A stretch of 64,000 nucleotides of DNA from an uncultured Chloroflexia bacterium. GTDB lineage: Bacteria; Chloroflexota; Limnocylindria; Limnocylindrales; CSP1-4. The stretch spans positions 192,001-256,000 of the forward strand of contig CAVYBU010000002.1 in the NCBI GenBank assembly GCA_963766735.1, given 5' to 3'. The notes beneath the pieces are model-generated. The model did no database searches. It had not been told where the DNA came from and was given only the letters and a program-made list of their open reading frames with translations. Shown here one piece after another: positions 1 through 64,000 of this stretch. The position numbers and the translations under genes were made by a program. How positions within the stretch are numbered: the first letter of the stretch is position 1; the number at the start of each line of letters is the position of its first letter.

Positions 1-488
1 CGCGGTTCCCGGACGTGGACCGCCTGGTCGTCGGGTGGCCGGACGAGGTGGCGGACGAGATCGGGCTTGGGCCGGCCGACGCGGTGGCGGTCCTTGCCCA
101 CGACGTCAAGTTCGACGAGCCGGCGATCGTGACGGCACTCGCCCGCGGCTGCCGGTACGTGGGGGCAGTGGGATCCCGCAGGACGCAGGCAGACCGGCGG
201 GCGCGGCTCCTGGAGGCGGGGGTCTCCGCGGAGGATCTCGACCGGCTTCGCGGCCCGATCGGCCTGGACCTGGGTGGCCGCCTGCCGGCCGAGACCGCGC
301 TGTCGATCCTGTCGGAGGTCGTGGCCGAGCGCCGGGGTGGGCGAGGTCAGCCGATGCGGGACCTGGCGCGCGAGCGCGAGGCCGCCGGCGCGCACGAAAC
401 GGCTGGGGCGCACGAGGCCGCCGGCGCGCACGAGACCGCCGATCGACACCACGCGGCCGCAGGCGCGCACGAGGCGGCAGGAACATGA
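1..488 (+). CDS. xdhC: XdhC/CoxI family molybdenum-cofactor insertion chaperone (5' truncated by window edge)
   Basis: HDxKFDEPAI..AL..GCRYVGAVGSRR and RLRGPIGLDLGG..PAETALSILSEV motifs; low-complexity AGAHE repeat tail. Confidence 0.9.
   Translation, partial: RFPDVDRLVVGWPDEVADEIGLGPADAVAVLAHDVKFDEPAIVTALARGCRYVGAVGSRRTQADRRARLLEAGVSAEDLDRLRGPIGLDLGGRLPAETALSILSEVVAERRGGRGQPMRDLAREREAAGAHETAGAHEAAGAHETADRHHAAAGAHEAAGT
378..480 (+). repeat. Imperfect ~18-bp coding tandem repeat (AGAHEA/AGAHET) in XdhC C-terminal tail
   Basis: Repeated gccggcgcgcacga-like units. Confidence 0.7.
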
Positions 489-1066
489 ACGTCCTCGCGG
501 TCGTCCTCGCCGCCGGCGCAAGCCGGCGCTTCGGCTCCCCCAAGCTCCTGGCCACCATGGGCGGCCGGCCGGTGCTCCAGCACGTGCTCGATGCCGTTGC
601 CGAAGCCGGCCTCGAGAATGTCGTCGTCGTCCTGGGCGAGCAGGCCGCCGCGATCAGGGACGCCGTGACCTGGCGGAACGAGCGGATCGAGGTCAACCCG
701 CGCCCCATGGACGGCCTGTCCAGCTCGCTCCGGATCGGCCTGGACGCGGCGGCCGAGGACCGGACCGTGGACGCGGTCCTGGTGCTGCTGGGCGACCAGC
801 CGTCGGTGCGGCCCGGTGTCATCCGGACGGTTCTCGCCGCCGCCGAGACGACACCCCAGCCGATCGTCCGTGTCCGCTACGCGGACGATGACGCGCCCAA
901 CCCTGTCCTTGTGCGCCGCGCCGCGTGGGCCCTCGCCGCGGGCCTGTCGGGTGACCGCGGCCTCGGGCCCCTCCTCGCCGAGCGGGCCGACCTCGTCGCC
1001 GAGGTGGCAGCGCAGGGCTCGAACCCAGACATCGACACCCCGGAGGATCTCGCCCGTGTCCACTGA
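485..1066 (+). CDS. mocA: Molybdenum cofactor cytidylyltransferase (MocA-like nucleotidyltransferase)
   Basis: VLAAGASRRFGSPKLL, GLSSSLRIG, LLGDQP, GDRG and DIDTPEDL motifs; ATGA overlap with xdhC stop. Confidence 0.88.
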   Translation: MNVLAVVLAAGASRRFGSPKLLATMGGRPVLQHVLDAVAEAGLENVVVVLGEQAAAIRDAVTWRNERIEVNPRPMDGLSSSLRIGLDAAAEDRTVDAVLVLLGDQPSVRPGVIRTVLAAAETTPQPIVRVRYADDDAPNPVLVRRAAWALAAGLSGDRGLGPLLAERADLVAEVAAQGSNPDIDTPEDLARVH

Positions 1067-1919
1067 CGCCAGCCCCCGCGACGCAGCCCGGATCGAGGCC
1101 GCATGGGCGGAGCGCGTCCAGGCAAACCGTGAACAGGCCGAGCGGCTCCGCGAGTCCACAACGGACGATCACTACGCCCCTATCTCGGGCCTGTTCGTGG
1201 CCGACCCGCGGCGCACCGACGAGCCCGCGCTGGAGATGCTGCGCGCCATGACGGCGCCCGACGAGTCGTGGCTGGACATCGGTGCAGGGGCCGGTCGGTA
1301 CGCGCTGCCGCTGGCGCTCCGTGTGCGAGAGGTGATCGCCGTGGAGCCGTCACCGGGCATGCGCCGTGCCCTGCAGGCCGGGATCGACGAGCACGGGCTG
1401 TCGAACGTTCGGGTCATCGGTGGGACCTGGCCCGAGGCGCTCGACCAGCTGGCGCCGCTCCCGGCGGCTGATGTCTCGCTCATCGCCCACGTCGGGTACG
1501 ACATCGAGCAGATCGGCCCGTTCCTGGCGGGGATGGAGGCGGCCACCCGGGATCGCTGTGTCGCCATCCAGACCGACCGCAGCCCGGCATCCGTGGCGGA
1601 CCTGTTCTGGCCCCTGGTCCACGGCGAGGAGCGCGTGCCGCTGCCGGCGCTGCCGGACTTGCTGGGGCTGCTGCACGCCCGCGGCTGCGAGACGGAGGTG
1701 GTCCGCGTGGACCGTTCGCCGCGCTCGTTCGAGACGGTGGACGCGCTCGCCGCCTTCCTCCGCCGGCAGCTGTTCATCACCGAGGGCTCTGACAAGGACC
1801 TGCACTTCCGGTCGGTGCTGGCGGACCGGGTCGCCCTGCGGGACGGGGCCTGGACCCTGGCCAACCGACCCGCGGGCTACATCGGGATCGCGACCTGGCG
1901 GTGGCCCGGCGCCGGATGA
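1056..1919 (+). CDS. Class I SAM-dependent methyltransferase
   Basis: WLDIGAGAGRY motif I, VIAVEPSPGM; GTG start overlapping mocA end. Confidence 0.85.
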   Translation: MSTDASPRDAARIEAAWAERVQANREQAERLRESTTDDHYAPISGLFVADPRRTDEPALEMLRAMTAPDESWLDIGAGAGRYALPLALRVREVIAVEPSPGMRRALQAGIDEHGLSNVRVIGGTWPEALDQLAPLPAADVSLIAHVGYDIEQIGPFLAGMEAATRDRCVAIQTDRSPASVADLFWPLVHGEERVPLPALPDLLGLLHARGCETEVVRVDRSPRSFETVDALAAFLRRQLFITEGSDKDLHFRSVLADRVALRDGAWTLANRPAGYIGIATWRWPGAG

Positions 1920-1980
1920 CTTCGCGCCCGTGGTCGCCCGGGCCCGTTTGACTCGTGACCTGGCGGTGGCCCAGCCCCGC

Positions 1981-2034
1981 TTGACTCGCGCACGTGCCAA
2001 CACTATAGTATGGACCGTCTACTCCATACTGTAG
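1981..2034 (+). promoter_or_regulatory. Sigma70-type promoter with overlapping palindromic operator
   Basis: TTGACT(1981)-N17-TATAGT(2004); inverted repeat CTATAGTATGGA-N8-TCCATACTGTAG (2003-2034, one mismatch). Confidence 0.75.
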
Positions 2035-2045
2035 AGGCACCGGTC

Positions 2046-2516
2046 ATGAACGAACTCGCCATCGGGGCGACCTGGATCCATACCATCGCGATCGTGGTCC
2101 TGCTCGGGTACTACGCGACGCTGTCCCTGGTGGTGCTGCCGTGGCTCAAGTCGGGCGGCAGCCCGGAGCCGGGGAGCGTCGTGGCCGCGCTGGAGCGGCG
2201 GATGCTGCCGTGGATCCTCGCGTCGATCGTCCTGTTCACGGTGACCGGCCTGGTGCTGATGGCGGCGCACACCGGGCCGAACCCGGACTGGACGCCCCTG
2301 ATCATCGTGAAGCACGTCATCGTCATCGGGATGGTGATCCTCGGCGTCGTCGTGGATCGGGTGCTCGTCCCGCGTGTCGCCGGCACCTGGTGGACCCCGG
2401 CCGTGGTGCCCTCCACCGATGTCCAGGACCTGCGCCTGATCGTCCAGGCGTCGGCGGTGATGAGCGTCCTCGGCGCCGTCGTGCTGCTGCTGACCGCGGC
2501 GGCGCAGGTCGGCTGA
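2046..2516 (+). CDS. Four-TM membrane protein (CopD/DUF4149-like)
   Basis: WIH..A...LLG start, four hydrophobic segments, IIVKH motif. Confidence 0.6.
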   Translation: MNELAIGATWIHTIAIVVLLGYYATLSLVVLPWLKSGGSPEPGSVVAALERRMLPWILASIVLFTVTGLVLMAAHTGPNPDWTPLIIVKHVIVIGMVILGVVVDRVLVPRVAGTWWTPAVVPSTDVQDLRLIVQASAVMSVLGAVVLLLTAAAQVG

Positions 2517-2526
2517 GGCCGCTCCC

Positions 2527-3051
2527 GTGGACCCGACGCTCGGCCCGAGCTCCTTCGTCATCCTCGGCATCACCGCCGCGGCCGGACCGATGACGGCCTA
2601 CGACCTCAAGAGCGCGATCGGCCGCTCGGTGGGCTTCCTGTGGCCGTTTCCCCACGCACAGGTCTACAAGGAGACGGCCCGCCTGGCCTCGCTCGGCCTG
2701 CTGGAGGAGGACCAGGAGGCGGGTGGCCGCCGGCGTCGACGCTACGCCGTCACCCCGGCAGGGCGGGCAGCGGTGGAGGCCTGGTTGTCCAGCCCGCCCG
2801 ATGAGCCGGCTCAGCTGCGGGATCCAGGACTGCTCAGGCTGGCGTTCGCGAGCCTCGCGGCGCCGGGCGACCTCGAGCGCCTGTGTGAGGACCAGGTCCG
2901 CGAGCACCTGGCCCGCCTCGCGGTCTACGCGGGCTTCGCCGACGTGCCGATGGACCGATTCCTGCGGGCGACGCTGGAGTTCGGGCTACGCCACGAGGAG
3001 TTGATGGCCGCTGAGTGGGAGCGGCTTCGCAAGACGCTCGGGACGGGCTGA
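2527..3051 (+). CDS. PadR family transcriptional regulator
   Basis: ILG....GPMTAYDL, W...HAQVY.E.ARL, RRRYAVTPAGR winged helix. Confidence 0.9.
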   Translation: MDPTLGPSSFVILGITAAAGPMTAYDLKSAIGRSVGFLWPFPHAQVYKETARLASLGLLEEDQEAGGRRRRRYAVTPAGRAAVEAWLSSPPDEPAQLRDPGLLRLAFASLAAPGDLERLCEDQVREHLARLAVYAGFADVPMDRFLRATLEFGLRHEELMAAEWERLRKTLGTG

Positions 3052-3158
3052 AGCCCCGGCATCGTACGCGCTGACGCAGCCTGGCGCCCCGCCTGCCGGC
3101 AATCCTGCCTCGGCGCTCCGCCCGCCTTCGGTCCGCCGCCCGCCCCCGATCCGGCGCA

Positions 3159-3404
3159 CTACCCGTCGCGCTTCACAACCCAGTGCGAGACCTGGTCGAT
3201 GGCCTCCTCTGCCGTCCGGGCGACGTCCACGCGGGCACGCGGGTAGCCAGCCTCGTGGAGTCTTCGCTGGACCTCCGCCGCCGCAGCGGGACCGTCACCA
3301 AGCTCCTCCCGGTGCACGATGTCGCGGGCCTGCTCGTAGGCGCGCACGAACTCGCTGTCGTCCCAGGGGGTGATGCTGGAAGTCGTGTGGATGGAGCTCG
3401 TCAT
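3159..3404 (-). CDS. Small hypothetical protein
   Basis: ATG at 3404 preceded by GGAGGTG RBS; 81-aa ORF with normal composition. Confidence 0.65.
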   Translation of the reverse strand: MTSSIHTTSSITPWDDSEFVRAYEQARDIVHREELGDGPAAAAEVQRRLHEAGYPRARVDVARTAEEAIDQVSHWVVKRDG

Positions 3405-3507
3405 GCCGATCACCTCCACCCGCAGTCTGGGCCGATCGCGCGTCCGGGGACAGGGCCGGACGTCCCGCCCTGCCTCGTCCGGAGCCCCGCCATGAGAGAC
3501 TGACGGC

Positions 3508-4146
3508 ATGGAGCACATCCACGCCATCGTCGGACCGCTCGCCACCAACGTCTACGTGCTGGCGGACCCGTCCACGCGCGAGGCGATCGCCATCGACACG
3601 GCGACGCCGTCCCTGGACTGGATCGCGGGCGCGCTGGAAGAGCGCGAATGGACCCTCAAGCTGATCGTCAGCACGCACGGCCACTGGGACCACATCGGCG
3701 ACAACGCCGCGGTCGCGGAGCACACCGGCGCGTCGATCGCGGTCCATCCCGCGGACCGCCACCGCCTGGAGGACCCGCAACCGCTCTACGCCCCATTCCC
3801 GATCGTGCCGTCCGTGCCCGCGGTGGACCTGGCCGAGGGCGGCGAGATCCGGTTCGGCGACATCCGACTGCGGGTGCTCCACACGCCCGGTCACACCGAA
3901 GGCTCCGTCTGCCTGCTCTCGGGCGACGACGGCCTGCTGTTCAGCGGCGACACGCTGTTCCCCGGCGGCTGGGGCCGCGTGGACTTCCCCGGCGGCTCGG
4001 CGGAGGAGATGGTCGCGTCCATTGCCCGGCTGTCGCAGCTGGAGGACCGCCTCCGCGTGCTTCCCGGACACGGTGCAGCCACGACGATCGGTCACGAGCG
4101 CGGCTGGATGGAGCTGGTCAGGCGCGAGGGTCGCCTCCCGTTCTGA
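3508..4146 (+). CDS. MBL-fold metallo-hydrolase (glyoxalase II-like)
   Basis: THGHWDH, HTPGHT, FSGDTLF and PGHG metal-binding motifs. Confidence 0.92.
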   Translation: MEHIHAIVGPLATNVYVLADPSTREAIAIDTATPSLDWIAGALEEREWTLKLIVSTHGHWDHIGDNAAVAEHTGASIAVHPADRHRLEDPQPLYAPFPIVPSVPAVDLAEGGEIRFGDIRLRVLHTPGHTEGSVCLLSGDDGLLFSGDTLFPGGWGRVDFPGGSAEEMVASIARLSQLEDRLRVLPGHGAATTIGHERGWMELVRREGRLPF

Positions 4147-5179
4147 GGCGCTGCTCCTCGGCCTCCTGGCCCGCGGACCGCCACCCGGCCGGGGCGGGAG
4201 CGTCCAGCGGGCGCCCATACACCTGCCATCGGTGCGCAACCCCGAACCCAAGCCTCTCGTACAGCTGCAACGCGCCCGTCGGGTTGGAGCCGTCCACGCC
4301 CAGCCACGCCTCGGCCATGCCCTGGTCCCGCAGGACCCGCAACGATGCCGAGCAGAGTGCCTTGGCCACGCCACGCCCGCGCCACGGGCGCCGCACCGAG
4401 ACCTGCTCCAGCCACCCGCGGCTGATCGCCAGCTCCTCGATCTCGGCGCGGACGATCGTGTTCATCACGATGCCCGCCACCTGGTCTCCGTCCCACGCGA
4501 TGCACCACAGGGACGTGTCCCGGTCCGGGCCGTGGAACCAGGTGTGGAGGTTCGTCTCGTCCGGCGCGCGATGGCCCCAGTGATCCGCGAACGCCTCGTT
4601 GTTGGCATCGAAGATCGCCCGGTGCTGATCCGGCGTGACCGGCCGCATCTCGAGGCCTACGGGGAGGGGAGCCTCCGGCAGGATCCCGGTGAGCGTCCGG
4701 CGCATCTCAAACCCGTATCGGATGGGGACGAAACCCTCAGCGGCCAGCAGCGCCCTCTTGCCCGTCTCCTGGTCCAGGGCCCAGGAGCGCATCTCCAGCG
4801 GACCGCGCCAGGGATCGGCCGCGCACTCGGCCGCGAGGCGCTCCCGGTTCGCGTGGAAGAGCATCGTCCCGATGCCCCGGCGCCGATGTTCGGGCACGAT
4901 CACGCCCCACGACTCCGCCACGAGCACGCCGTCGCGGACGAGGCGGTACCCGATGGAGAAGCCGGCGAAGGCCCCATCCAGCTCGGCGAGCAGGACATCC
5001 CGCTCCGTCCGGAACGTCGCGGAGTCGGCGTTGTCGGCGGCGAGGGTTGCCCCAGTCTGGACCTCCTCGATCCCGTCGGCGCGGTTGGCGCGGTTGAGCG
5101 CGTCAGCCATCGCGTCCCAGTCTTCGGCCGTGGCGTGCCGGAGCGTGAGCCCGGGGATCGTCGTGGCAGTCGTGCTCAT
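4118..5179 (-). CDS. Tandem-domain GNAT family N-acetyltransferase
   Basis: Two acetyl-CoA motifs (VPEHRRRGIG, VRRPWRGRGVA) and NPTGALQLYERLGF; ATGA overlap with upstream GNAT. Confidence 0.88.
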   Translation of the reverse strand: MSTTATTIPGLTLRHATAEDWDAMADALNRANRADGIEEVQTGATLAADNADSATFRTERDVLLAELDGAFAGFSIGYRLVRDGVLVAESWGVIVPEHRRRGIGTMLFHANRERLAAECAADPWRGPLEMRSWALDQETGKRALLAAEGFVPIRYGFEMRRTLTGILPEAPLPVGLEMRPVTPDQHRAIFDANNEAFADHWGHRAPDETNLHTWFHGPDRDTSLWCIAWDGDQVAGIVMNTIVRAEIEELAISRGWLEQVSVRRPWRGRGVAKALCSASLRVLRDQGMAEAWLGVDGSNPTGALQLYERLGFGVAHRWQVYGRPLDAPAPAGWRSAGQEAEEQRLRTGGDPRA

Positions 5180-6150
5180 CGGTGGTCCTCCCCAGGGTCG
5201 AACGGCTTGCGGTAGGTCGCGCTGCGCGTGACGACGCGGAAGCCGGATGCCTCGTACAGGGTGAGCGCCTGGTTGCGATTGTCCAGGTCCACGCCGAGCC
5301 AGGCGCTGGCGGCCCCGGCCTCCCGGAGGCGCCGGAGGCTCTCCGCCATCGCTGCCCGGCCAAGGCCGCGGCGGCGGTGGTCGGGGCGCGTGGCGAGGGA
5401 TTCGAGGTAGCCCCGGATGGTGCCGTCCGGGGCCGGCTCGAGGAAGTTGCTGAGGCACGCCACCGGCGCGTCGCCCTGCCACGCCACCACGACGAGATCG
5501 CGGCGGAAGCGGGGATCTCCCGCCCAGACGTCGAGCCGCTGATCGCCGGCGTCGTACTCCCCCCAGTGTTCGTTGAAGGCCGTGACCATCACGTCGAAGA
5601 TGGCCGGCAGCTCGTGCTCCTCCGGCGTGCGGATGGCGTAGCCGTCCGGGACGTCGACCGCCGGCAGGTCCAGGAGGTCCGGCCGGAGCATCTGCGCGTC
5701 CCAGCGCACGGCCTCATAGCCGCGACCTGCCAGCGCCAGGAGGAACTCGTCGTCGCCCTCGTCCGCATAGGCGGTGAACCAGGACCGGCGGTCCCGGGCG
5801 TGTGTCCCGGCGATCACCCGCAGGCGCGCCTCGCTCCAGGCGAGGAACGCCTCGGCGATACCCAGGCCCCAGGCGGCGGGCTCGACGATGGCGGTGGAGT
5901 CGTAGACCCGGTCACCGTCGGCCAGGTCGTGCCATTCGACCCGCGCGTAGCCGACGGTGATCCCGTCTCGTTCCGCGATCAGGCAGTCCTCGAGCGGATC
6001 GGAGTTCACGAGGTGGGCGTAGTGATGCTCCATCGCCGCGAGGTTGACCCCGTCGAGCAGCCCGAGCCGGGCCCGCAGCCGTGCACTCGCCGCGGCCATC
6101 CCGGCCAGCTCCTCCGTCCCGCGATACGGGCGGTAGGCGGTGCCGTTCAT
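5176..6150 (-). CDS. Tandem-domain GNAT family N-acetyltransferase
   Basis: VEPAAWGLGIA, TRPDHRRRGLG, N.ALTLYEASGF; ATGA overlap with rsgA. Confidence 0.88.
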   Translation of the reverse strand: MNGTAYRPYRGTEELAGMAAASARLRARLGLLDGVNLAAMEHHYAHLVNSDPLEDCLIAERDGITVGYARVEWHDLADGDRVYDSTAIVEPAAWGLGIAEAFLAWSEARLRVIAGTHARDRRSWFTAYADEGDDEFLLALAGRGYEAVRWDAQMLRPDLLDLPAVDVPDGYAIRTPEEHELPAIFDVMVTAFNEHWGEYDAGDQRLDVWAGDPRFRRDLVVVAWQGDAPVACLSNFLEPAPDGTIRGYLESLATRPDHRRRGLGRAAMAESLRRLREAGAASAWLGVDLDNRNQALTLYEASGFRVVTRSATYRKPFDPGEDHR

Positions 6151-7271
6151 CGGTCTCTCCCGTACTTCTCGGCCATGTACCGGCTGGCGGCCTGGCTGAT
6201 GGCCTTCCACTTCTTCCGCTCCGCCTCGCGGAGGAGCCGGTCCCCGGAGCGCGCGACGTGGGCCGCCTCCTTCTCGAGCTTGCGATAACTCTCGAGGCGG
6301 GCGTGGCTCAACCGGCCGTCGGCGAGGGCGGCACCGATCGCGCAGCCGGGCTCCCGCTCGTGGCGGCAGTCGGCAAACCGGCAGCCCGCGGCGATCTCCA
6401 TGATGTCGGCAAACGCCGGATCCAGTCCGTCGCCTGCGCCGCCGACGCCGAGGGAGCGGATCCCCGGCGTGTCGATGAGGAGCGCGCCGCCGGGCAGGCG
6501 GACGAGCTCGCGATGGGTGGTCGTGTGGCGGCCGCGGGAGTCATCCTCGCGAACCGCGCTGGTGCGCAGGTGCTCGCGCCCGAGGAGCGCGTTGACCAGC
6601 GTGGACTTGCCGACGCCCGACGAGCCCAGGACGACGGCCGTTCTCCCGGGAGCCAGGTGGCGTGTCGCGAGGTCGGCCACGCCGTCTCCGGTCCGCGCGG
6701 AGATCGCGACGACATCCGTCCCCGGGGCCACGCTGCCGGCCGCGGTCCGCAGGCCCTCGAGATCGGCGGCCACGTCCGCCTTGTTGAGGACGACGACGGG
6801 GATCGCGCCCCCGGAATACGCCACGGCGATGTACCGCTCCAGGCGGCGAAGGTTGAAGTCGCCGTCCAGGCCTGCGACGACGAGCGCCACGTCCACGTTG
6901 GCGGCCAGCACCTGCTCGTCGGTTGCGTGGCCCTCCTCGGTTCCGCGCCGGAACACCGTGCGCCGCGGCAGGACGGCATGGATCACGGCGGGCCCTCCAC
7001 CGTCGGTGCTACCGGCGGCAGCCACCCAGTCGCCCACGGCGGGCAGGTCGGCAGGGCCGAGGGCCTCGTGGCGGAGCCGGCCGGCGATGACCGAGTCCCG
7101 GTCCCCGCCGGGAGTGGCGAGGACCCAGGAGGCCCGATGTGAGGCCACGACCCGGGCGGGCTGCCACCCCGTTGCCGTGAACGGCGCGAAGGAGGCGGCC
7201 CAGCCCGGGTCCCAGCCGAGCTCGGTCGGAGTCGCGGGAGCCGCGCCTTCGGTCGGGTGGTCCATCGTCAT
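6147..7271 (-). CDS. rsgA: Ribosome small subunit-dependent GTPase A
   Basis: PAVGDWV, AANVD, NKAD (G4), GSSGVGKST (G1), GRHTTT, DTPG (G3), CRFADCRHEREPGC zinc site. Confidence 0.95.
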   Translation of the reverse strand: MTMDHPTEGAAPATPTELGWDPGWAASFAPFTATGWQPARVVASHRASWVLATPGGDRDSVIAGRLRHEALGPADLPAVGDWVAAAGSTDGGGPAVIHAVLPRRTVFRRGTEEGHATDEQVLAANVDVALVVAGLDGDFNLRRLERYIAVAYSGGAIPVVVLNKADVAADLEGLRTAAGSVAPGTDVVAISARTGDGVADLATRHLAPGRTAVVLGSSGVGKSTLVNALLGREHLRTSAVREDDSRGRHTTTHRELVRLPGGALLIDTPGIRSLGVGGAGDGLDPAFADIMEIAAGCRFADCRHEREPGCAIGAALADGRLSHARLESYRKLEKEAAHVARSGDRLLREAERKKWKAISQAASRYMAEKYGRDR

Positions 7272-8185
7272 CCCACCCGCTTGAGCTTGCCGGTGCGCTT
7301 CGCGTATCGCTCGGCGCGCGCGAACGCCCACAGGCCGGCCGGGATGAGCACGACGCCAAGGATGATCAGGGGGACGATGTCCCCGACGAGGGCCGTGAGC
7401 GGCGCCCCATCGAGGATCCCTGCCCGCACGCCGTCGAGCACGTAGGTTGCCGGCGACAGCCTCGAGATCGCCTGCATCCACTCCGGCAGGACCTCGACCG
7501 GGTAGTAGACCCCGGACACGAGGAGCAGGCACGACTGGATGACGAAGGTCATCTGCGCCCCGCGTTCCACGTAGAGCAGCGGCAGGATCGCGGCCATCAT
7601 GCCGATGCCCACGAAGCTGAACGACCCGAGGAGAACGAAGACCGCGGCGGTCGAGAGGTTCGTCACCCCCAGGTCCAGCCCCCGGTAGAACAGCATCATG
7701 ACCACGAGCATGGCAGCGGTATGCACCAGGCCGTAGCCCATCGCGTACACGCAGGATCCCAGGAGCTGGGTCCAGCGCCGAACCGGCGCCATGAACGTGT
7801 ACTCGAGCGTGCCCTCCCAGCGCTCCATCGCGATCGTCTCTGCGATCCACGAGAAGACGACGGACAGGTAGTTCCAGAAGACGGCGCCGATGATGAGCGT
7901 GAGCAGGAGCCGCTCGTTGCCCTCGGCAGCACCGATCAGGCTGATCGATAGGGCACCGGCGACGGAGTAGACGAGGAAGGCGAGCTCCCACCCCCAGTAC
8001 CGGCGGGTGAGGAAGAAGTTGCGTTCGACGAAGGCGTATGACGCCTTCAGCTCGTGCGCGACGAGAGCCAACGGAGGTTTCCTTTCGAGGTTCCGCTCCC
8101 GGGTCCGGTTGCCCGGACCCGGGATGCGTCTGCGGCGGGGGTCATCCCTGCCACTCGGGGGTGGCCAGGGTCTCGCCTCCGACAC
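7268..8185 (-). CDS. ABC-2 type exporter permease
   Basis: Multiple TM helices, ERWEGTLE, SGVYYPVEVLPEWMQ..S..SPATY motifs. Confidence 0.9.
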   Translation of the reverse strand: MSEARPWPPPSGRDDPRRRRIPGPGNRTRERNLERKPPLALVAHELKASYAFVERNFFLTRRYWGWELAFLVYSVAGALSISLIGAAEGNERLLLTLIIGAVFWNYLSVVFSWIAETIAMERWEGTLEYTFMAPVRRWTQLLGSCVYAMGYGLVHTAAMLVVMMLFYRGLDLGVTNLSTAAVFVLLGSFSFVGIGMMAAILPLLYVERGAQMTFVIQSCLLLVSGVYYPVEVLPEWMQAISRLSPATYVLDGVRAGILDGAPLTALVGDIVPLIILGVVLIPAGLWAFARAERYAKRTGKLKRVG

Positions 8186-8435
8186 GCCGGCCGAGTCGCA
8201 CCAGCGACTCGCCGAACTGGTGGCGGATCGACCGTTTGGACACGGTGTCCGCGCGGTCGGCGCCGTGGATCAACCACTCGGACACGATGGCCGCGCGGTC
8301 GGCATCGCGAATCGCCCGATGGAACGACTTGCGCTCCTCGAAGTTCGCGAGCTGGAGTGCGATGTGATGCACGTGAGGATCCTTTCGGAAGGTGGGGTGA
8401 CGCCTGGTGGTCGTTGCTGGCCGGTTGGTCATCAC
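8142..8435 (-). CDS. Small hypothetical protein within ABC/rsgA operon
   Basis: Strong AAAGGAGGTG RBS; C-terminal G.SLVRLGRRV amphipathic segment; sits between ATPase and permease. Confidence 0.6.
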   Translation of the reverse strand: MMTNRPATTTRRHPTFRKDPHVHHIALQLANFEERKSFHRAIRDADRAAIVSEWLIHGADRADTVSKRSIRHQFGESLVRLGRRVGGETLATPEWQG

Positions 8436-8454
8436 GGCACCTCCTTTCGATGGT

Positions 8455-9405
8455 TCAGTCGGGTGTGTCGCCGTCCTCCTCGACGTCCTCGTCGAGGGAG
8501 CGGCCGGTGAAGGTCATGAACACGGCGTGGAGCGTGGGCTCCTGCCCGTGAACGTCGGCGACCATGCGCTTGAGCCCTTCGGGCGAGTCCTCGGCAACCA
8601 CACGACCCCCATCGAGGATCGTGATCCGGTCGCAGAGGCGCTCAGCCTCGGCCAGGTCGTGCGTGGTGAGGACGATCGTGGCGTCGTGCGCCTTGTTCAT
8701 CTCTTCCACGAAGCCCTGGACGTCGAGCTTGCTGCGCGGGTCGAGGCCCGTCGTCGGCTCATCCAGGAGGAGCACCGTCGGGCTCGTCAGCAGGGCTCGC
8801 GCGATCGCGACCTTCTGCTGCATTCCCCGGCTCATCTGCTCCACCGGGCGTCCGAGGCGGCTCTCCGCGATGCCGAGCCGGGCGAGGATGGCCGTGGCCT
8901 GCCGCTTCGCCTGTCGGGCATCGAGGCCGTAGAGGCGGGCGGCGAAGAGCAGGTTCTCCATCGGGCTCAGCTTCTTGAAGAAGGCCGCGTCCACGCTCAC
9001 CCGGTTGATGAGCCGCTTCACGGCGAGCTCATCGCGCTCGATGTCGAGGCCGAACACCTCCACCTTGCCCTCGTCCAGGGTCAGCAACCCAGAGATCAGG
9101 CGGATGAGGGTCGACTTGCCGGAGCCGTTGGCGCCCAGGACCCCGTGGATCGTGCCGCGCTCCAGGCGGAGCGAGACGTCGTCGATCGCGAGGACCGGGG
9201 GCTTGCGCCGGTCGACGTTGAAACGCTTGGTGACGTGGTCGACGAGGAGAGCCGGCGGGCCAGCCGGGGTCCGGAGCAGGGGGGCGTGCCCTCCCGCGTC
9301 CGGGCCGGCCGGGATCCGCGCGGCGGGCTCGAGGTCGGCGTTGGCGGACATCGGGCTCGACGTCGGAGTGGTCGTCTTCGGTTCGGGCGCGAGGGTTGTG
9401 GTCAC
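8455..9405 (-). CDS. ABC exporter ATP-binding protein (DrrA/NodI-like)
   Basis: GANGSGKST Walker A, MSRGMQQK signature, LLLDEPTTGLD Walker B, TTH; GTG at 9405 after CAGGAGG. Confidence 0.93.
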   Translation of the reverse strand: MTTTLAPEPKTTTPTSSPMSANADLEPAARIPAGPDAGGHAPLLRTPAGPPALLVDHVTKRFNVDRRKPPVLAIDDVSLRLERGTIHGVLGANGSGKSTLIRLISGLLTLDEGKVEVFGLDIERDELAVKRLINRVSVDAAFFKKLSPMENLLFAARLYGLDARQAKRQATAILARLGIAESRLGRPVEQMSRGMQQKVAIARALLTSPTVLLLDEPTTGLDPRSKLDVQGFVEEMNKAHDATIVLTTHDLAEAERLCDRITILDGGRVVAEDSPEGLKRMVADVHGQEPTLHAVFMTFTGRSLDEDVEEDGDTPD

Positions 9406-9536
9406 GGGACCCTCCTGTGGTTGGTGGTGGCTCGGGTTGCGCACCAGGCCGCGGGTCCCAGGCATGGGACGAGCCGCGGGCCCGGTGTTCGGGGGCCTGC
9501 GGCTCGGGGTCGTGCGTGGCCGTGGAGATGCCTGCA

Positions 9537-9572
9537 CAAACAAAAGAGCCGGGGCCCGGTGGCCCACGGCTC
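9537..9572 (-). terminator. Intrinsic terminator (attenuator) in leader of ABC/rsgA operon
   Basis: Minus strand GAGCCG-U-GGGCC-ACCG-GGCCC-CGGCUC followed by UUUUGUUUG, ~130 nt upstream of the first gene. Confidence 0.85.
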
Positions 9573-9604
9573 GGTGGTCGCTCTGGGGCGCCTGGCCCCG
9601 CGTC

Positions 9605-9688
9605 CTACCTGCTGGTGGGCACACCTCTACCGCTGACGGTGCCGAGGGCAGCCGCCGTGCGCGGGTAGAAGACTGCGTTCTTCACCAT
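9605..9688 (-). CDS. Putative 27-aa leader peptide (uORF) MVKNAVFYPRTAAALGTVSGRGVPTSR
   Basis: ATG with upstream GGAGG, located between the promoter and the terminator; coding region can pair with the terminator 5' arm. Confidence 0.65.
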   Translation of the reverse strand: MVKNAVFYPRTAAALGTVSGRGVPTSR

Positions 9689-9744
9689 GGGGCTCACCGC
9701 CTCCGGTAACAGGACGTGCCGAGCGACCTGCTCAGCCGCCGCGG

Positions 9745-9774
9745 ATACTACGCTCCGCTCGGCGGGCTCGTCAA
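9745..9774 (-). promoter_or_regulatory. Sigma70-type promoter of attenuated operon
   Basis: TTGACG-N18-TAGTAT on minus strand. Confidence 0.6.
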
Positions 9775-9954
9775 CCCCAGCCGACGGTCGCGTGCCGCGG
9801 GCGGATCCTGGCGCGGGTTGGCCAGGCCCCGGGGCGGGTGCCGCCCCTGAGACGACACCCGGCAGCTGAGACGACATCCGGCGCCAGCGATCTTGGAACC
9901 GCGCGCCGCCGCCGCGCGTCGACACGGTGGCGCCCCTCAACGAGGATCCCGATC

Positions 9955-10856
9955 GTGCGTCTGCCGACTCGTCTCCATCGTCACCGTGTTCGCCATGCTG
10001 CTCGTCGCTGCCTGCGGCGGTGCCGGAAGTGCTTCGCCGTCCTCCCCTGCGTCGCCCACGTCGGCGCCCTCGGCGGACCCGACCGCCCAGACCTACTGGC
10101 TCCGGGCCATGCCCACCCAGGCCCTGCCACCCGTCAACGTGTTTGCGATGCAGCCGTCTGTCGTCATCACCGGCGACGGCCTTGTCGTCACCCAGGGTCC
10201 CGTTCCGGCGATCTTCCCGGGACCCCTCATGCCCAACCTGCAGGCGCGCCAGCTGTCCGAGGCCGGGCGCTCAGAGATCCTCGCCGCTGCAGCAGAGCTG
10301 GGCCTGCTCGAGGGCAAGACCGACTTCAGCTCGGGGGAGCCGATCATGGGCGGCATGAGCGGCCGGATCGAGCTCACGGTCGACGGCCAGGCTCGTCACG
10401 CTCACCGGCAACCCCGATGCCCTCATGGAGTGCGTGACCACGCCCTGCGAGCCGCCCGCGGGCTCGCCCGCGGCGTTCGCGGAGTTCTGGCGCCGTCTCG
10501 GCGACTTGCCGTCGTGGATCCCGGACGAGCTGGGCCCGGAGGCGCCGTACGAGGCCCAGGCCTATGCGATCCTCGTCGGCCCCGCCCCGATGCCCGACCC
10601 GAACCTCCCGCAGCCCCCGATGGAATGGCCGCTCGAGCAGCCATTGGGCCTCTTCGGTGGCCCGGTCGCGGACGGCTCCTACCGGTGTGGCACGGTGTCA
10701 GGCGACGACGCGGCCACGCTGCGGCCCGCGCTGGAGGCGGCGAACCAGCTGACCCAGTGGGTCGACGATCCGACGACGAGCGCCACCTTCGGCCTCACCG
10801 TGCGCCCGATGGTGCCTGGCGAGGATGTCTGCCGGGAGGTGTTCGGCCCCGCCTGA
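9955..10856 (+). CDS. Hypothetical lipoprotein, frameshifted (extra G near 10390; start region also out of frame)
   Basis: Lipobox LVAAC plus S/P linker in one frame; continues LVTLTGNPDALMECVTTPC in the +1 frame. Confidence 0.6.
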
Positions 10857-10908
10857 GTCGCAGGTGTCCGGCCGGTGGGGTGTCTTGCCGCTCCGCCGGC
10901 CGGTCGAC

Positions 10909-11475
10909 TCAGGGACGACGCCTGACCACGACCCGCGGTCGTCCCGCGGCCCTGGACGTGGTGGGGGAGACGACCGCGAACCCGGCTCGCTCGAACATCG
11001 CAGTCGTGCCGGTGTAGGCAGCCGCGGAAGCCATCCGATCCCCGCCGGTTTCCACCGGGTAGCCCTCGAGGGTCGTCGCCCCGTTGGCCCTGGCGTATGC
11101 GACCGCCGCGTCAAGCAGCGCGCCGGCCACTCCGCTCCGCCGCGACGTCCTCGCGACCACGAAGCAGTTCACGACCCACACCCCATCCCCGGGGAGCTGC
11201 GGGATCGTGCGCGATCTCGCCAGTCGTCCGAAGTCCTCGCGCGGCCCGAGTCCAACCCAGCCGACAGCCTTCCCGTCCCGCAGCGCCACCAGGCCGGGCG
11301 CCGGATCCCGCCCCACGAGTGCGCGCAGGTCCCGACGGGATTCGTCCACCGAGGTGTACCAGTTGGACCCGGGCTTGCGCCAGAACTGGCACCAGCACGA
11401 CTTCGGGTCGCCACCGGCGGCGAACAGCTCGACGATCGCCGGCCAGACGGCAGGGGACGCGGGCACGATCTCCAC
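10909..11475 (-). CDS. GNAT family N-acetyltransferase (CWC-type)
   Basis: CWC.FWR, WVVNCFVV..TSRRSGVA, EGYPV, YTG..AMF.RAGF motifs. Confidence 0.88.
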   Translation of the reverse strand: MEIVPASPAVWPAIVELFAAGGDPKSCWCQFWRKPGSNWYTSVDESRRDLRALVGRDPAPGLVALRDGKAVGWVGLGPREDFGRLARSRTIPQLPGDGVWVVNCFVVARTSRRSGVAGALLDAAVAYARANGATTLEGYPVETGGDRMASAAAYTGTTAMFERAGFAVVSPTTSRAAGRPRVVVRRRP

Positions 11476-11966
11476 CTGAGGAGGATAACAATGCCCGGTC
11501 GCCCGCCGAGGCTGGTCGCCGGGGCTCAGCCGAGTCGCTCGACCACCAGGACGAAGTCCACACGCTGCGCCCAGAGAACGTGGAGCGTCACGTTGGGGAT
11601 GATGGCGACAACGTCGCCCTCGAGGTCGTTGAGGAACCGCTCGAGGTTGGCCTGATCCCTGGTCATCCGGAGATTGAACCGATGAACGCGGTAGCGCATG
11701 ACATACCTCCGGCCCCAGCGTAGGAGGGCACCGTCCTTCCGATCCAGAGCCGAAGGGTCTAGACCGACCCCACGTATCGGCAGCCCTCGGAACCTGAGGA
11801 GAGGCGTTGCGTCAGGGATGCTCGTGATCGCGGACCGAGGAACCGGGATGACGACGGGGATATCGCGGCAGCCCCGCTTGACACCAGCACGACTTCGGGT
11901 CGCCACCGGCGGCGAACAGCTCGACGATCGCCGGCCAGACGGCAGGGGACGCGGGCACGATCTCCA
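11390..11966. repeat. Perfect 85-bp direct repeat (11390-11474 and 11882-11966) equal to the 5' end of the GNAT gene
   Basis: caccagcacgacttcgggtcg...gggcacgatctcca is identical at both positions. Confidence 0.95.
11526..11699 (-). CDS. Small hypothetical protein (57 aa) between the direct repeats
   Basis: GGAGG RBS; MRYRVHRF...LERFLNDLEGDVVAIIPNV..VDFVLVVE looks like a folded small domain. Confidence 0.7.
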   Translation of the reverse strand: MRYRVHRFNLRMTRDQANLERFLNDLEGDVVAIIPNVTLHVLWAQRVDFVLVVERLG

Positions 11967-11967
11967 T
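11812..11967 (-). pseudogene. Truncated duplicate of the GNAT N-terminus
   Basis: MEIVPASPAVWPAIVELFAAGGDPKSCWCQ, then unrelated sequence and a stop. Confidence 0.75.
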
Positions 11968-12177
11968 CATTCGATGGTAGCGCCGGAGGGAAACGCGGCG
12001 ATTGTCCCCCGGGGGCCAGCGGTTCTCTGGAGAGCCGGCCCAAGCCCGGCGTTGGTGGGACGCTGACTCACCCTGCGTGGTTGCACCAGCGGCGACCGGC
12101 CCCATGGCAGGTGCCCCGACGGCCTATGCTGGTCGGGGTCATCCCGCTCTCGCTGAACCCGCCTCGGAGGTATCGGA

Positions 12178-12597
12178 ATGCTGCGTCGCCTGCTCGTTGT
12201 CGGGTTCATCGCCCTCGCCATCGCGGCCTGTGGGTCGGATTCGGCAACCGAATCCCCGGAGGCGGCCCCGTCCGACGCCCCAGTCGTCACGCCCACCGAG
12301 ACGCCGACGGATGCGCCGATCGATGACCTGACGCCGGGCGAGCCCACCACAACGACCGCCGCGTGCAACGCGGTCGGTGTCCGCAAGAAGGCGTCCACGG
12401 ATGGCGCGCTCATCGTCCGGGTTGGCGCGGGAACCGAGGTCCGCGTGGTGGAGACCGTCGTGGGAGACGCGTACACGGCCGGCAACTGCGGGGCCGCCGG
12501 CGATGCCTGGCTGAAGATCGACCAGGTCGGCGGCAAGGACGTCCAGGCGCTCTACAAAGTCGAGTTCGCGTACGCGGCAGCGGGCTTCTTCAGGTAG
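12178..12597 (+). CDS. Lipoprotein with possible SH3b-like domain
   Basis: Lipobox IAAC, T/P linker, VRKKAST...I.RV.AGT.V.V..W.KI; GGAGG RBS. Confidence 0.7.
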   Translation: MLRRLLVVGFIALAIAACGSDSATESPEAAPSDAPVVTPTETPTDAPIDDLTPGEPTTTTAACNAVGVRKKASTDGALIVRVGAGTEVRVVETVVGDAYTAGNCGAAGDAWLKIDQVGGKDVQALYKVEFAYAAAGFFR

Positions 12598-12681
12598 GAG
12601 AGCGCGCGGCGAGGACGTCGGGCCCGGAGCTGCGGGCGGCGACGCCGGGCCGGGAGCGCGGCGCCGGGTCCCGGACGGCCG

Positions 12682-13029
12682 TCAGAGTGCGGCGATCCCG
12701 GCGATCTCCACCTTGTAGTCCGGCGATGCGAGGCGCGCCTCCACGGTGGCGCGGGCCGGCGGGTTGTCCGTGTCCACCCAGGCGTCCCACGCGGCGTTCA
12801 TGTCCGCGAACGTGTCGATGTCGGATAGCCAGATCGAGACCGTCAGCAACCTCGACTTGTCCGTGCCCGCGGCGGCGAGATGGCGGTCGATCCCGGCGAG
12901 GATCTCGCGGGTCTGCTCCTGGACGGTTGCGGCCGGGTTGTCGCTGACGTGCCCCGCGAGGTAGACGAGGCCACCGTGGATCACGGCCTCGGACAGGCGC
13001 GCACCGGGTTCAAGACGCTGGATGGTCAC
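12682..13029 (-). CDS. RidA/YjgF family protein
   Basis: SEAVIHGGLVYLAG, FADMNAAWDAW, PARATVEA, VEI motifs; GTG after GGAGG. Confidence 0.92.
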   Translation of the reverse strand: MTIQRLEPGARLSEAVIHGGLVYLAGHVSDNPAATVQEQTREILAGIDRHLAAAGTDKSRLLTVSIWLSDIDTFADMNAAWDAWVDTDNPPARATVEARLASPDYKVEIAGIAAL

Positions 13030-13101
13030 GGGTTCCTCCATGGAGCGGCTGCTGGCGGGATGGCAGCAGGGTACCCGGAGCGGACGCGCTAGCATCGGAC
13101 G

Positions 13102-13944
13102 ATGACCGGCTCCCCCAGGGTCCGCGCGCTGGACACGGCCCCTCTGATCGACGCGTTCCTCCGCGAGGGTGTCCTGGACGCGGAGCTGGCGGCCCTCGTC
13201 TGGCTCACGCTGGAGGGCGGGATCCCGATCGTCGTGGCCGGCGAGGCCGGCTCCGGACGGAAGGCGCTGCGCGACGCGCTGCGAGAGCTGCTGCCCGCCG
13301 GTGCCCGGACCGTCACGCTGGCCGGCGAGGCGGAGACGTTCGCATGGATGGCCGAGGCGGTGGAGCTTGGCTGGCGCCACGAGGGAGCGTGGGTGCCGGA
13401 GGCCGATACGGAGCGCATCCGCGCCGGAGACGGTGGCGCGCCCGTCGTGCTGATCGCGGACCTCGAGGACGGATCGGCCGCCGCGACCTGGGGCGAGCAT
13501 GCCCGGCTCGTGATCCGCGCTCTCGCGGTGGGGTACGGGCTGGCGGCGACCGCGACCGGCACCAGGCTCGAGGACGTGCTGGGACGCCTGGCGTCGGCGC
13601 CTGTCGGTGCGATCGACGATGAGCTGACCCGGCTGGGCGTCGTCCTGATCCTCGGCCGCGATGCCGATGCGGGGCGGCGCGTCCTTGCTGCGCACTACCT
13701 GCGCCCGGTGGCGCGCGATCTCCACGGGCACATCCAGCGCCTGCCACCCGCCGTGCTGGCGACGTGGGACCCGTCGGCGGGCCGATTCGAGCACTTCGCG
13801 TGGGGCGTGGTGGGGGAGCTGGCTGGCAGAACCGGTCGCCGGCCCGTGGAGTTCGAGCGCGAGCAGGCGGTGCGGGCGCGGGAACTGGCGACCCGCGCGT
13901 CCGATCGCCCTGCTAGCATCCCGCCCGCACCGTCCACGGGGTGA
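13102..13944 (+). CDS. Hypothetical protein resembling type II/IV secretion (VirB11/TadA-like) ATPase with degenerate Walker A
   Basis: G.LDAELAALVWL...IVVAGEAGSGRK in place of GxxxxGKT. Confidence 0.6.
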   Translation: MTGSPRVRALDTAPLIDAFLREGVLDAELAALVWLTLEGGIPIVVAGEAGSGRKALRDALRELLPAGARTVTLAGEAETFAWMAEAVELGWRHEGAWVPEADTERIRAGDGGAPVVLIADLEDGSAAATWGEHARLVIRALAVGYGLAATATGTRLEDVLGRLASAPVGAIDDELTRLGVVLILGRDADAGRRVLAAHYLRPVARDLHGHIQRLPPAVLATWDPSAGRFEHFAWGVVGELAGRTGRRPVEFEREQAVRARELATRASDRPASIPPAPSTG

Positions 13945-13962
13945 CGGGTCAAGGAGGTTTCG

Positions 13963-14436
13963 GTGGATCTGTTCTACTTCCTGCTGTTCCTGCACGCGCT
14001 GGGCGCGATCGTCGCGTACGGACCGGGCTTCGCCTCGATGGTGGTGGGGCCGATGGTCGCCAAGGAACCGCAGTACGCGAACTTCTACGCGCGCACCCAG
14101 GTGGCCACGGGCCGGGCGATCGTGACGCCGGTCGCGATCAGCATGGCGGTGACCGGTGTCGCGCTCATCGCCGTCAAGGGGTGGAGCAACGTCACTGCGG
14201 GCAAGCACTGGCTGGAGCTGGCGATCCTGCTCTACATCGTCTCCGTCGTGGTCGCGATGGCCGTGCAGGCGCCCGCGGGCCGCAAGCTGGTGGCGCTCAC
14301 GTCTCAGCCGCCCGCACCCGGCGCCGGCCCTTCGCCCGAGATCCGTGCCGCGGCCGGTCGCGTTCGCAAGGGCGGGATGATCCTCTCGGCCCTCGTGGTC
14401 GTCATCGCCTTCCTGATGGTGACCAAGCCCTTCTAG
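13963..14436 (+). CDS. DUF2269-like integral membrane protein
   Basis: LHALGAIVAYGP start, four TMs, C-terminal LMVTKPF. Confidence 0.8.
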   Translation: MDLFYFLLFLHALGAIVAYGPGFASMVVGPMVAKEPQYANFYARTQVATGRAIVTPVAISMAVTGVALIAVKGWSNVTAGKHWLELAILLYIVSVVVAMAVQAPAGRKLVALTSQPPAPGAGPSPEIRAAAGRVRKGGMILSALVVVIAFLMVTKPF

Positions 14437-14710
14437 CGGAGTCGCCAGAAGACGTCGGCCTCATCGAGCGACAGCGCCCCTGTGCTCGCCGCCCGGCTGT
14501 CGTCGTAGCCGGTCCATGGGACCCGGACCGGCGGTCCAAGCGGCCCCCGAAGCCGGACCTGCAGCCCGCGACCGGAACGTCGTTCCGACCCTTCGGCTCG
14601 ACGGCCGGCTGCGGCATGCTGGCGGCATCGCCTGACCCCGCCACGCGCTGCGGCTCGCCGTGCTGCCCGCGGATACCATTGCCCTTGACACCCGCAGGAG
14701 ACCCCGCCCG

Positions 14711-16114
14711 ATGCCCCACGTCGCCACGTCGATCCCCGACCTGCTCGCCAACCTCGCCGGGATCGCCCGCATCGATGGCGACGACCTCGTCATCGATGAC
14801 GAGACCCGTTTCCGCTCGCAGGCGGCCGCCGACCTCGCCTGGACCGCGGCTTTCACTGACGACGAGGCCACGGCCGAGGCGGCCCGCTGGATCGTCTGGG
14901 AGGCGAGCCAGGCGCTGGGTGCCCGCTCGGCCAGCATCCAGGACCTCTACATGGCCCGTTCCCGGGGCGAGATTTCCGGGTTCACGGTCCCGGCCGTCAA
15001 CATCCGCGCCCAGACCTTCGACATGGCGCGCACGTTCTACGAGACCGCGGCCCGCGCGGACGTCGGCGCCGTGATCTTCGAGCTGGCCCGCAGCGAGCAG
15101 ACCTACACGTTCCAGCGACCGATGGACTACGCGACGTCGATCCTCGCCGGCGCCATCGCGGCCGGCTGGAAGGCACCCGTCTTCATCCAGGGCGACCATT
15201 ACCAGTTCAACGCGAAGAAGTACGCCGCGGACCCCGAGGCCATGACCGAGGAGATCCGCCGGGCCTGCCGCCTGGCGCTCGAGGCGGGCTACCGCAACAT
15301 CGACATCGACAGCAGCACCCTCGTTGACCTCTCCAAGCCGTCCCTCGACGAGGAGCAGCGGGAGAACTACCTTCGTGCCGCGGAGCTCACCGCGCTGATC
15401 CGCGGTCTCGAGACGGACGGCGTCACCGTCAGCGTCGGCGGCGAGATCGGCGAGGTCGGCAAGGTGAACTCCACCCCCGAGGAGCTCAGGGCGTACCTCG
15501 ACGGCTACACCAGCGAGCTCGAGGCGCGCGCGCCCGGCGCCAGGGGCCTGTCCAAGGTCAGCGTCCAGACCGGAACCAGCCACGGCGGCGTGCCGCTGCC
15601 CGGTGGCGGCGTGGCCGAGGTCAAGCTGGACTTCAACGTCCTGGCCAAGCTGGGCGAGGTCGCCCGGACGTACGGCCTGGCTGGCGCGGTCCAGCATGGC
15701 GCCTCCACGCTGCCCGACGCGCTGTTCCACAGGTTCCCGGAGGTGGAGACGGCCGAGATCCACCTGGCCACGGGCTTCCAGAACGCGCTCTACGAGCACC
15801 CGGCGTTCCCGGCCTCGCTGATGGACGAGATCTACGCGTGGTGCACGGTGAACGCCGCCGACGAGCGCAAGGCCGACCAGACCGAGGACCAGTTCCTGTA
15901 CACGACCCGCAAGAAGGCCATCGGGCCGTTCAAGCGGCAGATCTGGGACCTGGCCACCAAGGACGAGATCCTCGCGTCGCAGGGCGCCAAGATCGGCTAC
16001 CTGTTCGGGCAGCTCAAGGTCGAGGGCTCGATGGCGCTCGTCGAGCGCTACGTCACGCCCGTGCCCGTCGCGCGCCCGATCCCGGCCGCCCTCAAGGCGG
16101 CGGCCTCGGGCTGA
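14711..16114 (+). CDS. Class II fructose-bisphosphate aldolase (long form)
   Basis: QGDH, DIDSS, GEIGEVG, GTSHGG, VQHGAST and HLATGFQN motifs. Confidence 0.85.
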   Translation: MPHVATSIPDLLANLAGIARIDGDDLVIDDETRFRSQAAADLAWTAAFTDDEATAEAARWIVWEASQALGARSASIQDLYMARSRGEISGFTVPAVNIRAQTFDMARTFYETAARADVGAVIFELARSEQTYTFQRPMDYATSILAGAIAAGWKAPVFIQGDHYQFNAKKYAADPEAMTEEIRRACRLALEAGYRNIDIDSSTLVDLSKPSLDEEQRENYLRAAELTALIRGLETDGVTVSVGGEIGEVGKVNSTPEELRAYLDGYTSELEARAPGARGLSKVSVQTGTSHGGVPLPGGGVAEVKLDFNVLAKLGEVARTYGLAGAVQHGASTLPDALFHRFPEVETAEIHLATGFQNALYEHPAFPASLMDEIYAWCTVNAADERKADQTEDQFLYTTRKKAIGPFKRQIWDLATKDEILASQGAKIGYLFGQLKVEGSMALVERYVTPVPVARPIPAALKAAASG

Positions 16115-16115
16115 C

Positions 16116-16691
16116 ATGACGGGCGACCCCGGCGGCGTTCTGGGGACCGGCGGGGCCGGGCCCCTCCCGGTCTCCGTCCGCCTCGAGGCTCCCGGCGACG
16201 AGCCGGGGGTCCGCCGCGTCCACGTGGCCGCCTTCACCGGCCCCGAGGAGGCGGACATCGTGGACCGGATCCGCCGCGAGGCGCCCGCGGGCTGGCAGTC
16301 GCTGGTTGCCGTGGACGCCGACGGCGGGATCGTCGGGCACGTGCTCCTGTCGCCGTGCCCCGTCGAGGGCGAGGAAGGCAAGCGGGTGGGGGAGGTGCTG
16401 GCCCTGGGCCCGATCGCCGTCCTGCCCGAGGTCCAGCTCCGCGGTGTCGGGTCTGCGCTCATGTCGACGGCGATGAGCCTTGCCCTGGCCCGGGCCGTGC
16501 CGGCGATCGTGCTGCTCGGCCACCCCTCCTACTACCCGCGCTTCGGGTTCGGGAGCGCCCGCGACGCGGGCCTGGAGCCGCCGGCTGCCGCCTGGCCGGA
16601 CGCCGCGTGGATGGCCCGCCTGCTGCCCGCCTGGACGGACGCGATGCGCGGAACGGTGCGCTACCCGGAGGCCTTCGAGCCCCTCGCCTGA
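16116..16691 (+). CDS. GNAT N-acetyltransferase (YhbS-like)
   Basis: SLVA, IVGHVLLS, LGPIAVLPEVQLRGVG, LLGHPSYYPRFGF. Confidence 0.9.
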   Translation: MTGDPGGVLGTGGAGPLPVSVRLEAPGDEPGVRRVHVAAFTGPEEADIVDRIRREAPAGWQSLVAVDADGGIVGHVLLSPCPVEGEEGKRVGEVLALGPIAVLPEVQLRGVGSALMSTAMSLALARAVPAIVLLGHPSYYPRFGFGSARDAGLEPPAAAWPDAAWMARLLPAWTDAMRGTVRYPEAFEPLA

Positions 16692-16727
16692 CGGACTGCG
16701 CGGGCCGAACGCGGTAGGCTCTCGCGC

Positions 16728-17808
16728 GTGGAACCCCAGTCCGGACCCAGTCCCGATCCGGCCCTGCGCCGACAGCAGCCGGTCAGGCTTGCTGCGGGTG
16801 TCCTGGTCGGCGGGCTGGGCGCGGTGCTCGTGGTCGGAGGCCTGCTGGCCATCGCGAAGCCGTCTGTCGCACCGCCGTCGTCGCCGCCTGCCGCGATGGC
16901 ATCGCCCACGTCACAGTCGGCCTCGTCGTCGCCCTCGGCAGAGGGATCGGGTCCGGTCACCGCGCCGCCGTCCGCGTCCGCGTCCGGCCTCATCGCCGAC
17001 CCCATCCGGCGACCCGGTGCTCGTTGGTGCCGGGGACATCGCGCGCTGCGATTCCGACGCCGACGAGGCCACCGCTTCCCTGGTCGACGCGACCCCGGGG
17101 ATCGTCTTCACGCTGGGCGACACCGCCTACGACAGCGGCTCTGAGGCGGAGCTGCGCGACTGCTATGGACCCACCTGGGGTCGCTTCCGCGACCGCACCC
17201 GGTTCGTGGCGACGGGCAACCACGACATCAGGACCGATGGCGGCGCCCCGCTGCGGGCGTACTTCGGTGACGCGGCCACCCGCAACGGCGTCACCTGGTT
17301 CAGCGAGGACGTCGGCACGTGGCACGTCATCGTGCTGGACTCCAACTGCGGTTCGCTGGACGGGGGCTGCGGTTCCGAGTCTGCCCAGCTCCGGTGGCTC
17401 AGGGATGACCTGGCGGCCAGCGACGCGCGGTGCACGGTGGCGCTCTGGCACCATCCGCGGTTCAGCAGCGGCACGCACGGCAACGACAAGGCCGTGGCGC
17501 CGTTCTGGGATGCCCTGTATGCCGCCGGCGCGGACCTGGTGCTCAACGGCCACGACCACGACTACGAGCGGTTCGCACCCCAGGATCCCGAGGGTCGCCA
17601 GGACCGCGAGCGCGGGCTCACCGAGGTGGTGGTGGGGACTGGAGGCGGCCCGCTCCGGGAATTCGCCGCGTTTGCGGACAATGCCGTGGTGCGCTCCAGC
17701 GTCGCCTACGGCGTGCTCGCCCTGACCCTCCAGCCGAGCGGGTGGCAATTCCGGTTCGCGTCCACCGATGGCTCGTTCAGCGACCAGGGGAGCGGCGCCT
17801 GCCATTGA
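16728..17808 (+). CDS. Secreted/membrane-anchored metallophosphoesterase, frameshifted near 16986
   Basis: N-terminal TM and S/P linker in one frame; GAGDI, LGDTAY, GNHD, HHP, GHDH motifs in the +1 frame. Confidence 0.82.
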
Positions 17809-17853
17809 AGGGAGCGGCCACCGCGCTCATCGTCCGGCTGGCATCATCAGCCC

Positions 17854-18693
17854 ATGACATCAACCACCTTCGGGCCCGCCTGGTCCGCATCGCTCGCCCG
17901 CGTCCCGGAAGAGACCTTGCGCGAGTGGCTCGCGTTCGCCCTCGAGGCCTGCGACGCCGCCGACGAGATCGCGCGACGGCACTTCCGGCGCGACCTGGAC
18001 CTCGAGCGCAAGCCGGATCGAACCTTCGTGACCGTCGCGGACCAGGGCATCGAGCGGGAGATCCGATCACGGATCCTGGCCCGCTACCCGGATCACGGCC
18101 TGGTGGGCGAGGAGTACGGCACCGAGGCAGGCGACGCCGTGACGCGCTGGTTCATCGACCCGATCGACGGGACGCACAACTTCATCCGGGGCGTGCCGCT
18201 GTTCGGGACGCTGCTCGGCGTGGAGCACGAGGGCGAGCTCCAGGTGGGAGTGATCTCCGCGCCGGCGATGCGCGAGCGGTGGTACGCCTATCGGGGCGGT
18301 GGCGCCTGGAGCGTCGGCCCGGACGGCGAGCGACGGATCCGCGTCTCGCGGGTGGCGGCGCTCGAGGATGCGCAGCTCCTGTACGGCAGCCGGACCGAGA
18401 CCGTGGCGTCGGGGTACATGCCGGGGTTCGACGCGACCGTCGCCGCCGCCTGGCGGGAGCGTGGATTCGGTGATTTCTGGGGCTACGCACTGGTCGCGGA
18501 GGGCGCCGCTGAGGCGATGTTCGAGACCGGCATGAGCACCTGGGACCTGGCCGGGCCGCTGGTCGTGATCGAGGAGGCGGGCGGCCGTGTCACGGACGTG
18601 TTCGGGGAGCGGCGGATCGACGCCCCGTCGTTCGTGGGGTCAAACGGGCTCCTGCACGAGGAGCTGCTCCGCCGGCTGCGTGCCGAGGACTGA
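17854..18693 (+). CDS. hisN: Histidinol-phosphatase (inositol monophosphatase family)
   Basis: VTVAD, GEE, WFIDPIDGTHNF.RGVP, RGFGDFW, WDLA. Confidence 0.8.
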   Translation: MTSTTFGPAWSASLARVPEETLREWLAFALEACDAADEIARRHFRRDLDLERKPDRTFVTVADQGIEREIRSRILARYPDHGLVGEEYGTEAGDAVTRWFIDPIDGTHNFIRGVPLFGTLLGVEHEGELQVGVISAPAMRERWYAYRGGGAWSVGPDGERRIRVSRVAALEDAQLLYGSRTETVASGYMPGFDATVAAAWRERGFGDFWGYALVAEGAAEAMFETGMSTWDLAGPLVVIEEAGGRVTDVFGERRIDAPSFVGSNGLLHEELLRRLRAED

Positions 18694-18764
18694 GTGCAGT
18701 TCGAACGGGAGGCTGAACGGTGCCCGGGCTGGGCACCGCGGCGGGGTGCCCGTGGAGCGGCTGA

Positions 18765-19451
18765 CTAGCCTTCGGCAGCGTCGGTGGTCGCACTCTCGTC
18801 GCGATCGTCGCGATCGTCGCGATCCCGCCGGGCCAGCGCAATCTCGATCCCGGCCACCACGATCCCGCCGGCCAGGCCCACGAGCGGGTCCACCAGCACG
18901 GCCCCCACCACGAACACCATCGCCCCCACCACGATCGCTCCCACGACCATCGCGATCCGGCGCCCCGGCGTGTCCCGGAAGCCGGGAGGCGGCGGCTCGA
19001 CGGCGTGGGCCAGCGCACCCTCGGATGCCTCCCCGCCCGATAGCCCCACGACGTGGCCGGCATCGAGCTCCAGGGCATCCACGACGGACCGGTCCACGAG
19101 GTCCGCGACCACCGCCGCCGCGGCGGCGTCTGCCAGCGCCTCCACGATCGCCACCCGGTCGCCGATGGTCCCCTGGGACAGCCCCCAGTTCAAGCCGACC
19201 CAGGTGGGGTGGAGCGATCCGTCCGAGTAGCGGCGCATGACCAGCTCGGCCGCCTGGCTCCGAGCCTCGCCCAGCAGGACGGAGCGGTCCGCGTGACGCG
19301 CTGCGGCCTCGACCGTTGTCAGGAGCTCCGCTCGCGCCGGCCCGTCTTCCCGGCTCAGGCCGATGTGACTCAGCTCGTCCGGGGTCAGGCCGTTGAACGT
19401 CGCGAACAGCGCCTCCAGCCGGGCGCGTGCTGCTGCCTCGCCGTCCGTCAT
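18765..19451 (-). CDS. Hypothetical membrane protein
   Basis: Helical N-terminus, two C-terminal TMs, RDD repeat tail. Confidence 0.65.
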   Translation of the reverse strand: MTDGEAAARARLEALFATFNGLTPDELSHIGLSREDGPARAELLTTVEAAARHADRSVLLGEARSQAAELVMRRYSDGSLHPTWVGLNWGLSQGTIGDRVAIVEALADAAAAAVVADLVDRSVVDALELDAGHVVGLSGGEASEGALAHAVEPPPPGFRDTPGRRIAMVVGAIVVGAMVFVVGAVLVDPLVGLAGGIVVAGIEIALARRDRDDRDDRDESATTDAAEG

Positions 19452-19465
19452 CGCGTCGTCACCTC

Positions 19466-19519
19466 GCCCGAACGGTGCGCCCATGCGCCCGTTGCCCGAA
19501 CGGTGCGCCTATGCGCCCG
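19466..19519. repeat. 26-bp direct repeat (period 28) spanning the gabT stop codon
   Basis: gcccgaacggtgcgcc(c/t)atgcgcccg twice. Confidence 0.85.
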
Positions 19520-20837
19520 CGGCGTCCAGTGCCTCCGCGATGATCCCGAGGGCCAGGTCGACCTCTTCGGCGGTCGTGACCAGCGGCGGGATGATCCGAA
19601 TCACGTTGACGAAGGTGCCGGCCGTGAGGAGCAGGAGACCGCGATCGAAGCACGCCGCCTGGACGCGCTTGGTCAGCGCGGCATCCGGGACGCGCCCGTC
19701 GCCGCCGGCCGGCCGCACGAACTCGAGCGCCACCATGAGACCCAGGCCCCGCACGTCACCGACCGTCGCCCGCCCGGCCGTGATCCCGCGCAGCCCCTCC
19801 AGGAGCTGGGCACCACGCTGCCGGGCGTTCTCGATCAGACCCTCTTGCTCGATGACGTCCAGGGTGGCCATCGCGGCGGCGCAGGCCACGGCGTTGCCGC
19901 CGTAGGTGCCGCCGTGGGAACCGGGCGACAGCCGGTCCATGATCTCGGTGCGGGCCAGGATCCCGGACAGCGGCATCCCCGAGGCGATGCCCTTGGCCAT
20001 GACCAGGATGTCCGGCTCCACGTCCCAGTGGCGCACCGCGAACAGCTCGCCGGTGCGGCCGAAGCCCGTCTGGACCTCGTCCGCGATGAGCAGGATGCCG
20101 TGCTGCCGGGTGATCTCGCGCAGGCGTGGCAGGAACCCGGGCGGCGGCACGATGTACCCGCCCTCGCCGATCACCGGCTCAACGATGATCGCGGCCACCT
20201 TGTCGGGGTAGACGAGCTGGTGGAACAGCAGGTCCAGCTGCGCCTCCCAGTCGCAGGTGCAGTCGGCGGGATCGTGGGGACCGCCTGAGGCCCGATAGCA
20301 GTACGGGTAGGAGGCGTGGTAGATGGACCCGGGGAGCGGCTCGAAGGCGCCGCGGTAGACGTCCTTGGCGGCCGTGAGCGCCATCGTCTGCGCTGTGCGG
20401 CCGTGGAAGCCGTACCGGAACGCGATGATCGCCGGGCGACCGGTGGCGACCCGGGCCAGCTTGACGGCAGCCTCCACGGCCTCCGCCCCGGAGTTGGCGA
20501 GGAACGCGCTCCACGGGCCGCCGGGGAGGAGCCGTGACAGCCGCTCGTACAGGCGGAGCCCGGGCTCGTGGTAGACGATGTTCTGCTGGCCGTGGAGCAG
20601 CTTCGCCGCCTGTGCCTGGACGGCGGCCACGACGCGCGGGTGGGCGTGACCAGTGTTGGTCACGCCGATGCCCGAGGTGTAGTCGAGGTACCGGTCGCCG
20701 TCCGGCGTCACCAGCCACGAGCCCTCACCGTGGTCCACCACCAGGTTCGTGATCCGGCCCCAGACGGGCGGCACCACGGAGCGATCGGGGAGGGGGGCGG
20801 CCTCGCCGTCCGGCGCGGCGGGGGTGGGGTCACTCAC
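19509..20837 (-). CDS. gabT: Class III PLP aminotransferase (4-aminobutyrate/putrescine transaminase)
   Basis: NSGAEAVE, FHGRT, EPVIGEGG, DEVQTGFGRTG, AKGIASG, GGTY; directly downstream of polyamine ABC genes. Confidence 0.8.
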   Translation of the reverse strand: MSDPTPAAPDGEAAPLPDRSVVPPVWGRITNLVVDHGEGSWLVTPDGDRYLDYTSGIGVTNTGHAHPRVVAAVQAQAAKLLHGQQNIVYHEPGLRLYERLSRLLPGGPWSAFLANSGAEAVEAAVKLARVATGRPAIIAFRYGFHGRTAQTMALTAAKDVYRGAFEPLPGSIYHASYPYCYRASGGPHDPADCTCDWEAQLDLLFHQLVYPDKVAAIIVEPVIGEGGYIVPPPGFLPRLREITRQHGILLIADEVQTGFGRTGELFAVRHWDVEPDILVMAKGIASGMPLSGILARTEIMDRLSPGSHGGTYGGNAVACAAAMATLDVIEQEGLIENARQRGAQLLEGLRGITAGRATVGDVRGLGLMVALEFVRPAGGDGRVPDAALTKRVQAACFDRGLLLLTAGTFVNVIRIIPPLVTTAEEVDLALGIIAEALDAAGA

Positions 20838-21816
20838 CAGGGGCCTCCTCGGGCACGGGGGCGCGGCGCTGGCCGCGAGCCGACATCACGCTGGACAGGA
20901 GCACGATCCCCACGGCGATCAGGAACATTGCGGTCCCGATGACGTGGACCTGGGGCGGCAGGTTGTTGCGGATCGTGCCCCACACCCAGACCGGGAACGT
21001 GTTGACCATGCCCGACACGAAGTTGGTGACGATGAAGTCGTCGATCGAGAGAGCGAAGACCAGCAGCGCGGCTGCCATGATGCCGGGCCGGATCAGTGGG
21101 AAGGTGACCTTCCAGAACGTGACCCACTCGTTGGCGAAGAGGTCCATCGCGGCTTCCTCGAGGTTCCGGTCATACCCCCGGATGCGCGCGCGCACCGTCA
21201 CCACCACGAAGCTGATGCCGAACACGATGTGCCCGATGAGGATCGTGTTGAACCCGAGCGGATAGAACAGGCCCGCAGGAATGATGCTCTTGAATGGCTC
21301 CTGCGACGCAGAGGCGACGAACAGGGAGAGGAGCGCGGCCCCCAGGACGATCTCGGGCGTTGCCATCGGGATCAGGATGAACAGGTTCGTCGCGCCCTGG
21401 CCGCGGAACTGGTAGCGCACGAGGGCGAGCGCGATGAGGGTGCCGAGAGCGGTCGTGATGATGGTGGCGATGGCGGCCACGAGGATCGAGGTCCAGAGCG
21501 CATCCGCCAGCCCGGGCCGGTTGAGCGGTGTCGCCCAGGCATCCAGCGAGAACTGGTTCCAGACGAAGTTGAACTTGCCCTGGGGCTTGTTGAACGAGAA
21601 CAGGATCATCACCGCGATGGGCACCATCAGGTAGGTGATGGCGACGCCGGCGAACAGCGGCAATGCCCAGCGGTCCACGGCCCGGCGGAAGCGCTGCCCC
21701 GGCGTGGCCTTGCGCGCCGCAGTGGAGCGCGGGTAGGCATCCGGGACCGGTCCGTTCTCGCCCGGGGCGAGGTTGGATCCCTGGTCCGGGCCGGTGAGGG
21801 TCAGATCGTCGCTCAT
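20830..21816 (-). CDS. potC: Spermidine/putrescine ABC permease
   Basis: FSFN, PEIVLG, LEEAAMDL, SIDDF. Confidence 0.88.
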   Translation of the reverse strand: MSDDLTLTGPDQGSNLAPGENGPVPDAYPRSTAARKATPGQRFRRAVDRWALPLFAGVAITYLMVPIAVMILFSFNKPQGKFNFVWNQFSLDAWATPLNRPGLADALWTSILVAAIATIITTALGTLIALALVRYQFRGQGATNLFILIPMATPEIVLGAALLSLFVASASQEPFKSIIPAGLFYPLGFNTILIGHIVFGISFVVVTVRARIRGYDRNLEEAAMDLFANEWVTFWKVTFPLIRPGIMAAALLVFALSIDDFIVTNFVSGMVNTFPVWVWGTIRNNLPPQVHVIGTAMFLIAVGIVLLSSVMSARGQRRAPVPEEAPGE

Positions 21817-22868
21817 GCGATGCCCGAGCTCAGCTCTTCGGTCCCGAGCGCCCGTGCGTAGGCGAGGATCGCGACCAGGATTGCGGCCATCAGGACGAAG
21901 GCCAACGCCGCGGCGGTCGGATAGTCGTTCTGGAGGAGGAAGCGGCCCTGGATGACGTTGCCGATCATCTGCGTCTTCGGGCTGCCCAGGAGATGGGCGT
22001 TCACGTAGTCACCGATCGCCGGGATGAAGACGAGGATGGAACCGGCGAAGACGCCCGGCATTGACAGCGGCAGCGTCACCCGCAGGAAGGCCTGGTTGAT
22101 CATCGACATGCCGACCAGACCTCCGGCGACCGCGCCCAGGATGGCCGCGAATGCCACGGTCCCGGGCGTGGCGTCATCGCCGACCAGCCCGCCGTACCCC
22201 AGGCCGATCTGCAGCGCAACGAGGAGCAACGCGCCCATGATCGCCCCGGTGATCGCGCCGCCCTTGCGCCAGGGACCCGCGAACAGATCCTGCGCGGCCT
22301 CGATGAGACGGCGGTCCACCTTCTCGAGCGAGACGTAGAGCGGTAGCACCATGAACGGGAGGAACTCGTAGGTGAGCCCACCGACCACCGCCAGTGGCGT
22401 CCCGATCACGCTGAAGTTGGCCGGGACCAGGTGGAGGAGGTCCCGGATGACCCACAGGAACGGCCCATCGTTGCCCAGGATGATGCGCCATGAGATTGTC
22501 CGGATCAGGAAGCTCGTGAAGAACGGTGCGATGACCAGGAACAGGAACAGGTTCTTGAAGCGGCCCCCGCGGAAGGCGATTGCATAGGCCAGCGGGTAGC
22601 CGATCAGGAAGCAGATGATCGTGGCCAGTCCGCCGTACACGATCGAGTTGGCGAAGTTCGAGGAGTACCGGTTGATGCTGTCCCAGAAGTTGCCGAACGC
22701 CCAGACCTCGGGCGGGCTCACGAAGCCCGTCAGGAGCGTCCCCGTCGACAGGGCGTAGACGACCATCTGGACGTTCGGGACGATGAAGAAGAACAGCAGC
22801 CAGAGGAGGCCGGGCAGCATCAACAGGTAGGGAACGGCGCCCCGGTACCGGTGGATCAGCTTGCCCAC
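21813..22868 (-). CDS. potB: Spermidine/putrescine ABC permease with EAA-loop insertion
   Basis: GYPLAY, PFFTSFLIRT, LPFMVLPLY, EAAQDL...VTLPLS.PG, MIGNVI. Confidence 0.88.
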   Translation of the reverse strand: MGKLIHRYRGAVPYLLMLPGLLWLLFFFIVPNVQMVVYALSTGTLLTGFVSPPEVWAFGNFWDSINRYSSNFANSIVYGGLATIICFLIGYPLAYAIAFRGGRFKNLFLFLVIAPFFTSFLIRTISWRIILGNDGPFLWVIRDLLHLVPANFSVIGTPLAVVGGLTYEFLPFMVLPLYVSLEKVDRRLIEAAQDLFAGPWRKGGAITGAIMGALLLVALQIGLGYGGLVGDDATPGTVAFAAILGAVAGGLVGMSMINQAFLRVTLPLSMPGVFAGSILVFIPAIGDYVNAHLLGSPKTQMIGNVIQGRFLLQNDYPTAAALAFVLMAAILVAILAYARALGTEELSSGIA

Positions 22869-22899
22869 GTGCGGGATGCTCCTTGCTGGCGGCGGGTCG

Positions 22900-22926
22900 T
22901 GACGGACCGGCGATGCCGGTCCGTCA
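22900..22926. other. Perfect 12-bp stem-loop between potD and potB (likely mRNA stabiliser)
   Basis: tgacggaccggc-gat-gccggtccgtca, no U tract. Confidence 0.65.
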
Positions 22927-22950
22927 GCCGTATCTGTTTGCGGGTTTGGC

Positions 22951-24180
22951 CTACCTGCCCTCGAGCCCCGCGCTCAGCTCGACGAAGGCGAGGTCCTCCT
23001 CGTCGGTGAGGTCGGCCTGGGCGTACTGCTTCGCCGTCACTTCCGGCGGCGGGAACAGCAGCGGGTTGTCCGCCAGCTCGGCGTCCGTGGTGCGGATGAA
23101 ATCGGCAACGCCCTTGACCGGCGAGATGTAGTAGATCCAGGCGGCCAGGCGCGCCGCATTGCCCACGTCGTAGACGAAGTCGATCATCGCCTCGGCGGCC
23201 GCCTTGTGGACGGCGCCCTTCGGGATCTGCATGTTGTCGGTCCAGATGATCGACCCCTCGTCCGGGTAGATGAACCGGTCATCGTCGCCACCCGAGGAGG
23301 CGAGGTCGCCCGACCACACCTCGGCCACCCACGTGTCGCCGGAGCCGAAGTCCTGGAGGTACTCGTTGCCCGTGAAGGCCCGGATGTGGCCGCTTTCGAC
23401 GTACGGCGTGAGGAAGTCGGTGATCTTCTGGGCATCTTCGAGGGTCAGGTCGGGCGGCGTGTTGGTGATCGTGCCCTGCTCCAGCAGGAGGAGGCTGATC
23501 AGCGAGAACGTGTCCTGCCACCCGGTCAGCAGCGTGACCTTGCCCTTCCAGGCCGGGTCGAACAGGTCGGCGATCGCGGTCAGGTCCTTGCCGGTGGAGA
23601 CCACGTTGTAGCCCACGCCCGTGGCGCCCGACTGCCACGGAAAGTGATAGGTCATGTCCGGGTCCCAGCCCAGGCCCCGGAGCTCATCGCGGACGTTGGC
23701 CGCCGCGGTGGGCACGCTGGCGGGGTTGATCGTCTCCGCCCAGCCCAGGCGCACCAGCCGGGCCGCCATGTAGTCCGTCAGGACGATCAGGTCCCAGCCG
23801 GTGTCGAGCCCGGCCTTGAGGGGCTGGGCGAGAGTTGCGAAGAAGTCCTCGTTGGACTGGATGTCCTCGACGTAGTTGACTTCGATCCCGTACTTGGCCC
23901 GGAAGTCGTCCAGGGTCGGGGAGGCGGACTCGTCGTCGTTGAGGTCAACGTAGGCGGGCCAGTTGGCGAAGTTGAGCGGGCCCTCGATCGGGCCCGAGCC
24001 GCCGTCCATGGAGGGCGCGGGCGTCGCCGGCCCGGAGGTCGCCGCGGGCCCCGAGGTCGCCGCCGGCGTGGAGCCACTGCTCCCGCACGCCGCGAGGAAC
24101 GCGGAGAGTCCGACGAGCGAGCCTCCCTTGAGGACGGCCCGACGGCTGATCGGGTACTCCACGAGATCGGTTGTTGCCAT
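22951..24180 (-). CDS. potD: Spermidine/putrescine-binding lipoprotein (Tat signal)
   Basis: SRRAVLK twin-arginine, LAAC lipobox, NWPAY, WSGD, WTDNM. Confidence 0.9.
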   Translation of the reverse strand: MATTDLVEYPISRRAVLKGGSLVGLSAFLAACGSSGSTPAATSGPAATSGPATPAPSMDGGSGPIEGPLNFANWPAYVDLNDDESASPTLDDFRAKYGIEVNYVEDIQSNEDFFATLAQPLKAGLDTGWDLIVLTDYMAARLVRLGWAETINPASVPTAAANVRDELRGLGWDPDMTYHFPWQSGATGVGYNVVSTGKDLTAIADLFDPAWKGKVTLLTGWQDTFSLISLLLLEQGTITNTPPDLTLEDAQKITDFLTPYVESGHIRAFTGNEYLQDFGSGDTWVAEVWSGDLASSGGDDDRFIYPDEGSIIWTDNMQIPKGAVHKAAAEAMIDFVYDVGNAARLAAWIYYISPVKGVADFIRTTDAELADNPLLFPPPEVTAKQYAQADLTDEEDLAFVELSAGLEGR

Positions 24181-24202
24181 GTGGGCCTCCTCCTTGTGTC
24201 GG

Positions 24203-25321
24203 TCAGTCCGTTGCGCCGGACGCCGGTGGACCGGCGATGGCAAAGGTGTTGTCGGGCGACCACGTGAGCAGGACGGCCTCTCCGGGGCGCCACAGCTCCG
24301 ATCGTGAAGCGCGCTCGACATTCTGCTCGTAGACGGTGATGCGCCTGCCGCCCGCCGTCTCGACCTGGTACTGCGTGCTGACGCCCATGTAGGAGGCGTC
24401 ACGAACGGTGCCGGCGAGGCGGTTGTGGTGCTCCGGTGTCTCCGCAGCGGGATCGCTGAGCCGGATCTTCTCCGGTCGAACGCCCACCTTGAGCTTGGTG
24501 GTTCCGTCGCTGAAGGCACGAGGCACCCGCACCAGGGTGTCGTCGTCCATTCGCACCAGCGCGTAGTCGTCGGCCATGCCATCCGGGCGCCCGGGCAACA
24601 GGTTGCTGACGCCCAGGAAGCCGGCCACGAACTCCGTGGTCGGGTGTTCGTACAGGGTCTCGGGGTCGGCCAGCTGCTCGTAGTGGCCCCTGTTCATCAC
24701 CGCGATGCGATCGGACATCGTCATCGCCTCTTCCTGGTCGTGGGTCACGTAGATGAACGTGATCCCCACCTCCTGCTGGATGCGCTTGAGCTCGACCTGC
24801 ATCTGCTTGCGCAGCTTGAGGTCGAGCGCGCCCAGGGGCTCGTCGAGGAGGAGGACGGCGGGCCGGTTGATGAGCGCCCGCGCGAGCGCGACGCGCTGGG
24901 CCTGGCCGCCGGAGATCTGGGTGGGTTTGCGACGGTCGAAGCCCTCGAGCTGGACGAGCTTCAGCATCTGCTCGACACGCGAGCGCACCTCGTCGCCCTT
25001 CACTCCCTTGCGGCGGAGGCCGAACGCCACGTTCTCGAAGATGGTGAGGTGCGGGAACAGGGCGTAGTTCTGGAACACGGTGTTCACGTTGCGCTGGTAG
25101 GGCGCCAGCCACGTCACGTCCTGCCCCTGCAGCTCGATCAGGCCCGACGTGGGCTGCTCGAAGCCGCCGATCATGCGCAGGGTGGTTGTCTTGCCGCACC
25201 CGGAGGGACCGAGAAGGCTGAAGAATTCACCGTCAAGCACCTCGAGATCGATGTGATCGACGGCGAGAACGTCACCGTACTTCTTGGTGATCTGGACCAG
25301 ACGGACGTCCACGTTCGGCAC
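24203..25321 (-). CDS. potA: Spermidine/putrescine ABC ATP-binding protein
   Basis: GPSGCGKTT, NTVFQNYALFPH, SGGQAQRVALAR, DEPLGALDLKLRKQMQ, TOBE tail. Confidence 0.92.
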   Translation of the reverse strand: MPNVDVRLVQITKKYGDVLAVDHIDLEVLDGEFFSLLGPSGCGKTTTLRMIGGFEQPTSGLIELQGQDVTWLAPYQRNVNTVFQNYALFPHLTIFENVAFGLRRKGVKGDEVRSRVEQMLKLVQLEGFDRRKPTQISGGQAQRVALARALINRPAVLLLDEPLGALDLKLRKQMQVELKRIQQEVGITFIYVTHDQEEAMTMSDRIAVMNRGHYEQLADPETLYEHPTTEFVAGFLGVSNLLPGRPDGMADDYALVRMDDDTLVRVPRAFSDGTTKLKVGVRPEKIRLSDPAAETPEHHNRLAGTVRDASYMGVSTQYQVETAGGRRITVYEQNVERASRSELWRPGEAVLLTWSPDNTFAIAGPPASGATD

Positions 25322-25421
25322 GGCTGAAGCGGTGCTCCTCCATCGCCATGGGCCGCAGGCCGGGACCTTGATCCTGGCCACCCGTGCGGACGTTACACGG
25401 CTCAACCCTGTCGGCTTTCGA

Positions 25422-25450
25422 ACCATAGGGTTGTGAATGGTGAGTGTCAA
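25422..25450 (-). promoter_or_regulatory. Sigma70 promoter of pot operon
   Basis: TTGACA-N17-TATGGT on minus strand within a locally AT-richer intergenic region. Confidence 0.75.
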
Positions 25451-25706
25451 ATCGACGATACCGGCGCTGGCTGGCACTTGCGGATGCGAGATTCGCACAG
25501 ATAGGTGCACTGCTGAAACTTGATTCGTACCGCGGTGCGGGGCGTCCTTCCGTTCTCGCACGGACCGGGGGCTGCCGCTCCGGACCCGGTCGCGGCGGGT
25601 CGCGAGGCCGCGGCCGCGCCCGCGTCGGGGCGCGGGTACGATACCGGCGACCCGCGTGGCCGACTGGCGCACGTCCCCCCGTGCCACTGGAGCGAGATCC
25701 AACACG

Positions 25707-26783
25707 ATGACCATGATCACCGAGGCTGCCGTCCTCGCCGCCCTCCGCACCGTCCAGGAGCCCGAGCTGGGCGGCGACCTCGTCACCCGGAACATGGTCC
25801 GGGACATCGCGATCGATGGCGCGGACGTCGCGTTCACGATCGAGCTGACGACCCCCGCCTGCCCGCTCAAGGACCAGATCGAAGCCGAGGTCCGCGCTGC
25901 GCTTGCGCCTGTGGGCGTCGCAGGCGTCGCGATCACCTGGGGCGCGATGGTCCGGCGCTCCGCCCCGCGCTCCGCTGAGCAGCTGGTCCCGGGCGTGAAG
26001 AACGTGATCGCGGTGGCGTCCGGCAAGGGGGGCGTCGGCAAGAGCACGGTGAGCGTCAACCTCGCCGTCGCGCTCGCGAAGGCCGGTGCGGCTGTCGGGC
26101 TGCTGGACGCGGACATCACCGGTCCCAACATCCCGATGATGCTGGGACTCGAGGGTCAGCCGGTCTCCAGCCCGAACAACAAGATCGTCCCGCTCGAGCG
26201 CCACGGCGTGAAGGCCATCTCGATCCAGTTCTTCGTGCCTGAGGGTCAGCCCATCGTGTGGCGCGGCCCGCTCATCGGCGGAGCCATCTCGCAGTTCCTG
26301 CGCGACGTCGAGTGGGGCGAGCTGGACTACCTGGTGGTTGACCTGCCGCCCGGCACTTCCGATGCGCAGCTGACGTTGGCCCAGGCAGTGCCGATCAGCG
26401 GCACCGTGCTGGTGACCACGCCCCAGGACGTTGCCCTCTCGGACGTGACCAAGGCACTCGCCATGCTGCGCCGCCTCAACGTCCCGATCATCGGCATCGT
26501 GGAGAACATGAGCGCGTTCGTCTGCCCGCACTGCGGCGATGCGACCGAGATCTTCGGGCACGGTGGCGGCGAGCGGTTCGCGCAGCAGCACGGCGTGGAC
26601 TTCCTGGGCAAGATCCCGCTGGACGTCACGGTGCGCCAGGGCGGCGACGCCGGCGTGCCGGCGGTGGCCCAGCGCGAGCCGGGTCCTGCCGCGCAGGCGC
26701 TGGAGACCATGGCGGGCCTGGTCGCCGCGCGGATGAGCGTGCGCGCGGAGAGCGCCCAGACGCCGATCCTCTCGATCACCTAG
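25707..26783 (+). CDS. apbC: Mrp/NBP35 (ApbC) Fe-S cluster carrier ATPase
   Basis: N-terminal DUF59 (LTTPACP), GKGGVGKS, DADI.GP, WRGP, DLPPGT.D, ENMS..CPHC. Confidence 0.93.
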   Translation: MTMITEAAVLAALRTVQEPELGGDLVTRNMVRDIAIDGADVAFTIELTTPACPLKDQIEAEVRAALAPVGVAGVAITWGAMVRRSAPRSAEQLVPGVKNVIAVASGKGGVGKSTVSVNLAVALAKAGAAVGLLDADITGPNIPMMLGLEGQPVSSPNNKIVPLERHGVKAISIQFFVPEGQPIVWRGPLIGGAISQFLRDVEWGELDYLVVDLPPGTSDAQLTLAQAVPISGTVLVTTPQDVALSDVTKALAMLRRLNVPIIGIVENMSAFVCPHCGDATEIFGHGGGERFAQQHGVDFLGKIPLDVTVRQGGDAGVPAVAQREPGPAAQALETMAGLVAARMSVRAESAQTPILSIT

Positions 26784-26858
26784 AACCGGGGGAGCCGCGC
26801 GCAGGCGGCAGAGGCGCGCGGCGACGGCCAAGCGCCGCGTAGGCGACCTATCCGGCGG

Positions 26859-28108
26859 TCAGGCGCCCGGGTCGTCCCGGAGGAACGCGAGCAGCACGGC
26901 GGCCCCGTTCATGGCCGCCCGGTCCGCACCCTGGCGGCCGCGCTGGAAGGCGAGGCGCCGTTCCACGTGGCGACCCACCGGCGTGGCAACAGCGACCGTG
27001 ACCGAGGTGTCGTTGCCGTCGGCCATTGCGTGGATGGCGAGCCCCACGTCGGCGTGCGCCTCCGCGCGGACCCGCTTCGCCTCGCGCAGCTCAGGTTCGC
27101 CGTCCTCGGGCGACGTCCGGTCCGTGGCCCCAGGCGGTCCGTGGCCCCAGGCGGGTCCAGAGCGACCTCTGCGCGCCGCAGCGCCGTCATGTCCCGGAGA
27201 AGCGTCACCAGCGCGCCACCGGTGCCGCTCTCGGACGTGGCCAGCGACCAGCCTCTGCTCCCGAGGGCCTCGTCCAGCGCGCGCGCCCACGTGGTGTCCC
27301 CGCGCGCCCACACGAACTCGCCGACGCTCGCGAGGACCGCCGCCTCGGCCTCGTCGGCCAGATCGGACGCGGTGCGCCCGTCCGCGGCGCGCGCGGAGAC
27401 CCGCACGTCGACCGCCTCGTGGCGGGCGTACGTGGCCACGATCGGGTTGGTCGCCCGCAGCAGTGCCTCGCCCAGCCGCTCCGCCACCTGCGACTCGCCG
27501 ATCCCGAACAGGCGCATGGTCCGGACGTCGGTGTCCCCGCCGACGCCGCGCTCGGCCAGCCGCGGCAGCACCGTCTCGGCCCACATCGGGCGCATCTCGC
27601 GCGGCGGCCCGGGCAGACTGACGATCACGCGCCCGTCGGGCCGGTCCACCCACCAGCCCGGGGCGGTGCCGTGGGCGTTGGGTAGCGCCGTGGCCGACGG
27701 GATGACCCACGCCTGCTTGATGTTGGTGCCCGGGAACGGGTGACCGCGGCGGGCCCAGAGGCCCTCGAGCCAGGCCAGGACCCCGGGGTCAACGGCGACC
27801 GACTCTCCGCAGGCCTCGGCGACTGCCTCGCGGGTGAGATCGTCGGGGGTGGGCCCCAGGCCGCCGGTCGTGACCACGAGGTCCGCCCGCGTGAGAGCGG
27901 TGAGGAGGGCCTCGACCACGACAGGCAGGTCGTCGGGGAGGTTCGCGATCCGGGTCACCGTCACACCCCGGGTCACCAGGGAGCGGGCGAGGTCGCCGCT
28001 GTTGGTGTCGGTCGTCTCGCCGACCGTCAGCTCGGTGCCGACGGCCAGCAGCTCGGCGCGGAGGATCGGACGGATGGTTGCGGGGGCGTTCGCGAGGACG
28101 TCGGGCAT
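26859..28108 (-). CDS. cinA: Competence/damage-inducible protein CinA, frameshifted near 27135
   Basis: VGTEL..G...DTNS, TGGLGPTPDDLT, GTAPG, LPGPPREM; C-terminal domain resumes in another frame. Confidence 0.85.
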
Positions 28109-28301
28109 GGATTGCAGCCTACGCCTGCGAACCACTGCCCGCAGGCGCCATGCGATCGCGGGACGCCCGCTGATATCATGTAGGGGTCCCAAGGCCACAG
28201 TCCACGCCCCGCCCGGAGCCCGACCGCTGGATCAAGAACGGCCCGACCCCAAGCCGCCCCGCCCTCCCAACCCGCCCGGCGTCCGCCGCCAGCTGGGTTT
28301 G

Positions 28302-29063
28302 GTGAAGGACGCCGTCATGGGGCTGCTGGCCGCCCATGTCGAGCTGGCCAAGGCGGAGGCCGAGGGGATCAAGGCTGAGGTCACACGAGCCTCAGCGCTC
28401 GCCGCTGCGGCGATCGCCTGTCTCATCCTTCTCGGCTTCCTGGTCCCGATCGGCGGGATCCTGTTCTACGGCGAGTGGGTCTTCGGCTCCATCGGGTGGG
28501 GTCTCCTGCACGGGACCGAGCTGCTGATCGGGATCGCGGTGGCGGCCCTGCTCGTTGCGCTCCGCGTGCCGGGCATGGTCAAGGACGTGGGGATCAGCGC
28601 GATCCTCGGCCTGGTCGTCGCACTCGTCCTGGGCGCCTCGCTGCCGAACCAGCTGTTCCGAGCGATCGGCGAGGCGGCGAACGTGGGCGTCGACGCGGGA
28701 ACCCTCCCGTTGGTCGTCGGCGTGGTGCTCCTGGCCGTCATCGGCGCGATCGCTGGCCTGGTGACCGGGGCGAGGGCCGGGGACAGCGCGTCTGCGGCAG
28801 TGGGGGGCCTCGTTGTGGGGGCTCTTCTCGGCGCCGTGTTGGGCGCCTTTCTCTCGATCACGTTCGGCTGGCGCGTCGGCATCGCAATCGGCGTGGCCGC
28901 CTTCCTGGTGGCGTGGCCTGTCCTCATGGGTATTCGCGTCCAGCGCCAGGGCATCGACCTTGAGGAGCTCAAGGCGCGCTTCTGGCCGCAGGTGACCATC
29001 GACACAACGAAGGAGAGCATCGAGTGGGCGAAGGCACGAGCGTCGCGCGAGCCGAGGTCCTAG
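28302..29063 (+). CDS. Holin-X/YqjE-like multi-TM membrane protein (start uncertain)
   Basis: HVELAKAE start, many TMs, P..TIDTTKESIEWAK tail. Confidence 0.7.
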   Translation: MKDAVMGLLAAHVELAKAEAEGIKAEVTRASALAAAAIACLILLGFLVPIGGILFYGEWVFGSIGWGLLHGTELLIGIAVAALLVALRVPGMVKDVGISAILGLVVALVLGASLPNQLFRAIGEAANVGVDAGTLPLVVGVVLLAVIGAIAGLVTGARAGDSASAAVGGLVVGALLGAVLGAFLSITFGWRVGIAIGVAAFLVAWPVLMGIRVQRQGIDLEELKARFWPQVTIDTTKESIEWAKARASREPRS

Positions 29064-29614
29064 CGGCCCGAGAGGCGCTGGACGAGGAGCTCGTCCGCCT
29101 CGAGGCGTCCGTCCGAGCGGCCGTCGACATCCGCGCCAGGATCAAGCGGAGCCCTGTCAAGGCGGCCGGGCTGGCCGGGGGTGCCGCGTTCGTGGTCCTC
29201 GGCGGTCCGCGGCGCGTGCTGCGCGGTGCCAGGCACGCGGTCTTCGGCCGGCCCGCACCGCTCCCGGAGTCGATGCTCCCGGAGGAGATCGACGCGTCCC
29301 TGCGAAAGCTGGGCGAGGACGGCGACAGGGTCCGCGGCCTCCTCGAGCACGAGTTCGCGAGCTTCCTCGAGCACACCGAGCCCGCCCGCAGGGGGCGGAA
29401 CCTGCGCGGCGCCGCGACCCTCGTGACGGTCGCATTCGTCAGGCCCCTCGTGCTGGGCTACAGCAAGCGTCTCGCCGGGCAGATCTTTGCGGCGGACGGC
29501 AACGAGTACAAGGATCGGCTGGACGCGGTGCGCGCCCGGTTCGGTGGGACCGAGGGGCCGGACTCGAGTACCGAGGGGCCGGACTCGAGTACCAAGGGGC
29601 CGGACTCGGCCTGA
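29024..29614 (+). CDS. Hypothetical protein (DUF3618-like partner of holin-like gene)
   Basis: R.EV.AARE.LDEEL..L coiled start, hydrophobic segment, overlaps preceding gene. Confidence 0.65.
   Translation: MGEGTSVARAEVLAAREALDEELVRLEASVRAAVDIRARIKRSPVKAAGLAGGAAFVVLGGPRRVLRGARHAVFGRPAPLPESMLPEEIDASLRKLGEDGDRVRGLLEHEFASFLEHTEPARRGRNLRGAATLVTVAFVRPLVLGYSKRLAGQIFAADGNEYKDRLDAVRARFGGTEGPDSSTEGPDSSTKGPDSA
29549..29608 (+). repeat. 21-bp tandem repeat x~3 (TEGPDSS)
   Basis: accgaggggccggactcgagt repeated. Confidence 0.9.
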
Positions 29615-29643
29615 CCGTCCCGGACATGGCAGGCGCCGGGACC

Positions 29644-29731
29644 TGGTAGGCGAGGTCGGATTCGAACCGACACGCCCCTCACGGGGCACCGGCTCCTAAG
29701 GCCGGCGCGTCTGCCATTTCGCCACTCGCCC
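29644..29731 (-). tRNA. tRNA-Leu (anticodon UAG)
   Basis: GGGCGAG acceptor, D-arm TGGCGAAATGGCAGACGC, anticodon loop CT-TAG-GA, long variable arm, GGTTCGAATCC, encoded CCA. Confidence 0.96.
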
Positions 29732-29870
29732 GTGCCGCGAGTCTAGCGCGCCGTCCGCATCCACCCCGCCCCGGGCTGCGCCCGCACGGACCGGCCATCG
29801 AGTGCGCCCAGCCGCTCCGCCCCCGGCTGCGCCCGCCCGGACCGCCGACCCACCCTATACTCGCCCCGCG

Positions 29871-31292
29871 ATGAATGTGACGGCTACCCCTGCCCCCAAG
29901 AGCTCCATTGTCCTCGAGGTCGAGGTTCCCGCCGACCGGCTCGACCGGTCTATCCGCGATGCGGTTGCGCGCCTGTCGCGCCAGACCCGCGTCGCCGGGT
30001 TCCGGCCCGGGAAGGCCCCGCGCCCCGTCCTCGAACGAGTCCTCGGCCCCACGGCCGTGCTCGAGGAGGCGGTGGACACGCTGGTCCAGGTCTCGTACCG
30101 GGATGCCGTGATCGAGCAGGGGATCGTGCCCCTCACGAACGCCGACGTCGAGATCATCGAGGCGGAGGAGGGCAAGCCGCTCCGCTTCAAGGCCACGATC
30201 CAGGTCCGCCCCGAGGTGACCCTGGGCGACTACGGGAACTTCAATTTCGGCCCTGAGATCGAGACCGTCGACGATGCGAAGATCGACAAGGTGCTCGATG
30301 AGCTCCGGGACCAGAACGCGACGCTGTCGGCGGTCGAGGACCGCCCGGCGAAGGACGGCGACTGGGCCATCATCGGCTTCGAGGGGACGAAGGACGGCGT
30401 TCCGTTCGACGGCGGCAAGACGGACCGGATGCCCCTGGTCATCGGTGAGGACCGCCTGATCCCCGGCTTCGAGGCGCACATCGTCGGCCTGAAGCCCGGC
30501 GAGGCCACCGAGTTCGACATCACCTTCCCGGAGGACTATGCCGAGCCCACCCTCGCGGGCGAACAGGTCCACTTCGCGGTGGACGTCAAGGAGCTGCGCG
30601 AGAAGATCCTGCCGGACGCGGACGACGAGTTCGCCCGGAGCATGGGCGCCTACGAGACGCTCGACGCCCTCAAGGAGAACATCGGCGAGCGGCTGCGCCG
30701 GAACGCCCTGGACCGCGCCCGCCACGAGTTCTCCGACAAGATCATCGAGTACGCGGTGGCCAACGCCACCATCGACCTCCCTGATGTCCTGGTGGAGCAG
30801 GAGGTCGAGGTCATGCATGACGAGTTCCGCACGACGCTCGCCCGGCAGGGGATCGATGAGCCCGCGTACCTCAAGGCGACGAGTCAGGAAGAGGCGGACC
30901 TGCACGCGGAGTTCCGGCCCCGGGCCGAGCAGCGCACGAGGGTCCTCCTTGTCCTGTCCGCCATCGCTGATGTCGAGGGCGTGGAGGTCTCCGACGCCGA
31001 GGTCGAGGCACAGGTGGACCTCGCCCGCGCACGCTACGACGACCCCAAGACTGCTCGCTACTTCGAGTCCGAACGTGGCCGGAACTTCATCCGGAGCACG
31101 CTGCGGCGCACCCAGACAGTCGAGGTCCTCGTCGACCGCTGGCTCGCTGCCCATCCCGAGCATCCGGCTCTGCCGCACATGGAGGATGACGCGCCCTCGG
31201 CCGTCGATGCTCCCGAGGCTGAGGCGGCCGCTGGCATCGACGCTACCGACCCCGGCGCCATCCCCGGTGCCGAAGCCTCCGCCGGAGCCTGA
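29871..31292 (+). CDS. tig: Trigger factor
   Basis: GFRPGKAP ribosome-binding motif, FKBP domain (IPGFE, FPEDY); precedes clpP-clpX. Confidence 0.97.
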
Positions 31293-31327
31293 CCCCGACA
31301 CCCGATCCAACGCAGGGGAGACCCGCC

Positions 31328-31966
31328 ATGCTCGTCCCGATGGTCATCGAGTCCACCAGCCGCGGTGAGCGCGCCTACGACATCTACTCGCGGCTGCTGA
31401 AAGAGCGGATCATCTTCCTTGGCGACGCGATCGACGATCACCTCGCCAACCTGGTCATCGCCCAGTTGCTGTTCCTCGAGTCGGAGGATCCCGAGAAGGA
31501 CATCAGCCTCTACGTCAACTCGCCCGGCGGCGTGGTGACGAGCGGGCTCGCCATCTACGACACGATGCAGTACCTGCGGGCCCCCGTCAGCACGATCTGC
31601 ATCGGCATGGCGGCGTCCATGGCGGCTGTCCTGCTGGCGGCCGGTGCGAAGGGCAAGCGGTACGCGCTGCCGCACAGCCGGATCATGATCCACCAGGGCT
31701 CAGGCGGCTTCCGGGGCAACGCGCCCGATGCCATCATCCAGATGAAGGAGTGGGAGCACCTGGTCCAGGTCAACCACGACATCCTGGCCCAGCACACCGG
31801 CCAGACCATCGAGAAGGTCGTCCAGGACACGAACAGGGATTACTTCATGGGCCCCGAGGACGCCAAGGCGTATGGCATCATCGACGCTGTGTACACCGTC
31901 ACCGGTGACTCGCTGATCGCGCAGGCGCACGATGCGGGGCTCGCCGGCGGCAAGACGGTCGAGTAG
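31328..31966 (+). CDS. clpP: ATP-dependent Clp protease proteolytic subunit
   Basis: [20 protein letters not shown] (Ser), MIHQ (His), RD. Confidence 0.98.
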
Positions 31967-31976
31967 GGCAGGGCAC

Positions 31977-33290
31977 ATGCCGACGTCGACGACGGGTTCG
32001 AAGGGGACCAAGGTTCCCTACCGCTGCTCCTTCTGCGGCAAGTCCCAGGAGCAGGTTCGCAAGCTCATCGCAGGGCAGGGCGTCTACATCTGCGATGAGT
32101 GCATCAACCTGTGCCAGGAGATCATCGAGGAAGAGCTGCTCGAGGCGCCCAAGGCGCGCCCGGCCCAGCAGAAGCTCCCCAAGCCGCATCAGATCACCGC
32201 CAACCTCGACGAGTACGTCATCTCGCAGGAGAAGGCGAAGAAGGTCCTCTCCGTCGCCGTCTACAACCACTACAAGCGGATCAGCGTCGGCAACAGCGTC
32301 GATGACGTCGAGCTACAGAAGTCGAACGTCCTGCTGGTCGGGCCCACGGGCTCCGGCAAGACGCTCCTCGCGCAGACGCTCGCGCGGGTGCTGGACGTCC
32401 CGTTCTGCATCGCCGATGCCACGTCCCTGACCGAGGCCGGGTACGTGGGCGAGGACGTGGAGAACATCCTCCTGCGGCTGATTCAGGCGGCCGACTTCGA
32501 TGTTGCCCGTGCCCAGAGAGGGATCATCTACATCGACGAGATCGACAAGGTCGCCCGCAAGGCCGACAACCCGTCGATCACCCGGGACGTCTCCGGCGAG
32601 GGGGTCCAGCAGGCGCTGCTCAAGATCCTGGAGGGAACGGTGGCCAACGTGCCGCCGCAGGGCGGACGCAAGCACCCGCACCAGGACTTCATCCAGATCG
32701 ACACGACCAACGTGCTGTTCATCTGCGGTGGCGCGTTCGATGGGCTGGAGAAGATCGTCGAGGAGCGGGTGGGCAAGCGCTCCATCGGGTTCGGCTCCGA
32801 CGGCGTGATGTCCAGGATCGACAAGGCGAAGATCATCGAGAGGCTGATGCCGGAGGACCTGCTGAAGTACGGGCTCATCCCGGAGTTCATCGGCCGGCTG
32901 CCCGTCATCGTCACGCTCTCGCCGCTGTCCGTCGACGATCTCAAGCGCGTCCTCGTGGAGCCGAAGAACGCCGTCACCCGCCAGTTCCAGAAGTTCCTGC
33001 AGCTGGACAAGGTGGACCTGGTCTTCACGGACGGGGCCCTGCGCGCCGCGGCGGAGGTCGCCCTGGACCGCAAGACCGGCGCCCGCGCCCTCCGATCGAT
33101 CGTGGAGGAGGCGCTGCTCGAGGTGATGTACGACATCCCCGAGCGAACCGACGTGCGGCGCTGCATCATCACCGAGGAGACGATCCGCGATCGCCGCGCC
33201 CCGCTGCTGCTCACGAAGTCGGACGTGGACAAGGGCGTGGACGAGACGAACTACGCGGAGTGGCTCTCGGAGCAGAGCGCCAGCGCCTAG
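31977..33290 (+). CDS. clpX: ATP-dependent Clp protease ATP-binding subunit
   Basis: CSFCGK zinc finger, [29 protein letters not shown] loop. Confidence 0.98.
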
Positions 33291-33484
33291 GCCCTCCTGG
33301 GTGCCTGCTCCCCCGCTGCCGGCAGATCCGGGCTGAAGGTGCTGCCCTCGCCCTCGGTGGACTCCAGGGTGAGGTCGCTGTCCATGAGCCGCGCGGCCTT
33401 GCGCACGATCGCCAGGCCGATGCCCGTGCCCGCGTGCTCGTCCTCGGCGTGGTTCCGTGAGGGCCTCCTGCCGTGGACCATCAA
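33287..33484 (-). pseudogene. Remnant of histidine kinase HATPase C-terminus
   Basis: [11 protein letters not shown]...[11 protein letters not shown] (G2/G3 boxes) without H-box or N-box. Confidence 0.65.
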
Positions 33485-33524
33485 CCCGGGCGCCGATTCC
33501 CGCGTGGTAGACTCCCGCCCTCAC

Positions 33525-33762
33525 GGCGATGACCGGGAAGAGTAGGTCCGGGAACGGCCCCAAGCGAGCGCGGGACGGTGCGAGCCGCGCGGCACGATCG
33601 GTCCGAAGGTCGCTTGCGAGCCGTGCGGGTGGCGCCCGATAGCGCGCCGAGAGCGTGACCGGAAACAGGCGAGCCGCGACGAACGGCCAACCCCGGCCAC
33701 GAAACCCAGCAGGTGGTACCACGACCCCGTTCGTCCGCTGGACGAGCGGGTCGTTGCGTTTT
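33525..33762 (+). promoter_or_regulatory. T-box riboswitch (Val, GUC specifier)
   Basis: GCGATGA..GAAGAGTAG stem I start, AGCGAG/GGTGCGAG loops, GAAG-GTC specifier (33609), AGGTGGTACCACG T-box (33711), terminator hairpin plus T-tract. Confidence 0.9.
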
Positions 33763-33774
33763 CGGGAGCGAGCG

Positions 33775-36507
33775 ATGGCGGAAGAGGCGAACGGACAGCT
33801 GGCAAAGGCCTACGTGCCGGTCGAGTTCGAGCACGACATCTACGAGCGCTGGCTGGCAGCGGACGTCTTCGCGCCCGACGGGGCCGGATCGAGGGCGGAC
33901 TGGAGCCTTGAGCCGTTCGTCATCATCCAGCCGCCGCCCAACGTGACGGGCAGCCTGCACCTTGGCCACGCCCAGCGGACGACGGTCGAGGACCTGATGA
34001 CCCGCCACGCCCGCATGCAGGGGCGCCCGGCGCTGTTCCTCCCCGGTCTCGACCATGCGAGCATCGCCGCCCAGTTCGTGCTGGACGGGATCCTCGCCAA
34101 GGAAGGCGAGAGCCGCGCGACCCTGGGCCGGGAGCGGTACCTGGAGCGGATGCACGGCTTCATCGAGGAGACGAGGACCGTCATCCTCACCCAGCAGCGG
34201 CGGGTCGGCGGCAGCTGTGACTGGGGCCGCCTCCGCTTCACGATGGACGAGGTCAGCGGCAGGGCCGTCCGCGAGGCCTTCCTGCGGCTCTACCGCAAGG
34301 GGCTCGCGTATCGCGCCGAGGCGCTCATCAACTGGTGCCCGGGCTGCCGAACGAGCGTCAGCGACCTCGAGGTGATCCCCACCCCCGAGGCGGGGACCCT
34401 GTGGCGGGTCCGATACCACCTCGTGGACGAGGCAACCGGCGCCCCGGACCCGCACGCCACCATGACCGTCGCCACGACGCGCCCCGAGACGATCCTGGGC
34501 GACACCGCCGTGGCCGTGCACCCCGACGATCCGCGCTACGCCGCCCTGGTCGGCCGCCGCGTCCGCATCCCGTTCGTGGAGCGCGACGTTCCGGTCATCG
34601 CGGACCCCGTGGTGGACCCGGCGTTCGGGACCGGCGCGGTGAAGATCACCCCGGCCCACGATCACGACGACAACGAGACCGGTCGACGCCACGGCCTGGC
34701 GATGCCGACGATCCTCGATGACGCCGCCCACATCGCCAACACCGGCACGCCCTACGACGGGCTCGAGCGCTACGCGGCGCGGACGGCCATCCTCGCGGAC
34801 CTCGCAGCCCGCGGCGACCTGGAGGGCGACACACCCCACGAGATGGTCATCGGCCGCTGCCAGCGCAGCACGGACGTGGTGGAGCCGCGCCTCAAGACGC
34901 AGTGGTTCGTGCGCACAGCGCCACTCGCGGAGGCCGCGCTGGCGGCGACCCGCGGCGGGACGACGCGGATCCTGCCGGAGCGCTTCGAGAAGACCTGGGA
35001 GCACTGGCTGGTCAACATCCGGGACTGGAACGTCTCCCGCCAGCTCTGGTGGGGGCACCGGATCCCGGCCTGGTACTGCCCGGACGGCCATGCCACGGTC
35101 TCGGCGGAGGTCGACGGGCCCGCCGCCTGCGAGGTGTGCGCGAAGCCGGCTGCGGTCCTCACCCAGGATCCGGACATCTTCGACACCTGGTTCAGCTCGG
35201 GCCTGTGGCCCTTCTCCACGCTCGGCTGGCCGGACGCGACTGCCGACGTCGCCCGCTTCTATCCGGGCGCGGTCATGGAGACGGCCTACGACATCATCTT
35301 CTTCTGGGTGGCCCGGATGATGATGCTGGGCATCGAGCTGATGGGGGAGGTCCCGTTCAAGGCCGTCTACCTCTCGGGCCTGATCCGGGACCCGTACGGC
35401 CAGAAGATGTCGAAGACGAAGGGGAACACCGTGGATCCCCTCGGCACGATCGACGAGGTCGGCGCGGACGCGCTGCGCTTCGCGGTTGTCCATGGGGCGA
35501 CGCCCGGCAACGACCAGCGGTTCGCCTCCACCAAGGTGGACAACGCCCGCAACTTCGGCAACAAGCTCTGGAATGCCACGCGGTACGTGCTGGGCGCCCG
35601 TCCGTCGACGATCCCGGCGGACGCGCAACGGCAGAGTCCGGATCGGGTGCTCCTGGGACCCGCCGAGCGATGGGTGCTGTCCCGGGCCGCCGATACCGTG
35701 GTCGCCGTGGACAGGGCGATGGCCGAGTACGGCTTCGGCGAGGTCACGCGCATCCTGTACGACGCCATCTGGAGCGAATACTGCGACTGGGGCCTCGAGC
35801 TGGCGAAGGTGCGCCTGGCGGACGAGACGCTCCCGGCCCCGGAGCGCGAGGCCACATGGTGGGCGCTGGTCGAGGCGCTGGACACGTACCTCCGCCTCCT
35901 GCACCCCGTCATGCCGTTCATCACGGAGCGCCTCTGGGCGGCGCTGCCTCATCTGGCGTCCGACCCCGAGCTGCTCATCGTGGCCCGCTGGCCGACGGCG
36001 GGGGAACATGACGCCGAGGCCGAGGCCCAGGTGGGCGCCTTGGTGGAGCTCGTCCGCGCCGTCCGCAACGCGCGGGCGGAGGCGAAGCTGGAACCCGCCG
36101 CGTGGCTGCCGGTGGACATCTATGTGGAGCCCGGTCTCGGACCGGCCTTCGATGCCCTGCGGCCGGCGCTCGAGCGGCTGGCCAGGACCCGATCCCTTCG
36201 ACGGCAGGTCACGCGCGAGGCACTCCATGCGATCCCCGGTGCGGCGGCTGGCCTGGCGGTGATCGCAGGGGAGGTGGAGGCGGTCGTCGGGACCACAACG
36301 GCCGACCCAGCAGCTGCGGGAGCCGATCGCGGCCGGCTTGAGAAGGAGCTGGCCGATGCGGAGCGGCTGCTGGCTGCAGCCCGCGGACGCCTGGCCAACG
36401 CTGCATTCCTGGCCAAGGCGCCGCCGGTGGTCGTGGCTGGGGCACGGGCCCGGGAAGCGGAGCTGACCGGCCAGGTGGAGCGCCTGAGGGCCCGTCTGGT
36501 CCGGTGA
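33775..36507 (+). CDS. valS: Valine--tRNA ligase
   Basis: PPPNVTGSLHLGH (HIGH), DHASIA, TTRPET, SRQLWWGH, KMSKTKGN, C-terminal coiled coil. Confidence 0.98.
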   Translation: MAEEANGQLAKAYVPVEFEHDIYERWLAADVFAPDGAGSRADWSLEPFVIIQPPPNVTGSLHLGHAQRTTVEDLMTRHARMQGRPALFLPGLDHASIAAQFVLDGILAKEGESRATLGRERYLERMHGFIEETRTVILTQQRRVGGSCDWGRLRFTMDEVSGRAVREAFLRLYRKGLAYRAEALINWCPGCRTSVSDLEVIPTPEAGTLWRVRYHLVDEATGAPDPHATMTVATTRPETILGDTAVAVHPDDPRYAALVGRRVRIPFVERDVPVIADPVVDPAFGTGAVKITPAHDHDDNETGRRHGLAMPTILDDAAHIANTGTPYDGLERYAARTAILADLAARGDLEGDTPHEMVIGRCQRSTDVVEPRLKTQWFVRTAPLAEAALAATRGGTTRILPERFEKTWEHWLVNIRDWNVSRQLWWGHRIPAWYCPDGHATVSAEVDGPAACEVCAKPAAVLTQDPDIFDTWFSSGLWPFSTLGWPDATADVARFYPGAVMETAYDIIFFWVARMMMLGIELMGEVPFKAVYLSGLIRDPYGQKMSKTKGNTVDPLGTIDEVGADALRFAVVHGATPGNDQRFASTKVDNARNFGNKLWNATRYVLGARPSTIPADAQRQSPDRVLLGPAERWVLSRAADTVVAVDRAMAEYGFGEVTRILYDAIWSEYCDWGLELAKVRLADETLPAPEREATWWALVEALDTYLRLLHPVMPFITERLWAALPHLASDPELLIVARWPTAGEHDAEAEAQVGALVELVRAVRNARAEAKLEPAAWLPVDIYVEPGLGPAFDALRPALERLARTRSLRRQVTREALHAIPGAAAGLAVIAGEVEAVVGTTTADPAAAGADRGRLEKELADAERLLAAARGRLANAAFLAKAPPVVVAGARAREAELTGQVERLRARLVR

Positions 36508-36589
36508 TGTTCCACGTCCCGCCCTGCCACCGGCGCCGCGCTGGTAGGATGGCCCAGATCCGCCACCAGGACGTGTCCCGGAGGACGCA

Positions 36590-37342
36590 GTGCCCCTCGA
36601 GTTCCTGAAGCGCCGCGGCGGCGATGCCGACAAGGCCGCAGCTTCCTCGCAGCCCGCGAAACCCGTCGGGCTGCCGGAGGAGGTCGTCGCCCAGGAGTTC
36701 CAGCTCAAGCTCCAGTACGCGGGCAAGAGCACGGAGGGCGTCCGCATGCGCGCCGGGCCACGCTCGCTCGACGAGCTGCCGGACATGCTCGCCGGCGTCG
36801 CGCGGAGCGAGGTCGAGGTCGTGGAACCGCTGCCGCTGGAGTTCGCCCAGGCCATTCCCCAGATCACGCGCCCGTCGGAGGCGATGCAGTGGCTGAACGC
36901 CCACCATGAGCTCAGCCCGATCACCCGGCATGCGCTCGTCGTCCTCGAGTCGATCGACGCGGTGGACCTTGCCTTCGACACCTTCGCGTGCGCGCTGCTC
37001 GACGGCGAGACCGACACGTCCGGCTACCCGCAGTACAACGCGATCATCGGTGGCGTCGCATCCCACTGGGACGAGGCGACGGGCGACATGATCGTGCGCG
37101 GGGTGGTTGGCTGGGGCGGCCGAGGGGTCCGCGGCGATACCGACCGGCTCGGCTCGAGGATCCTCGGCGGGCTCCTGACCAACATCCTCGCGAACCAGTA
37201 CGCCATGGGCCTCACCGCCGTGGATCGCCCGGTCCCCGCGGCCGGTCGGGGCGGCCTGGTGTGCGCACACTGCGGCTTCGCCTCCGGCCACGAGCGCGCC
37301 TTCTACTGTCCCAAGTGCGGGATGCGGCTGCTCCGCGGCTGA
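36590..37342 (+). CDS. Hypothetical protein with C-terminal zinc ribbon
   Basis: GGAGG RBS, globular body, CAHC..FYCPKCG. Confidence 0.75.
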   Translation: MPLEFLKRRGGDADKAAASSQPAKPVGLPEEVVAQEFQLKLQYAGKSTEGVRMRAGPRSLDELPDMLAGVARSEVEVVEPLPLEFAQAIPQITRPSEAMQWLNAHHELSPITRHALVVLESIDAVDLAFDTFACALLDGETDTSGYPQYNAIIGGVASHWDEATGDMIVRGVVGWGGRGVRGDTDRLGSRILGGLLTNILANQYAMGLTAVDRPVPAAGRGGLVCAHCGFASGHERAFYCPKCGMRLLRG

Positions 37343-37366
37343 TCCCACCATCACCACCCCACGACG

Positions 37367-37831
37367 ATGCCGATCTACGACTACCTCTGCTCCGCCTGCG
37401 ACCACCGGGCCGACATCCTCCACGGGATAAACGATCCCGGCCCGCACTTCTGCCCGTCGTGCGGCGCGGAAGGGGCGATGCGCAAGCAGTTCACGACGCC
37501 AGCGATCCACTTCAAGGGATCGGGCTGGGCGAAGAAGGACCGGGGCAGCTCCAGCGCGACCCGAGCCGCGTCCGCGTCCGGGTCAGGCGAAGGGAGGGAC
37601 GCCAAGGGTGGCGATGCCTCTGCCTCCGGCAAGGAGTCCGGTTCGGGCGGCGAGTCGGGATCCTCGACCGGCTCCGACTCGACAGGATCCACGGACTCCG
37701 GCTCGACCGACTCGAAGAGCTCCGGACGTGCCGGATCGAAGGACTCCGGCTCGACCGACTCGAAGAGCTCCGGACGTGCCGGATCGAAGGACGCCCATTC
37801 GCCCAGGTCGTCATCGGACAAGGGGGACTGA
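37367..37831 (+). CDS. FmdB family zinc-ribbon regulatory protein
   Basis: MPIYDYLCSAC, CPSCG, FKGSGW, Ser/Gly-rich tail. Confidence 0.9.
   Translation: MPIYDYLCSACDHRADILHGINDPGPHFCPSCGAEGAMRKQFTTPAIHFKGSGWAKKDRGSSSATRAASASGSGEGRDAKGGDASASGKESGSGGESGSSTGSDSTGSTDSGSTDSKSSGRAGSKDSGSTDSKSSGRAGSKDAHSPRSSSDKGD
37693..37792 (+). repeat. 48-bp tandem duplication in FmdB tail
   Basis: ggactccggctcgaccgactcgaagagctccggacgtgccggatcgaa x2 (DSGSTDSKSSGRAGSK). Confidence 0.92.
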
Positions 37832-37836
37832 CGCCA

Positions 37837-38073
37837 ATGCCCGCCGCCGCTGACTGGATCACGCTGGGCGAAGCCGCCGAGATCCTCGCTGTCGCCAACG
37901 TCCACTTCCGACCCGAAACGATTGGGGCCTGGGCACGCAGCGGACGCCTCGCAAGCATCAAGCTCGGTGGTCGTCGCTACGTCCGCCGTGGCGAGGTCCG
38001 TGCCCTGGTCGCGGCGCCGCGCCGGGTCCGCGGCGAGGACATCCAGCCCGGGCTGTTCGAGGACTTGGCCTGA
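37837..38073 (+). CDS. Small HTH (HTH_17/excisionase-like) DNA-binding protein
   Basis: WITLGEAAEIL...ETI..WARSGRL..IKLGGRRYV. Confidence 0.8.
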   Translation: MPAAADWITLGEAAEILAVANVHFRPETIGAWARSGRLASIKLGGRRYVRRGEVRALVAAPRRVRGEDIQPGLFEDLA

Positions 38074-38077
38074 ACCC

Positions 38078-39061
38078 ATGAGCGACACCGACGGCGAGGC
38101 CGGCGTCGATCGCTGGCGGGCGCTGGCGGCACGGGTCGTCCAGCGTGTCGGCGGCCTCTCGGCCGTCCGGGCGCTCCTGTCGACGCTGGCGGTGTATGAC
38201 CTGGCCGGCGGGGGACTGACGGCCGGGGGGCTTGCCTACGCGTCGCTGCTTGCCCTCCTGCCGGGGCTGCTGCTCGTCTTCTCGATCCTGGGGATGCTCG
38301 TCACCGATCCAGCGGCCCTGGAGCAGATCGTGGCGTTCATCGCGGTGGCAGTGCCGCCCCTCGAGGACCTGACCCGGGCGGCGCTGGAGCAGGTTGCGGC
38401 CGGCGCCGTCCCCACCGGGATCGTGGCCTTCATCGCCCTGCTTTGGGGATCCAGCCGGTTCTACGCCGCGCTCGACTACGCGTTCTCGAAGGCGTTCCAC
38501 AACGCGCCCCGGCGCAATGAGATCCAACGCACCTTCCGGGGCGTCCTCGTCACCGGGATGTTCGTCGCGCTGCCCGTCGCTGCCCTCGCCGCCGCTGCTC
38601 TCGCGACGTGGGTGGCGGACCGGGCCCCCGACGGGATCGAGACCGGGATCGTGACCAGCCTGTTGTCGCGACTGGCCTCCCCGCTCGGCTCCTTCGTCCT
38701 GTTCGTGGGCGCGACGGCCGCGGTCTACCGGTGGGTGCCCGCGGTCCGTGTGCCCGCCCGAGCCCTGTTGCCGCCGGCGCTGCTCTCGGGCTTCGTCCTG
38801 GCGGCCTTCACCCAGATCTTCGGCTTCATTGCCCCGCGCATGTCCGCGATCGCGGCGCTGTACGGCGCCATCGTCACGGTGTTCGTCCTGCTCGCGTGGC
38901 TGTCGATCGGGTTCAACGTGCTGTTGCTGGGAGCGTCGTGGACCCGCGTACGTCAGCTGGCGATGTCGCAGCCGATACCGCCGGATGTGGGGCGGACAGG
39001 GGCCGATCCGGACGGGAGCGAGCCTGATCCCACGTTGCCGGGAGACGACGACCAAGGGTGA
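38078..39061 (+). CDS. YihY/virulence factor BrkB family membrane protein
   Basis: AGGLAYASLLALLP, LLWGSS, YRWVP, YGAIVTVFVLLAWL. Confidence 0.88.
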   Translation: MSDTDGEAGVDRWRALAARVVQRVGGLSAVRALLSTLAVYDLAGGGLTAGGLAYASLLALLPGLLLVFSILGMLVTDPAALEQIVAFIAVAVPPLEDLTRAALEQVAAGAVPTGIVAFIALLWGSSRFYAALDYAFSKAFHNAPRRNEIQRTFRGVLVTGMFVALPVAALAAAALATWVADRAPDGIETGIVTSLLSRLASPLGSFVLFVGATAAVYRWVPAVRVPARALLPPALLSGFVLAAFTQIFGFIAPRMSAIAALYGAIVTVFVLLAWLSIGFNVLLLGASWTRVRQLAMSQPIPPDVGRTGADPDGSEPDPTLPGDDDQG

Positions 39062-39316
39062 TCGCGTACCGTCCACCCGCTGCGGTCGCGGTCGCGGGGC
39101 GCGGGTGCGGGGAAGTCGCGGCGGGACGGGGGACTCGGCGGTGGAGTCGCGGCGGCGCCACAGCGGATGCGGCCTGAACGGGCGTGGACGGCATTGGATG
39201 AGCGCGATCGTTGCGGCCCTGAGCCGGATCCACACACAACGCGACGCCAACTCGATCGGGGACCTGTGCCACTGCCCGCCTGCGGGTTCCTGGCGGCGCG
39301 ATCCCGGGCAGCCGAC

Positions 39317-40587
39317 CTAGGTCTGGCGCGTGCCGCAGCGGCGGCAGAACCGTGCGTTGGCCGAGAGGGACAGCCCGCAGCCGACGCACGGCTGGGCGGT
39401 TGGAGCAGCGGCCGCGGTCGGCATGGTCGCCGGCGTCGCGGACAGGACCTCGCGCGCGGACGCGGCCCAGAGGGCGGAGGCGTCGCCCTGCGGGATCAAC
39501 TGGCGCCCGGCAAGGGTGGTGGGTGGGTCCCGATGAGCGCCAGGGGTCGGCCACGCGGGGGTGGTCGGCCACTGCGGCACCGGCGTGCCGTCATCGGGAG
39601 CCACGGTGAGCCACGGGGCCGGTCCTGAGGGAGCCGGAGCGGTTGGGGCGGCCGGCGGCGTGTCCTGCGGCGGCGTGGCGGCGACGGGCCAGGTGGGCTG
39701 CTGGACAACGTCGTCGGCGCGATGCTCAGGCTCGGCTGCGGCGACGGGCTCCGGCTCGAGCTCAGGCTCGGCTTCCGCGACCGGCTCCGGCTCCGGCTCG
39801 GCTCGGCTTCAGCGAACGGCTCAGGCTCGGCTGCGGCGACGGGCTCCGGCTCCAGCTCCCGCTCGGCTGCGGCGAGCTCCGGCTGTGGCTCGGCTGCGGC
39901 ATCGTCGGCGAGCTGCTGCGCTTCCCACGCGGCGATCGCCTCATCCAGCGACTGGCCGGGGACCAGGCCCTTGACCGGCGCCCCTTGGGCGCGCTCCGGT
40001 TCATCGGCTGCGACGTTGCTCGCTGCGACCAGGGCGGCGGCCCGCGCGATGGCCTCGGCGTCCTGATGTACCTCGACCGCCTCAGGCTCGGTTTCGACAG
40101 CATCGCCTGCTGCCGCCGACGCGATGCCGTCGGGCGGAACCGTGTCTCCGACGACGCGCGCCAGGCGGTCGACCGGGACGTCCGTCTCGGGCCAGGCGTC
40201 GGCCGGGATCGTTTCCTCGACGCTGGTGGCCCCGGCCACGGCGGCCGCCTCGGCGGCGGGCTCGAGCGTCGGGTCCGGCGCGCAGGTCAGGCAGCGACCC
40301 TCGTGGGTGTTCCAGCATGATCCGCACGTGTACTGGCGGCAGTCGAGACAGAAGTTGAAGGTCTGGTGAAACGCGTCGAGCTGGTGGGAGGTCGTCAACT
40401 GCTCCTCGGCGCTCCGCGCCTCGGCCATCGCCTCCGAGAAGGACGAGTCGTCGGTCATGACGAAGTTGCGGATGCCCTTCGAGAACACCTTCACGCGCCC
40501 GACGCGGGATTTGCGAGGCACGCTGGACTCGAACGTATAGCGGGTACCGCACCGTTCGCAGAACGACTCGGTGAGGATCTCGGTCAT
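39317..40587 (-). CDS. Hypothetical multi-zinc-finger protein with acidic EPE linker, frameshifted near 39802
   Basis: CERC, CLDCRQYTCGSCW..RCLTC at N-terminus; C-terminal CVGC..FCRRCG ribbon in another frame. Confidence 0.7.
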
Positions 40588-40758
40588 CAGGCCCCCGGGA
40601 ACTCGGATCTCGACGCGCGGCAGCGTTCCTGCCGGGCAAGCAGAGAGTATAGCCGCGTGCCCCTGCGAGCCCTCGTTCCGTCGTACTCCGGCCAATCGCC
40701 GTTGGTCCCTGCTCTCTCTGGCAAGCCGTGAGCTCCGCCTCTGGTAGGGTTCCGCGCG

Positions 40759-41712
40759 ATGGCTGCTGTCGCCGATCTTGAACGCCTTCTGGAACGTGTC
40801 TTCGAGCGCACGACCGCCCGGCTCTTCCGGGCCGGCATCCAGGTCGTTCAGCTCGAGCGGCGCGTGGAGCGCGCAATGGAAGGTGCCCGGACTCCCGATG
40901 GTTCCAGGATCGCCGTCCCGGCGCGATATCGCGTGCGGCTTCACCCGTCGGACCTCGAGGACGTGACGTCGCGTGCTGGTGGCGCCGACGCGGTTGCCGT
41001 CAGGCTGGCCGACAACGCGCTGACGTTTGCGCGCTCGCACGGCTATCACCTGGCGGGCCGGCCGGAGGTGTGGCTGATCGCGGACCCGGCGGTCGAACGC
41101 GGCCAGGTGGAGGTCAACGCCACCACCACGGGCACGCCGGGCCCGGTCCAGCGGAGCCCGGTCCAGCGGAGCCCGGTCCCGCCGCTCACCCCCCCAGCGT
41201 CCCCGCCTCCGGGACCGGAGGCTGCCGTTCCTCCGGCGAAGCCGGCCACGAGCACGCCCAATCCGGGGGCGGCCGTTGTCGCCGTGGACCCCGAACCAGC
41301 GCCCGCCGCATCGCCGTCGCCCCCCACGACTCCGGGGGTTCCCGCGGCGCCTGCGACCGGCCTCCGGGGCGATGGGTCGCAGACGCTGGTCTTCCGGCGC
41401 CCCGCGCCCCAGGCGGCCCAGGCGATCCTCCGCATCTCGGCCCGGGATGGCCGGGAGCGAACCATCCAAGTCGGCGGGGCCCCCCTCACCATCGGCCGTT
41501 CGAACGACAACGTTCTGGTCATCGACGATGGCCGGGTGTCGCGGCACCACGGACGCTTCCAGTCTCGCCGCGGCACGCTCGTCTACACGGATCTCGGCAG
41601 TACCAACGGATCTCGTGTCAACGGCGTCCGCGTCGACGAGATCGTCCTCGGTGAGGGCGACCGCCTCCAGGTCGGCGACATCGTGATGGTCGTCGAGAAG
41701 TTGCCGGGCTGA
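40759..41712 (+). CDS. fhaA: FhaA (DUF3662 + FHA domain)
   Basis: ERLLERVFE..ARLFR..IQ, Y.V.LHPSD, Pro-rich linker, IGRS..VSRHH..DLGSTNG. Confidence 0.88.
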   Translation: MAAVADLERLLERVFERTTARLFRAGIQVVQLERRVERAMEGARTPDGSRIAVPARYRVRLHPSDLEDVTSRAGGADAVAVRLADNALTFARSHGYHLAGRPEVWLIADPAVERGQVEVNATTTGTPGPVQRSPVQRSPVPPLTPPASPPPGPEAAVPPAKPATSTPNPGAAVVAVDPEPAPAASPSPPTTPGVPAAPATGLRGDGSQTLVFRRPAPQAAQAILRISARDGRERTIQVGGAPLTIGRSNDNVLVIDDGRVSRHHGRFQSRRGTLVYTDLGSTNGSRVNGVRVDEIVLGEGDRLQVGDIVMVVEKLPG

Positions 41713-41715
41713 CCC

Positions 41716-42150
41716 ATGGACGGCATGGTGCTCACCCTGTGGCTGGTGCGTCTCCTGTTCCTGGCGCTCCTGTACGTGTTCCTGTTCGCGGTGGTTCGGG
41801 TCCTGTTGCGGGATCTGCGGGTCGCGTCGCGCGGCCCGGCGGAGCTCGGGCGGCTGGTCGTCGCCGCGTCGCCGCGCGGCGAGCCTGTTCGCGGCGCCTC
41901 GCTTCCGCTGGATGCGGTCACAACGATCGGACGCGACGTCAACAACAGCATCGTCGTGGACGACCCGTTCGCGTCCGCGGACCACGCGGTGCTGACGTTC
42001 CGCGGCCGCGCCTGGTACGTCGAGGATCTCGCCAGCACGAACGGGACCTATGTCAACGGCGTCAAGGTGGAGGGCGTCGCCGAGATGGGCTTCGGGGATG
42101 AGCTCCAGGTGGGCGAGGTCCGCCTTCGCCTCGATCGGGGGCGCTCGTGA
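41716..42150 (+). CDS. fhaB: FHA domain membrane protein (FhaB/FipA-like)
   Basis: RLLFLALLYVFL TM, IGR..S..HA..EDLASTNGT. Confidence 0.88.
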   Translation: MDGMVLTLWLVRLLFLALLYVFLFAVVRVLLRDLRVASRGPAELGRLVVAASPRGEPVRGASLPLDAVTTIGRDVNNSIVVDDPFASADHAVLTFRGRAWYVEDLASTNGTYVNGVKVEGVAEMGFGDELQVGEVRLRLDRGRS

Positions 42151-43607
42151 GCGTCGCGGCGCAGGCTCGTCCGTTCGCCGGTGCCGGGCCGCGGATCAGG
42201 CCGCGCCTGCGGACCACGGAGACCGGGTTGCTGGCGCTGGTCGCGCTGACCCTCCTCGTGGGAGCCGCTGCCCTCGGTGCGACACAGAGGCTCATCGAGG
42301 CAGCCACGGCTGGGCAGACTCCGACGGCGCTCGACTTCGGGGCACCGGATCCGGTCGCTCTTGCCGTCTATCTCGGCACGATCGGCATCGTCCACGTCGT
42401 GTTCATCCTGGCCGGCCGCCGGATCGACCAGGTGCTGCTGCCGGCCGTCGCGCTGCTGGGCGGCATCGGCCTGCTGCTGATGCAACGGCTGCCGCAGGAC
42501 CTCGTGGAGCAGGAGCTCTTCGGACTGGTCCTCGGCCTGGGCCAGCTCCAGGCGATGTGGCTCCTGATCGCGATGGCGGTCATCGGCATGCTCGCCCTCA
42601 CCGTCCGCTCGGACGCCTGGCTGCGCAACTACAAGTACACCTGGGCCGCAGTCGGCATCGGCCTGTTGCTGCTGACCTTCATCTTCGGCAGCGACGTCAA
42701 CGGCGCCCGGCTCACGCTCTCGATCGGTCCTATCTCGGGTCAGCCGTCGGAGCTGCTCAAGGTCATCCTGGTCGTGTTCCTGGCCGGCTATCTGTCGGAG
42801 AACCGCTCGCTCCTCGCCGAGGAGAGCACCAGGCTTGGGCCGTTGCGCCTGCCACCGATCCCATACCTCGCGCCGATGGGCGCCATGTGGGCGATCGCCC
42901 TGGGGGTCGTGGTCGTCCAGCGGGATCTCGGGGCCGCACTCCTGTTCTTCGCGGTCTTCCTGGCGATGCTCTACGTGGCAACCGGGCGGGTCTCCTACGT
43001 GGTTGGCGGCCTGCTCCTGTTCATCGCCGGCGCGTTCGTGCTCTACAACCTGTTCGGCCACGTCCAGCAGCGGGTGGACAACTGGCTGGACCCCTGGGTC
43101 GATCCGTCCGGCGCCGGCTTCCAGGTTGTCCAGGCGCTGTACGCGTTCGGCCGGGGCGGCCTGCTGGGCGTGGGGCTGGGCGGCGGCCTGCCCACGATCG
43201 GCGGGCGGCTGCCGGTGCCGGCCGTCCATACGGACTACCCGCTGGCGGCGCTCGGCGAGGAGCTGGGGCTCATCGGCCTGCTCGCGACCCTGGGGCTGTA
43301 CCTGGTGGTGGTGGAGCGGGGCTTGCGGATCGCGGCGGCGGCGCGCGACGACTTCCGATCCGTCCTCGCCGCCGGCCTGGCGCTGGTGATGGGCATCCAG
43401 GCGTTCATCATCGCGGCCGGCAATCTCAAGCTGATCCCGCTCACGGGGATCACGCTGCCGCTGATCTCCTACGGCGGCTCCTCCCTGCTGGCAAACGCGA
43501 TCGTGGTCGGTCTCCTCCTGGCCCTCTCGGACCGGGGTGCCGGGGCACCTGCACCACCGCAGCACCGGCGCGGGCCCGTCGCGCGCCTCAGGCGGTCCGG
43601 CGCATGA
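42147..43607 (+). CDS. rodA: SEDS family glycosyltransferase RodA/FtsW
   Basis: QPSELLK, QRDLG, HTDY...GEELG, P.TGITLP.ISYGGSS. Confidence 0.92.
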   Translation: MSVAAQARPFAGAGPRIRPRLRTTETGLLALVALTLLVGAAALGATQRLIEAATAGQTPTALDFGAPDPVALAVYLGTIGIVHVVFILAGRRIDQVLLPAVALLGGIGLLLMQRLPQDLVEQELFGLVLGLGQLQAMWLLIAMAVIGMLALTVRSDAWLRNYKYTWAAVGIGLLLLTFIFGSDVNGARLTLSIGPISGQPSELLKVILVVFLAGYLSENRSLLAEESTRLGPLRLPPIPYLAPMGAMWAIALGVVVVQRDLGAALLFFAVFLAMLYVATGRVSYVVGGLLLFIAGAFVLYNLFGHVQQRVDNWLDPWVDPSGAGFQVVQALYAFGRGGLLGVGLGGGLPTIGGRLPVPAVHTDYPLAALGEELGLIGLLATLGLYLVVVERGLRIAAAARDDFRSVLAAGLALVMGIQAFIIAAGNLKLIPLTGITLPLISYGGSSLLANAIVVGLLLALSDRGAGAPAPPQHRRGPVARLRRSGA

Positions 43608-45214
43608 GCGAGACCCAGGACGTCGCAATCTCCGGCGCGGGTGGCACCGCGGCCGGCGCGGCCGGGGCGGCGGCCAGGCGCCCAGGCACGGCTGACGCAC
43701 GCTCGGGTGCGGCCGGCGGTCGGCCCGGTCCGCCGCCGATCGGGGCCAGCATCTTCCGGACCGGGCTGGCTCTTGCCTGTGCGTTCGCCGTCCTGGCCAT
43801 CGGTGCCGGGTGGTGGCAGGTCGTCGAGGCCCAGGGCCTGGCGACCGCGGCGGACAACCCGGCGGTCATCGCGCTGGCGCGGCGGACCCTGCGCGGCCCT
43901 ATCGTGGATCGGCGGGGCCAGTGGCTGGCGAAGAGCGACCGCGATGAGAACGGCGAGGCCACCCGCCGCTATCGCGACACGTCGGTCAGCCACGTCGTCG
44001 GGTATGCCTCCCGCCAGTTCGGCACCAGCGGCCTCGAGCGCTCCTACAACGCCCAGCTGCTTGGCCTCGTGGGCTCGGACCCATTCGGCGGGTTCGCGTC
44101 CAAGTTCGACCTCGCGCCGCGGGACCCGCTTGGTCTCCGGCTGGCGCTGGACCTGCGCCTGCAACGGGCGGCACTCAAGGCACTCGGTCGCGACTTCGGC
44201 GCCGTCGTGATGATCGATCCCACGACCGGCGAGGTCCTGGCGCTGGCGTCCACGCCCACGTACGACGCCTCGGCCGTCGCCGATCCGGAGACGGCGGCGG
44301 ATGCGTTCGGGGCCCTTCGCCAGGACAAGACGAACCCCCTGCTGCCGCGGGCGACACTCGGCCGGTACGTGCCCGGTTCCGTGTTCAAGATCGTGACTGC
44401 CGCCGCTGCTCTGGACAGCCGGTCCATCACGCCGGAGACGACGTTCGCGGAGCAGCCGCCGGCCGAGAAGAAGGGACTGCTGGTGAGCGGTTTTCGGATC
44501 CGTGACGGCCATCATCCCGAAACCGGGAGCACGCCCCTGAACCTGGCCGATGCGACCGAGGCGAGCTGCAACATCTTCTACTCGCTTGCCGGACTGCGCA
44601 CGGGCGGCGGAAGCCTGACGTCGACTGCCGCCGATTTCGGGTTCGGCACACCCATCCCATTCGACCTGCCGACCGCGATCAGCCAGGTGACATCCGGCGG
44701 CGGCAGCGCCCCGGGCGGCTTCGCGGACGATGTCGAGCTGGCGTCGGCTTCGTTCGGGCAGGCCGAAACCTATGTCACTCCGATCCAGATGGCGCTGGTT
44801 GCGGCCACCGTGGCCAACGACGGCATCCTGATGAAGCCCCACCTGGTGACCGCGCTCACGGGCGATGGCTCGGGAGCGCGGACCATCGAGCCCGAGGTCT
44901 GGCGCCGCGTGCTGGCGGGCAATGACGCCCGGGCGATCCAGGCGGCGATGCGGCAGGCCGTGGAGGGGCCGATCGGGCGCCAGTTCACGTCCGGGGCGAA
45001 GGTCGCCGGTGTGCCCACGGCGGGCAAATCCGGGACGGCGGAGCTGGGCGGGTCCGGGGAGCCCCATTCCTGGTTCATCGGTTTCGCCCCGGTCGAGAAC
45101 CCGAAGGTTGCGATCGCCGTGCTGGTCGAGCGGGGCGGGCGGGGAGGGGACCGGGCGGCGCCGCTGGCCGGCGCCCTGCTGACGAAGTACTTCGAGCTGT
45201 ACGGACGGCCGTAG
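43604..45214 (+). CDS. pbpA: Class B penicillin-binding protein
   Basis: PGSVFK (SxxK), SCN, KSG; RG.I.DR; follows rodA. Confidence 0.9.
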   Translation: MSETQDVAISGAGGTAAGAAGAAARRPGTADARSGAAGGRPGPPPIGASIFRTGLALACAFAVLAIGAGWWQVVEAQGLATAADNPAVIALARRTLRGPIVDRRGQWLAKSDRDENGEATRRYRDTSVSHVVGYASRQFGTSGLERSYNAQLLGLVGSDPFGGFASKFDLAPRDPLGLRLALDLRLQRAALKALGRDFGAVVMIDPTTGEVLALASTPTYDASAVADPETAADAFGALRQDKTNPLLPRATLGRYVPGSVFKIVTAAAALDSRSITPETTFAEQPPAEKKGLLVSGFRIRDGHHPETGSTPLNLADATEASCNIFYSLAGLRTGGGSLTSTAADFGFGTPIPFDLPTAISQVTSGGGSAPGGFADDVELASASFGQAETYVTPIQMALVAATVANDGILMKPHLVTALTGDGSGARTIEPEVWRRVLAGNDARAIQAAMRQAVEGPIGRQFTSGAKVAGVPTAGKSGTAELGGSGEPHSWFIGFAPVENPKVAIAVLVERGGRGGDRAAPLAGALLTKYFELYGRP

Positions 45215-45251
45215 ACACGGGCGCAGCGCCGGACCGGGTACGCTGCCCGCG

Positions 45252-45572
45252 ATGACCAACCCCCTCGAGAGCCCGACCGTGGACCCAGGGGCGACCGTGT
45301 CGCCCGCGGCAGGCGTGTCGCCCGCGGCAGGCGTGTCGCCCGAGGTGCCGGTCGTCCGGTCCCAAGCACCCTCAGCTCCGGCCACGGACCTGCGGCCGCG
45401 CCCGCTCATCGAGCGGATCGGGATGGCGGCGATCGCGCTCGTGATCGGGGGGCTGTTCGTCTTCGTCGCGCTGGCGGCCTTCATCGGCGGTGAGCCGTTC
45501 CTGGGCGTCATGGGGGCGGCCGGCGCGGTGATGGTCCTATGGCTGGGCGGGCTCACGCTGATCCGGGGCTGA
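45252..45572 (+). CDS. Small two-TM hypothetical protein with 18-bp repeat (VSPAAG)
   Basis: Two hydrophobic helices; cgtgtcgcccgcggcagg x2.6 at 45296-45342. Confidence 0.7.
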
Positions 45573-45724
45573 CAGCCTCTTGCCGGTTGCGGTCGTACAC
45601 TGGCGTGGCACGACGTGGCGGCGTTCCGATCCTGTTGCGCCACGTCACCAAGCGGGGGAGCCTGACGTCTCGGCAAGCCGGGATCGGGAGGTCGCGGTCG
45701 GGAGCCGCAGACGACGGGAGTCCG

Positions 45725-46711
45725 ATGAGCAATATCCAGCAGGTTGGTGACAAGGTCCTCGCCAACGTCGAGCGCGTCATCGTCGGGAAGCACGACGAGG
45801 TCCGGCTGGCGCTGGTCGCCCTCCTGTGTCGCGGCCACCTCCTGATCGAGGATGTCCCCGGCACCGGCAAGACGGTCCTCGCGAAGGCAATCGCCCGCAG
45901 CCTCGGGTGCACGTTCCGGAGAATCCAGTTCACCCCGGACCTTCTGCCCTCGGACGTGACCGGCCTGTCGATCTACAACCAGAAGACCCAGGAGTTCGAG
46001 TTCCGGCCCGGTCCGATCATGAGCCAGGTCGTGCTCGCAGACGAGATCAACCGGGCCACGCCCAAGACCCAGAGCTCCCTCCTCGAGTGCATGGAGGAGC
46101 ACCAGGCGACCATCGACGGCGTCTCGCATCTCATGCCGGACCCGTTCCTCGTCATCGCCACGCAGAACCCGATCGAGTACGAGGGCACCTTCGCGCTCCC
46201 CGAGGCGCAGCTGGACCGGTTCATGCTGCGCATCCGCCTCGGCTACCCCGCCCTGCTGGACGAGGTGCTGATCCTGGACGAGCAGAAGCGGGCCCACCCG
46301 CTCGACGTGCTGACCGAGGTCTGCTCTGGGGATGAGCTCCGCGCGCTCCAGGCCTCGGTGCGCGACATCTACGTGGACCCCGCCGTGAGCGACTACATCG
46401 TCAGGCTCGTCGCGTCGACCCGGACCCACCCGGACGTCTACCTCGGAGCAAGCCCTCGGGGTTCGATCGCCCTCTACCGCGCCTCGCAGGCTCTTGCCGG
46501 GCTCCTGGGCCGGGACTACGTGATCCCGGACGACGTCAAGGTGCTGTCGGAGCCCGCACTCGCGCACCGCGTGATCATCAAGACCAGCTCATCGATCCAC
46601 GACGTCAGCGCCGCGCAGGTGGTGCGTGAGCTCCTGGAGGCCACCCCGATCGAGGCCGCCCGCCAGGCAGGCGGTCCGCGCGAAGTCCGTCCCAGCCCCG
46701 CCGCGGGCTGA
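45725..46711 (+). CDS. moxR: MoxR family AAA+ ATPase
   Basis: [48 protein letters not shown]. Confidence 0.95.
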
Positions 46712-46750
46712 TCGGGACGCACCGGACCCTCGTCGGGAGGATCGACCACC

Positions 46751-47978
46751 GTGTTGCGCCGACTCCAGCTCCTCGTCCTGATCGCCATCCTCGTGGTGGC
46801 GGCGTTCTCGACCGGCTGGGGGTTCCTGTTCTTCCTCGTCTACCTCGGCCTGCTCATCGGGGGCGGCAGCTACATCCTGACCCGCCTCGGCCTGGCAGAC
46901 CTGGAGGCGGGCTATGCGGTGAGCCAGCTGACCGGCCACGTCGGTGACCGGCTGCGGGTGACCTACACGCTGCGCAACACGGGACGAATGCACAAGCCAT
47001 GGCTGGAGGTCCACAACCCGACGAGCCTCCCGGGCGGTCTCCCGGGCCGGGCCCTGTCCGTCGGCGCACGTCACGAGCGCTCGTGGCTGGTCCGCACCCA
47101 GCTCACGCGACGGGGTCACTTCCGGATCGATCCGCTCCAGATCCGGACGGGCGACCCGTTCGGGTTCTTCGAGGCAGCAGCCGGTGTCGGTCACGGGGTC
47201 ACGCTGGTCGTCTACCCGCGCATCGACGCGCTGCCCCTGTGGCGGCTTCCCCCGGCCAACATCGAGGGCTCTCACGCCTCCCCGGAACGCACCCTGCAGA
47301 CCACGCCCCTTGCGACGACCGTCCGCCCGTATGCCCCGGGCGACTCGATGAACCGGATCCACTGGCGGAGCACGGCCCGCACCGGCGAGATCCAGGTCAA
47401 GGAGTTCGAGCTGGAACAGACCACTGACGCGTGGCTGTTCCTGGACATGGACGAGGCATTCGCCGCCGGGGAGGGCGACGAATTCGGCCACCGAGGTCGC
47501 GGTGCGCGCGGCCGCGTCGATCGCCGACAAGGCCCTGGCCGAGAACCGTGCCGTCGGCATCACGGTCAATGGCCACCGGCTCACCGTTCTTACTCCTGAC
47601 CGCGGGGCGCGCCAGAGGCTCAAGATCCTCCAGCTGCTCGCCGCGGTTGAGGCGGACGGCCGCACGCCCCTGGATGAGGCTCTCATCGCGGGGATCGGCC
47701 GTCTGCGGCGTGGCATGACCGCGATCGTGATCACGGCGTCGCAGGATCCGTCGTTCATCCGGCCCCTCGCCGCTCTCCGGACACGAGGCATCGGCACGGT
47801 CGTCATCCACCTGGACCTGGCTGCATTCGCACCAGATCCTGATCAAGGCCCCGATCCCGATGGCCTGGATACGCGCCGCCAGCAGGCACGAGCCGTGCGT
47901 CACGCCCTGGCCGAGTCCCAGCTGACGACCTACGCCCTGGGCCCGGACCGGTCGTTGGCCGAGGCCCTGGCGGGATGA
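46751..47978 (+). CDS. DUF58 (vWA-like) protein, frameshifted near 47484
   Basis: [34 protein letters not shown]; C-terminus continues in +1 frame. Confidence 0.85.
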
Positions 47979-50266
47979 GTGAGGAGCCGGTGATCGGACG
48001 GCGGCTGGGACGGCCCGCGGAGGGCTGGTTCACCCTCGGCCTGGTGCTGGTCATGGTCCTGGTGCTGGCCTGGGCCATCGACGATCCCGCCTGGGTGGCC
48101 GGCAACCAGGCGCGGACCGACGGGCTCGCGCTCTTCGCCCTGCTGGGCATGGCGGTGGGCCTGATCGGCCCGAAGGTGGGCTGGGGGCGCTGGACCACAC
48201 ACCTCACCGGCGCCCTGTTCGCGGGTCTCCTCATCCCGGTGTTCGCGGGCTGGGCGTTCAAGGCCGACATCCCCGCGGGCGAGGCCTTCCGTCTCACGGC
48301 CGAGGGCACGACCCAGGCATACCTGGACATCGCCTGGCGCGGGCGACAGTTCACCACGCAGGAGATCCACTACGTCCTCGTGCTCGGGGCGCTCGTCTGG
48401 GGCACCGCCCAGTTCGTCTCGTACGCCGTCTTCGGCCACCGACGCCCCCTCGTCGCCGTGCTGATCGGCGGCACCATCCTGGTCGGGAACATGTCGCTCA
48501 CGAGCCGGGATCAGCTCGTCTACCTCATCATGTTTGCCGGTGCGTCGCTGTTCCTGCTCATCGAGATGCACGCCTTCGACGAGAAGACAGCGTGGGTCCG
48601 GCGCCGGATCGGTGACCCGAGCGCGATCTCGAGCCACTACCTGCGGAGCGGGGCGGTGTTCATCGTTGCCGCCCTGCTCGGATCGCTCGTCCTCACCGCA
48701 CGCGCGGCGTCCGCGCCGCTGGCGGGTGCCTGGGAGGGCGTCAACGACCAGCTCATCGAGATCGGGGAGTCGATCTCCCGGGTGTTCCCGGTTGGCGGCG
48801 ACGTGCGGAGTGGGGCGGGCGTCAACTTCGGTTCCAGCGCGCGCATCTCTGACCGCTGGACCGAGGATCCCGGGATCGCGTTCGAGGCCGCCGTCCCGCC
48901 CGGCGCTCCCGACCTGTACTGGCGCGCCGCCACCTACGACTCCTTCGTCCTCGGTGGCTGGGAGCAGACCGAGGTGACACGGGCGCCCGTGGAGCCGGGG
49001 ATGCCGCTCCTCGCAGGAACCCCGGAGGACCCTCAGCCCGAGCTGACGCGCGAGATCCGGGTCTCTGTCCGCCCGGACACATACCGTTCATCGCTGCTGT
49101 TGAGCCCGGGCACGCCGACCTTCCTGGACCGCCGGGCCACCGTGCTGGTCGGCGGTGGCGGGGGCTGGTTTGCGGGCGTGGAAGTCCCCGGAGAACGGAA
49201 CGGATACACCGTGACCACCAGCCTCCTCCGTCTCGACGAGGACGACGTGATCAGCGAGAACCGGCTCAGGGCCGCAACGGAGGACTACCCGCCGGACATC
49301 ACGGCGCGCTACAGGGAGGTTCCGGACGGGGCCATCGGTCGGGATGCCGAGGCGCTGCTGGCGACCATTCTTGCCCGCTCGCCCAGCAGAGACCCCTACG
49401 ACATCGCGGACACGATGCGCGAATACCTGCGAAGCGACGCGTTCTTCTACACGACGGATGTCCGCGACGTCGCCTGTGACGACGGCGCGGTCGAGTGCTT
49501 CGCCCGCCACAAGCGGGGCTACTGCCTGCACTACGCGTCCACGATGGCGATCCTGCTGCGGGCCGCGAACCCCGACAATCCGATCCCGACTCGCCTGGTG
49601 CAGGGCTTCCTGCCGGGCACGCGGGCCGGCACAGTGGAGACCGTGCGCAACCTTGGTGCGCACGCCTGGGTGGAGGTCTACTTCCCGGGCTATGGCTGGA
49701 TCCCGTTCGACCCCACCGGCGGGGGTGTCGGCCGACCGAACACCATCCTGCCCGGCCCGGAGGTGCCCAGCGCCGCCCCGGTGCCGCTTCGGAGCACCGA
49801 CCCCAACCAGCCGGCTCCCACGCGGCGCATCGACCCGAACCTGCTGGAGGATGGCGCTGGTGGTGGCCCGACGCCGGGCAGCGGGACCGATGACCGTGGA
49901 CTGCTGATCGTGATGACGATGATCCTTGGCGGGCTCGTGCTGGCCGCGGCGCTCGCCGCCTGGGTCCGCGGCCCGCGGGGCGAGGTTAGCCCCGACGCGG
50001 CGTGGCGGGGGATGGCCCGCTCGGCGTCGCGCTTCGGGGTCGCGCCACGCCCGACGCAGACCGTGTACGAGTACGCCGCGACGCTGGGCGAGATGATCCC
50101 GGTTGCCCGGGATGACCTGCAGGTCGTCGCGACGGCCAAGGTCGAAACGACCTACGCGAGCATTCATCTCAGCGGTGACCGCCTGGACGCGGTCCGGGCC
50201 GCGACCAGGCGGCTGCGGTTCTCCCTGGTGCGGCTGCTCTTCCGACGTCGGGGCCGCCGGCACTAG
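47975..50266 (+). CDS. TgpA-like membrane transglutaminase domain protein
   Basis: Multi-TM N-terminus, [16 protein letters not shown] (Cys), HAWVEVY (His), FDPT (Asp), C-terminal QT..EYA. Confidence 0.92.
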
Positions 50267-50297
50267 GTCCGATCGGACGCAACGCCCCCGGCCCGGG

Positions 50298-51161
50298 CTA
50301 CAGGGCCCCTGACCGCGCCCTGCGCTCGGCCGCCTCGCGAGCCTGCTCGTCCTCGAGCGGCGCCAGGTGCCCGGTCAGGTTGTGCGCCCGCAGGACTGGG
50401 CGCCCGCCGCGGAGCTCGACGATCGTGATCCCGGTGAGCCCGAAGCTGAACATCCAGAACTCGGTCAGCGGCAGCCCGAACAGCGTCAGCAGGACGACCT
50501 TGAACACCCCGTCGTGCCCGACCAGCACCGACCACGGCTGGTCGTGCCCCTGGGCGACTCCCGCGTAGCCGCCCACCTGCGGGCGATCGAAGGTGCCTCT
50601 CGGGCGATCACGTCCCAGCGTCTCCAGCGCTCGCCGGAGAGCTGGCCGGACGCGGGCCTGGACGAGGGCCAGCGACTCGCCGCCGGGCGCCACGGACTCC
50701 CACGGCCGGTGCCGCCAGGCTGAGAGCTCCGCCGGCCAGCGACGGACGATGTCGTCATGGGTGACGCCCTCCCACTCGCCCTGTCCCAGCTCGAGGATGC
50801 CTGGTTCGGGGCGCATCGGGACGCGCTCGTCGTCGGGCCCGGCCGCACGGGCGAGGGCGTCGACCACCGCCTGTGCCGTGGCGGCCGTGCGGGCCAGCGG
50901 CGAGCAGACGACCTCCACAGGTTGCCCGCCCGGGACCGGCAGAGCAGGGGAGGCGTGGGCATGCGCCAGCCGTTCGCCCGCCAGTACCGCCTGGCGGCGG
51001 CCGAGCCCGGACAGCGGTGTCTCGGCCTGGCCCTGGAAGCGGCCCTCGCGGATCCACTCGGACTCACCGTGTCGCACCAGCACCAGCGTGGCGTCCAGGC
51101 CGTCGGGGATCGGCGACGCATCGTCCGGGAGGGAGCCCCCGGACGTCGAGGGGTCGCTCAC
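50298..51161 (-). CDS. Histidine phosphatase family protein (probable phosphoserine phosphatase)
   Basis: LVRHGES, SPLAR, ELGQGEWEG, GES, VGH; coupled to serA. Confidence 0.85.
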   Translation of the reverse strand: MSDPSTSGGSLPDDASPIPDGLDATLVLVRHGESEWIREGRFQGQAETPLSGLGRRQAVLAGERLAHAHASPALPVPGGQPVEVVCSPLARTAATAQAVVDALARAAGPDDERVPMRPEPGILELGQGEWEGVTHDDIVRRWPAELSAWRHRPWESVAPGGESLALVQARVRPALRRALETLGRDRPRGTFDRPQVGGYAGVAQGHDQPWSVLVGHDGVFKVVLLTLFGLPLTEFWMFSFGLTGITIVELRGGRPVLRAHNLTGHLAPLEDEQAREAAERRARSGAL

Positions 51162-52741
51162 CGGTCGCCGACCAGGTCGATCGTCCAGACGTCGATGACC
51201 GCAGGAAGCGACAGGATGCTCTCGGCGACGACCGCGGGGACGGCCTCATCCAGCGCCAGGACCATGAACGCGTCCGCGCGGGGTGCCGATCGGGCGAGGG
51301 TCATGGCGCTGACGTTGATATCGGCCTCGCCCAGCATCAGGCCGATGTTGCCCATCGTGCCCGGCCGGTCGTGGTGGCGCGTGATGAGCATGGACTCCGC
51401 GGGAGCCAGGTCCATCACGTGCTCGTCGAGCCGAGTGATCCTGGGCTCGCCGTTGGCCACGGTTCCGGCCACGGTCACCGCGCCCCGTTCGGTCTCGGCC
51501 GTCAGGGTCAGGAGCGACGTGAAGGTGCCGGCCTTCGGCGTCTTGCTCTCCACGATCGTGAGCCCGCGCGCCTTGGCCAGCGTGGCCGCGTTGACCAGGT
51601 TCACGCGCTCCGTCGTGGTCGTCTCCAGCAGGCCCCGGAGCACCGCCGCCACCAGGGATGACGCGTCGTACGCCGCGGGCTCGCCGGCGATCTGGAGCGT
51701 GAGTGCACGCGGCGCGGATCGGGCGAACTGCGAGAGGAACCGTCCGAGCGTCTCCGCCAGCGGCAGGAAGGGCGCGATGGCCTGGGCGGTCTCGGGAGTG
51801 AGCAGGGGAGCGTTGACCGCGGAGCGCGCCGGGCGGCCGTCCAGGACCTCGATGATCTGCTCGGCGACCTCCTTGGCCACGGCAATCTGGGCCTCGACGG
51901 TTGAGGCGCCGAGGTGGGGCGTGAGGAGGGTGTTGGGGGCGTCGAGCAGCGGCGAGCCGGTTGGCGGCTCCGTGTTGAACACGTCGAAACCGGCAGCGGC
52001 GATCCGTCCGGACCGCAGCGCGTCCGCCACGTCCCCCTCGTCCATGATGCCGCCGCGGGCGACGTTGAGCAGCATCACGCCGGGCTTCATCCTGTCGATG
52101 GCGGCGGCGTTGATGAGCCCGGTCGTGCCGCGCGTCCTGGGCACGTGGACCGTGATGACGTCGGCGCGGCCGATGAGCTCCTCGAAGGTGACAAGCTCCA
52201 CGCCCAGCGTGACGGCCTGCTCCGGGGTGACGAACGGGTCCGAGCCGATGACCGTCATCTCCATCGCGTGGGCGCGCTTGGCGATGGCCTGACCGATCTT
52301 GCCCAGGCCCACGATGCCCAGGGTCTTGCTGCGCAGCTCCACGCCCGTGAACTTCGAGCGGCTCCACTCGCCCCGGCGCATGGATGCGTCGGCGGCCGCT
52401 GTCCGGCGCGCCAGCCCGTACATCAACGCGAGCGTGTGTTCCGCGGCCGCGATCGTGTTGCCCGTCGGGGCGTTGACCACGGTGATGCCGGCACGGGTGG
52501 CGGCCTCGAGGTCCACGTTGTCCACGCCGACGCCGGCGCGGCCGATAACGACCAGGCGGGTGCCGGCGGCGATCATCTCTGCGTCCGCCTTGACCTGGCT
52601 CCGGACGACGAGGGCGTCGTAGCCGGGCAGGATCGCGGCGATCTCCTGGGACGAGAGACCCAGCCTCTCGTCCACCTCGTGGCGCCGACGCATGATCTCC
52701 AGGCCCTCTGCGGCGAGGGGCTCGACGACCAGGATCCTCAT
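51158..52741 (-). CDS. serA: D-3-phosphoglycerate dehydrogenase
   Basis: RAGVGVDNVD, AAAEHT, GLGKIG, NVARGG, TPHLGAST, C-terminal ASB/ACT domains. Confidence 0.96.
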   Translation of the reverse strand: MRILVVEPLAAEGLEIMRRRHEVDERLGLSSQEIAAILPGYDALVVRSQVKADAEMIAAGTRLVVIGRAGVGVDNVDLEAATRAGITVVNAPTGNTIAAAEHTLALMYGLARRTAAADASMRRGEWSRSKFTGVELRSKTLGIVGLGKIGQAIAKRAHAMEMTVIGSDPFVTPEQAVTLGVELVTFEELIGRADVITVHVPRTRGTTGLINAAAIDRMKPGVMLLNVARGGIMDEGDVADALRSGRIAAAGFDVFNTEPPTGSPLLDAPNTLLTPHLGASTVEAQIAVAKEVAEQIIEVLDGRPARSAVNAPLLTPETAQAIAPFLPLAETLGRFLSQFARSAPRALTLQIAGEPAAYDASSLVAAVLRGLLETTTTERVNLVNAATLAKARGLTIVESKTPKAGTFTSLLTLTAETERGAVTVAGTVANGEPRITRLDEHVMDLAPAESMLITRHHDRPGTMGNIGLMLGEADINVSAMTLARSAPRADAFMVLALDEAVPAVVAESILSLPAVIDVWTIDLVGDR

Positions 52742-52944
52742 GCGACCGCCTCCGCGGTTCGCGGCGCGTGAAGCGCCTCGCACTCCTCGCCGCGGTGGCT
52801 GACCATCTGGCACCCGCCGGCCTCGCGGATGCTCGGCGGGAGGGAGATGGGTCCGGGGATGCGGAGATCGGGTTCGAAGCGGGTCACGGGCGGGTTCTCT
52901 CCTGGGGTCGCGACGGGGCGTGCGGAAGGTGCCGGAGGTGACAT
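52738..52944 (-). pseudogene. Internally deleted class V aminotransferase (SerC/AGT-type) remnant
   Basis: LRIPGP..LP..IREA...MVSHRG N-terminal motif, joined directly to a short tail overlapping the serA start. Confidence 0.7.
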
Positions 52945-53046
52945 GCATCCTCCCCCGGCGATCAAGCGGACGTCAGGGATTTGTCTTTGGCACGACCATT
53001 CTGCTGGACGCGGGCCATCTCGGCCGGCTCGATCGGCCGGGAATCG

Positions 53047-53075
53047 AAACGGGGCCGGCGGACCGGCCCCGTTTT
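53047..53075. terminator. Intrinsic terminator (bidirectional-type) after RDD gene
   Basis: aaacggggccgg-cgga-ccggccccgtttt. Confidence 0.75.
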
Positions 53076-53104
53076 CGCTGGGCGTTGCGGGTTGTACGGG
53101 CGCG

Positions 53105-53728
53105 CTAGGCGACGCGCTTCACGACCACCGTGCCTGCCTGGACATCGTGGAACCCCTGGCGCTTGGGGTCCTTGGTCACGGTGTACAGGAGGTAGATCGC
53201 ATACAGGAACGCCAGGAACCCGACCAGCGATCCCAGGGAGCCCAGCATGCCGGGCGCGTAGCCCAGGGCCGAGCCAAGCGCAAATGGGCCGAACAGGAAG
53301 GCCCAGCGCCGGATCGCCTGGGGCTGGGTGAGAGTGGCTCCGTCGGCGGCGTTGACCGTCTCGAGGCCGAGCACCTTCTGCCCGACGCTCGCCCGGAGCT
53401 TGGTCCAGCAGTACACGAAGTAGATCCCGCTGCCGACCACGCCGAGAATGGCCAGGAGGATCGTCCCGAACAGCGTGACGACGTCGCCGCCGGCGAAGAT
53501 CGCCACGATCAGCGCCCCGCCGATGAAGATCGCGGCGATGAAGAAGATGATCGAGTCGATGATGTAGGCGATGACACGGGTCACCGTGTCCGCGTAGACG
53601 ATGCCCGGCGCGGGACCGGCGGCGACCGGCGCCTGCTGGAACTGCGGCGGCGTGGGCGCCGGCGGCGGCGGTGCCTGCCAGTTGCCCGGGTCTTGGGGGG
53701 GCGGCGCACCGCCGACCGGATCCGTCAT
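53105..53728 (-). CDS. RDD family membrane protein
   Basis: R..AYIID, SVGQKVLGL.TV, RQGFHD..AGTVVV; Pro-rich N-terminus. Confidence 0.92.
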   Translation of the reverse strand: MTDPVGGAPPPQDPGNWQAPPPPAPTPPQFQQAPVAAGPAPGIVYADTVTRVIAYIIDSIIFFIAAIFIGGALIVAIFAGGDVVTLFGTILLAILGVVGSGIYFVYCWTKLRASVGQKVLGLETVNAADGATLTQPQAIRRWAFLFGPFALGSALGYAPGMLGSLGSLVGFLAFLYAIYLLYTVTKDPKRQGFHDVQAGTVVVKRVA

Positions 53729-54054
53729 CGAACACCTCCCTCGTCGGCGCAACCTGCACCGTCCGCGTGCAGGATAGTCGCTTGCCTGACCCGGGGGAAG
53801 CCCGATCCACGCGGAGGATCGGGGAGACGATGGTCCTGCTCCGTCAACCGCCCGGACGTGGCCGCCTCCCGATCGCCCGCCGGCAGCGTGCAGGTTTGAG
53901 CACTGATGATGAATCCGGTATAGGTCGCTACCTGGTCGCAAGGTGAAAGCAGGCCGTCTCAATCATGTCGACCCGAAGTTTGGCGACGCACTGGATCTGT
54001 GCCATCATCCGTCTCGCCACCACATCCCACGCTTGTTGGAGCAGGACCACCGAA

Positions 54055-54366
54055 ATGCGAATTCGAACCGCGAAGATCGAGGAGCTGACACCCAAGGCAC
54101 GAGAGCGTGCTCTGTCGCCCCGCCAGCTCGCGGCGCTCCAGCGCGAGGACGAGATCCGCAAGGCGCTCGCGCGCCTGAAGTCCGACGAGGACATCCTCGC
54201 CCTGGAGCTTGACCCGACCGAGAAGATCCCCACGATGCGCGCCGCCGTGAAGCGGGCCATTGCCGCCCACAGGCCGGGCGTCAATATGGCCATCCGCGGC
54301 CGGACGATCTACATCTCCACCGGCACGCTGCCGGGCGGCCGCGGCCGCAAGCCCAAGGCCGGCTGA
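54055..54366 (+). CDS. Small basic hypothetical protein with C-terminal AT-hook-like GRGRKPK
   Basis: 103 aa, Arg/Lys-rich, AGGA RBS. Confidence 0.7.
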   Translation: MRIRTAKIEELTPKARERALSPRQLAALQREDEIRKALARLKSDEDILALELDPTEKIPTMRAAVKRAIAAHRPGVNMAIRGRTIYISTGTLPGGRGRKPKAG

Positions 54367-54442
54367 TCACCGTCGCGGCCGGGCGTCGCACAACGGTGGC
54401 CCCGCGCGTCTGTCGGGCGCCCTGAACCCCCGGAGCCCGCCC

Positions 54443-55378
54443 ATGCGTTCCCGCCGCACCGTGTGGCACCGCCTCTTCGCCATCGTCATCGCGCTCGCGC
54501 TGCTCGGCGCCATCGCCGTGTGGTCGAACGCGCTCGGCGTGGGCGACAAGGTGCGCGAGGTCGCGCGGAAGGTAGAGCTGATCGTGGATCCGCCGCCGGA
54601 TCGTCCCATCGACGACGAGGTGCGGGTCACGCCCCGCCCGGCGCCCACGCGGACCACCGCCCCCGAGCCGACCCCCGTCACATCGCTGGCCCCGGGTTCG
54701 ACGGCGCCGCCGCCGACCGCGTCGCCATCGCCCACGCCGTCGCCCACGCCGGTCCCGCAGCGGGTCCGTGTGGACGTCAACCTGTACAAGCACCCCGACG
54801 CCCGCTTCATCACGGAGGTCGACAAGGACTGGTGCGCCGTCGCCGGCACGCAGATGGTCCTCGCCGCGCACGGCAAGGCGGCCCTGACGGAGGCGTTCCA
54901 GCGCAAGCTGGCCTCGAGAGTCGGGGAGTGGGAGAGCCGGCGGGACAGCATCAACGGTGAATGGGGGCCATCGGCGATGGTCAAGGCGCTCGACGCGTAC
55001 GGCGTGCCGGGCTACGAGGTGCGCATCTACGAGACGCGGGCCGGAGCCCTGCGCGACGCGGCCCGGGCCATCTCCAAGTTCAACGCCCCGGTGATCCTGC
55101 TCACGTGGCGAGGCGCCCACACCTGGATCATGACCGGGTATCGCGCCGACGGAGATCCGCTCGTGTTCGACGACGTCAAGGTGTCCGGGGCCTACGTCCT
55201 GGACCCCTGGTATCCACGCGTGTCGTCCATCTGGGGGCCGTCCGACCCTCCGGGGACCTACCAGGATGCATCCGAGATGCGCCGGAACTACCTGCCCTGG
55301 AAGCGTCCCGAGGGCAAGTACCCGACGCGGGACGGGCTGTTCGTCGCGGTGGTCCCCACGGTCCGCCTCGACCGCTGA
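54443..55378 (+). CDS. Membrane-anchored papain-like (C39-like) cysteine peptidase domain protein
   Basis: TM, P/T linker, DWCAVAGTQM (Cys), GAHTWIMTGY (His), VLDPW (Asp). Confidence 0.65.
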   Translation: MRSRRTVWHRLFAIVIALALLGAIAVWSNALGVGDKVREVARKVELIVDPPPDRPIDDEVRVTPRPAPTRTTAPEPTPVTSLAPGSTAPPPTASPSPTPSPTPVPQRVRVDVNLYKHPDARFITEVDKDWCAVAGTQMVLAAHGKAALTEAFQRKLASRVGEWESRRDSINGEWGPSAMVKALDAYGVPGYEVRIYETRAGALRDAARAISKFNAPVILLTWRGAHTWIMTGYRADGDPLVFDDVKVSGAYVLDPWYPRVSSIWGPSDPPGTYQDASEMRRNYLPWKRPEGKYPTRDGLFVAVVPTVRLDR

Positions 55379-55380
55379 CG

Positions 55381-56775
55381 TCAGCCGGGACCGTCGCCTG
55401 CAGGGACCGCGGGCGCGGCAGCTGCTGACGGCGCTGCCGCGGCCGACCCTCCGTCGCGGGTCCGGTGCACGAGCAGCAGGCCCTGGAGGCCCGTCCGTAC
55501 CGCCGCACCCGCCCCGAACCCGAGCGGGATCGCCAGCACGTCGACCGGTTCCACCAGGGCCAGGGTCACCCCGATCGTGACCGCGAAGCCGGCGAGCGAG
55601 GCGAGCACGGGCAGCAGCGTGTTGTGGGTCGCGTACAGGCCACGCGCCGTGAGGTGGCCCAGCGCTTCGAACGGGACCGCCAGCGCGAAGGCGGCCAGCA
55701 CCGCCGCCGTGACCCGGATGTCCTCCGAATCGAACGCGCCGCCGCCGAGCAGGACCTCGATCGCGAGGGGACCGATCACCGCGAGCGCGAATGCCGAGGC
55801 CACCGTGAGCACGGTGATCGTGATCGCGCTCGTCCGGACCTGGCGCCGGAACCCAGCCCGGTCGCCGGCCGCCCAGGCCGCTGAGAGGGCCGGGAATGCC
55901 GCGAGCGAGATCGACACCCCGAACAGCGCCACGGGAACGCTCTGGAAGTTGCGCGCGAAGCTGACCGAGCTCACGCTGCCCGCCGCGAGCATGCTCGCGA
56001 CGCTGGTGAAGAACAGGAACACCAGGGGCTCAATGGGGTGGCTCAGCATCTTGGGCAGCATCAGCAGCACGAACTCGCGCAGGGCCGGCAACCGGAGGTC
56101 CAACCGGAAGCGCAGCGGCACCGAGGAACCCAGCATCCCGACCACGCGGATGCCGAGGTGGAGGAAGGCGCCCACGACGGCCCCGACCGCCGCCGCCCTG
56201 ATGCCAAGGCTGTCGTGGAGCAGCACGGTGCCGGCCACGATGCCGAGGTTGTAGAGGATGGGCGCGAGGGCGTAGTACAGGAACCGGCGCTCGGCCACGA
56301 GGATCTCGCCGAGGGTGATCGACGCGGCGAACACGATGGGCGTCACCAGCATCAGGCGGAACAGCTCGAGGTAGCGCGCCCTGTTGACGTCGTCGAAGCC
56401 GGGGGCGATGAGGTCCACGGTCGCCGGGGCGACCAGCAGGAGCAGGAGACAGGCGGCGCCCATCACCATGATCGCCAGGGTGAGCACTGTCTGGGCAAAG
56501 CGGATCGCGGCGTCGGCGTTCTCGCGGCGGAGGCTGGTGAACACGGGGACGAACGGCGCCGCAAGGCCGCTGGCGACCAGCACGTCGAGGGCCAGCTCCG
56601 GGAGAATGAAGGCCGCGTTGTACGCGTCGAGCTCAGCACCCGCGCCGAAGGTCCGCGCGAAGATCCGGTCCCGGACGAGGCCGGCCGCGTAGGCCGCGAA
56701 GGTCAGGACCGAGAGCAGGATTGCGCCCTGCGGCAGAAACCGCGCAAGCAGGGCCCGGAACCTCGTCACGTCCAC
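55381..56775 (-). CDS. murJ: Lipid II flippase MurJ/MviN
   Basis: GLVRDRIFA..FGAG.ELDAYNAAF.LP, FVPVF, APILYN; about 12 TMs. Confidence 0.88.
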   Translation of the reverse strand: MDVTRFRALLARFLPQGAILLSVLTFAAYAAGLVRDRIFARTFGAGAELDAYNAAFILPELALDVLVASGLAAPFVPVFTSLRRENADAAIRFAQTVLTLAIMVMGAACLLLLLVAPATVDLIAPGFDDVNRARYLELFRLMLVTPIVFAASITLGEILVAERRFLYYALAPILYNLGIVAGTVLLHDSLGIRAAAVGAVVGAFLHLGIRVVGMLGSSVPLRFRLDLRLPALREFVLLMLPKMLSHPIEPLVFLFFTSVASMLAAGSVSSVSFARNFQSVPVALFGVSISLAAFPALSAAWAAGDRAGFRRQVRTSAITITVLTVASAFALAVIGPLAIEVLLGGGAFDSEDIRVTAAVLAAFALAVPFEALGHLTARGLYATHNTLLPVLASLAGFAVTIGVTLALVEPVDVLAIPLGFGAGAAVRTGLQGLLLVHRTRDGGSAAAAPSAAAAPAVPAGDGPG

Positions 56776-56877
56776 CTCTCAGCGGGAGCCGGGTGCACGG
56801 CTCCCGGCTCGGCGCCCCCCTCCAACGCGCGGGTGATGGGGCTGGGTGGGACGGTACGGGATCTGGGGTGGCGGCCG

Positions 56878-58380
56878 CTAGGTCTCGCCGTCCACCTTCT
56901 CGGCGTCGGCCACCTTGCGCATCACCTCGAACCGCGTGCGCACGGCCTTGCCGGACACCCCCATGCCGTCCACGGAGGGACCGGGGCGCGGTGCGCGCCG
57001 CGGAGGCCTCGAGCGCGCCTCGCCTCGTCGCTCGAAGCGGTCCGCGATCTGGGCCTCGTGCCCCTGGTCGCTCGGGTGGTAGTAACGCTTCCCGACCAGG
57101 ATGTCCGGCAGATACTGCTGTGCCACGTCGTGGCCCTCGAACTCGTGCGGGTTCTTGTAGCCAACTCCGATCCCGTGACGTTTCATCCGCCGGTCGGCTG
57201 CATTGCGGAGATGCAGTGGCACGGGCTGGGCGCCCATCGTGAGCACGTCGTCCATGGCCGCGAAGTAGGCCCGGCCGACGGCGTCCGATTTGGGCGATCC
57301 GGCGATGAACAGGGTCGCCTGCGCCAGCGCGTACTGGGCCTCCGGCAGGCCGACGTGGTCGAGCGCCTGGGCGGCCGCGACCGCCACCTGGAGGGCGCGC
57401 GGATCCGCGTTGCCGACGTCCTCGGAGGCCGAGATGATCAGCCGTCGTGCGATGAAGCGCGGGTCCTCGCCGGCCGCGATCATCGCGCCCAGCCAGTACA
57501 CGGCGGCATCGGGATCATTGCCGCGCAGGCTCTTGATGAATGCCGAGACCGTGTCGTAATGGCCGTCACCGGCGCGGTCGTAGGCGAGGACGCGCTGCTG
57601 CGCCGCCGTCTCGACGTGGCCGAGGGTGGGGGAGACGTGGTCGGAGACGTCCCGGACGTCGTCGTCCTCGGCCAGCGCAACCGCGCTCTCGAGGATGTTG
57701 AGGACCTGGCGCGCGTCGCCGCCGGAGATGTCCACGAGGTGCTCGAAGGCGTCCTCCGCGAGGGTGACGCCGCCCCGGGGGCCGTAGATGCCCGCCAGCC
57801 CGCGGTCCGCGTCCTCGAGCGCGCGCCGCACGATCGTCGCGATGTCCTCGTCGGTGAGCTGCTCCAGGCGCCAGACGCGCATTCGCGAGAGCAGCGCCGA
57901 GTTGACCTCGAAATAGGGGTTCTCGGTCGTGGCGCCGATGAGGGTGATGGTGCCGTCCTCGACGTGGGGGAGCAGAGCATCCTGCTGGGCCTTGTTGAAG
58001 CGATGGATCTCGTCCACGAACAGGACGCTGCGGCGAGCCTCCAGGGTCAGCCGCTCCTGCGCCTCCGCGATCGTCGAGCGGACCTCGGCCACGCCGGACA
58101 TGACCGCGGATACGGAGCGGAACTCGGCGCCGATCGCGTCCGCGAGCAGGCGGGCGAGCGACGTCTTGCCGGTCCCCGGCGGGCCCCAGAGCAGGAGCGA
58201 CGACAGGTGGCCGCGGGCGACCGAGCGGCGGAGGGGGCCGCGCTCGCCGACGATCGAGGATTGGCCGACGAACTCGTCGAGGGTGCGCGGGCGCATGCGG
58301 GCGGCGAGGGGCTGCCGCTCCGGCGGCGGCCGGAACAGGGCTTCGGGACGTGCGCCGGAGACGGAGCGCCTGGGGGGCAT
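56878..58380 (-). CDS. rarA: Replication-associated recombination protein A
   Basis: PLAARMRP, GPPGTGKT, DEIHRFNKAQQD, ATTENP, SAFIKSLRG.DPDAA, ASEDVG. Confidence 0.96.
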   Translation of the reverse strand: MPPRRSVSGARPEALFRPPPERQPLAARMRPRTLDEFVGQSSIVGERGPLRRSVARGHLSSLLLWGPPGTGKTSLARLLADAIGAEFRSVSAVMSGVAEVRSTIAEAQERLTLEARRSVLFVDEIHRFNKAQQDALLPHVEDGTITLIGATTENPYFEVNSALLSRMRVWRLEQLTDEDIATIVRRALEDADRGLAGIYGPRGGVTLAEDAFEHLVDISGGDARQVLNILESAVALAEDDDVRDVSDHVSPTLGHVETAAQQRVLAYDRAGDGHYDTVSAFIKSLRGNDPDAAVYWLGAMIAAGEDPRFIARRLIISASEDVGNADPRALQVAVAAAQALDHVGLPEAQYALAQATLFIAGSPKSDAVGRAYFAAMDDVLTMGAQPVPLHLRNAADRRMKRHGIGVGYKNPHEFEGHDVAQQYLPDILVGKRYYHPSDQGHEAQIADRFERRGEARSRPPRRAPRPGPSVDGMGVSGKAVRTRFEVMRKVADAEKVDGET

Positions 58381-58520
58381 GGGCGCGATGGTAGCGCTCT
58401 CCGCTGGTCGCGACCCGGGATTGCCCCGGATGGGTCAGGCGAGCGTGGTGGGGACGGCGTCCGGGCGAACGACGTCCGGGTGAGGGACCGGAGGGACGCG
58501 GGGGTTGGCCGAACGGGCGG

Positions 58521-58916
58521 CTACAGGATGTCGATGACGATCCAGAGCGCGAACAGGATGCCGAGGAGCAGAGTTGCGATCCGCACGATGTCCTTCACGT
58601 CGCGGGCGACGTAGGCGTACTCCGTCTCCGCGCTGAGCGCGATGGAGCCGGCGGGGCCACCGTCGCGGACGGTGCGGGGCTGCTGGGTGCGCTTGCGCGC
58701 CGTTTCGGCGGCTCGTTCTTCGGCAAGCAGCTGGGCCTCGAGCTCCGCGGCGCGGGCCGTCTCGGCCTCGGTGAGGCCACTGGGGCGGGGGGCGACGGGA
58801 GCGGCCGCCCCGCTTGCGGCCGCGGGCGCGGGCGCAGATGCGTTGGCGGATGCGGGTCGCCGGTCGATAGGCCGGCGCTGGCCGGGACGGACACTGCCGC
58901 GGGCGCGCTTCGCCAT
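58521..58916 (-). CDS. Hypothetical protein with basic N-terminus and C-terminal TM
   Basis: GGAGG upstream; YAYVARDV..I plus TM. Confidence 0.7.
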   Translation of the reverse strand: MAKRARGSVRPGQRRPIDRRPASANASAPAPAAASGAAAPVAPRPSGLTEAETARAAELEAQLLAEERAAETARKRTQQPRTVRDGGPAGSIALSAETEYAYVARDVKDIVRIATLLLGILFALWIVIDIL

Positions 58917-59087
58917 GTCGGGGTTCGAGGCCTCCTGCTGGGAGCGGTTCGTCGAGGGTCCACGCGCACGCGGGACCATCGGCGGCAGAGGATACACCGG
59001 GTCGGGGTCGGGCCGCGCCGGGTGGCAGCGCGGTAAGTGGTGAACGGGGGCCGGCTGGTAGACTCCGGTCGCCCCCCTGGAGAGACC

Positions 59088-59609
59088 GTGGACGCCCTCA
59101 ACACCCTCGTCGCCCCGTATCTCGGCGCCATCACCATAGCGCTGGCCGTCGCCTGCGTCGTGCTGCTCGTCGTGGTCGTGGTGCTCGTCCGCCGGACGTC
59201 ACGCATTGACCGGCGGCTGCAGAGCCTGACCCGGGGCGAGGACGGGCGCAGTCTCGAAGCGATGCTCGAGGCGCACCTGGACAAGGTCTACGCGGTCGCG
59301 CGCGACGTGGACGAGCTGGCCGCCCGGTCCGCGGTCCTGGAGGCCGTCCAGCGCAAGGCCGTCCAGTGCGTTGGCCTGGTGCGCTTCAACCCGTTCGAGG
59401 ACACCGGTGGGAACCAGAGCTTCGCCCTCGCCCTCCTCGACATCAACGGGGATGGCATCGTCGTCAGCAGCCTCCACGCGCGCGCCCTGACCCGCGTCTA
59501 CGGCAAGGCCATCAAGGGCGGCAAGTCCGAAGCGGCGCTGTCCGACGAAGAGTCGCAGGCGCTGCGCGAGGCCATGGCACAGGCGTCGGGACCCGCCGGG
59601 CCCGGCTGA
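59088..59609 (+). CDS. DUF4446 family protein
   Basis: TM plus coiled coil, VGLVRFNPFEDTGGNQSFALALLD, YGKAI, LSDEE. Confidence 0.88.
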   Translation: MDALNTLVAPYLGAITIALAVACVVLLVVVVVLVRRTSRIDRRLQSLTRGEDGRSLEAMLEAHLDKVYAVARDVDELAARSAVLEAVQRKAVQCVGLVRFNPFEDTGGNQSFALALLDINGDGIVVSSLHARALTRVYGKAIKGGKSEAALSDEESQALREAMAQASGPAGPG

Positions 59610-59645
59610 CCCGCGCCCGGCCGTGACACCCGAGCTGGCACGGAG

Positions 59646-62600
59646 GTGCGGCACGGTGACGTCGTGCCCCGCAAACCGACGCCCGCCGCTCTCCAGACCG
59701 TCACCGGCGCAGCGCCGGTCGAACGGCCCCGTCGCGTGAGACGGCGTGTCGGGCGGGGCGATCCGGCGCCCCTGGTCCAGATCCCCGTCTGGGGTGCAGT
59801 GGAGGCGCCGACCGAGGAAGTCCCCGCCCCGGGGGGCACGGACGAGCTGCTGGCCGGGCTCAATCCAGAGCAGCGTCGCGCGGTCATGCACGGTGATGGG
59901 CCGCTGCTGGTCGTCGCCGGTGCGGGCACCGGCAAGACACAGGTCATCACTCGCCGCATCTCGTGGCTGATCGCCACCCGCCGGGCTAGGCCGTCCGAGA
60001 TCCTCGCGCTCACCTTCACGGACCAGGCGGCCGATGAGATGCAGGTCCGGGTGGACCAGCTCGTCCCGTACGGCTACACGGACACCGCGATTTCCACGTT
60101 CCACGCCTTCGGGGATCGCCTGGTGCGGGAGTTCGCGCTCGAGCTGGGCCTGCCGGCCGATGTGCGCGTGCTGTCCCGGCCGGAGACCGTGGTCTTCATG
60201 CGGGAGCACCTGTTCGAGTTCGAGCTGGACGAGTACCGACCGCTCGGCGACCCGACGAGGTTCCTGGACGCGCTGGCGACGCTGTTCTCCCGGGCGAAGG
60301 ACGAGGACGTCTTGCCGGATGCCTACCTTGCCTACGCCGCGCAGCTGGCCGAGGGCGCGGCGGCGGCCTCGGTCTCCGTCGAGGCCCGGGGCGATGCGGC
60401 AACGGAGACGGAGCGAGATGCCGCCGCGGCGCTCGAGGAGGAGGCGCGCAGGCAGGGCGAGCTGGCCCGCGCCTATGCGCGCTACCAGTCGCTGCTCGCC
60501 GCCAGCGGTGCCATCGACTTCGGGGACCAGGTATCGCTGGCCCTCCGGCTTCTGCGGGAGTCGCCGGCGGCCCGCGAGGTCGTCCAGCAGCGCTTCCGGT
60601 ATGTCCTGGTGGACGAGTTCCAGGACACCAACCGGGCCCAGGCGGAGCTGGTCGCCCTCGTCGCTCAGCGCCATCGCAACGTGACGGTGGTCGGGGACGA
60701 CGACCAGTCGATCTACAAGTTCCGGGGCGCCGCCATCAGCAACATCCTGGAGTTCCGGGAGCGGTACCGCAACGCGAAGGTCGTGGTGCTGAGGCGGAAC
60801 TACCGATCCCGGACGCCCATCCTGGAGGCCTCGTACCGCCTGGTCCGCCACAACGACCCGGATCGGCTGGAAGTCCGTGCCGGCATCGTCAAGAAGCTGG
60901 TGGCAGAGCGGGGAGGCGACGGAGCGTCCGCGGTCCGCCACGAGGCCTTCGCCACCGGCGCCGAGGAGGCGGACTGGACCGCCCGGGACATCTCGCGCCG
61001 GATCCGGGATGGAGCGCGCCCGCAGGACGTGGCCATCCTTGTCCGCTCCAACGCGGCCGCGGATCCGGTCCTGCGATCGCTCAACCTGGAGGGGATCCCG
61101 TGGCGGTTCTCCGGGACCAGCGGCCTGTACGCGAGGCCGGAGGTCAAGCTCCTCCTCGCCTTCCTCAGGGTGATGGCGGATCCGGCCTCGTCCGTGGACG
61201 TGTACGCGCTCGCGGCCTCCGAGCTCTACGGCCTCGGCGGGACGGACCTGGTGGACATCGTGCAGATGGCGAGGCGCCGGAACCGGTCCGTGTTCGAGAT
61301 CCTGGAGGAGCTCGGCCGCCAGCCGGGGATCCTGCGGCTCCGTCCGGACACGCGGGCTGCAGCGGCCCGGCTGGTCGCGGACCTCCAGGCGTACGTGGAG
61401 CTTGCCCACCAGCGCCCCGCGGGCGAGGTCGTCTATGCGTTCCTCAAGGGGACCGGCTGGCTCAAGCGTCTCGCGGAGGCGGAGACCGTGGCGGCCGAGG
61501 AGGCGCTGTCGAACATCGCCCGCTTCTTCGACATCATCCGCGCCCAGTCAGCCCTCCTCGCCGACGATCGGGCCGTGTTCGTCGCGCGGCACCTCCAGAC
61601 GCTGATCCAGGCGGGGGACGACCCGCCCACCGCTGACATCGACCCGGACGCGAACGCGGTGGCCGTGATGACCGTTCACAAGGCGAAGGGTCGGGAGTTC
61701 CCGTTCGTGTACCTGCCCGGGCTGGTCAGCGGACGCTTCCCGGCCGTGGGGCGCCGCGAGCCGCTGGGCCTGCCGCTGCCGCTGGTCAACGAGACGCTGC
61801 CGGAGGGCGACTACCAGCTCCAGGAAGAGCGTCGGCTGTTCTACGTCGGCATGACGCGGGCGCGGGACGAGCTGGTGCTGTCGCACGCGGCGGACTACGG
61901 CGGCCAGCGGGCCCGGCGTGTGTCGCCCTTCGTGCTGGAGGCGCTCGACCTCCCGGTGGCGTCGGGCACGGCCGGAGCGGGCGCGAAGTCGTCTTCGCCC
62001 CTGGAGCGGATGGCGAGCCTCGAACGCACGCAAGCTGTCCCAACGGAGGCGGCCCTCAGGGCGGCGAGGGCGCCGTCCGGTGAGCCGCTGATGCTCTCCT
62101 TCTACGCGATCGACGACTACCTGACCTGCCCACTCAAGTACAAGTTCGCGCACCTGCTCCGGGTTCCACTGGCGCCGCACCACTCGATCATCTACGGCTC
62201 GGCTCTTCACGCCGCCGTCTCCGAGTTCCACAAGCGCCACGCACGCGGCGACGTGATGAGCGAGGACGCGCTGGTCGAGGCGTTCACCGCGGCCTGGAGG
62301 AACGAGGGCTTCCTCTCGCGCGAGCACGAGGAGGCACGACTCGCGGCGGGACGCGCGGCACTGCACCGGTTCCGCGAGGAGCAGCTGGCGCCGGGCGCCG
62401 TGATCCCCGCCTACGTGGAGAGGGAGTTCAGCTTCATGCTGGACGGCGACCGCGTCCGCGGCCGGTACGACCGGGTGGACATCACGCCGCGGGCGCCGGG
62501 GGATGACGCGCCGGACGCGGACGGCTGCGCGCCGGCCGAGCCGGCCTCCGGTGCCGACGTGATCGAGCCCACGCTGGGGCTGGCGCCTGAGCGGGTCGTC

Positions 62601-62921
62601 ATCACGGACTACAAGTCCTCCGACGTGCGGGACCCGGTGAAGGCTCGCCAGCGCGCCAAGGACTCCCTGCAGCTCTCGATCTACGCGATGGGCTACGAGG
62701 CGATGACCGGCCGCCTGCCGGACGCCGTTGCCCTCCACTTCCTGGAGTCGGGCCTCGTGGGAACGGCGCCGGTGCAGCGCAAGCGCATCGAGAAGGCGCG
62801 CGAGTCGGTCAGGTCCGCCGCCGCGGGCATCAGGGCTCGGGATTTCGCGGCGACGCCGGGCCACATGTCCTGCACCTACTGCGCCTTCCGGGAGATCTGC
62901 CCGTCCAGCGCGGTCCGCTGA
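59646..62921 (+). CDS. UvrD/PcrA-like SF1 helicase fused to PD-(D/E)xK nuclease with Fe-S cysteines (AdnAB/AddAB-like)
   Basis: AGAGTGKT, VDEFQDTN, GDDDQSIY, NYRS, TVHKAKG, EERRLFYVGMTRA; nuclease GRYDRVD..DYKS..QLSIY; Cys in YLTCP and CTYC..IC; start uncertain. Confidence 0.92.
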   Translation: MRHGDVVPRKPTPAALQTVTGAAPVERPRRVRRRVGRGDPAPLVQIPVWGAVEAPTEEVPAPGGTDELLAGLNPEQRRAVMHGDGPLLVVAGAGTGKTQVITRRISWLIATRRARPSEILALTFTDQAADEMQVRVDQLVPYGYTDTAISTFHAFGDRLVREFALELGLPADVRVLSRPETVVFMREHLFEFELDEYRPLGDPTRFLDALATLFSRAKDEDVLPDAYLAYAAQLAEGAAAASVSVEARGDAATETERDAAAALEEEARRQGELARAYARYQSLLAASGAIDFGDQVSLALRLLRESPAAREVVQQRFRYVLVDEFQDTNRAQAELVALVAQRHRNVTVVGDDDQSIYKFRGAAISNILEFRERYRNAKVVVLRRNYRSRTPILEASYRLVRHNDPDRLEVRAGIVKKLVAERGGDGASAVRHEAFATGAEEADWTARDISRRIRDGARPQDVAILVRSNAAADPVLRSLNLEGIPWRFSGTSGLYARPEVKLLLAFLRVMADPASSVDVYALAASELYGLGGTDLVDIVQMARRRNRSVFEILEELGRQPGILRLRPDTRAAAARLVADLQAYVELAHQRPAGEVVYAFLKGTGWLKRLAEAETVAAEEALSNIARFFDIIRAQSALLADDRAVFVARHLQTLIQAGDDPPTADIDPDANAVAVMTVHKAKGREFPFVYLPGLVSGRFPAVGRREPLGLPLPLVNETLPEGDYQLQEERRLFYVGMTRARDELVLSHAADYGGQRARRVSPFVLEALDLPVASGTAGAGAKSSSPLERMASLERTQAVPTEAALRAARAPSGEPLMLSFYAIDDYLTCPLKYKFAHLLRVPLAPHHSIIYGSALHAAVSEFHKRHARGDVMSEDALVEAFTAAWRNEGFLSREHEEARLAAGRAALHRFREEQLAPGAVIPAYVEREFSFMLDGDRVRGRYDRVDITPRAPGDDAPDADGCAPAEPASGADVIEPTLGLAPERVVITDYKSSDVRDPVKARQRAKDSLQLSIYAMGYEAMTGRLPDAVALHFLESGLVGTAPVQRKRIEKARESVRSAAAGIRARDFAATPGHMSCTYCAFREICPSSAVR

Positions 62922-62923
62922 CC

Positions 62924-63814
62924 GTGACCGACCTGGCAGCCGAACTGCGAGTTGCGCTGGCGGAGGTGCTCGCGGGCACCCGCCCCGGAGCCGTGATCGA
63001 GTCCGACAACCTGGACGCGCTCGCCGCCATCCCGGACGGCACGGTTGACCTCGTCTACGCGGACCCGCCGTTCGCGACCGGGGGCGTGCAGCGCCTGACG
63101 TCGATCCGGACGGGATCGGGAGAGCGGACTCGCCGCGGCTTCGGGGGTCGCGAGGTTGCCTGGGAGGTGGTGGGCGAGCAGGCGTGGGCGGACGACCTGC
63201 CGCTCCCCGAGCACCTCGCCTCGATCCGATCACGCCTGATCGAGGTCCACCGCGTGCTGGCGCCCGAGGGTTCGCTGTACCTGCACGTGGACTGGCGGAC
63301 CGTCCACCACGTGCGGCTCCTGCTGGACGAGGTCTTCGGGGCACAGCGATTCCTCAACGAGCTCGTCTGGGCCTACGACTTCGGTGGCCGGACCCGGGAC
63401 CGCTGGCCCCGCAAGCACGACACGATCCTGTGGTACGCGAAGGGCGACGCCTGGACCTTCGAGCGCGACGCCATCGACCGGATCCCGTACATGGCACCCG
63501 GGCTGGTGGGCCCGGAGAAGGCGGCCCGGGGCAAGCTGCCCACGGATGTCTGGTGGATGACAATCGTGCCACCCGGCTCGAAGGAGAGGACGGGCTACCC
63601 GACCCAGAAGCCGGTCCGGCTGCTGGAGCGGATCATCGCTGCGTCCAGCCGGCCGGGGGACCTCGTGCTGGACCCGTACGCCGGGAGCGGCACCACCGGG
63701 GTGGCCGCGGCGAGACTCGGTCGACGGTGGCTGTTGATCGACCGGAACCCCGCAGCGGTGGCGATCGCCCGCGCGCGGCTGGCGGCCGAGGGCGGACCGG
63801 AGGAGACCGGATGA
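62924..63814 (+). CDS. Beta-class N6/N4 DNA methyltransferase
   Basis: DPPF catalytic motif precedes YPTQKP..LLERII and DPYAGSGTT SAM motif. Confidence 0.92.
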   Translation: MTDLAAELRVALAEVLAGTRPGAVIESDNLDALAAIPDGTVDLVYADPPFATGGVQRLTSIRTGSGERTRRGFGGREVAWEVVGEQAWADDLPLPEHLASIRSRLIEVHRVLAPEGSLYLHVDWRTVHHVRLLLDEVFGAQRFLNELVWAYDFGGRTRDRWPRKHDTILWYAKGDAWTFERDAIDRIPYMAPGLVGPEKAARGKLPTDVWWMTIVPPGSKERTGYPTQKPVRLLERIIAASSRPGDLVLDPYAGSGTTGVAAARLGRRWLLIDRNPAAVAIARARLAAEGGPEETG

Positions 63815-64000
63815 TCTCGGCAATCACCCTGGACTTCGGCAACACCCTGGTGCCCGTCTCGGCCGCCGGCCTGCACGGGGTGGTGGCGCACACGGCGCGC
63901 GCGATGGCCGAGCGCCTCGGCACCACCGACGCTGACGAGGTGGTCCGCACCTGGGCCGAGGAGCGCGAGCGCCAGTTCCGCGAGGAGGTGCCGCAGTTCC
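63811..64000 (+). CDS. HAD family hydrolase (3' truncated by window edge)
   Basis: MISAITLDFGNTLV motif I variant; ATGA overlap with the MTase. Confidence 0.7.
   Translation, partial: MISAITLDFGNTLVPVSAAGLHGVVAHTARAMAERLGTTDADEVVRTWAEERERQFREEVPQF

Follow-up and report, generated by a model that had tools for sequence, protein, structure and literature searches.

A probable leader-peptide transcription attenuator in front of an exporter, acetyltransferase and RsgA operon in uncultured Chloroflexota

A locus in the 64,000-nucleotide stretch of DNA analysed here (the window) probably carries a leader-peptide, and thus ribosome-dependent, transcription attenuator that fronts a single operon for an ABC exporter, GNAT acetyltransferases and the GTPase RsgA. 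The leader switch is a fresh instance of a well-known attenuator class.

The initial annotation had described six co-oriented genes behind one promoter-uORF-terminator leader and had read this leader as an attenuator. All of the parts were located on the minus strand (Table 1), and comparison of 72–96 related leaders bears out the uORF, the terminator and a co-varying anti-terminator. The gene order, 5' to 3', is ABC ATPase, small ORF, ABC-2 permease, RsgA and two tandem-GNAT genes. The small protein is therefore encoded between the ATPase and permease genes and not after the exporter, where it had been placed. The last five genes had been taken to be joined by overlaps. This stands from the permease gene through GNAT2, with ATGA overlaps at permease/RsgA, RsgA/GNAT1 and GNAT1/GNAT2, but not for the small ORF, which under the preferred start codons is set apart from the ATPase gene by 19 nt and from the permease gene by 70 nt.

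Table 1. Features of the leader and operon in the window
Feature	Position	Strand	Basis or remark
Six co-oriented genes with promoter–uORF–terminator leader	9774–4118	-	
Sigma-70-type promoter, TTGACG-18 nt-TAGTAT	9774-9745	-	consensus scan
5' leader hairpin, CUGAGC-AGGUC-GCUCGG, upstream of uORF	9719..9735	-	RNAalifold
Leader ORF (uORF), 27 codons and TAG	9688-9605	-	SD GGAGG 9704-9700, 8 nt upstream of ATG
Region 2, anti-terminator 5' strand GGUGUGCCCAC, in last uORF codons	9615..9625	-	duplex energy, co-variation
Spacer hairpin A, directly 3' of stop codon	9579..9604	-	co-variation
Intrinsic terminator B (regions 3, 4), stem 9572-9546, U-tract 9545-9538	9538..9572	-	terminator scan
Anti-terminator 3' strand (5' arm and loop of terminator)	9567-9558	-	
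Hairpin C (9505-9471) and hairpin D (9470-9455)	9455..9505	-	RNAalifold
ABC transporter ATP-binding subunit, 316 aa	GTG 9405 to 8455	-	Pfam ABC_tran 1e-31
Small ORF, 97 codons	8435-8142	-	between ATPase and permease
ABC-2 type permease, 267 aa	TTG 8071 to 7268	-	Pfam ABC2_membrane 4.3e-17
RsgA/YjeQ 30S-maturation GTPase, 374 aa	7271-6147	-	Pfam RsgA_GTPase 1.2e-47; ATGA overlap with permease stop
Tandem-GNAT acetyltransferase 1, 324 aa	6150-5176	-	Pfam Acetyltransf_1, two stretches; ATGA overlap
Tandem-GNAT acetyltransferase 2, 353 aa	5179-4118	-	Pfam Acetyltransf_1, two stretches; ATGA overlap

The promoter is the sole sigma-70-like match in positions 3400-10200, where shuffled sequences give 0.2 +/- 0.4 matches. 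The consensus scan of this interval found no second sigma-70-like promoter inside the operon, although rsgA may still have an internal promoter that such a scan misses. The TTGAC and TAGACT/TAGTAT elements are preserved across the aligned leaders of the window's genus and are also visible in other genera and in a second family (f4). In the 5' leader hairpin, the RNAalifold pairs 47-51/57-61 (alignment A1) are preserved in 18/18 or 17/18 sequences.

The uORF frame is open in all 18 leaders of the genus, and 84 of 92 unique leaders have a uORF of 18-34 codons with an ATG and a Shine-Dalgarno sequence. In 66/72 leaders the uORF stops exactly 9 nt past the GCCC of the pairing strand, while the three intervening codons vary. 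The peptides contain no single-amino-acid run, by inspection by eye only. A GRSVP peptide is conserved at the uORF and might count in its own right; its conservation is ascribed here to pairing of the RNA, since V/A falls at the bulge and changes in S/G track those of the loop.

The GC hairpin that forms the terminator stem is followed by TTTTGTTTG and was also flagged by the terminator scan. Across the leaders the terminator hairpins have energies of -19 to -30 kcal/mol, and in 73 distinct sequences 90.3% of the cells of the helix are paired. Most leaders have a T-run after the stem, but in 6/18 of the genus it is poor directly after the stem. In the window, the predicted duplex of region 2 with the terminator 5' arm and loop has an energy of -19.8 kcal/mol, versus -19.4 for the terminator.

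The alignments indicate that this pairing of the last uORF codons co-varies across genera. The base that follows the uORF GCCC and the one that precedes GGGC in the terminator arm are A:T in 37 leaders, T:A in 25 and unpaired in 10 (n=72). In most genera a uORF GAUCUG is matched by a loop CAGAUC, and in the window's genus GGUG is matched by CACC. Further swaps of codon and loop, GAUCCG/CGGAU and GUUCC/GGAAC, occur in sequences outside model training. Mean duplex energies are -19.1 kcal/mol for cognate strands, which is as strong as the terminators, -16.1 for non-cognate and -12.0 for shuffled strands. In the model-fitted alignment, 92.8% of anti-terminator cells are paired against 83.5 +/- 0.6 in shuffled alignments (0/500 reach the observed value) and 30-54% when the strands are slid, and 6 of the 11 pairs change on both sides.

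Other hairpins are also part of the leader. Spacer hairpin A has five pairs, each with two-sided changes, and 96.6% of its cells are paired. The arms of hairpin C are near copies of the terminator arms; a strict pattern finds this hairpin in 43/91 unique leaders, with 3-6 T within the next 12 nt. RNAalifold gives compensatory changes in hairpins C/D at 295/321, 298/318 and 330/341. A covariance model of the leader has one match per locus in 76/98 sources, 4 of these 76 being outside model building, and no match at any of 9 loci from other families or 13 chance-pattern loci. It is clear that the leader arrangement is far beyond chance. No Rfam family reached its gathering score in positions 9300-10100, where four matches with E of 0.21-2.3 were all far under gathering.

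Transcription would start about 50 nt upstream of the 27-codon uORF. Region 2 would then have two possible partners, region 1 in the 5' half of the uORF or region 3 in the terminator 5' arm and loop, and 2:3 pairing would block the terminator stem 3:4. A ribosome at the stop codon, 9 nt past region 2, would mask region 2, the terminator would form and transcription would end. If the ribosome instead lagged or stalled early in the uORF, region 2 would be freed from region 1, leading to the anti-terminator and read-through. Predicted folds of the RNA made before the terminator emerges have 8.8 of 14 nt of region 2 in upstream pairs, versus 6.4 in shuffled sequence, a modest excess in GC-rich RNA, and the predicted region 1:2 pairing is above its own shuffled control in 56/71 leaders. 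Such a pairing, as an anti-anti-terminator, might favour termination when no ribosome stalls. The comparison of leaders supports the proposal in the initial annotation of a stalling-responsive operon, with stalling as the presumed signal.

In the trp, his and leu attenuators there are alternative 1:2, 2:3 and 3:4 pairings, and region 2 overlaps the 3' end of the leader ORF and is masked by a ribosome terminating there. The window leader would have the same four-region layout, with its stop codon likewise placed so that a terminating ribosome would mask region 2. It is possible on these grounds that it is a nutritional attenuator sensing charged tRNA, and that the operon acetylates and exports not an antibiotic but a metabolite or a toxic analogue of an amino acid. 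Some GNATs are known to detoxify such analogues, and the high conservation of the ABC proteins would fit as well. However, the peptides lack a regulatory codon run (by eye), and the cargo differs from that of the classic operons in not being biosynthetic, a Pfam/NCBIfam profile search having found no biosynthetic gene within the operon. A nutritional role is therefore considered quite unlikely. It is less likely again that the hairpins bind a protein, such as a ribosomal protein or one encoded by the operon, giving autogenous control independent of uORF translation. The near-identical arms of hairpins B and C could be a repeated protein site, but hairpin C is absent from part of the leaders, including the g34 loci. 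Protein sites also leave unexplained the in-frame uORF with its Shine-Dalgarno sequence, the fixed stop spacing and the co-variation of uORF codons with the terminator loop. A leader-peptide attenuator is preferred.

The exporter is assigned from general ABC_tran and ABC2_membrane domains only. It falls under the NCBIfam cut-offs for a DrrAB-type exporter, with 228 bits against 312.45 for drrA and 44.3 against 223 for drrB. The ATPase is 62-89% identical across the window's family and the permease 61-95% identical in relatives. Such identity (61-95%) is unusually high for a drug pump, and a housekeeping export role would fit too. The small ORF has no match in Pfam, NCBIfam or PADLOC. It is recovered by tblastn in 14/17 loci of the genus, and an open frame with its C-terminal motif is conserved in 57 of 90 unique gaps between ATPase and permease genes. 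Both acetyltransferases score under the cut-off of mycothiol synthase MshD (TIGR03448; GNAT1 40.6 and GNAT2 70 bits versus 163.1), with which they have in common only the two-GNAT-domain layout. The solved chains nearest to GNAT2, 7q3a and 3tt2 (E about 1e-25), were both deposited merely as GNAT acetyltransferases. As a weak extra point, RNA-library contigs 90-99% identical to the locus span the terminator to the ATPase start, ATPase/small ORF, permease/RsgA and GNAT1/GNAT2; these cannot give levels, ends or single transcripts, and DNA may be present in such libraries.

The host group is uncultured soil Chloroflexota, with relatives labelled Candidatus Limnocylindria. Among the families surveyed, the leader is restricted to two families of this class. 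It is present once per genome, in 45/49 of the window's family (f1), in 50/55 of f4 and in 0/46 of f2, f3 and f5. ABC genes lie downstream in 94/96 leader loci. The neighbourhood survey proposed in the initial annotation found the ABC-RsgA-GNAT linkage conserved across the window's family, RsgA adjoining the ABC genes in 17/17 loci of the genus and in 27/28 loci of the other genera. The positions of GNAT and RsgA shuffle among these loci. None of the f1 genomes searched for both has RsgA but lacks the leader. The f4 operon behind the same leader has RsgA in 0/16 loci. In some genomes the permease gene and rsgA are 0.2-1.4 kb apart. Two genomes have a 1.4-kb insert beside rsgA, which in one locus (L023) encodes an FtsH-like AAA protease. 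At a separate locus (L048) the ABC genes are gone, and the leader, small ORF and RsgA are still together. This distribution indicates that the ancient unit is the leader with the exporter and tandem GNATs, and that RsgA belongs to the operon in the window's family alone.

The RsgA assignment is supported by the TIGR00157 equivalog model (141.1 bits, cut-off 100) and by Pfam RsgA_GTPase (162.5 bits, cut-off 30). The protein is under the cut-offs of the longer models NF008931 and NF008932. Its translation contains, in order, NKAD, GSSGVGKST, DTPG and a C-terminal C..C.H.....C cluster, which we take to be the circularly permuted G4-G1-G3 motifs and a zinc-binding site. It is the single match over the cut-off in its own genome, which is 93.85% complete. 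Matches are found in 21/24 genomes of the genus, nearly all as a single copy. Two genomes have two matches each: in G008 these are adjoining pieces of a single contig, and in G018 the whole operon is present on two contigs. The window RsgA forms one lineage with the free-standing RsgA of f3 and f5 and is judged orthologous to the free-standing RsgA elsewhere in the class.

The initial annotation had suggested that this RsgA is an extra, HflXr-like resistance copy. In its full form this would make RsgA a dedicated stress-induced factor for ribosome rescue or resistance, a small-subunit counterpart of HflXr that gives, with efflux and drug acetylation, a complete antibiotic response. In the rli80-hflXr system of Listeria monocytogenes a ribosome-associated GTPase gene likewise lies behind a uORF-dependent transcription attenuator (PMC6310831). 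The rsgA gene lies downstream of the attenuator and shares an ATGA overlap with the permease gene, it is retained in the operon across genera despite its changing position relative to the GNATs, and the protease insert of L023 fits a theme of translation and proteostasis. However, by its published definition HflXr is an additional HflX homolog that coexists with a non-induced one, and it gives resistance (PMC6310831), whereas a search for a second, housekeeping rsgA found none in the 94%-complete genome and nearly all relatives have one copy. The protein also passes the equivalog model, its phylogeny groups it with the free-standing RsgA of the sister families in one lineage, and in f4 the leader and operon do without it. 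A sole rsgA is one half of what the initial annotation had named as contrary to its reading; for the other half, a constitutive promoter of its own, the consensus scan gave no candidate. A dedicated resistance factor is thus unlikely, and the suggestion of an extra copy was not upheld.

That rsgA is linked to the ABC genes might, equally improbably, reflect inherited gene order without functional coupling, with rsgA constitutive from an internal promoter. The linkage is confined to one family, where a single ancestral event could suffice, and gaps or an inserted gene separate the permease gene from rsgA in some genomes. Against this, the linkage has outlasted repeated local rearrangement, with GNATs on either side of RsgA and in 0 to 3 copies, and L048 keeps leader, small ORF and RsgA after ABC loss. 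The ATGA overlaps in the window and the lack of a promoter-like site inside the operon in the consensus scan also speak for a coupled operon.

Among known systems, ribosome-mediated transcriptional attenuation controls the multidrug ABC transporter genes of bmrB-bmrCD in Bacillus subtilis, which are induced by ribosome-targeting antibiotics (PMC4191407). The bmrB leader shares with that of the window a short leader ORF, alternative stem-loops and an intrinsic terminator upstream of ABC exporter genes, and translation of its leader ORF is part of the decision (PMC4191407), as is proposed for the window leader. The window differs in that its exporter is a two-gene ABC-2 type and not a BmrCD-type half-transporter pair, its terminator is 3' of the uORF and not within it, and its operon adds GNATs and RsgA. 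The two systems are unrelated in sequence. The 14-codon hflXr leader is described as carrying an RLR arrest motif (PMC6310831), and no such motif is conserved in window-type leaders. Compared with housekeeping RsgA/YjeQ (TIGR00157), the window rsgA is distinguished by its place inside an attenuator-controlled exporter/acetyltransferase operon, an arrangement of which a literature search found no description.

The old operon core comprises the ABC-2 exporter, in many cases the small accessory ORF as well, and between one and four tandem GNATs that evolve fast. Its most likely job would be the export and acetylation of a translation-disturbing compound. The single rsgA of the lineage was recruited into this operon in the window's family, and the 30S-maturation GTPase would therefore probably be co-transcribed with the operon and co-induced by the same signal. 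There is a small chance that this sole 30S-maturation GTPase is stalling-induced, being produced chiefly while ribosomes are slow on the leader, and that it acts with the exporter and GNATs as the small-subunit repair arm of an inducible response to 30S-directed compounds. If so, RsgA would be a counterpart of HflXr by function, not by evolution.

The operon and its leader are on the minus strand of the window, with the genes and signals listed in the table below. The parts and their order proposed in the initial annotation are borne out, except that the small ORF sits between the two ABC genes. With the preferred start codons, the small ORF does not overlap its neighbours as had been thought. 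There are ATGA overlaps at the junctions of the permease gene with rsgA, of rsgA with GNAT1, and of GNAT1 with GNAT2. Contigs assembled from RNA libraries (Logan) at 90-99% identity bridge the stretch from the terminator to the ATPase gene and three gene junctions; they cover small shares (0.05-0.22), the uncovered parts are uninformative, and such contigs cannot show levels or single transcripts.

Features of the leader, the operon and the convergent gene at its 3' end
Feature	Position in window	Strand	Remarks
Promoter, TTGACG-18-TAGTAT	9774-9745	-	sole sigma-70-like match in 3400-10200; shuffled sequences give 0.2 +/- 0.4
Leader ORF (uORF)	9688-9605	-	27 codons; GGAGG upstream
Spacer hairpin	immediately 3' of the uORF stop codon	-	
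Terminator	9572-9546	-	GC hairpin, then TTTTGTTTG; also flagged by a terminator scan
ABC ATPase	9405-8455	-	
Small ORF	8435-8142	-	97 codons; without a family
ABC-2 permease	8071-7268	-	
RsgA	7271-6147	-	
GNAT1	6150-5176	-	two GNAT domains
GNAT2	5179-4118	-	two GNAT domains
MBL-fold hydrolase	3508-4146	+	convergent; 29-nt overlap with the end of GNAT2

The MBL-fold gene scores 98 bits against a GloB-like model, under the cut-off of 200, and is the conserved 3' neighbour of the operon across the whole of f1, the family to which the window belongs. Beyond it is a gene for a PadR-family regulator (2527-3051, plus strand). On the other side, the leader has a conserved upstream neighbour in many genera, a gene for a single-domain GNAT (10909-11475, minus strand, in the window). 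The first ~30 codons of this gene are repeated ~500 nt further upstream (about 11812-12105, minus strand), and the same peptide start in two ORFs suggests a partial duplication.

The leader is better conserved than the proteins of the operon across 17 loci of the window's genus and the window itself, and the uORF is open in all 18. A pattern scan using one genome per species returned 45 loci, of which 29 are leaders preceding the same ABC genes. The other 16 are chance occurrences inside unrelated genes of Streptomyces, Janibacter and others, and none of these has the ABC genes. A covariance model made from an alignment of 72 leaders (A2) was run on 98 sources and gave 76 matches, never more than one to a locus; four of these came from outside the set from which it was built. 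It gave no match in nine RsgA loci of other families, nor in the 13 of the 16 chance loci that were given to it. With E values allowed up to 10, Rfam yielded only four chance-level matches. By the covariance model there is exactly one leader per genome, and the single copy in the window's own genome argues against a regulon of several leaders.

Of 92 unique leaders, 84 have an ATG-initiated uORF of 18-34 codons with a Shine-Dalgarno sequence, and in two the uORF starts with GTG or TTG. The rule used for the uORF left the other 6 unassigned. The encoded peptide ends in x-G-R-S/G-V/A-P-x-x-x-stop. In 66 of 72 leaders exactly 9 nt separate the GCCC of the proline codon from the stop codon, and the three intervening codons are freely variable.

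The bases coding for G-R-S-V-P (9625-9615) are complementary to the 5' arm and loop of the terminator (9567-9558). The base following GCCC and the one preceding GGGC in the terminator arm form A:T in 37 leaders and T:A in 25, and are non-pairing in 10 (n = 72). Most genera have GAUCUG in the uORF with CAGAUC in the loop, and the window's genus has GGUG with CACC. Leaders outside the model have GAUCCG paired with CGGAU and GUUCC paired with GGAAC. Cognate duplexes have a mean energy of -19.1 kcal/mol (44 unique pairs), compared with -16.1 for non-cognate duplexes and -12.0 +/- 3.1 for shuffled strands; the fold energies of the terminators are -19 to -30 kcal/mol.

Loop lengths differ among the clades, making column-based pair counts from MAFFT unsuitable, and a model-fitted alignment was therefore used. 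In this alignment, which is biased towards structure yet understates the anti-terminator because one clade is misplaced at two pairs, 92.8% of the anti-terminator cells are paired, against 83.5 +/- 0.6% when shuffled (0 of 500 reaching the observed value) and 30-54% when the partner strand is slid. Six of the 11 anti-terminator pairs vary on both sides. Pairing in the terminator helix is 90.3%, and the helix hardly varies, as is expected of a strand under two constraints. Judged from these sequence comparisons, the attenuator is well supported and the co-variation of the anti-terminator is clear.

The last codons of the uORF (region 2) have a second possible partner. Before the terminator is transcribed, pairing with the 5' half of the uORF (region 1) is predicted for 8.8 of 14 nt, versus 6.4 in controls, and the value exceeds the leader's own control in 56 of 71 cases. 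This gives no more than moderate support to the predicted 1:2 pairing. The conservation of the GRSVP residues can be put down to the RNA, since the V/A position coincides with the bulged base and S/G co-varies with the loop. It is possible that the GRSVP end acts as an arrest peptide, and such a role is not needed, as the pairing accounts for the same bases.

These pairings would allow a switch of the following kind. A ribosome at the stop codon would cover the GC-rich half of region 2, leaving the terminator to form. A ribosome delayed at an earlier point of the uORF would open 1:2, and region 2 would then pair with the terminator 5' arm and loop (region 3), with transcription continuing. Downstream of the terminator is a further hairpin, C (9505-9471), whose arms are near-copies of the terminator arms, with a small hairpin after it (9455-9505 region, minus strand). 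A strict pattern, which overlooks some genuine instances including that of the window, recovers hairpin C with a T-rich stretch behind it in 43 of 91 leaders; some leaders lack the hairpin. Hairpin C may serve as a second terminator, coupled to the first by way of the released 3' arm.

The relatives with the same leader and operon are Chloroflexota, labelled Candidatus Limnocylindria or Limnocylindrales, with one 'Chloroflexi bacterium CSP1-4'. An actinobacterial origin, suggested by the high G+C and by MshD-like matches, was rejected on these labels and on an MshD score under the cut-off of its model. The class was taken as five families, f1 to f5, with the window in genus g1 of f1. Among genomes at least 85% complete, the leader is present in 45 of 49 from f1 and 50 of 55 from f4, and in none of the 7 from f2, the 38 from f3 or the one from f5. 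These tallies, and the RsgA counts by family given below, take in genomes flagged as unpublished (G122, G131, G140, G157, G191, G278 and G320), and no locus-level claim rests on them.

A total of 121 loci were examined, a few of them being the same contig fetched twice. The leader is present in 96, and in 94 of these the ABC genes are directly behind it. RsgA is within the operon in 65 of the 96 and is not in 31, in a sample that is biased because L007-L063 were picked by RsgA. In f1, rsgA lies beside the ABC genes in all 17 genus loci and in 27 of 28 loci from other genera. The exception (L048:6985-8800, minus strand, from the genus of G109) has the leader followed by the small ORF, RsgA and a GNAT, with the ABC genes missing. 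Its RsgA looks frameshifted, having its N- and C-terminal parts in different frames; either a true frameshift or a fault of the assembly may account for this. The GNAT genes may precede rsgA, follow it or flank it, and their number ranges from 0 to 3. In f4, 16 loci have the leader followed by the ATPase gene, the permease gene and one to three or more tandem-GNAT genes. None of these includes rsgA, which is at least 170 kb away in all six cases where it shares a contig with the leader.

Variants are also found among the closer relatives. In a genus relative (L023:4333-5712, plus strand), an FtsH-like protease without an obvious membrane part is encoded by a 460-codon gene (AAA and Peptidase_M41 domains) inserted between the permease gene and rsgA, and gaps of ~1.4 kb are present at the matching place in L019 (about 6818-8200) and L037 (about 5567-6989). 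Genome G018 has the whole leader and operon twice, on two contigs (L007 and L008), with 81-90% identity to the ABC proteins of the window; a mixed bin is more likely than a true duplication.

Conservation differs between the components. The ATPase and permease keep 61-95% identity across f1 and f4. For RsgA, identities within f1 are 45-77%, with the nearest relative at 93%, and for the GNATs they are 30-72%. We infer that the core of the operon, a stalling-sensitive leader with an exporter and acetyltransferases, predates the split of f1 and f4 or has moved between them, and that the acetyltransferases duplicate and diverge quickly.

The RsgA of the operon passes the equivalog TIGR00157, and its permuted G motifs and Cys/His cluster are readable in the translation. 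It is the sole match over the Pfam cut-off in the window's genome (35 contigs, 93.85% complete). An RsgA match is present in 21 of 24 genomes of the genus, nearly always singly. Two matches occur in G018, with its whole operon on two contigs, and in G008, where they are two adjoining pieces on one contig. Among the f1 genomes covered by both searches, none has RsgA without the leader, four have neither, and three, all of genus g10, have the leader without RsgA. In the sister family f2 (G025-G040, with genomes of ~1.1 Mb) RsgA is found in none of 16 genomes by Pfam family and none of 12 by protein search; RsgA therefore appears dispensable in this order. In a tree of 55 RsgA rows, made by a quick method only and rooted at the midpoint, g1 forms one clade (99) and f4 forms one clade on a long branch (100), with the f3 and f5 rows at an unresolved base among f1 lineages. 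On this tree, RsgA reads as one orthologous lineage and not as a paralog apart.

The initial annotation had proposed this RsgA as a possible small-subunit counterpart of HflXr. HflXr is a second HflX homolog that confers resistance; it is induced by way of a 14-codon leader that carries an RLR motif, and there is no induction of the other homolog (PMC6310831). The likeness holds for the attenuator, with its uORF, terminator and co-varying anti-terminator. It fails for the extra copy, given a sole RsgA from one orthologous lineage. It is possible that the only RsgA of the window's family is expressed via read-through of a stalling sensor.

The proteins of the operon were also compared with known families. 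A DrrAB identity for the exporter was rejected, as the matches are under curated cut-offs, as was an MshD identity, and with it a link to mycothiol, for the GNATs, the MshD model also being under its cut-off. The nearest solved relatives are 7q3a and 3tt2, whose depositions describe them simply as GNAT acetyltransferases; the one paper found to cite 7q3a is on methods. The permease has no match among solved structures. The small ORF matches no known family, and its Protein Atlas matches, no more than a lead, are limited to unnamed Chloroflexota clusters at 0.85. Its C-terminal motif is conserved in 57 of 90 unique gaps between the ATPase and permease genes; nine of the others are too short for the ORF and 24 have no match to the motif. 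A defence system was also considered, and PADLOC gave only generic P-loop matches, to the ATPase and RsgA. The operon probably provides an inducible means of detoxifying a compound that interferes with translation, which would fit the stalling-sensitive leader, the exporter and the fast-diverging acetyltransferases.

Leader-peptide attenuators are textbook switches, and to our knowledge those described are almost all from Proteobacteria and Firmicutes. A literature search found no paper joining RsgA with the other elements (ABC transporter, attenuation, leader peptide), and none for Chloroflexi with transcription attenuation and a leader peptide. The main text of a 2026 paper on Limnocylindria/CSP1-4 genomics contains none of the terms rsgA, ribosom-, attenuat-, efflux, acetyltransferase or antibiotic. 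The closest worked-out analogue of a leader with an exporter operon is bmrB-bmrCD of Bacillus subtilis (PMC4191407).

The leader described here adds a well-supported attenuator, without an Rfam family, from an uncultured class of Chloroflexota. Its cargo is unusual, comprising an ABC-2 exporter and expanding tandem GNATs and, in one family, the sole RsgA. This raises the question of whether a ribosome-assembly GTPase is expressed upon translation stress. The leader is compact, and its logic is testable in a heterologous or cell-free system. The operon is likely to be an inducible detoxification module of abundant soil and sediment bacteria that are not yet cultivable.

Follow-up and report, generated by a model that had tools for sequence, protein, structure and literature searches.

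The minus-strand leader that precedes an ABC-2 exporter operon in an uncultured Chloroflexia bacterium is likely to be a ribosome-mediated (leader-peptide) transcription attenuator, governing the exporter genes and probably rsgA as well. It carries a conserved upstream ORF (uORF) with a ribosome-binding site, a predicted terminator (T1) before the first structural gene, and a proposed antiterminator, one strand of which takes in bases of the T1 5′ arm while a ribosome could cover the other. The operon is most likely switched on when translation slows, and the putative signal is probably a general slowdown of translation (ribosome-targeting compounds, poor ribosome function) rather than one amino acid. 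Coordinates refer to the window, the 64,000-nt stretch of contig CAVYBU010000002.1 analysed here, and the features described lie on its minus strand.

Genomic context and distribution of the leader

The first structural gene encodes a DrrA-like ABC transporter ATP-binding protein (8455–9405, GTG start at 9405; Pfam ABC_tran, E = 1e-31). It scores 228 bits against TIGR01188 drrA, under the 312-bit cut-off. An ABC-2 type permease follows (7268–8185, start uncertain; Pfam ABC2_membrane, E = 6.6e-17); it has no match among solved structures, where the ATPase has only generic ABC matches. A gap of about 270 nt separates the ATPase stop from the permease, and the attenuator model holds no account of it. 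The third gene encodes RsgA, the 30S-subunit biogenesis GTPase (6147–7298, start approximate; TIGR00157, 141 bits, cut-off 100), and is the single rsgA match in the genome that holds the window (94% complete). Its start adjoins the permease stop, an adjacency from which rsgA is probably co-transcribed with the ABC genes. A two-domain GNAT gene lies beyond rsgA on the same strand, and upstream of the leader a divergent ORF (9893–11017) encodes a lipoprotein-like product without a family match.

A consensus scan of 9000–10200 returned one promoter-like site (shuffles mean 0.0) and one terminator-like site (shuffles 0.2). The promoter is sigma-70-like (9745–9774), with TTGACG, an 18-nt spacer and TAGTAT; its −35 box and a GTAGnnT −10 box are kept in a 30-locus alignment of the genus. 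The same scan found no second promoter-like site between T1 and the ABC start, which argues that the ABC genes depend on read-through. In metatranscriptomes, covered as assembled Logan contigs only (shares 0.09–0.15), most of the pieces came from other ABC genes and were Walker-A look-alikes. T1 is bridged by two contigs, one covering 9405–9589 (X1 record 8) and the other 9290–9778 (X3 record 24); the latter spans the promoter too, so DNA carry-over or a longer transcript is possible. These two contigs are at most a weak hint that read-through RNA exists.

The leader, about 340 nt and kept throughout its length, belongs to Limnocylindria-type Chloroflexota, which are uncultured soil bacteria. 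The 375-nt leader DNA matched 33 of 36 other genomes of the window's genus at 76–98% identity, and 24 small genomes of a sister family gave no real leader match (one 50-nt hit at chance level). A 24-letter motif from the uORF end occurs at 59 places among 185,579 species genomes; 58 lie in records labelled Chloroflexota, Chloroflexia or Limnocylindrales (one labelled Anaerolineaceae), and the remaining place is in a Gammaproteobacteria record without leader features. The window's organism is accordingly placed with the Limnocylindria-type Chloroflexota, although its G+C content would at first suggest an actinobacterium. A covariance model, R1, built from 60 distinct leaders (alignment A1), found the element in 44 of 81 genomes from the window's family (29 of 49 genera). 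When genomes were drawn class-wide, R1 matched 23 of 29 in the window's family and 20 of 33 in a second family, the latter including the unpublished genomes G203 and G211 (18 of 31 without both). Three other families gave 0 of 4, 0 of 33 and 0 of 1. The window's own genome has one copy of the leader; some genomes carry second copies 4–7 kb apart.

The genes behind the leader are shared as well. Of 30 loci, 27 have an ATPase ortholog directly 3′ of it, and in two of the other three the contig ends there; the orthologs are 69–88% identical between genera. Among ten longer loci from other genera, ATPase and permease follow the leader in nine, and eight of those nine also encode RsgA on that strand, no more than 6.7 kb away. 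In genome G103 the ABC genes are absent, and a 78-codon ORF, rsgA and GNAT come after the leader.

The leader ORF and its peptide

The uORF (9605–9688) comprises 27 codons and TAG, with its ATG at 9688 and its stop at 9607–9605, and encodes MVKNAVFYPRTAAALGTVSGRGVPTSR. Its Shine-Dalgarno site, GGAGG (9700–9704), lies 11 nt before the ATG and partly inside a small hairpin whose register covaries (GGCG/CGCC or GGAG/CUCC) and which is paired in 86.9% of alignment cells across 60 leaders. Further upstream, the 5′ hairpin P1 (9713–9740) appears in the minimum-free-energy (MFE) fold and has a stem and loop that are almost invariant in the genus. P1 is paired in 92.5% of cells in the 60 leaders, and all six of its pairs have changes in both strands across the family-wide alignment, itself fitted to the model.

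Conservation of the reading frame was scored by script, accepting a start codon 4–15 nt from a Shine-Dalgarno-like site. Of 89 distinct leaders, 86 have a start of this kind that shares the frame of the conserved stop; their ORFs run to 23–29 codons, 77 of them to 27 or 28. Inspection by eye puts two of the other three, L027 and L069, down to the start rule, and L049 carries a frameshift of one base. The distance between stop and T1 falls in all three classes modulo 3 (53, 27 and 9 leaders), so together with the in-frame starts it indicates that the frame and length of the uORF are under selection. This conservation argues for translation. An earlier account of this DNA, made from its letters and called here the sequence-only reading, had placed the uORF correctly and had proposed a leader ORF with an internal hairpin and a downstream intrinsic terminator, and the comparison supports that proposal.

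The N-terminal two thirds of the peptide are variable, and a C-terminal motif, G-R-[GSF]-[VA]-P-x-[ST]-[SR], is common to the genera. In the codons GGG AGA GGU GUG CCC ACC of this motif no third position varies across 60 leaders. Yet no Arg codon of the window is rarer than AGA (1.7 per 1000), and GGU is a minor codon. In leader L135 a C-to-U change turns the Pro codon into Leu and retains a G-U pair with the terminator. Invariant synonymous sites despite the rare AGA, together with a residue change that keeps the pair, point to a constraint on the RNA.

This pattern bears on whether the uORF is instead a free-standing gene for a functional peptide of 27–28 residues, handled for example by the exporter, with read-through into the ABC genes incidental. 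Such a gene would explain a C-terminal motif conserved across genera, and the ORF does have its own Shine-Dalgarno site, promoter and terminator with an exporter adjoining. However, the conserved codons show no synonymous variation in 60 leaders and include rare ones, the residue changes (Gly/Ser/Phe, Val/Ala and Pro to Leu) track pairing with the terminator, and the N-terminal two thirds are free to vary. The scanned ORFs of the window also contain no modification genes for a peptide. We regard this as the least probable of the explanations weighed here.

Among the leader peptides listed there is no single-residue run, with at most RR or RRR in a few leaders, and the sequence-only reading was right on this point. 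The leader thus lacks the features of amino-acid-sensing attenuators of the trp, his or leu type, and the downstream genes encode an ABC exporter, RsgA and GNAT. The absence of a residue run fits stall sensing over amino-acid sensing.

Predicted terminator and alternative pairings

T1 (9537–9572) is a G+C-rich hairpin of 11 pairs (−22.2 kcal/mol) followed by UUUUGUUUG. A stable hairpin is present at this place in 88 of 89 leaders, with mean energies of −22 to −24 kcal/mol, and in 78 of the 88 at least four of the 8 nt that follow the stem are U. Leaders from other genera mostly have UUUUGA as this tail. In 18 of the 60 genus-level leaders the stem is followed by AAG or AAC and a U-rich run instead of a direct U tract (12 AAGUGU, 4 AAGUGA, 2 AACUGU). 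T1 is predicted to act as an intrinsic terminator.

The MFE fold of 9745–9530 contains T1 together with hairpin 1 and its inner hairpin, all three of which had been drawn by the sequence-only reading. The fold energy of this 216-nt stretch is ordinary (z = −0.83; 34 of 200 shuffles fold as well), and at 70% G+C pairing alone therefore proves little; the case rests on conservation. Segment 1 (9661–9671, uORF codons ~6–10), identified from the MFE fold and the alignments, forms the 5′ arm of hairpin 1. Its partner belongs to segment 2 (9615–9633), of which 9633–9624 is the hairpin 1 3′ arm and 9625–9615 (GGUGUGCCCAC) the proposed 5′ strand of the antiterminator; the rare codon AGA and the minor codon GGU lie within it. 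The potential for hairpin 1 exists in 83–86% of cells in the 60 leaders, against 36–47% for slid controls. In the family-wide alignment 69–79% of cells are paired, and double changes occur in three of five pairs in each of its two parts. The inner hairpin of the mid-uORF (9636–9658), built of ACGG/CCGU and UGCC/GGCA in the MFE fold, is replaced in other genera by GCGCC/GGCGC, GCACC/GGUGC and similar pairs, as judged by eye in the alignment.

Further hairpins flank these elements. Hairpin Hs (9583–9601), between the stop codon and the terminator, has a variable loop and is paired in 91.7% of cells in the 60 leaders; in the family alignment 96% of cells are paired and five of five pairs change on both sides. 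Beyond T1 lie H2 (9506–9470) and H3 (9470–9455), together spanning 9455–9506, with 94% and 98% of cells paired respectively. The arms of H2 are nearly identical to those of T1, and H2 is without a U tract; four of four pairs of H3 covary in the family-wide alignment. P1, the Shine-Dalgarno hairpin, hairpin 1, a stop-codon hairpin, Hs, T1, H2 and H3 were also tested as one set of local structure. In the 60 leaders 92.8% of cells are compatible with it (slid controls 36–47%), and two-sided changes occur in 13 pairs, where shuffles give 5.1. In the family-wide alignment, whose fitting to the model biases it in the model's favour, there are 31 such pairs against 16.1 in shuffles.

The proposed antiterminator joins segment 2 to segment 3 (9558–9572), the 5′ arm and loop of T1. 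Here 9625–9615 (GGUG-U-GCCCAC) faces 9567–9558 (GUGGGC-CACC; GUGGGCCACC) in ten pairs with one bulge, and the two strands are complementary in 97.7% of cells across 60 leaders. We scanned all upstream sequence in 14-nt windows against the T1 5′ arm and loop. The maximum falls on the uORF 3′ end, at alignment columns 135–138 (codons ~22–25), with a mean of −17.7 kcal/mol, and every one of the 60 leaders (100%) has a complement of −10 kcal/mol or lower there. Compared with shuffled targets, segment 2 scores −18.5 versus −11.8 and −18.8 versus −10.0 kcal/mol, a gain of 7–9 kcal/mol.

Comparison between genera shows how the helix is kept. Within the window's genus both strands are invariant (GGUG with CACC), and there is therefore no covariation there. 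Most other genera have GAUCUG-U-GCCCAU facing GUGGGC-CAGAUC; L100 has CAGUG facing CACUG; L102, L107 and L114 have GUGCCCAC facing GUGGGCAC and then GAUC; and L116, L135 and L136 keep the helix through G-U wobble changes. Across 32 distinct combinations the mean energy is −17.8 kcal/mol for cognate duplexes and −15.4 ± 0.45 for permuted ones, and 0 of 5000 permutations attain the cognate mean; the test overstates independence, since the sequences are related and the covarying states number about four. The direction is clear: the alignments indicate that segment 2 and the T1 loop covary between genera. The sequence-only reading had suggested checking covariation of the leader across related genomes, and that check yields a conserved uORF and covariation at the uORF 3′ end and T1 loop.

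That reading had put the antiterminator elsewhere. It proposed that a ribosome stalled in the first codons (MVKNA) opens hairpin 1, so that CACGG (9659–9655) and CUCGG (9646–9642) pair with CCGAGCCGUG (9574–9565) and block the terminator. The strings are where it put them, as are the hairpin 1 arms UCUACCCGC (9669–9661) and GCGGUAGA (9633–9626), and they are complementary. The mid-uORF is moreover the second peak of the complementarity scan in the genus (−16.4 kcal/mol, columns 108–111). However, the best duplex of the mid-uORF with the T1 5′ arm reaches −17.7 and −16.3 against −15.9 and −15.5 kcal/mol for shuffled targets, a gain of just 1–2 kcal/mol and no more than chance would give. CACGG and CUCGG also lie in the variable middle of the uORF, and the conserved, covarying partner is its 3′ end. 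Among three regions compared, the mid-uORF is best in 25 of 60 genus-level leaders and in 3 of 25 from other genera. What stands of the proposal is the general idea of mutually exclusive pairings read by a ribosome; the mid-uORF partner does not. The leader 5′ end was a third candidate, for it pairs with the T1 5′ arm in several MFE folds of truncated transcripts; it was rejected with means of −14.5 to −15.4 kcal/mol, being the best region in 0 of 60 and 4 of 25 leaders.

Ribosome position and relation to known systems

We then folded full transcripts of 14 leaders at equilibrium, with a 28-nt mask standing for the ribosome. Wherever the mask was placed, T1 nearly always kept a predicted probability of at least 0.95; lower values came from the window's leader (0.41) and L020 (0.16), both at codon 2, and from L014 (0.67) at codon 6. 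The drop to 0.41 under a codon-2 mask is what an early stall that disables the terminator would give, yet the codon-2 effect is limited to 2 of 14 leaders, and a ribosome on codons 1–5 leaves the inner hairpin that contains CUCGG closed. Together with the results for the mid-uORF, this makes the exact model of the sequence-only reading very unlikely. Since T1 is nearly constant at equilibrium, the decision cannot be thermodynamic, and any switch must be kinetic.

Transcripts cut before the T1 3′ arm behave differently from the full ones. In 12 of 15 leaders the antiterminator reaches a probability of 0.6–0.85 in at least one state that has no ribosome on codon 21 or later. Placing the P site at codon 21 or later brings its probability to 0, as the mask itself dictates. 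A ribosome-free transcript is enough for the antiterminator in about half of the 15 leaders; L007 and L019, and L014 and L109 to a lesser degree, require a ribosome on early codons for it; and in 3 of 15 (L022, L095, L105) it is weak in every state. Hairpin 1 prevents the antiterminator in silico in some leaders only, and its overlap with the antiterminator strand is 2 nt in the window's genus. Because the antiterminator forms ribosome-free in about half of the leaders, an anti-antiterminator role for hairpin 1 would vary between leaders and not be general. The robust part of the modelled logic is that a ribosome on the uORF end would block the antiterminator.

The small effect of ribosome position on T1 at equilibrium would also suit another kind of cis-regulatory RNA, such as a riboswitch or a target of an RNA-binding protein or Rho, in which the ORF is minor or irrelevant and P1, H2, H3 and invariant single-stranded stretches do the sensing. 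The P1 loop, GAGCGACCA just before T1, H2 and H3 are indeed invariant and fall outside the attenuator model's account, and H2 arms can swap partners with those of T1 (99.4% of cells). Such an untranslated RNA would not need the Shine-Dalgarno site, start, frame, length and stop that are kept in 86 of 89 leaders from two families, which argues against it. Rfam 15 (4227 families, E up to 10) likewise gave nothing relevant over 9000–10200: the best hit scored 20.3 bits against a threshold of 61, and no family reached its gathering threshold on anything overlapping the leader. A long-range pairing of E1 (9728–9721) with E2 (9583–9576), present in 94% of genus cells, is lost in other genera. We consider an RNA of this kind unlikely.

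Two of these pairings had been candidates in their own right. E1:E2 was rejected as a general feature on account of non-complementary changes in other genera (GAUCGC facing GCGAAC), and L003 breaks the pairing. The exchange of arms between T1 and H2, each 5′ arm with the other's 3′ arm, shows almost no covariation and is not taken as a mechanism, its complementarity arising because both hairpins have near-identical arms.

The preferred reading, attenuation through the leader ORF, would run as follows. Transcription would start about 7 nt past the −10 box, and the 27-codon uORF would be translated while RNA polymerase proceeds to T1. If a ribosome occupies the last ~7 codons or the stop as segment 3 emerges, segment 2 would be covered, T1 would fold and the transcript would end at 9545–9537. 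A ribosome that lags or has stalled at an earlier codon of the uORF would leave segment 2 free to pair with segment 3, preventing T1 and allowing read-through into the ABC genes. When no ribosome is present, hairpin 1, formed by segment 1 and the 5′ half of segment 2, could hold segment 2 in part of the leaders. The relative timing of ribosome and polymerase in this scheme is our inference.

A ribosome-read switch linked to the genome's only rsgA raises the idea of a feedback between translation performance and 30S assembly. Slow, scarce or poisoned ribosomes would lag on the uORF, the antiterminator would form, and more RsgA and exporter would be made. The G103 leader, directly before the rsgA region and with no ABC genes, fits rsgA as a true target of the leader. 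That the leader is a sensor of translational capacity feeding back on ribosome assembly is a tentative extension, possible but doubtful. The element is in any case conserved in two families of an abundant uncultured soil class, with a candidate antiterminator whose covariation is clear, and it could join RNA-family libraries, where it would aid annotation of Limnocylindria-type genomes.

Leader-peptide attenuators are well known from Proteobacteria, Firmicutes and Actinobacteria. A literature search on Chloroflexi and Limnocylindria returned no description of one for this class. In the trp-type attenuators of Proteobacteria, segments 1 and 2 form an anti-antiterminator, 2 and 3 the antiterminator, and 3 and 4 the terminator; once a ribosome has reached the last part of the leader ORF, segment 2 is covered and termination is favoured. 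The proposed attenuator shares this four-segment logic and the bias towards termination when a ribosome sits at the ORF end. In contrast to the trp type, tandem regulatory codons are absent, the downstream genes are non-biosynthetic, and only 2 nt of the antiterminator strand take part in the 1:2 pairing in the window's genus. Segment 2 lies here inside the ORF just before the stop, whereas in the trp type it comes after the stop.

Leader attenuators of antibiotic-resistance ABC-F genes (msrD, vmlR and others; bioRxiv 10.1101/2021.11.29.470318, 10.1101/2022.12.05.519065) also sense stalled ribosomes through a uORF and a terminator/antiterminator pair. Many of the peptides they encode are drug-specific arrest peptides, and the genes under their control code for soluble ABC-F translation factors. 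In the leader described here, unlike these, the ATPase has a membrane partner and the conservation of the peptide is explained by RNA pairing.

The nearest described case is bmrB-bmrCD of Bacillus subtilis. There, translation of the leader ORF, with three alternative stem–loops, is needed for read-through into the ABC operon; ribosome-targeting antibiotics raise read-through, and rare codons tune its basal level (Reilman et al. 2014, PMC4191407). bmrB has 53 codons and its terminator lies inside the coding region, whereas the uORF here has 27–28 codons and stops about 35 nt short of the terminator. The exporters differ too, BmrCD being of the heterodimeric type IV kind and the present one an ABC-2 (DrrAB-like) system encoded ahead of RsgA, and so do the phyla. 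The likeness is one of architecture, antibiotic induction belonging to bmrB and the present case being read from sequence. The two have in common a short leader ORF of translated type, alternative stem–loops and an intrinsic terminator before an ABC exporter operon, and the rare codons that tune the decision in bmrB have a counterpart here in the rare AGA with the minor GGU, or the rare UCU, of segment 2.

Loops and hairpins of the leader

In most genera outside that of the window, alignment A2, which extends the leader alignment beyond the window's own genus, shows P1, the 5′ hairpin (9713-9740, minus strand), with CAGAUCG in its loop, the same seven bases as the loop of the intrinsic terminator hairpin T1 (9537-9572, minus strand). 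Since the two loops share these bases, segment 2, which lies at the 3′ end of the uORF (9615-9633, minus strand) and includes the proposed antiterminator strand (9615-9625), could in those genera also pair with P1, as judged from sequence. The identity between the P1 and T1 loops is absent from the window's genus.

Downstream of T1, two further hairpins, H2 and then H3, occupy 9455-9506 on the minus strand. H2 is a second long hairpin that lacks a U tract and whose arms are near-identical to those of T1, and H3 is a small covarying hairpin. An exchange of partners between the arms of T1 and H2 is possible in 99.4% of alignment cells, and two families retain both H2 and H3.

Paired copies and a chance match

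Some genomes carry two leader copies, either 4-7 kb apart on a single contig or across two contigs (G028:C22, G035:C15 and G018; leaders L031/L032 and L039/L066), which suggests duplicated leader-plus-transporter modules. The sole pattern match outside Chloroflexota, L087, lies in a record labelled Gammaproteobacteria; this coding-like, A+T-richer sequence lacks any leader feature and is a chance match.

Genes around the leader

Divergent from the operon on the plus strand, a 374-codon ORF (9893-11017) carries a lipoprotein-like signal, a hydrophobic stretch followed by AACGG, and had no match in Pfam or NCBIfam. Within the operon, on the minus strand, the permease can start no closer than about 270 nt after the ATPase stop (8186-8454), and in other genera this gap measures 300-400 nt. 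A 97-codon ORF in this gap (8142-8435, minus strand) matched nothing in Pfam or NCBIfam, nor in tblastn searches against ten other genera.

At the locus of leader L127 in genome G103 (G103:C5:108500-115564, minus strand; uORF at 6927-7004), the ABC genes are absent, and after the leader come a 78-codon ORF, rsgA and then a GNAT gene. The rsgA reading frame there looks split, lying in two pieces (5892-6398 and 5285-5737). The same rsgA-then-GNAT order is present in the window, where a GNAT acetyltransferase gene (5176-6210, minus strand) lies 3′ of rsgA on the same strand and bears a weak likeness, at 40 bits and far under the cut-off, to the mycothiol synthase MshD.
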